Source: an archaeon (GTDB taxonomy: Archaea > Iainarchaeota > Iainarchaeia > Iainarchaeales > CSSED10-239). From it: DNA of 16,770 nt. The DNA lies in contig JBAWVI010000006.1 in the NCBI GenBank assembly GCA_037147375.1, positions 1 through 16,770 of the forward strand, in the 5' to 3' direction. The position numbers and the translations under genes are program-made. This document shows positions 1-16,770 of the stretch, piece after piece (positions within the stretch are counted from its first letter, which is position 1; each line of letters begins with the position of its first letter). A model generated the notes under the pieces. It saw nothing but the letters and a program-made list of their open reading frames with translations. It was not told where the DNA came from and ran no database searches.

Positions 1-1
1 A

Positions 2-376
2 TCAATTTCAGATTATAAATCAGGTACAGACAATTTCATTAAAACAAAGCAAGTTCTTGATGAAAGAAACTCAAACCTTTTAATGCAAAAGTACACTATC
101 CTTTTTGCAAGCAGCTTAATTGTTCCAGGAATACTTGGAATTGTTATTTCTTTAATTAAAAGTCTTAGAACTTCGATTCCAGAAACAGCAAGTACAGCAG
201 GCATCTCTCTTTATTCAATTACTTATTATTGTGTAATTATTTACATTATTGAATATATTGTAATTTCTTCAATATATTTATCTATTTTAGAGGATAATAG
301 AAGAAAAACAATAATTTATTTAGTTATTCTTCTTCCCGTAAGCCTTTTAATCTTTTTCTTATCTATGTTAATCTAA
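2..376 (+). CDS. hypothetical multi-pass membrane protein, 3' part of a gene that continues beyond the left window edge
   Basis: The frame of the tracked ORF 83..376 stays open back to nt 2 (SISDYKSGTDNFIKTKQVLDERNSNLL precedes the Met at 83). There is no SD-like purine run before 83. The C-terminal part has about 3 hydrophobic helices. TAA stop at 374-376. No family recognised. Confidence 0.5.
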   Translation, partial: SISDYKSGTDNFIKTKQVLDERNSNLLMQKYTILFASSLIVPGILGIVISLIKSLRTSIPETASTAGISLYSITYYCVIIYIIEYIVISSIYLSILEDNRRKTIIYLVILLPVSLLIFFLSMLI

Positions 377-393
377 GAAAGAAGGAAAAAGAT

Positions 394-984
394 ATGTTTG
401 ATATTGCAATTAATACATTAATTTCTACATTTGGATATTTTGGAATATTTATTTTAATGGTTATTGAAAGTACATTTATACCTCTACCCTCTGAAATAAT
501 TTTAATTCCTGCAGGATATTTAGCATACGTTGGGCATTTTAATTTTTGGTTAGTTATTATTATAGGTACGATTGGATCTATTGTTGGTTCTGTAATTAGT
601 TATTGGATAGGAAAACGTCTTGGTAGAGCATACCTATTAAATCATTCAAAAATGTTTTTTATTAAGAAAGAAAAGTTACTTAAGATTGATGATTATTTTA
701 AAAATCATGGTCCTGTCACTGTATTTATATCTAGACTTGTATTTGGAGCAAGGCACGTTATCTCAATAGTTTCTGGATTTGCAGATATGAATTTTTGGAA
801 GTTTATTGGATGGACTGTTCTTGGTGCATTAATATGGAATACATTCCTTACAGGTGTTGGATTTTTTATTGGATCACAAGCTACAGGAATTATTAATTAT
901 TATAAAATAGGGGTTGCGTTATTAATTACAATAATAGTAATCGTTTGTGGTATAATTTACATGAAAAAACGTGTCAAGATATAA
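394..984 (+). CDS. DedA / VTT-domain family membrane protein
   Basis: 196 aa. Matches the DedA signature as I remember it: FGYFGIFILMVIESTFIPLPSEIILIPAGYL, then G..G....YWIGKRLG, then SRLVFGARHVISIVSGF. ATG is preceded by a purine-rich aaggaaaaag. TAA stop. Confidence 0.85.
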   Translation: MFDIAINTLISTFGYFGIFILMVIESTFIPLPSEIILIPAGYLAYVGHFNFWLVIIIGTIGSIVGSVISYWIGKRLGRAYLLNHSKMFFIKKEKLLKIDDYFKNHGPVTVFISRLVFGARHVISIVSGFADMNFWKFIGWTVLGALIWNTFLTGVGFFIGSQATGIINYYKIGVALLITIIVIVCGIIYMKKRVKI

Positions 985-1050
985 ATATAAATGTTATTGT
1001 GGTTAATTATATTAGTAAATAAACTTTTTTTATAAGAAAAAAGAATTTAT

Positions 1051-1122
1051 GCCCTGGTAGTCTATCGGTTAGGATGCGACCCTGTCAAGGTTGCGGGGCG
1101 AGTCCGACTCTCGCCCAGGGCG
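1051..1122 (+). tRNA. tRNA-Asp (anticodon GUC), no encoded CCA
   Basis: Hand-folded cloverleaf. Acceptor GCCCTGG/CCAGGGC (1051-1057 / 1115-1121), discriminator G1122. D-stem GTCT/GGAT with a GG-containing D-loop. Anticodon stem CGACC/GGTTG with loop CTGTCAA, giving anticodon GTC at 1084-1086. 4-nt variable loop. T-stem GCGAG/CTCGC. The element is a GC-rich island in AT-rich DNA and is followed by cttttat. Confidence 0.85.
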
Positions 1123-1220
1123 CTTTTATCTTCTAATTCTTAGATATAATCAAATTTATTGAAATTGATTTCGTTTTTAATTATTTCTTTCTATATATTA
1201 TATACTAAATTTGAATATAT

Positions 1221-4079
1221 ATGTACGATTACAAGACTTTTGAAAAGAAATGGCAAAATGCTTGGGCTGAATCTAAAATCAATTATTCAGAAGTAGATTC
1301 AAATAAACCTAAATACTTTATTATCTGGGCATACCTTACTGTTTCTGGATTCCAACATGTTGGACATATGAGAGGATACTCTTATGCAGATGCAATTGCT
1401 AGATACAAAAGAATGAGAGGATATAATGTTTTAATGCCTGCAGGAGGACATGCATCTGGGAATGGTGCAGTTGCAAAGGCTCAAAAGGTTAAAGAAGGAG
1501 ATAAGGAAGTAATCTCTTACTATAAGGAAAGAGGACTTACTGATCAAGATCTTAAAACTATTTCAAGTCCAGAAGGATTTGTTTCATATTTCTCAGAAAA
1601 GTATATTCAAGACTATAAAGATTATGGATTCATTGTTGATGATAGAAGATTTACTGTTACAACAAACCTAGATTATAATAAATTTATTGAATGGCAATTT
1701 AAAAAATTAAATGAAAAAAAACTACTTATTCAAAAACCATATTTTGCAACAGCTTGTGTTAAGTGTGGACCAGTTGCAGTTGACCCATCAGAAATGGATT
1801 TATCAAAAGGTGGAACTGCAGAAAAGAATGAATACACAATTCTTAAATTAAAATTTGAAAAAGAAAATGAATTCATTGTTGTTGCTACATTAAGACCAGA
1901 AACAATCTTTGGTCAAACAAATGTATGGCTTGATTATAATATTGATTATGTTAAGATAAAGGTTGGAGACGAAGTTTGGATTGGATCGAAAGAGTTTGCA
2001 GAAAAACTAAAGTATCAAAGAGAAGATACTAAGATTCTTGAAACTATTAAAGGAAAAGATCTTGTAAGTAAATATGTAACTCCTCCAAAGATAGAAAGAA
2101 AAATAATTATTCTTCCATCAAAGTTTTGTGATCCAAAGATAGGAACAGGAATAGTCACATCAGTTCCAAGTGATGCTCCATCAGATTACATAGGACTTTA
2201 TGATTTACAAACATCTGAAAGCGAATGTAAAAAATATAATCTTAATTATCAAGATGTAAAGAACATACAATTAATTTCCATTATTAAATCAAAGGGTTAT
2301 GGGGACTATCCAGCAAAAGAGATTTGTGAAAAATTAAAAATAAGATCTCAAGAAGATGAAGAAAAACTTGAAGAAGCAAAGAAAGAGATTTACAAGGTTG
2401 GATATCATACTGGGATTATGAAAGATAATTGTGGAGAGTTTGCTAATCTTAAGGTTGAAGTTGCAAAAGATAAGATTAGAGATGATCTTATAAAAAATAA
2501 TCAAGCATATTTATTTTATGATTTATCAGAAGAAGTTCTTTGTAGATGTGGAGAGCCAGTAGTTATTAAAAAAATAGATGATCAATGGTTTATTAAATAT
2601 TCTGATCAAGAATTAACAACAAAAACAATTGAACACACAAAAGAAATGAATATTCTTCCTGAACAATTTAAAACAAATCTTGAAAATATTTTAAACTGGT
2701 TTGATGATAGAGCATGTGCAAGGCAAGGAAGATGGCTTGGAACAAAGTTTCCGTTTGATAAGTCATACACAATTGAACCAATCTCAGATAGTACCTTGTA
2801 TCCAATCTATTATCTAGTTTCATTGTATATTAATAATAAAGAACTTAAAACAGAACAATTAACAGAAGATTTCTTTGATTTTGTTTTCCTTGAAAAAGGA
2901 GAAATTAAAGATGTTTCAACAAAAACAGGAGTAGAAATTGAACTTCTTGAAAAAATAAGAAAAGATGTTGATTACTGGTATCCACTTGATATTAATCTTG
3001 GAGGACAAGAACATCAAACAGTTCATTTCCCAACATTCTTAATGAATCACATCTCAATTCTACCTGAAAAATATTATCCACAAGGAATATTTGTTAATTG
3101 GTGGGTTGTTTCAAGAACAGGAAAGATTTCAAAATCAAAGGGCGGAGTTGGATCAATTGGAAAAGAAGCAGAAAAATATTCAATTGATGCAATTAGACTT
3201 TTCTATGCAAACGTTGCTTCTCCTTTTTCAAATATTTCTTTTGAAGACGAAGATCTCTTTGTTTACAAAACAAGACTTGAAAAAATATTTACATTTGTTG
3301 AGCACATTATAGAAAGCACTGATCTTCTTGAAAAGAAAGAAGATAAACTTGATTTGTGGCTTGAATCAATATTTAATATTAGACTTAATACAATTATACA
3401 AGCTATGGAAAGAATTGAATTTAAGGTTGCAACAGATGAAATTTATTTTAATTTCTATAACGATCTTGTTTGGTATCAAAGAAGAGGTGGAAATAATAAA
3501 AGTATTTTCAAAAAGATATTACATAAGTGGATAAAAACAATGGGTATGTTCACTCCACATATATCTGAAGAACTAAACACAAAGCTTGGATATGATGATA
3601 TAATAATCACATCAAGTTTTCCTGAAGTTGATGAAATAAAAATTGATTTTAATTTAGTTTCCTCAGAAAAGAAGATTGATGATCTCATAAGTGAAATGAG
3701 AAACGTAATTAAAATGGCTGGACTTGAAAAACCAAATAAGATAACTTTATTTATTTCAGAAGAATGGAAATATAAGTTTTATAAAGAAGTTATTGATCAG
3801 CTCAAGATTACAAGAAATGTTGGACAGTTAATTCCTCTTTTCATCTCCCATTATGAAGAGCATAAAGATGAAGTTTCAAAAACAATTACAAGGCTTATGA
3901 AAAACCCAGTAACTGAGGAAATAACCAGCCAGAAAGAAGAATTTTCATTCTACAAAGATATAGAAGGTTTCCTTGAGAAAATATTTGATTGTGATGTTTC
4001 AATCAAGAAGGGAGAAGAAGGAACAAACCCAAAAGCAAAGATTGCAAGTCCTGGAAGATCAGGAATACTTGTTGAATAA
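1221..4079 (+). CDS. leuS: leucyl-tRNA synthetase, archaeal/eukaryotic-type class Ia
   Basis: 952 aa. HIGH motif HVGH at 1356-1367 (residues 46-49). KMSKS motif KISKSK at 3123-3140. Large CP1 editing insertion (TLRPETIFGQTNVW..., TGIVTSVPSDAPSDY). Archaeal-type C-terminal domain. TATA-like ctatatattatatac lies ~25 nt upstream of the ATG with no SD, which suggests a leaderless or near-leaderless mRNA. Confidence 0.95.
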   Translation: MYDYKTFEKKWQNAWAESKINYSEVDSNKPKYFIIWAYLTVSGFQHVGHMRGYSYADAIARYKRMRGYNVLMPAGGHASGNGAVAKAQKVKEGDKEVISYYKERGLTDQDLKTISSPEGFVSYFSEKYIQDYKDYGFIVDDRRFTVTTNLDYNKFIEWQFKKLNEKKLLIQKPYFATACVKCGPVAVDPSEMDLSKGGTAEKNEYTILKLKFEKENEFIVVATLRPETIFGQTNVWLDYNIDYVKIKVGDEVWIGSKEFAEKLKYQREDTKILETIKGKDLVSKYVTPPKIERKIIILPSKFCDPKIGTGIVTSVPSDAPSDYIGLYDLQTSESECKKYNLNYQDVKNIQLISIIKSKGYGDYPAKEICEKLKIRSQEDEEKLEEAKKEIYKVGYHTGIMKDNCGEFANLKVEVAKDKIRDDLIKNNQAYLFYDLSEEVLCRCGEPVVIKKIDDQWFIKYSDQELTTKTIEHTKEMNILPEQFKTNLENILNWFDDRACARQGRWLGTKFPFDKSYTIEPISDSTLYPIYYLVSLYINNKELKTEQLTEDFFDFVFLEKGEIKDVSTKTGVEIELLEKIRKDVDYWYPLDINLGGQEHQTVHFPTFLMNHISILPEKYYPQGIFVNWWVVSRTGKISKSKGGVGSIGKEAEKYSIDAIRLFYANVASPFSNISFEDEDLFVYKTRLEKIFTFVEHIIESTDLLEKKEDKLDLWLESIFNIRLNTIIQAMERIEFKVATDEIYFNFYNDLVWYQRRGGNNKSIFKKILHKWIKTMGMFTPHISEELNTKLGYDDIIITSSFPEVDEIKIDFNLVSSEKKIDDLISEMRNVIKMAGLEKPNKITLFISEEWKYKFYKEVIDQLKITRNVGQLIPLFISHYEEHKDEVSKTITRLMKNPVTEEITSQKEEFSFYKDIEGFLEKIFDCDVSIKKGEEGTNPKAKIASPGRSGILVE

Positions 4080-4104
4080 AATAAATTTAAGGATATAGAT
4101 ATTT

Positions 4105-4614
4105 ATGAAAAATAAAATAGTTGGAATTTTAATAATTATAATGGCTTTGTTAATTGGTGGAATAATTTATTTATTCAATCATGCAATGACAAAGATTGTT
4201 AATGAATCTTGTTCTCATGGTGCTAGTTGTACTATGTGGGATACAATTAATTTTGAAACAAACATAAGTATAGGTATCATGGCTCTCGTGGTTTTAATTG
4301 GACTTTATTTAATATTTTTTGGTAAAGAAGAAAAAATCATAACCAAAATCGAAATAAAAAGAATTAAAGAAAAGGTACATGATCAAAAACCAAAAAAAGA
4401 TTATAACAAGGTGCTTTCTGAGCTTGCAAGCGATGAAAGACAAGTTTTTGAAAAAATCATTGCAAGCAATGGTTCTATTTATCAATCTGATCTTCTTTCA
4501 AAAACTGGGTTTACTAAGGTTAAGGTTAGCAGAATTCTTGATAAGCTCGAATTTAAAGAATTAATTGAAAGAAAGAGAAGAGGAATGACAAATATCATAA
4601 TTTTAAAAAACTAA
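4105..4614 (+). CDS. membrane-tethered winged-helix (MarR/TrmB-like) transcriptional regulator with an extracytoplasmic CX5C loop
   Basis: 169 aa. TM1 at about residues 5-24. External loop 25-52 contains H26, M28, C36-S-H-G-A-S-C42, M44 and W45. TM2 at about 53-72 is followed by a K/E-rich segment, consistent with the positive-inside rule. C-terminal wHTH-like region: ERQVFEKIIASNGSIYQSDLLSKTGFTKVKVSRILDKLEFKELIERKRRG. Starts 25 nt after leuS. Confidence 0.7.
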   Translation: MKNKIVGILIIIMALLIGGIIYLFNHAMTKIVNESCSHGASCTMWDTINFETNISIGIMALVVLIGLYLIFFGKEEKIITKIEIKRIKEKVHDQKPKKDYNKVLSELASDERQVFEKIIASNGSIYQSDLLSKTGFTKVKVSRILDKLEFKELIERKRRGMTNIIILKN

Positions 4615-4654
4615 TTTTGTTTTTCCTTTCTTTTCCATCTATTTTTTTGTTTTT
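4615..4654 (+). terminator. oligo-T termination tract downstream of the leuS / wHTH unit
   Basis: Directly after the TAA at 4612-4614 come T4 (4615-4618), T5 (4620-4624), T7 (4642-4648) and T5 (4650-4654). Archaeal RNAP is known to terminate at oligo-dT runs. Function here is inferred. Confidence 0.4.
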
Positions 4655-4670
4655 AACAACTCCTTATTCA

Positions 4671-4684
4671 TGAAACTAGTTTCA
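4671..4684. promoter_or_regulatory. perfect 14-bp palindrome TGAAACTAGTTTCA next to the cop operon TATA-like box (candidate operator)
   Basis: TGAAACT/AGTTTCA is self-complementary with no mismatch. It lies 7 nt upstream of gtatataag (4692-4700). That box sits ~65 nt upstream of the copZ ATG (4765), which has a GAGGTG SD at 4751-4756. Confidence 0.35.
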
Positions 4685-4764
4685 ATAGTACGTATATAAG
4701 CGGTTTCTTGTAAGTATAAGTATGAATTAATTAATAATCCTAAATAAACTGAGGTGTAATTAAA

Positions 4765-4968
4765 ATGAACAAAGAATTTGAAGTTAAGGGTATGCATTGT
4801 AAAAGCTGTGAATTCTTAATTAAGGAAGGACTTCTTGATAAAAATGGAATCTCTGAGGTTAGTGCTTCATCAGCTAATGGAAAGATTAAGGTTTCATTTG
4901 ATGAAAACAAGATTAGTGAACTTAAGATTAAAGAAACAATAAGAGAGAAAGGTTATAAGGTGAAATAA
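4765..4968 (+). CDS. copZ: CopZ-like heavy-metal-associated (HMA) copper chaperone
   Basis: 67 aa. GMHCKSC (MxCxxC) at residues 9-15 (4789-4809). Length and pattern fit the beta-alpha-beta-beta-alpha-beta HMA fold. Strong SD GAGGTG lies 8 nt upstream. Confidence 0.85.
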   Translation: MNKEFEVKGMHCKSCEFLIKEGLLDKNGISEVSASSANGKIKVSFDENKISELKIKETIREKGYKVK

Positions 4969-4969
4969 A

Positions 4970-5647
4970 TTGAGCAAACATAATTTTGAAATTGAAAAAA
5001 GAGCTATATTAATTACTTTTTTAACATTTATAGTTGCTTTAATAGCAGAAGTTGGAATTCATTTCTTGTTTCTAAAAAGTTCAGGAATAATGATTAAGTA
5101 TGCCTTATGGTTTTTATATCTAAACATAAGTATTGCATTTCTTACTGGGAGCATATGGCACTTTTTAGCATACAAAACAAAAATAAATTGTATGACTGGA
5201 ATGATGATAGGAATGACTCTTGGAATGCAAGCAGGAATGATGATTGGTGCTGTTGTTGGTGCTACAAATGGTTTCTTTATTGGAGCAATGACAGGAACAA
5301 TAATTGGAGTAGGAATTGGTTTTTGGGCTGGACTTCATTCAAAAACAACAATGGGTGCTCTCCAAGGTATGATGTCTGGGATCATGGGAGGAACAATGGG
5401 ACCTATGATAACAGTTATGATGTTTTCTGATCATCTAAATGTTTTCATGCCAATCTATATGATAATCAATGTTGCAATACTAGTTGGGATGTCATATATG
5501 TTCTGGGAAGAAGCAGTTAAAGATAATCATGAAGAATATAAGAAAGTACCAATAGATATTACAACAACAATATTTGTTACAATAATTGTAACATTTGTTT
5601 TAAGTGCAGTAATCTTATTTTTACCAAGATCTGCATTTTTAGGATAA
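4970..5647 (+). CDS. Met-rich glycine-zipper polytopic membrane protein (uncharacterised; candidate Cu(I)-handling component)
   Basis: 225 aa. TTG start 1 nt after the copZ stop, with SD AAGGTGA (4957-4963) 6 nt upstream. About 6-7 hydrophobic segments. 22 Met by my count. The core (residues 75-151) has 16 Met. Gly occupies 16 of the 17 positions 77+4k. No known family recognised. Confidence 0.7.
   Translation: MSKHNFEIEKRAILITFLTFIVALIAEVGIHFLFLKSSGIMIKYALWFLYLNISIAFLTGSIWHFLAYKTKINCMTGMMIGMTLGMQAGMMIGAVVGATNGFFIGAMTGTIIGVGIGFWAGLHSKTTMGALQGMMSGIMGGTMGPMITVMMFSDHLNVFMPIYMIINVAILVGMSYMFWEEAVKDNHEEYKKVPIDITTTIFVTIIVTFVLSAVILFLPRSAFLG
5198..5392 (+). repeat. degenerate 12-nt coding periodicity (GGN-NNN-NNN-NNN) encoding the in-register (GxxxG)n segment
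   Basis: Reads as ggaatgatgata ggaatgactctt ggaatgcaagca ggaatgatgatt ggtgctgttgtt ggtgctacaaat ggtttctttatt ggagcaatgaca ggaacaataatt ggagtaggaatt ggtttttgggct gga. One off-register unit (Lys125) follows, then four more in-register units. ggaatgatgat occurs twice (5198, 5234). Confidence 0.6.
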
Positions 5648-5672
5648 TTAAATAAATAAGGAGAAATAAATT

Positions 5673-6188
5673 ATGAAACAAAAAAAAACATTAGTTTTAG
5701 GAATAGTAGTTATTGCAATAATTGTGGTTTTTGGAATAATCTCAGCTTATGCATTTACTACTCCATCAAAAACAATAACTAATACAAATAACACGTTATC
5801 AAACAATAACACAGTGTTTAATGGAAATCAAGAAACACAAACCGCAACTTTAAGTTTTAAGAATTATGAATACGTGCTAACACCAAACACCTTAAAGAAA
5901 GGCGTTCCAGTGAAGATTACAGTTGATACAACAACAGTTGTTGGGTGTATGAGAGATGTAGTTATTGGAGACTTTGGAGTAAGAAAGTATGTAACTCCAA
6001 CAGATAACGTAATTGAGTTCACACCAAATAAAGATGGTACATTCTTGATTGCTTGTTCAATGAACATGGGAAGAGGTTTCTTCTCAGTTAGTTCAGAGGG
6101 AGTAACTAATGCAATCACTGAAGCAGCAATTCAAACTGCAAAAGAAGCTTCACCAAAATCAAGTGGTGGATGCGGGTGCGGAAACTAA
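5673..6188 (+). CDS. membrane-anchored/secreted cupredoxin-like (Cupredoxin_1-type) metal-binding protein with a C-terminal CGCG tail
   Basis: 171 aa. N-terminal signal-anchor (LVLGIVVIAIIVVFGIISAYA). Asn/Thr-rich linker. The domain (LKKGVPVKITVDTTTVVGCMRDVVIGDFGV...VIEFTPNKDGTFLIACSMNMGRGFFSV) matches the G-C...F-x-C-x-M-x-M pattern I associate with cupredoxin-like proteins found next to copper ATPases. Ends in SSGGCGCGN. SD AAGGAGA (5658-5664). Confidence 0.7.
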   Translation: MKQKKTLVLGIVVIAIIVVFGIISAYAFTTPSKTITNTNNTLSNNNTVFNGNQETQTATLSFKNYEYVLTPNTLKKGVPVKITVDTTTVVGCMRDVVIGDFGVRKYVTPTDNVIEFTPNKDGTFLIACSMNMGRGFFSVSSEGVTNAITEAAIQTAKEASPKSSGGCGCGN

Positions 6189-6222
6189 GTAAATAATACA
6201 TATAAATAGACGTGGTGGATTT

Positions 6223-8424
6223 ATGAAAAAAAAAGAAATTAATCTTTCAATTAAAGGAATGCATTGTGCAAGTTGTTCAACATTAATAGAAAATGGACTT
6301 AATAAAAAAGAAGGAATAATTTCTACAAACGTAAATCTTACTACTGAAAAAGCAACAGTTGTTTTTGATCAAGAGACTATAACTTCTCTTGAGATTATAA
6401 AAACAATAGAAGGAAAAGGATATGGTGCTGAATTAATTGATTTAGATCAAGATCCAACTAAGCTTAAGGAAGAGAAGAAGAAAGATTTTCAAAAATTAAA
6501 AAATCTTTTCATATTTGCGTTAGTGTTTGCAATTCCAACTTTAATTATGATGATCTTAGGTTGGTTTGGTATTGAAATGCCATATATGGATTACATCTTG
6601 TTTGTGCTTGCAACTCCAGTTCAATTTATTGCTGGCTTTGGATTTTATAAAGGCACATGGGGTGCACTAAGAAACAAGAGTGCAAACATGGACACTCTTG
6701 TGTCTATTGGAACTCTTTCTGCATATCTATTAAGTGTATATAATGTTTTGTTAAGTCCTGGTAGTCCACAATACTTTGAAATATCAATAATATTAATTAC
6801 TCTTGTTCTTCTTGGTAAGCTTCTTGAAGCAATTGCAAAAGGAAGAACAAGTGAAGCAATTAAGAAATTAATTAATCTTTCTCCAAAAACAGCTATTGTT
6901 ATAAAGAATGGAAAAGAAATAATTGTTTCTGTTGAAGATCTTAAGGTAGGAGACATCTTTTTAGTTAAACCAGGAGAAAGAATTCCAGTTGATGGAATAA
7001 TTATTGAAGGAGACTCATCTATTGATGAAAGCATGATAACTGGAGAGAGCATGCCTATTGAAAAAAGAAAAGGAGATTCTGTTATTGGTGCAACAATTAA
7101 CAAACACGGAATCTTAAAGGTTAGAGCAACAAAAGTTGGGAAAGATACAACTCTTGCACATATAATCAAACTTGTTGAAGATGCTCAAGGAAAGAAAGCA
7201 CCTATTCAAAGATTTGCAGATAATGTTTCATCTTACTTTGTTCCAATTGTTATTGGAATTGCTTTGGTTTCAGGTCTTGTTTGGTATCTATTAATGGGTG
7301 AAACTCTATCTTTCTCTATACTTATTGCAGTTGGTGTTCTAGTTATTGCTTGTCCATGCGCTTTAGGGCTTGCTACCCCCACAGCAATCATGGTTGGAAC
7401 AGGAAAGGGTGCAGAAAATGGTATCCTAATCAAAGGTGGAGATGCCTTAGAAACAGCACATAAACTAAAGTACATGATATTTGATAAAACAGGAACATTA
7501 ACTATAGGTAAACCTGTTGTTACTGAAATAATTCCAAGCAAAGGAGTAACAAGTAATCAATTTCTTGAAATTGCAAGCAGTATTGAAAAGAACTCAGAGC
7601 ACCCTCTTGCAGAAGCAATTGTAAATTATGGAAAAGAAAAGAAAATAAGTTTTAAGAACACAATAAACTTTAAGGCTATACCTGGTTATGGAATAACTGC
7701 AAAGCTAAATAAAAAAACATATTATTTTGGAAACACAAAGCTTATGGCACAAAAGAATATTCCATACAAAAGCATTTTAGAAAAAATGCAAGAGCTTGAA
7801 ACTAAAGGAAAAACAGTAATGATATTAAGTGATGAGAAAAAAGTTCTTGGAATTATTGGAGTTGCGGATATAATTAAAGATTCATCTCCAAAAGCAGTAA
7901 GTGAGCTTAAGAAACTTGGAATAATTACTTACATGATAACTGGAGATAACAAGAGAACAGCAGATGCTATTGCAAAGCAGGTTGGAATTGAAAATGTATT
8001 TTCAGAAGTCCTTCCAGAAGATAAAGCAAGCTATGTTAAGAAGCTTCAAGAGAATGGAAAATACAAGGTTGGAATGGTTGGAGATGGAATAAATGATTCA
8101 CCAGCTTTAGCTCAAGCAGATATTGGAATTGCTATGGGAAGTGGAACAGATGTAGCAATGGAAACAGGAAACATTATTCTTATGAAAAGTGATTTAGAAG
8201 ATGTTCCAAAAGCAATTAAGTTATCAAAGCAAACAATGAGAAAGATTAAGCAGAACATGTTTTGGGCTCTCTTCTATAATGTAATTGGAATACCAATTGC
8301 AGCGGGAGTTCTATACCTTTCAACAGGTTGGCTTTTATCTCCAATAATTGCAGGAGGAGCAATGGCCCTTAGCAGTGTAAGTGTAGTAACAAATTCACTT
8401 ATGCTTAAGAAAAAGAAATTATAA
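6223..8424 (+). CDS. copA: copper-translocating P1B-type ATPase
   Basis: 733 aa. One N-terminal HMA domain (GMHCASC). TGES (ITGES). CPC in TM6 at 7351-7359 ([13 protein letters not shown]). Phosphorylation site DKTGT at 7483-7497. HP (SEHPLA). Hinge [10 protein letters not shown]. Confidence 0.95.
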
Positions 8425-8470
8425 AATAGTTATATTTTTAAATACTTGCACTCACAATATGTGTGTAAGT

Positions 8471-8485
8471 GTGATTAATTATCAC
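8471..8485. promoter_or_regulatory. inverted repeat GTGAT-N5-ATCAC between the TATA-like box and the SD of the TA operon (candidate autoregulatory operator)
   Basis: GTGAT (8471-8475) TAATT ATCAC (8481-8485). A third GTGAT at 8491-8495 overlaps the SD AAGGTGAT. TATA-like ttatatttttaaat lies at 8430-8443. Confidence 0.3.
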
Positions 8486-8498
8486 AAAAGGTGATTTT

Positions 8499-8756
8499 AT
8501 GATAAATGCAAGAATTTGTTTAGATGATGAAGCTAATAAAATATTAAATATATTTAAAGCAAAGAATGGGTTTAAAGATAAAAGTGAAGCAATTAATAAT
8601 TTTGTAAAGACTTATGGCAAACACGAAATATATCCAGAAGTTAAAGATGAATATATTTATGAGATGGAAAAAGGAATTGCTCAATACCTAAAGAGTAATC
8701 CAAATTTTAAGAAAAGTATTACAAAAAAGGAATTAGATAAATTGTTCAAGAAGTGA
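8499..8756 (+). CDS. ribbon-helix-helix-like antitoxin (resembles archaeal DUF2683-type small proteins)
   Basis: 85 aa. The N-terminus (INARICLDDEANKILNIFKAKNGFKDKSEAINNFVK) fits a beta-strand/helix/helix RHH layout. SD AAGGTGAT lies 3 nt upstream. The stop is 4 nt before the next ORF. Confidence 0.55.
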   Translation: MINARICLDDEANKILNIFKAKNGFKDKSEAINNFVKTYGKHEIYPEVKDEYIYEMEKGIAQYLKSNPNFKKSITKKELDKLFKK

Positions 8757-8760
8757 TATC

Positions 8761-9042
8761 TTGGTATTCAGATATGATTTATCAGATAATCTTAAAGATA
8801 AAATAAAAAAGTTATCTAAAAAGGATCCTTTACTTATAGATATTCTCTATAAAAAAATTAATGAAATAATATCTCAAACCCCAGAAACAATTGAGCACTA
8901 TAAAAATTTAAGAAATGAGTTATCTAATAGAATGAGAGTGCATATCGGAAAAAGTCATGTATTAACATTTGTATACTATAAGCAAGATAATTTTATTTTA
9001 TTTTGGGATTTTGCACATCATGATGAAATTTATAAAAAATAA
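8761..9042 (+). CDS. RelE/ParE-superfamily toxin-like protein
   Basis: 93 aa with a TTG start. The pattern F.Y.LS....KIKKL.KKD......I.KKI.EI...P....YK.L...LS...R.HIGK.HVL.F......FIL.WDF.HHDEIYKK matches the RelE/ParE layout as I recall it (helical N-terminus, R-x-R/H-I-G core, C-terminal H...Y). It is paired with a small upstream RHH gene. Confidence 0.55.
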   Translation: MVFRYDLSDNLKDKIKKLSKKDPLLIDILYKKINEIISQTPETIEHYKNLRNELSNRMRVHIGKSHVLTFVYYKQDNFILFWDFAHHDEIYKK

Positions 9043-10242
9043 TTATTTTCCAGCAACTATTTCTATACAATCATTATTCTTTAGAAGATGATCACGTCCA
9101 AGAAGCATTCTTGTTTTAACATCTATTGCTTTTATGAAATTATTTCCAAAATCTGAATGAAGCTTGTACGCAAAATCAATTGCTTTTGTTCCTGGTGGCA
9201 TTAAGAAGCAATCAGGAAGTATGTTTCCTTCTTTATCTCCTAACCCTTTTGTTCCTCCTGGATAAATTGCAACATACTTGAGAACATCAAAAACTGCTTT
9301 ATCAATTACGTTCTGAACTCCACTCTCTCCATAAACATCAAGAATATTCTTTTGTATAAACTCAAGAGCTGCTTTTTGTTTATCAGATAAATCTTCTTTT
9401 AGAATCTTAAATCCTTTATCTCCTGGAAGATAATCAATAACATGTGCTTTGTCTGCTGCCTTAAGTGCAAACTCAGATTCAGCAGAGCAAGGAATAATTG
9501 TAGTGTTTGGAAATTCTGCTTTTACTCTTTCATAAATGTCTTTTGCTCCAGGAACATCAATCTTGTTTGCAGCAATAATTATTGGTTTTGATCTTTCTCT
9601 TATAGTTCTTGTAAAAGTCATTAGTTCTTCTTCTGACCAATCAATTATTTCTTTTTCCTTAAGCTTAAGTTTAATTAATACTTCTTCTAGATCTTCTTCC
9701 TTAGTTCCAAGAGATGCATTCATAAATGACATGAGAGTACTTACTGTTTTTGCTTTCTTCATTTTCTGCTCGCGTCCAAGCTTTTCAAAATTCTTTTTGA
9801 AAATACCATACAACCATTGCTCAACTTCAGTTAAGAGAAATTTAATTTCAAGAGAAGGATCATAAGAACCAACCTTTACACTTCTTCCTTCTTCATCTGT
9901 TCCACCAGATATATCAATAACTTGTATTAAAGCATCAGCTTGATTTAAGTCTGTTAAGAATTTATTGCCAAGTCCTCTTCCTTCACTTGCTCCAGGAACA
10001 AGTCCAGCAACATCAATAACATCAACTGATAAATATCTAATATGATTCTTACAATAACCTGTTCTTGGATTACATTGAACATTAAAGAAAGTATCTATAC
10101 AATTATTTCTAACAAACCCAACTCCTTTATTTGGTTCAATTGTAGTAAATGGATAATTTGCGGCTTGAGCATCCATCATTGTTAAAGCTTTAAAGAAGGT
10201 TGTTTTACCTACATTTGGTTTACCTACGATTCCAACTAGCAT
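9043..10242 (-). CDS. Obg-family P-loop GTPase, YchF/DRG-like, with C-terminal TGS domain
   Basis: 399 aa. G1 GKPNVGKTT. ANYPFTTIEPNKG. G3 DVAGLVPGASEG. G4 NKID, which is canonical NKxD and so predicts GTP rather than ATP specificity. C-terminal TGS-like LHSDFGNNFIKAIDVKT...NDCIEIV. Its TAA stop abuts the stop of the convergent toxin gene (TAA|TTA at 9040-9045). Confidence 0.9.
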   Translation of the reverse strand: MLVGIVGKPNVGKTTFFKALTMMDAQAANYPFTTIEPNKGVGFVRNNCIDTFFNVQCNPRTGYCKNHIRYLSVDVIDVAGLVPGASEGRGLGNKFLTDLNQADALIQVIDISGGTDEEGRSVKVGSYDPSLEIKFLLTEVEQWLYGIFKKNFEKLGREQKMKKAKTVSTLMSFMNASLGTKEEDLEEVLIKLKLKEKEIIDWSEEELMTFTRTIRERSKPIIIAANKIDVPGAKDIYERVKAEFPNTTIIPCSAESEFALKAADKAHVIDYLPGDKGFKILKEDLSDKQKAALEFIQKNILDVYGESGVQNVIDKAVFDVLKYVAIYPGGTKGLGDKEGNILPDCFLMPPGTKAIDFAYKLHSDFGNNFIKAIDVKTRMLLGRDHLLKNNDCIEIVAGK

Positions 10243-10372
10243 AAATATCTTTTTCCTTATTATATTCTTAGATATATTTATGTCCAGAAAGGATTTAAAA
10301 CTAGTTGTATAAATCTATTTATATACTTTATTAGTGTATATAGTATAATTAAAAAGAGAAGGATCTGAGATT

Positions 10373-10756
10373 TTGGAAGATGATTTAAACTTAAATAAGA
10401 AACCAAAAAGAAAAGTTTCTACTTCAACTTATGTAGTTGTTACAATCTTAATTATTCTAGCAGGAGCTTATAGTTATTATATGTCTTTACCTGATCAGTT
10501 TGCAAAAAATAAAGATATTGCAATTCCTTTGTGTGTAAACTTATGTATTAAAGAACAAAGTAAAGGAACTATATTTGCAGATGGACCTTGTTTATCAGAA
10601 GAAGTTGCGCCTGGTTGGGTTTGTGATGTTGTACATATTCCAAGAGTTGGTTTAATTGATAATAAAGAACAAAACCAATGTCAAAGTTATGTTAATAAAG
10701 AAGCAAGACACTTTGTAGAAGTAAACACAGAATGTAGTTTTGTTAGAGCTAAATAA
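10373..10756 (+). CDS. small membrane-anchored protein with a six-Cys ectodomain (hypothetical)
   Basis: 127 aa. TTG start with a purine-rich agaaggat about 10 nt upstream. Basic N-terminus, then one TM (YVVVTILIILAGAYSYYM). The ectodomain has Cys at 54, 58, 73, 84, 103 and 121. No family recognised. Confidence 0.5.
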   Translation: MEDDLNLNKKPKRKVSTSTYVVVTILIILAGAYSYYMSLPDQFAKNKDIAIPLCVNLCIKEQSKGTIFADGPCLSEEVAPGWVCDVVHIPRVGLIDNKEQNQCQSYVNKEARHFVEVNTECSFVRAK

Positions 10757-10798
10757 ATTAGATTAATATTAAGCAATTTAATAACAAGCGAGTTAACT

Positions 10799-11290
10799 AT
10801 GAATAATACTAAGGTAAATAGTAATGATCTTATTACACTAAATATTTCTTGTTTAGAAGTAGTTTCTGTTGTTAAAACAGATATTTTTAAATATGGTAAT
10901 AGATACGATACAACTGTTACTTATTATATATCTCCAACAGATAAAAGTTCAAAAATCATTCCATTAGAAGGTAATTATGAAATTAAAGTTTATTCTATTG
11001 TAAAAGATAAATTTGGAAAAGAAATAAAAAGGGATTTAGTATATACTAAAGATAAAAAATTAATTGGACCATCTAGATTAAACATTTTTGATAATAAGGG
11101 TTATAAATTATCTTATAATTGGGATGAGATAAATCCAAAAGGCTGGTTTAAGGATATTAATTCGAAAACAAAAACATATGATAATTATGGAAAGATGATA
11201 GTAACTTTTACAGATAAAAACAATAATAAAATTATATCAAAAGAAGTTAATTGTAAGATAAGAGATCCAAATATAGATTTTTTAGAGTGA
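10799..11290 (+). CDS. hypothetical beta-rich protein, no recognisable family
   Basis: 163-aa ORF, K/N/Y/I-rich with alternating patterns that suggest beta strands. No signal peptide, TM or SD is evident. TGA stop. Confidence 0.4.
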   Translation: MNNTKVNSNDLITLNISCLEVVSVVKTDIFKYGNRYDTTVTYYISPTDKSSKIIPLEGNYEIKVYSIVKDKFGKEIKRDLVYTKDKKLIGPSRLNIFDNKGYKLSYNWDEINPKGWFKDINSKTKTYDNYGKMIVTFTDKNNNKIISKEVNCKIRDPNIDFLE

Positions 11291-11318
11291 TTTATTATAG
11301 TTGTAGTAAATTTTGTTT

Positions 11319-13394
11319 TCAAAATATTTTAAAAATCCAAATTAATATTCTTTTCAAAAAACTTTCTTTATTTTGATTATCTTGCTCCATTGTATTATCT
11401 TGTGCATCTGGTTCTTGATTCTGATTGTTTGGTTCAAGTTTTCTATCATCAATATTATTATTATTATTTGTTTCTTGATTATCTCCAAGCTCTTCAATTC
11501 CACCTTCAAAGAAATAAACATATCCATTCATTGCGTTTGCAACTATTATTCTTGTTTTATCATCTGATATATAAACAGAACCACGTGGTGCTGGCCACTT
11601 GATTGGATCTAATTGATATGACCATAACTCACTTCCTTTTCTGTTAACTAAACGAACAGAATCTCCTCCATAATAAGCAATGTAATTACTATCAGAGGTT
11701 ATGTACCCCCCATTTGCAGATCTAAGATTAAATAAAAGATTTCCAGAAGCATCAAAGACTGCATTGCTTATTGCAAGCTCTCCATTTGAACTTTGATACA
11801 TTAGAAAAGTTTCATCAGGAGATATTAATAAATTATCTGGACGAGCATCAATTGGGTATCTCCAAATTACATCACCAGTGTTTTTATTAAATAAACTAAC
11901 AAATCTTCCTACCTTTGGACCAACAAAAATATAATTATTAGATAAAACCATATTATAAGGCCATGAACCAATAAATGCTTTCCAATTAAGTTTTCCATTA
12001 AAATCAAAATTAAACATGTATGGATCTGAGCCAACATAAACAGATGTATCATCTTCTCTAAATAGAATATATCTAACTTGTCCATTATTTAAGTCTGTGT
12101 TCCATAATATTTTGTTATTATCAATATCTATGAAATAAAACTTACCAGCCCATGTTCCTGCAACAATATATTTGTTATTGTATGATATTCTTAGTTCACT
12201 TATTCCATCTCCAACTTCTCCTGGCTCAGATACATGATTTGGATCTCCCCAGTCTCCAATTCCAGGAATTTTAAATTCCCAAATTAAATCTCCTTTTTGA
12301 TTAAAGAGAATCAAGTAATCTCCACCATTCCAATTATTACTTTTTGGTCTATGTGCAGTTGCAATTAAGGTACCATCATCTGAAACATCAACAGTTGGAA
12401 TCTCATTTTCAAGTTTATATTTCCATAATAAGTTACCATCTGAACTGAAAAAATGTAAATATGCATTTTCATTTATGAAATCTGTACTTTCAGAACTATG
12501 GAATGGAACTGTTGCAAAGAATTTATGATCTCCTGAGAAATCAACTCTTGCTGGAGGAAGATTAGTATATATTTTATTAATTAATGTATAGCTTCCTTTT
12601 TCTGTTTGCCTATTTAATTTTATTTCTTTACTTAAATCTTCATTTTCCTTTGGAGAAAGAGCATAATTAAATTCATCATATCCATCTTTTCTAATAGTTA
12701 CACTATATTGAATATAATTTTTAAGAAAGCTTCTTTGGTAAGCGCGAACAGGAATACTAAAGCTTCCAAGCGAATCAGTTCTAACTTTGTATTCAACTCT
12801 TGGACCATTTGACCAAACAATTACTTCTGTATCATTAAGTGGTTTATTTGTTTCTGAATCATAAACAATTCCACTTACCTTTGCATTAGTGCTTATTTCT
12901 TGAAGATGATCTTGTGTTTTTTCAACTAAGATTTGATTATATAGAATAATTTCATTAACTGGAATATTATTAATAGAAATGTTTATGTAAAATGGATAAC
13001 CATATGTTTTTCCTTGTTCCCAAGTAGTTGTAAGATCAGAGAACCATTCAACCTTCATTACAAAATCTACTTGCTCTCCTGGCAATAGACGAGAAGGAGT
13101 TGGTTGAGGCCAAGTTTGAATTTCACTATCTTTTCCATTTATTTTCATGTTTCTTTCAAAACTTAAAGTAATATCATTTTGACTAATGTTCTTGATGTTT
13201 ACTATCCTGTCCATTGAATGTTCAAGTGGGTATACAAAGAGATTAGGTAATGGATCATAAGATATTTCATAAGTGTTTGTTGAAACTTTAGTATATTCAC
13301 CTTCAGCAACAATTATATTTAAAGTTGAAATAAGAACAAGAAAAGAGAAAACAAAAATATATTTCAATATATAATCTTTATTTTTATAAATCAT
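11319..13394 (-). CDS. secreted cell-surface protein: signal peptide, Ig-like region, CarboxypepD_reg-like domain, about 7-bladed PQQ/BamB-like beta-propeller, N/Q/D-rich stalk and short hydrophobic tail
   Basis: 691 aa. N-terminal signal (YIFVFSFLVLISTLNIIVAEG). VSGIVYDSETNKPLNDTEVIVWSN...RTDSLGSFSIPV resembles the carboxypeptidase-regulatory fold. A blade motif recurs every 40-59 aa between residues 320 and 592: GNLLWKY, GDLIWEF, NKILWNT, GKLNWKA, GDVIWRY, GNLLFNL, GSELWSY. Low-complexity residues 636-677 (NNNNNIDD...NQNQEPDAQDN). C-terminal FLKRILIWIFKIF. Confidence 0.8.
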   Translation of the reverse strand: MIYKNKDYILKYIFVFSFLVLISTLNIIVAEGEYTKVSTNTYEISYDPLPNLFVYPLEHSMDRIVNIKNISQNDITLSFERNMKINGKDSEIQTWPQPTPSRLLPGEQVDFVMKVEWFSDLTTTWEQGKTYGYPFYINISINNIPVNEIILYNQILVEKTQDHLQEISTNAKVSGIVYDSETNKPLNDTEVIVWSNGPRVEYKVRTDSLGSFSIPVRAYQRSFLKNYIQYSVTIRKDGYDEFNYALSPKENEDLSKEIKLNRQTEKGSYTLINKIYTNLPPARVDFSGDHKFFATVPFHSSESTDFINENAYLHFFSSDGNLLWKYKLENEIPTVDVSDDGTLIATAHRPKSNNWNGGDYLILFNQKGDLIWEFKIPGIGDWGDPNHVSEPGEVGDGISELRISYNNKYIVAGTWAGKFYFIDIDNNKILWNTDLNNGQVRYILFREDDTSVYVGSDPYMFNFDFNGKLNWKAFIGSWPYNMVLSNNYIFVGPKVGRFVSLFNKNTGDVIWRYPIDARPDNLLISPDETFLMYQSSNGELAISNAVFDASGNLLFNLRSANGGYITSDSNYIAYYGGDSVRLVNRKGSELWSYQLDPIKWPAPRGSVYISDDKTRIIVANAMNGYVYFFEGGIEELGDNQETNNNNNIDDRKLEPNNQNQEPDAQDNTMEQDNQNKESFLKRILIWIFKIF

Positions 13395-13567
13395 AACCTA
13401 TATAGTTAAATAAACCTAATTTAAATCTTTTGGATGTTTAGGCTTTGATTTTGCTTGGCCAGGTACCCCCCCGAAAAGAATATACACCTCTAAATAGTAG
13501 TATATGTAAGAATGGAAAAGGTTTTAATATGTTAAGGTATAAATATATCACCTATGGAGATAATCTT

Positions 13568-13831
13568 ATGAATCAAAATAATATTCTTCATTATCCTAAC
13601 CTAAAAACAGTTCTTGAGGTTGAAGATATAATTAAGAAATCAGATTTACCTTTAACAAGATATAAAATAATTAAGAAACTAAAAAATAAAGTTATGAAAC
13701 AAACTTTAAACGTAGTTATTGATTATCTTGGAGAAAGAGGAGTAATTTACGATAGTAAGAAAGGAATAATCTGGACATATCAACCAAAAGATCAATTAGA
13801 TAAAAGGATAAAGAATGGTCTTGAACTATGA
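13568..13831 (+). CDS. small winged-helix-like protein (hypothetical)
   Basis: I prefer the ATG at 13568 (87 aa) over the tracked TTG at 13445. A GGAGA SD (13556-13560) lies 7 nt upstream of 13568, and a TATA-like ggtataaatatatc lies upstream of that. The extension crosses the promoter-like region and has an odd composition. LPLTRYKIIKKLKNKVMKQTLNVVIDYLGERGVIY....GIIWTY looks like helix-turn-helix plus a wing. Confidence 0.45.
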   Translation: MNQNNILHYPNLKTVLEVEDIIKKSDLPLTRYKIIKKLKNKVMKQTLNVVIDYLGERGVIYDSKKGIIWTYQPKDQLDKRIKNGLEL

Positions 13832-14074
13832 AAGATTTGTATGATATATTTTATAAATATAAAGTTATTTGGATTTAAGAAAAAATGAAATTTATTGTAA
13901 TATCTTATTAATCTGTTTTAATTGATAAATATGGTTAAATTGAAGTTATTTTTACTTCAAGTATGCTTAAAATCCTTTTTAGAAAGAAAAATGGGTAAAT
14001 TAACCTTCTTTTAAATAATTTCAAAAAAACTGTGAAGGAAACAACAGATACCTTTTTAAACATTCCTACTCCAG

Positions 14075-14118
14075 TATTATATTACCGCGCTGAGTTTTTT
14101 CAGGCCGAAAGGTAATAT
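14075..14118 (+). ncRNA. candidate small structured RNA or terminator hairpin in the pre-23S spacer
   Basis: Perfect 10-bp inverted repeat TTATATTACC (14075-14084) / GGTAATATAA (14109-14118). It encloses a locally GC-rich 24 nt with an inner 4-bp helix CTGA/TCAG (14088-14091 / 14098-14101). T4 and T5 runs follow (ggttttgactgttttt). Strand and function are unproven. Confidence 0.3.
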
Positions 14119-14207
14119 AAGCGGTTTTGACTGTTTTTAATATCAAACATTTTTTGACTATCTTAAAACAGGATGAAAGAAGCTGGATATTTGTAGTTGT
14201 AATGCAT

Positions 14208-14218
14208 GTTCTATATAT
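14208..14218 (+). promoter_or_regulatory. TATA-like box for a stand-alone 23S rRNA transcription unit
   Basis: tctatatatac lies about 35-45 nt upstream of the first recognisable 23S sequence. No gene lies between it and the rRNA. TATA-like strings are frequent in DNA this AT-rich, so specificity is low. Confidence 0.3.
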
Positions 14219-14249
14219 ACGTCAAATATAAAGAATTTTTGCATTTCTT

Positions 14250-16770
14250 TGATTTCAATTAAGCTAATTAGTGGATAACTTGGCTTGTAAACCGAGTAAG
14301 AGCGTGGCAAGCTGCGATAAGCTTGGGGTAGGCGCATGCAGCCTTTGATCCCAAGATTCTTGAATTATCCAATCTCATAAAGGAGGTTGGAGGGTAACCT
14401 AGGGAATTGAAGCATCTTAGTACCTAGAGGAAAAGAAAACAATAGTGATACTGTTAATAGGGTCGACCGAAAACAGTGAAGAACAAACCGAATCTCATAT
14501 AGCAATATATGAGACATGTGGTGTTAAGAGGTAGTTACATCTAATGCACTCAAAATCGAAGTTGTCTGGAAAGACATACCATAGAGGGTGATAGTCCCGT
14601 AGAGATAAGGTGACAAGAGATGATTGCTGCTGTTCGAGAGTACTGCGCGTCGGATATCGCGTAGGAATACTGGCAGGCATTTACTGCTAATTCTAAATAT
14701 TTTACAAGACCGATAGTAAACGAGTACTGCGAAGGAATGTTGAAAAGTACCCCTAGCGGGGGGTTAAAAGCACTTGAAACTAATTAGCGACAGTTCGGGT
14801 ATGGCATGAAAGGAATGAAGGTAGACAATAAGTGAGTGTTGGTAACGGCATAAGCGTGTTCTGCTGGATCAATGTCATACTGTCCGTCAAGAAGCACGGG
14901 CGAGGGAGTTTGTTTATGTGGCAAGATTAAGTGATGAAGTCACTGTGTCATAGGGAAACCGATTTTGCGCAAAATTTCCAGGCAAGAGGTGTTAATGTGC
15001 CTCATAGTCACATGGACAAGACCCGAAAGCAGGTGATAAACGCTTGAACATGGTGAAACCGACCGTCTGGTTGGTGGAGGCCAGCAGCAGTTCCAGTCTA
15101 ACTGTTTGTGTGATTTGAGTGTAGGACTGATAAGGTTATCTAACCTGCTGATAGCGGGCTCCTATCAAAATAACTCTTAGGTTAGCCTGGCTGGAGAATG
15201 ATAACGGGGTAGAGATACTGATTAGGAAGTACTGGGAAGAAATTTCCACCTTCCTTGTCAAACTCCGAATCTGTTATTCTTCTTAGAAGGCCGGAGCAGG
15301 GGGTGGGGGATAAGCCTCTATTCCAAAAGGGAAAAAACCCGAACTACGATTAAGGCCCTTAAATACTAGTTAAGTGTGAACTTGAAAGGAGTGATTTACC
15401 AAATACAATTGGGAGGTTGGCTTAGAAGCAGCCATCCTTTAAAGAGTGCGTAATAGCTCACCAATCTATGGTATTTTGCCCTGAAAATTAACGGGGCTAA
15501 ACTAGTTGCCGAAATCGTAGAGCACAGGAAATCTGTGATCTGGTAGATAGGTGCTTTGATAGAGCAGAAGGTAGGCGGTAACGTCTACTGGATCTGTCAA
15601 AGATATGGATCCTCGTGTCAGTAACATCAAAGAAATGTGAGAATCATTTCCGCCGAAAGGGCAAGGGTTCCTTAGCACTAATTTTTAGCTAAGGGTAAGT
15701 CGATCCTAAAGATCTTCGTAACACGAAAACATCTGAAAGGGAAACAGGTTCATATTCCTGTACCAATAATACACGTGTGGCAACGCAAGTATAGTTTTTA
15801 ACGCTTTTGGCAAGGTGGAGTATGAAAGTCTTCATATCTAAGTGCCACAAATCTCTGGAGAATTGTAATAATGAGAAGGAGATTAATGTACGAATGGGGG
15901 AAACCTTCCATTGTCGTCAAGGGCCCATGAAAAGAAAGCTATACAGTGTTTTATTGCTCGTACCAAGAACTGAGAAAGGTGTCCCTAGCTGAGTAGGCTT
16001 AGGCGTAATAGGAGAACCAAACCAAGGGAATTCGGCAAATTAGCCCTGTATCTTCGGTACAAGGGGTGCTTACGGTTGTGTAAACTGTAAGTTTTAATTA
16101 CAAAGATGGTCCGACTGTTTAACAAAAACACAGGTGACTGCTAGCCGGAAACGGTGTGTATAGTCACTGACTTCTGCTCACTGCTAGTACGTGAACATCA
16201 GTTCCAACTGATCTAAGCGCTGGTAAAGAGCGGGCCTAACTCTGAGGCTCTCATGGTAGCGTAATACCTTGCCGATTAAATGTCGGCTTGCATCAAGGAA
16301 GTAACGAGATCGTCACTGTCCCTGGTTTGGACCTAGTGAACGTGCACTCGTGGTGAATACGCCACGGACAACCAAAGGGAGGATAAGACCCCACGGAGGT
16401 TTACCACAGTCTGATGTTGTTGTATTATTCTTGCTATAGAGCGTAGATGGGAGTCGCTTATGCTACTTTCGCTAGGGAGTAGATAGACACCAATGTAACA
16501 CCATCTAGTGAGAAAAATACATCTTACGTCTCTTGGAGACGGACATCATTTGATTTGGTGGTTGGACTGGGGCGGTACACCCCTGAAAGGATATCAGGGG
16601 TGTCCAAAGGTCTGCTCAGGCTGGTCAGAAATCAGCCGTAGAGGACAAAACCAAAAGCAGGCTTAACAATGTTCCTAAAAGCACGGAACGTTGGAAGGAA
16701 ACTTGGGTTTAGCGAACGCTAGTGTCCCTATTTATGGGGGCCTAGTCTGACAGTGAACTTACCCTGGGGG
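14250..16770 (+). rRNA. rrl: 23S (LSU) rRNA, archaeal type, 5' about 2.5 kb; 3' end beyond the window; 5' end uncertain by about 15 nt
   Basis: Collinear matches to remembered LSU landmarks. GTGGATAACTTGGC (14271). GGCAAGCTGCGATAAGC (14306). GGGAATTGAAGCATCTTAGTACC (14402). GGGTCGACCGAAA (14461; archaeal form). GACCGATAGTAAACGAGTAC (14709). GACCCGAAAGC (15020). GTPase-centre TTGGCTTAGAAGCAGCCATCCTTTAAAGAGTGCGTAATAGCTCACC (15417). GACTGTTTAACAAAAACACAG (16114). AAGACCCCAC (16386). CTGGGGCGG (16567). The window ends at ...CCCTGGGG, roughly E. coli position 2447. GC content is visibly much higher than in the flanking DNA. Confidence 0.95.

What the first reader, a model, noticed from the sequence alone, without database searches (positions are those of the whole stretch)
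4970..5647. Met-rich membrane protein with an in-register (GxxxG)n glycine zipper inside a copZ-copA operon
Seen directly: residues 77, 81, 85 ... 141 (every fourth position) are Gly at 16 of 17 positions. The exception is Lys125, and the register resumes after it. The intervening positions are heavily Met (GMMIGMTLGMQAGMMIG...GALQGMMSGIMGGTMGPMITVMMF). By my count that is 16 Met in the 77-residue core and 22 Met in 225 aa overall. The gene starts 1 nt after the copZ stop with its own AAGGTGA SD. The cupredoxin-like gene and copA follow, so co-transcription is very likely. From established knowledge, long glycine zippers pack helices tightly and are typical of channel-forming or homo-oligomeric membrane proteins. 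Thioether-rich Met clusters are the classic Cu(I)-selective ligand set in Ctr1, CusA/B/F, PcoC and CopB-type proteins. Inference: this could be a Cu(I)-conducting or Cu(I)-buffering membrane component that acts between the chaperone, the ATPase and the external cupredoxin-like protein. I do not recognise it as CopB, CopC, CopD, CutC or any other named copper protein. I cannot confirm novelty without a search.
Basis: partly seen in the sequence, partly recalled or inferred. Interest (0 to 1): 0.75.

Follow-up and report, generated by a model that had tools for sequence, protein, structure and literature searches.

The report
Methionine-ladder membrane protein in copper operon
A 225-residue, seven-helix membrane protein with a glycine zipper and a conserved stripe of methionines belongs to an undescribed family confined to ultra-small archaea and bacteria. 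It is always encoded beside, and sometimes fused to, copper chaperones, so it is probably a new way of passing Cu(I) across a membrane.

Summary
ORF 4970-5647 (+) has Gly at 16 of 17 every-fourth positions (residues 77-141; chance about 1e-15) and 22 Met. The periodicity is not a DNA repeat.

The protein matches no Pfam, NCBIfam or PDB sequence family. AlphaFold gives a confident seven-helix bundle (pLDDT 93.8, pTM 0.90), and Foldseek finds no PDB match (TM-score 0.27 or lower).

The family has about 620 clusters at 50% identity. Every named member is a DPANN archaeon or a CPR bacterium. Ten Met (78, 79, 82, 86, 128, 135, 139, 143, 146, 150) are at least 94% conserved. They sit on one face of TM3 and TM5, and the TM5 stripe spans the bilayer.

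About half the members carry an N-terminal HMA (CopZ-like) domain, and a few carry a C-terminal cupredoxin domain. In 80 genomes the next gene is that cupredoxin in 71, and CopA is in the locus in 69. The cupredoxin is a homologue of S. pneumoniae CupA with all Cu(I) ligands kept, and here it is predicted to face outward.

Best reading: a thioether-ladder Cu(I) relay between the cytosolic HMA chaperone and the external CupA-like protein. Transport, direction and energy coupling are all untested.

The parts
4105..4614 (+). Membrane-anchored winged-helix regulator (DUF7343/MarR-like). It has two TM helices flanking a CSHGASCTMW loop. Probable metal-responsive regulator of the cluster.
   Evidence: Pfam DUF7343 E 1.7e-12 and MarR E 1.6e-6. 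A homologue lies in 44 of 80 related loci. The loop Cys motif is conserved in two classes.
4765..4968 (+). copZ: 67-aa HMA metallochaperone with a CKSC motif.
   Evidence: Pfam HMA E 4.3e-13. NCBIfam CopZ E 1.3e-15, 57.3 bits, below that model's curated 91-bit cutoff. A small HMA gene is immediately upstream of the family gene in 47 of 80 loci.
4957..4963 (+). AAGGTGA Shine-Dalgarno-like sequence inside the end of copZ, 6 nt before the TTG start.
   Evidence: Read directly from the sequence.
4970..5647 (+). The finding: 225-aa, 7-TM Gly-zipper/Met-ladder membrane protein, predicted N-in and C-out.
   Evidence: ORF. AF2 pLDDT 93.8, pTM 0.90, seven helices. Positive-inside count 8.06 versus 2.49 K+R over 258 homologues. 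No family or fold match.
5189..5269 (+). TM3 (residues 74-100). C74 sits at the cytoplasmic end, followed by the Met stripe M75/78/79/82/86(/90/91) beside the Gly stripe 77-97. N100 is at the outer turn.
   Evidence: Helix limits. Conservation: M78 97%, M79 96%, M82 98%, M86 99%, C74 77%, N100 89%. Helical-wheel arc 40-140 degrees.
5273..5338 (+). TM4 (residues 102-123). Gly-only zipper helix (G105, 109, 113, 117, 121) between the two Met-bearing helices.
5339..5347 (+). Cytoplasmic loop between TM4 and TM5 (S124-K125-T126). Most of the family has a Cys-Cys pair at this junction (GKCCG, aligning with about residues 122-126); it is absent here.
   Evidence: The Cys pair covaries with Glu at position 132 (206/21/22/54, odds ratio about 24). 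The window protein has the no-Cys, Q132 subtype.
5348..5419 (+). TM5 (residues 127-150). Trans-bilayer Met stripe M128/135/139/143/146/150 on one helical face, with Gly 129-144.
   Evidence: Each Met is 94-98% conserved among 138 cluster representatives. All fall in an 80-160 degree arc spanning 1.5-34.5 A of helical rise.
5673..6188 (+). CupA-like cupredoxin Cu(I) chaperone. It has an N-terminal membrane anchor, a Thr/Asn-rich stalk, the Cys...CxMxM ligand set, and a C-terminal GGCGCGN tail. Predicted extracytoplasmic.
   Evidence: PDB CupA 4F2E/2MRY E 2.2e-8 and CopA-MBD 4F2F E 4.5e-6, with ligands aligned. Pfam Cupredoxin_1. CxMxM is kept in nearly all neighbours, and two have a lipobox. 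The Cys-rich tail occurs in 56 of 84.
6223..8424 (+). copA: P1B-1 type Cu(I) ATPase with an N-terminal HMA domain and the CPC, YN and MALSS motifs.
   Evidence: Pfam E1-E2_ATPase 1.3e-61, Hydrolase, HMA. Motifs read from the translation.

Best explanation
The gene encodes a member of an undescribed family of 7-TM membrane proteins, predicted N-terminus in and C-terminus out, that handles Cu(I) inside the membrane.

- **Architecture.** Three consecutive antiparallel helices (TM3, TM4, TM5) are joined by loops of 1-3 residues. Their in-register Gly stripes let them pack very tightly.
- **Ligand path.** Next to the Gly stripes, TM3 and TM5 each carry a stripe of near-invariant Met on one helical face. 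The TM3 stripe starts at Cys74 on the cytoplasmic side and reaches mid-membrane. The TM5 stripe runs the whole width of the bilayer.
- **Proposed mechanism.** Cu(I) arrives on the cytosolic HMA chaperone, which is CopZ here and a fused HMA domain in about half the family. It passes to the cytoplasmic-face thiolate(s): Cys74, plus a loop Cys-Cys pair and Glu132 in most members. It then moves by ligand exchange along the thioether ladder. On the outer face it is exchanged with the membrane-anchored CupA-like protein encoded by the next gene.
- **Direction.** Because the gene sits in a copZ/copA operon with its own regulator, I favour outward movement: detoxification, or loading of the external CupA-like sink, alongside or together with CopA.

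Shown: the family, the motif conservation, the fusions, the synteny, the predicted fold and topology, and the CupA homology.

Inferred: Cu(I) binding, trans-membrane movement, direction and energy source.
For: 1. **Met conservation.** Ten Met are 94-99% conserved among 138 representatives that share no more than 50% identity. Many other TM positions vary freely.
2. **Geometry.** The TM5 Met lie within an 80-degree arc and span 1.5-34.5 A of helical rise. The TM3 Met lie within 100 degrees over 1.5-18 A, beginning at C74 (using the helix limits).
3. **Fusions.**
   - An N-terminal HMA domain with a CxSC motif and no signal peptide is present in about 75 of the 120 closest homologues and in 181 of 364 overall.
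   - A C-terminal Cupredoxin_1 domain is present in P0129 and P0229.
   - An odd number of TM helices (7) puts these two domains on opposite sides.
4. **Topology.**
   - K+R counts are 8.06 versus 2.49, favouring N-in.
   - The HMA-TM1-5-extra TM-histidine kinase fusion P0240 fits the same topology.
   - CupA-like neighbours have K/R-rich N-tails, Ser/Thr/Asn-rich stalks, and in two cases lipoboxes.
5. **Synteny in 80 species genomes.** The CupA-like gene is immediately downstream in 71, CopA is in the locus in 69, and a small HMA gene in 64. The pattern holds in CPR bacteria, Micrarchaeota and Aenigmarchaeota.
6. **The partner is a proven Cu(I) chaperone type.** The neighbour is a CupA homologue with its Cys...CxMxM ligands aligned.
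7. **Structure.** The fold is confident for both the unfused and the HMA-fused forms (pLDDT 93.8 and 91.3).
8. **Covariation.** The loop Cys pair covaries with Glu132 (odds ratio about 24), as expected if the two form one site at the cytoplasmic entrance.
Against: - No metal binding or transport has been measured for any member.
- I had no model coordinates. I could not check that the Met side chains face a common internal path rather than lipid.
- A passive Cu+ conduit would be driven inward by the membrane potential and by the very low free cytosolic Cu, so outward flux needs a coupling mechanism I cannot identify. The only conserved intramembrane carboxylate, E132, is Gln in the window protein.
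- The window subtype lacks the loop Cys pair and the fused HMA domain.
- In one CPR locus the pair lies next to a MerC-type (uptake-type) gene with no CopA within 6 kb.
- S. pneumoniae CupA is described as working on the cytoplasmic side (PMC7558416). The external orientation inferred here departs from the only characterised homologue.
Confidence: 0.5

Rival explanations
1. Same relay, opposite direction. This would be a Ctr1-like high-affinity Cu(I) uptake path: the external CupA-like protein captures Cu(I), the Met ladder conducts it inward down the membrane potential, and cytoplasmic Cys and HMA accept it.
For: - The layout mirrors Ctr1, as described in PMC6437178 and in established knowledge: a Met path, cytosolic Cys, then an HMA chaperone.
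- A passive cation path favours influx thermodynamically.
- A MerC-type gene lies next to the pair in a Uhrbacteria locus that has no CopA nearby.
- The CopC/CopD pair, a periplasmic cupredoxin-like protein with a membrane partner, is held to act in uptake (established knowledge).
Against: - The gene is packed at 1-34 nt spacing between copZ and a P1B-1 efflux ATPase, under what looks like one regulator.
- Co-expressing an importer with the exporter would be futile or harmful.
- DPANN and CPR lack respiratory chains (title of PMC7507113, listed; the paper itself was not read). They are therefore expected, from general knowledge, to have few cuproenzymes and little need for Cu uptake.
Confidence: 0.2
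2. Not a through-conduit. Instead it is a membrane-embedded Cu(I) buffer or accessory subunit of CopA. It would hold Cu(I) on its Met and Cys sites and pass it sideways into the CopA entry site or take it from the CopA exit site. It would also dock the CupA-like protein next to the pump.
For: - CopA is in the locus in 69 of 80 genomes.
- The fused HMA domain resembles the N-terminal metal-binding domain of CopA.
- This removes the energy problem, because ATP hydrolysis by CopA drives transport.
Against: - The tightest and most persistent link is to the CupA-like gene, not to CopA (71/80 adjacent; the pair occurs with no CopA within 6 kb).
- No fusion to CopA was seen.
- The Met stripe on TM5 spans the entire bilayer, which a one-sided buffer would not need.
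Confidence: 0.18
3. A membrane Cu(I) sensor or signal transducer. It would report membrane or cytosolic Cu load to the DUF7343 regulator or to other effectors.
For: One family member (P0240) has HMA plus TM1-5 fused to a HisKA_3/HATPase_c histidine kinase. A membrane-anchored regulator is in 44 of 80 loci.
Against: - The kinase fusion is a single 2-kb contig.
- The regulator carries its own conserved Cys/His/Met loop that could sense metal.
- Sensing does not explain the adjacency to, and fusion with, the CupA-like domain.
Confidence: 0.06
4. A non-metal role. The Gly zipper and Met would be purely structural, for example a scaffold or insertion helper for the neighbouring anchored protein, and the link to copper genes would be indirect.
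For: There is no direct metal-binding evidence. Gly zippers occur in many unrelated membrane proteins, and only weak, sub-threshold Gly-zipper Pfam hits were found.
Against: - Ten near-invariant Met on defined helical faces, a conserved Cys74, and a Cys-Cys/Glu site.
- Direct fusion to HMA domains that keep their CxxC motif.
- Exclusive occurrence in copper gene clusters.
Confidence: 0.04

Closest known systems
Ctr1/COPT (SLC31) Cu(I) channels
   Same: They have Met-lined trans-membrane Cu(I) paths (MxxxM) and GxxxG-mediated tight helix packing. A Cys-containing cytosolic end hands Cu(I) to an HMA chaperone (PMC6437178 and established knowledge).
   Different: Ctr1 has 3 TM helices, is an obligate trimer with a central pore, and is eukaryotic. 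Here there are 7 TM helices in a confident monomer model, and the Met stripes lie along single helices rather than in rings. There is no sequence hit and no fold hit.
CupA-CopA pathway of Streptococcus pneumoniae
   Same: The downstream gene is a true CupA homologue: membrane-anchored, cupredoxin fold, Cys...CxMxM ligands, and encoded next to copA (PMC7558416).
   Different: S. pneumoniae has no counterpart of the 7-TM protein. Its CupA is described as acting on the cytoplasmic side, and its CopA has a matching cupredoxin domain. Here CopA has an HMA domain, a separate CopZ exists, and the CupA-like domain is predicted to be outside.
CopC-CopD / YcnJ (periplasmic cupredoxin-like chaperone plus inner-membrane partner, often fused)
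   Same: The logic matches: a beta-sandwich copper-binding domain outside the membrane is paired with, and sometimes fused to, a polytopic membrane protein (established knowledge).
   Different: There is no homology: Pfam CopD and CopC models do not hit. CopD is expected, from general knowledge, to have about 8 TM helices and His-rich ligands rather than a Met/Gly zipper. It also has no cytosolic HMA fusion.
MerT/MerTP/MerC mercury transporters
   Same: They are small membrane proteins that take a thiophilic metal from an HMA protein. They are sometimes fused to HMA and have Cys pairs at a membrane face. A MerC gene neighbours the pair in one CPR locus.
   Different: They have 3-4 TM helices, use Cys rather than Met as ligands, and their HMA partner is periplasmic. 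NCBIfam MerTP and Pfam MerT/MerC do not hit this protein.
CusA methionine relay (RND Cu/Ag efflux)
   Same: Cu(I) is proposed to move stepwise along Met pairs and triads through a membrane protein (established knowledge; PMC7558416 mentions the CusA Met triad).
   Different: CusA is a 12-TM, proton-driven RND trimer of more than 1000 residues, which is unrelated in sequence and fold.

Membership tests
Ctr/SLC31 copper transporter (PF04145) | Sequence match to the Ctr family model | tested here: not met
   No hit at E up to 1 for the window protein or for 31 family members.
Ctr/SLC31 copper transporter (PF04145) | Three TM helices forming a trimeric pore | tested here: not met
   Seven helices in the AF2 model. 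No Ctr1 structure appears among the Foldseek PDB matches, and the best TM-score is 0.27. Oligomeric state was not testable.
Ctr/SLC31 copper transporter (PF04145) | MxxxM and GxxxG motifs in TM helices | tested here: met
   M78/M82/M86, M135/M139/M143, and Gly every fourth residue. This is a resemblance of motif only.
CopD (PF05425) / CopC | Sequence match to the family model | tested here: not met
   No hit.
MerT / MerTP / MerC | Sequence match, with a Cys pair in the first TM helix | tested here: not met
   No Pfam or NCBIfam hit to the 7-TM protein. TM1 has no Cys.
Pfam glycine-zipper families (PF13488, PF13441, PF13436) | Score above the curated gathering threshold | tested here: not met
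   For the window protein, PF13488 scores 14 bits (E 0.049) against a 25-bit cutoff. Among the 31 members the best E-values are 0.0023 (PF13441) and 0.011 (PF13488, PF13436). These matches follow from composition.
P1B-type ATPase | Actuator, phosphorylation and nucleotide-binding domains, with a DKTGT motif | tested here: not met
   The protein has 225 aa and only TM helices. Some database names such as 'P-type ATPase' or 'cation transporter' stem from the fused HMA domain.
Any solved structure (PDB) | Sequence or fold similarity | tested here: not met
   The profile search against PDB gave no hit at E 0.1 or better; the best, E 0.14, is an HMA protein matching the profile's HMA columns. The best Foldseek match has E 0.25 and TM-scores are 0.27 or lower.
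CupA family (for the downstream gene 5673-6188) | Cupredoxin fold with Cys...Cys-x-Met-x-Met Cu(I) ligands and an N-terminal membrane anchor | tested here: met
   4F2E/2MRY E 2.2e-8 with ligands aligned. An anchor helix is present.
CupA family (for the downstream gene 5673-6188) | Cytoplasm-facing domain that delivers Cu(I) to a cupredoxin-type CopA domain | tested here: not met
   CopA here has an HMA domain. The domain is predicted to be external, based on the charge bias of the anchor, the lipobox variants, and its fusion to the C-out end of the 7-TM protein. This is a prediction only.
HMA/CopZ (for the upstream gene 4765-4968) | HMA fold with a CxxC motif | tested here: met
   Pfam HMA E 4.3e-13. 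NCBIfam CopZ E 1.3e-15, 57.3 bits, below that model's curated 91-bit cutoff. CKSC motif.

The most novel reading that the evidence does not exclude
This would be a previously unrecognised, ATPase-independent family of Cu(I) translocators with a fold not found in the PDB. A trans-bilayer methionine ladder, held together by a triple intramolecular glycine zipper, would wire a cytosolic HMA chaperone directly to an extracellular CupA-type chaperone. The module is shared only by the two ultra-small-cell radiations, DPANN archaea and CPR bacteria. It would be a chaperone-to-chaperone copper wire across a membrane.
Probability: 0.45. Interest if true: 0.85.

Novelty: categorically new. Interest (0 to 1): 0.78.

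Why it matters
Only a handful of ways to move Cu(I) across membranes are known: P1B ATPases, RND CusA, Ctr1, and CopD- or CcoA-type carriers. A new fold with a bilayer-spanning thioether stripe, and with chaperone domains fused on both sides, would add a distinct solution. It would also give a compact 225-residue model for studying ligand-exchange metal conduction.

It would extend CupA-type chaperones from a few streptococci to two large uncultured radiations, and to the outside of the cell.

It would show that DPANN and CPR organisms, despite minimal genomes, keep and apparently exchange a dedicated copper module. That is a usable marker for their ecology in metal-bearing groundwater.

In practice, many family members are mis-named 'cation transporter', 'P-type ATPase' or 'chloride channel' in public records.

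Tried and rejected
- **Pfam and NCBIfam scans** of the window protein and 31 relatives gave only sub-threshold, composition-driven glycine-zipper hits.
- **PDB sequence profile and Foldseek** found nothing.
- **Internal duplication.** I tested whether TM3-4 and TM5-6 are an internal repeat with hhalign. Probability was 2.4%, so I rejected it.
- **DNA microsatellite origin.** I tested whether the periodicity comes from a tandem DNA repeat. None lies under the zipper.
- **HMA fusion and loop Cys pair.** I first thought the loop Cys-Cys pair tracks HMA fusion. A larger set of 364 sequences showed it does not (90 unfused members have it). It covaries with Glu132 instead.
- **DsbD/CcdA-like thiol-disulfide relay.** Rejected because the window protein has only one conserved Cys.
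- **Literature.** Five full-text searches (one search was rejected for a query syntax error) found no description of this family. Two CupA primary papers were not held.
- **Bacterial promoter and terminator scans** were uninformative for an archaeon.
- **Model coordinates.** I could not obtain them, so Met-Met distances and pore geometry were not examined.
Full report
**1. Observation**

The window comes from a low-GC archaeon. GC is about 29%, an archaeal 23S rRNA lies at 14247-16770, and the identical protein is deposited as 'MAG: hypothetical protein [archaeon]'.

- **ORF and start.** ORF 4970-5647 (+) starts with TTG, 1 nt after the copZ stop and 6 nt after AAGGTGA. It encodes 225 aa.
- **Glycine register.** Gly occupies 16 of the 17 positions 77, 81 ... 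141. K125 is the exception and P145 ends the run. Given 24 Gly in 225 residues, the chance probability is about 1.6e-15 over all registers.
- **Methionine.** There are 22 Met in total, 16 of them in residues 75-151.
- **Not a DNA repeat.** No DNA tandem repeat underlies the region, so the periodicity is a protein-level feature.

**2. Gene context in the window**

- 4105-4614: a DUF7343/MarR-type winged-helix protein with two N-terminal TM helices.
- 4765-4968: CopZ (HMA).
- 4970-5647: the finding.
- 5673-6188: a membrane-anchored Cupredoxin_1 protein.
- 6223-8424: a P1B ATPase with an N-terminal HMA domain and the Cu(I)-type CPC, YN and MALSS motifs.

Gaps of 1, 25 and 34 nt make co-transcription likely. 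This is an inference.

**3. No known family or fold**

- Pfam and NCBIfam give nothing above threshold for this protein or for 31 relatives. There are only composition-driven glycine-zipper hits at E of 0.002 or weaker.
- A family profile finds no PDB chain for the membrane domain.
- AlphaFold2 with 120 homologues gives a confident model: pLDDT 93.8, pTM 0.90.
- The model has seven long helices at 7-34, 45-66, 74-100, 102-123, 127-150, 156-184 and 197-217.
- Foldseek against 350,542 PDB chains gives no hit better than E 0.25. TM-scores are 0.27 or lower.
- TM3, TM4 and TM5 carry the zipper and are joined by a one-residue break (position 101) and a three-residue loop (124-126). The zipper is therefore most simply an intramolecular packing device. 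This is an inference, because I had no coordinates.
- There is no sign of an internal repeat.

**4. The family**

- The word-indexed search found 244 relatives.
- An exhaustive profile search of 1.84 billion cluster representatives found 619 clusters at E of 1e-3 or better, and 138 at 1e-30 or better.
- 196 GTDB species genomes encode one.
- Named members are Woesearchaeota, Nanoarchaeia, Micrarchaeota, Aenigmarchaeota and Burarchaeum (all DPANN), plus the CPR bacteria Magasanikbacteria and Uhrbacteria.
- Public names are 'hypothetical protein' or misnomers derived from the fused HMA domain.
- Five full-text literature searches found no description of the family.

**5. Conservation**

Among 138 representatives that share no more than 50% identity with each other:

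| Residues | Conservation |
|---|---|
| M78, M79, M82, M86, M128, M135, M139, M143, M146, M150 | 94-99% |
| Gly at 81, 85, 89, 93, 101, 105, 117, 133, 137, 141, 144 | 95% or more |
| C74 | 77% (His in a further 13%) |
| N100 | 89% |
| D154 | 75% |
| E181 | 79% |

- On an ideal helix, the six TM5 Met fall within an 80-160 degree arc and cover 1.5-34.5 A of rise, which is the whole bilayer.
- The TM3 Met fall within 40-140 degrees over the cytoplasmic 18 A, starting at C74.
- Most members also have a Cys-Cys pair in the TM4-TM5 loop and Glu at position 132. The two features covary: 206 (CC with E), 21 (CC with Q), 22 (no Cys with E) and 54 (no Cys with Q), for an odds ratio of about 24.
- The window protein belongs to the minority subtype with no loop Cys, Gln132 and no HMA fusion.

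**6. Fusions and topology**

- About 75 of the 120 nearest homologues, and 181 of 364 overall, carry an N-terminal HMA domain with CxSC and no signal peptide.
- Two members (P0129 and P0229) carry a C-terminal Cupredoxin_1 domain directly after TM7.
- One member (P0240) has HMA, TM1-5, one further TM helix and then a histidine kinase.
- K+R counts over 258 homologues are 8.06 for the N-tail and loops 2-3, 4-5 and 6-7, against 2.49 for the others.
- All of this agrees on N-in and C-out. That places C74, the Cys-Cys loop and E132 at the cytoplasmic face, and the cupredoxin domain outside.
- The separately encoded cupredoxin neighbours have K/R-rich N-tails, one anchor helix and Ser/Thr/Asn-rich stalks. 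Two have lipobox-type signal peptides. This again points outside.

**7. Synteny**

In 80 species-representative loci:

| Neighbour | Loci (of 80) |
|---|---|
| Cupredoxin gene immediately downstream | 71 |
| Cupredoxin gene anywhere in the locus | 76 |
| CopA in the locus | 69 (most exceptions are contig ends) |
| Separate small HMA gene in the locus | 64 |
| Small HMA gene immediately upstream | 47 |
| DUF7343 regulator in the locus | 44 |

The pattern holds in other lineages:
- a Magasanikbacteria contig: fusion protein, HMA, P-type ATPase;
- an unnamed NCBI genome encoding the P0129 fusion protein, with a YHS/HMA P-type ATPase about 1.3 kb downstream;
- Micrarchaeota;
- Aenigmarchaeota.

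In a Uhrbacteria contig the pair is followed by a MerC gene, with no CopA within 6 kb. The invariant core is therefore the 7-TM protein plus the cupredoxin.

**8. The partner**

The cupredoxin protein matches S. pneumoniae CupA (4F2E/2MRY, E 2.2e-8) and the cupredoxin-type domain of its CopA (4F2F, E 4.5e-6). The bridging Cys and the CxMxM ligands are aligned, and CxMxM is kept in nearly all neighbours.

CupA is a membrane-anchored Cu(I) chaperone with a bis-thiolate S1 site and a Met-rich S2 site. It is reported from only a few streptococci and described as acting on the cytoplasmic side (PMC7558416; PMC5646241). Here CopA has an HMA domain rather than a cupredoxin domain, and the CupA-like domain is predicted to be external. 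Its natural partner is therefore the 7-TM protein.

**9. Mechanism**

*Shown:*
- a conserved single-face Met stripe that spans the membrane;
- a conserved thiolate or carboxylate site at the cytoplasmic end;
- fusion or adjacency to a cytosolic HMA chaperone on one side and to an external CupA-type chaperone on the other.

*Inferred:*
- Cu(I) is passed by ligand exchange from HMA to Cys, along the thioethers, and to the CupA-like protein.
- I lean towards the outward direction because of the operon. Inward, Ctr1-like flow is the thermodynamically easier option for a passive path and cannot be excluded.
- A role as a CopA accessory or buffer is the third serious option. A sensor role or a non-metal role is unlikely.

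**10. Comparison and novelty**

Functionally it resembles Ctr1 (Met path, GxxxG packing, hand-off to HMA), the CusA Met relay, CopC/CopD pairing and MerT/MerP logic. It fails every membership test I could run for those families (section 3 and the membership table).

I therefore rate the family and fold as categorically new, inside the familiar theme of copper homeostasis. The function rests entirely on comparative and structural inference.

Noticed in passing
window 4105-4614 (+); homologues in L001-L082: The DUF7343/MarR-type regulator has two TM helices flanking a short Cys-bearing loop that is predicted to be external. The loop is conserved in two motif classes: C[ST]HGxxCxMW (as in the window, CSHGASCTMW) and C[YF]L[ED]DGTCLH. 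This looks like a membrane-bound one-component sensor of external metal, and I know of no such copper regulator described in archaea.
   Followed up: partly
window 6160-6185 (C-terminus of the CupA-like protein); 56 of 84 homologous neighbours: The CupA-like proteins end in a Gly/Cys-rich tail: SSGGCGCGN here, and typically SCGxxxGGCGCGG(R) elsewhere. S. pneumoniae CupA lacks it. It could be an extra Cu(I)-thiolate site or a modification or sorting signal.
   Followed up: partly
L031 10273-10623; L039 7488-7898: Some CupA-like paralogues have lipobox-type signal peptides (VAAC, VAGC) instead of a plain anchor helix. Several loci carry two tandem CupA-like genes (L039, L042, L061, L074, L076, L081).
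   Followed up: partly
family-wide: Every named member is from DPANN archaea or CPR/Patescibacteria, the two ultra-small, host-dependent radiations. This suggests cross-domain exchange of the module. Some GTDB records labelled 'Methanosarcinales' or 'Alphaproteobacteria' (e.g. L012, L035) carry near-identical Woesearchaeota-type loci and are probably mislabelled bins.
   Followed up: partly
P0240 (JGI contig of 2 kb): A single protein has HMA, TM1-5 of this family, one extra TM helix, and then a HisKA_3/HATPase_c histidine kinase. The Met/Gly domain appears to have been recruited as a sensor input.
   Followed up: partly
L085 6001-7588 (Ca. Uhrbacteria): Here the 7-TM gene and the cupredoxin gene are followed by a MerC-family gene, and no CopA lies within 6 kb. 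In L086 and L087 a PadR-type regulator sits in the cluster as well.
   Followed up: no
L001 9438-9740; L002 5140-5409; L086 5341-5817; L084 8038-9317: Small unannotated ORFs of 89-279 aa with no Pfam hit recur between the cupredoxin gene and copA in related loci. They are absent from the window.
   Followed up: no
window 8499-8756 and 8761-9042 (+): Two small adjacent ORFs (85 and 93 aa, 4-nt gap) lie just after copA. They have no Pfam hit, but their layout resembles a toxin-antitoxin pair.
   Followed up: no
window 14247-16770 (+); 1051-1123 (+): An archaeal 23S rRNA gene starts at 14247 and runs off the 3' end of the window, with no 16S gene in the 14 kb upstream. The rRNA genes therefore appear unlinked. 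There is a tRNA-Asp(GTC) at 1051-1123.
   Followed up: no
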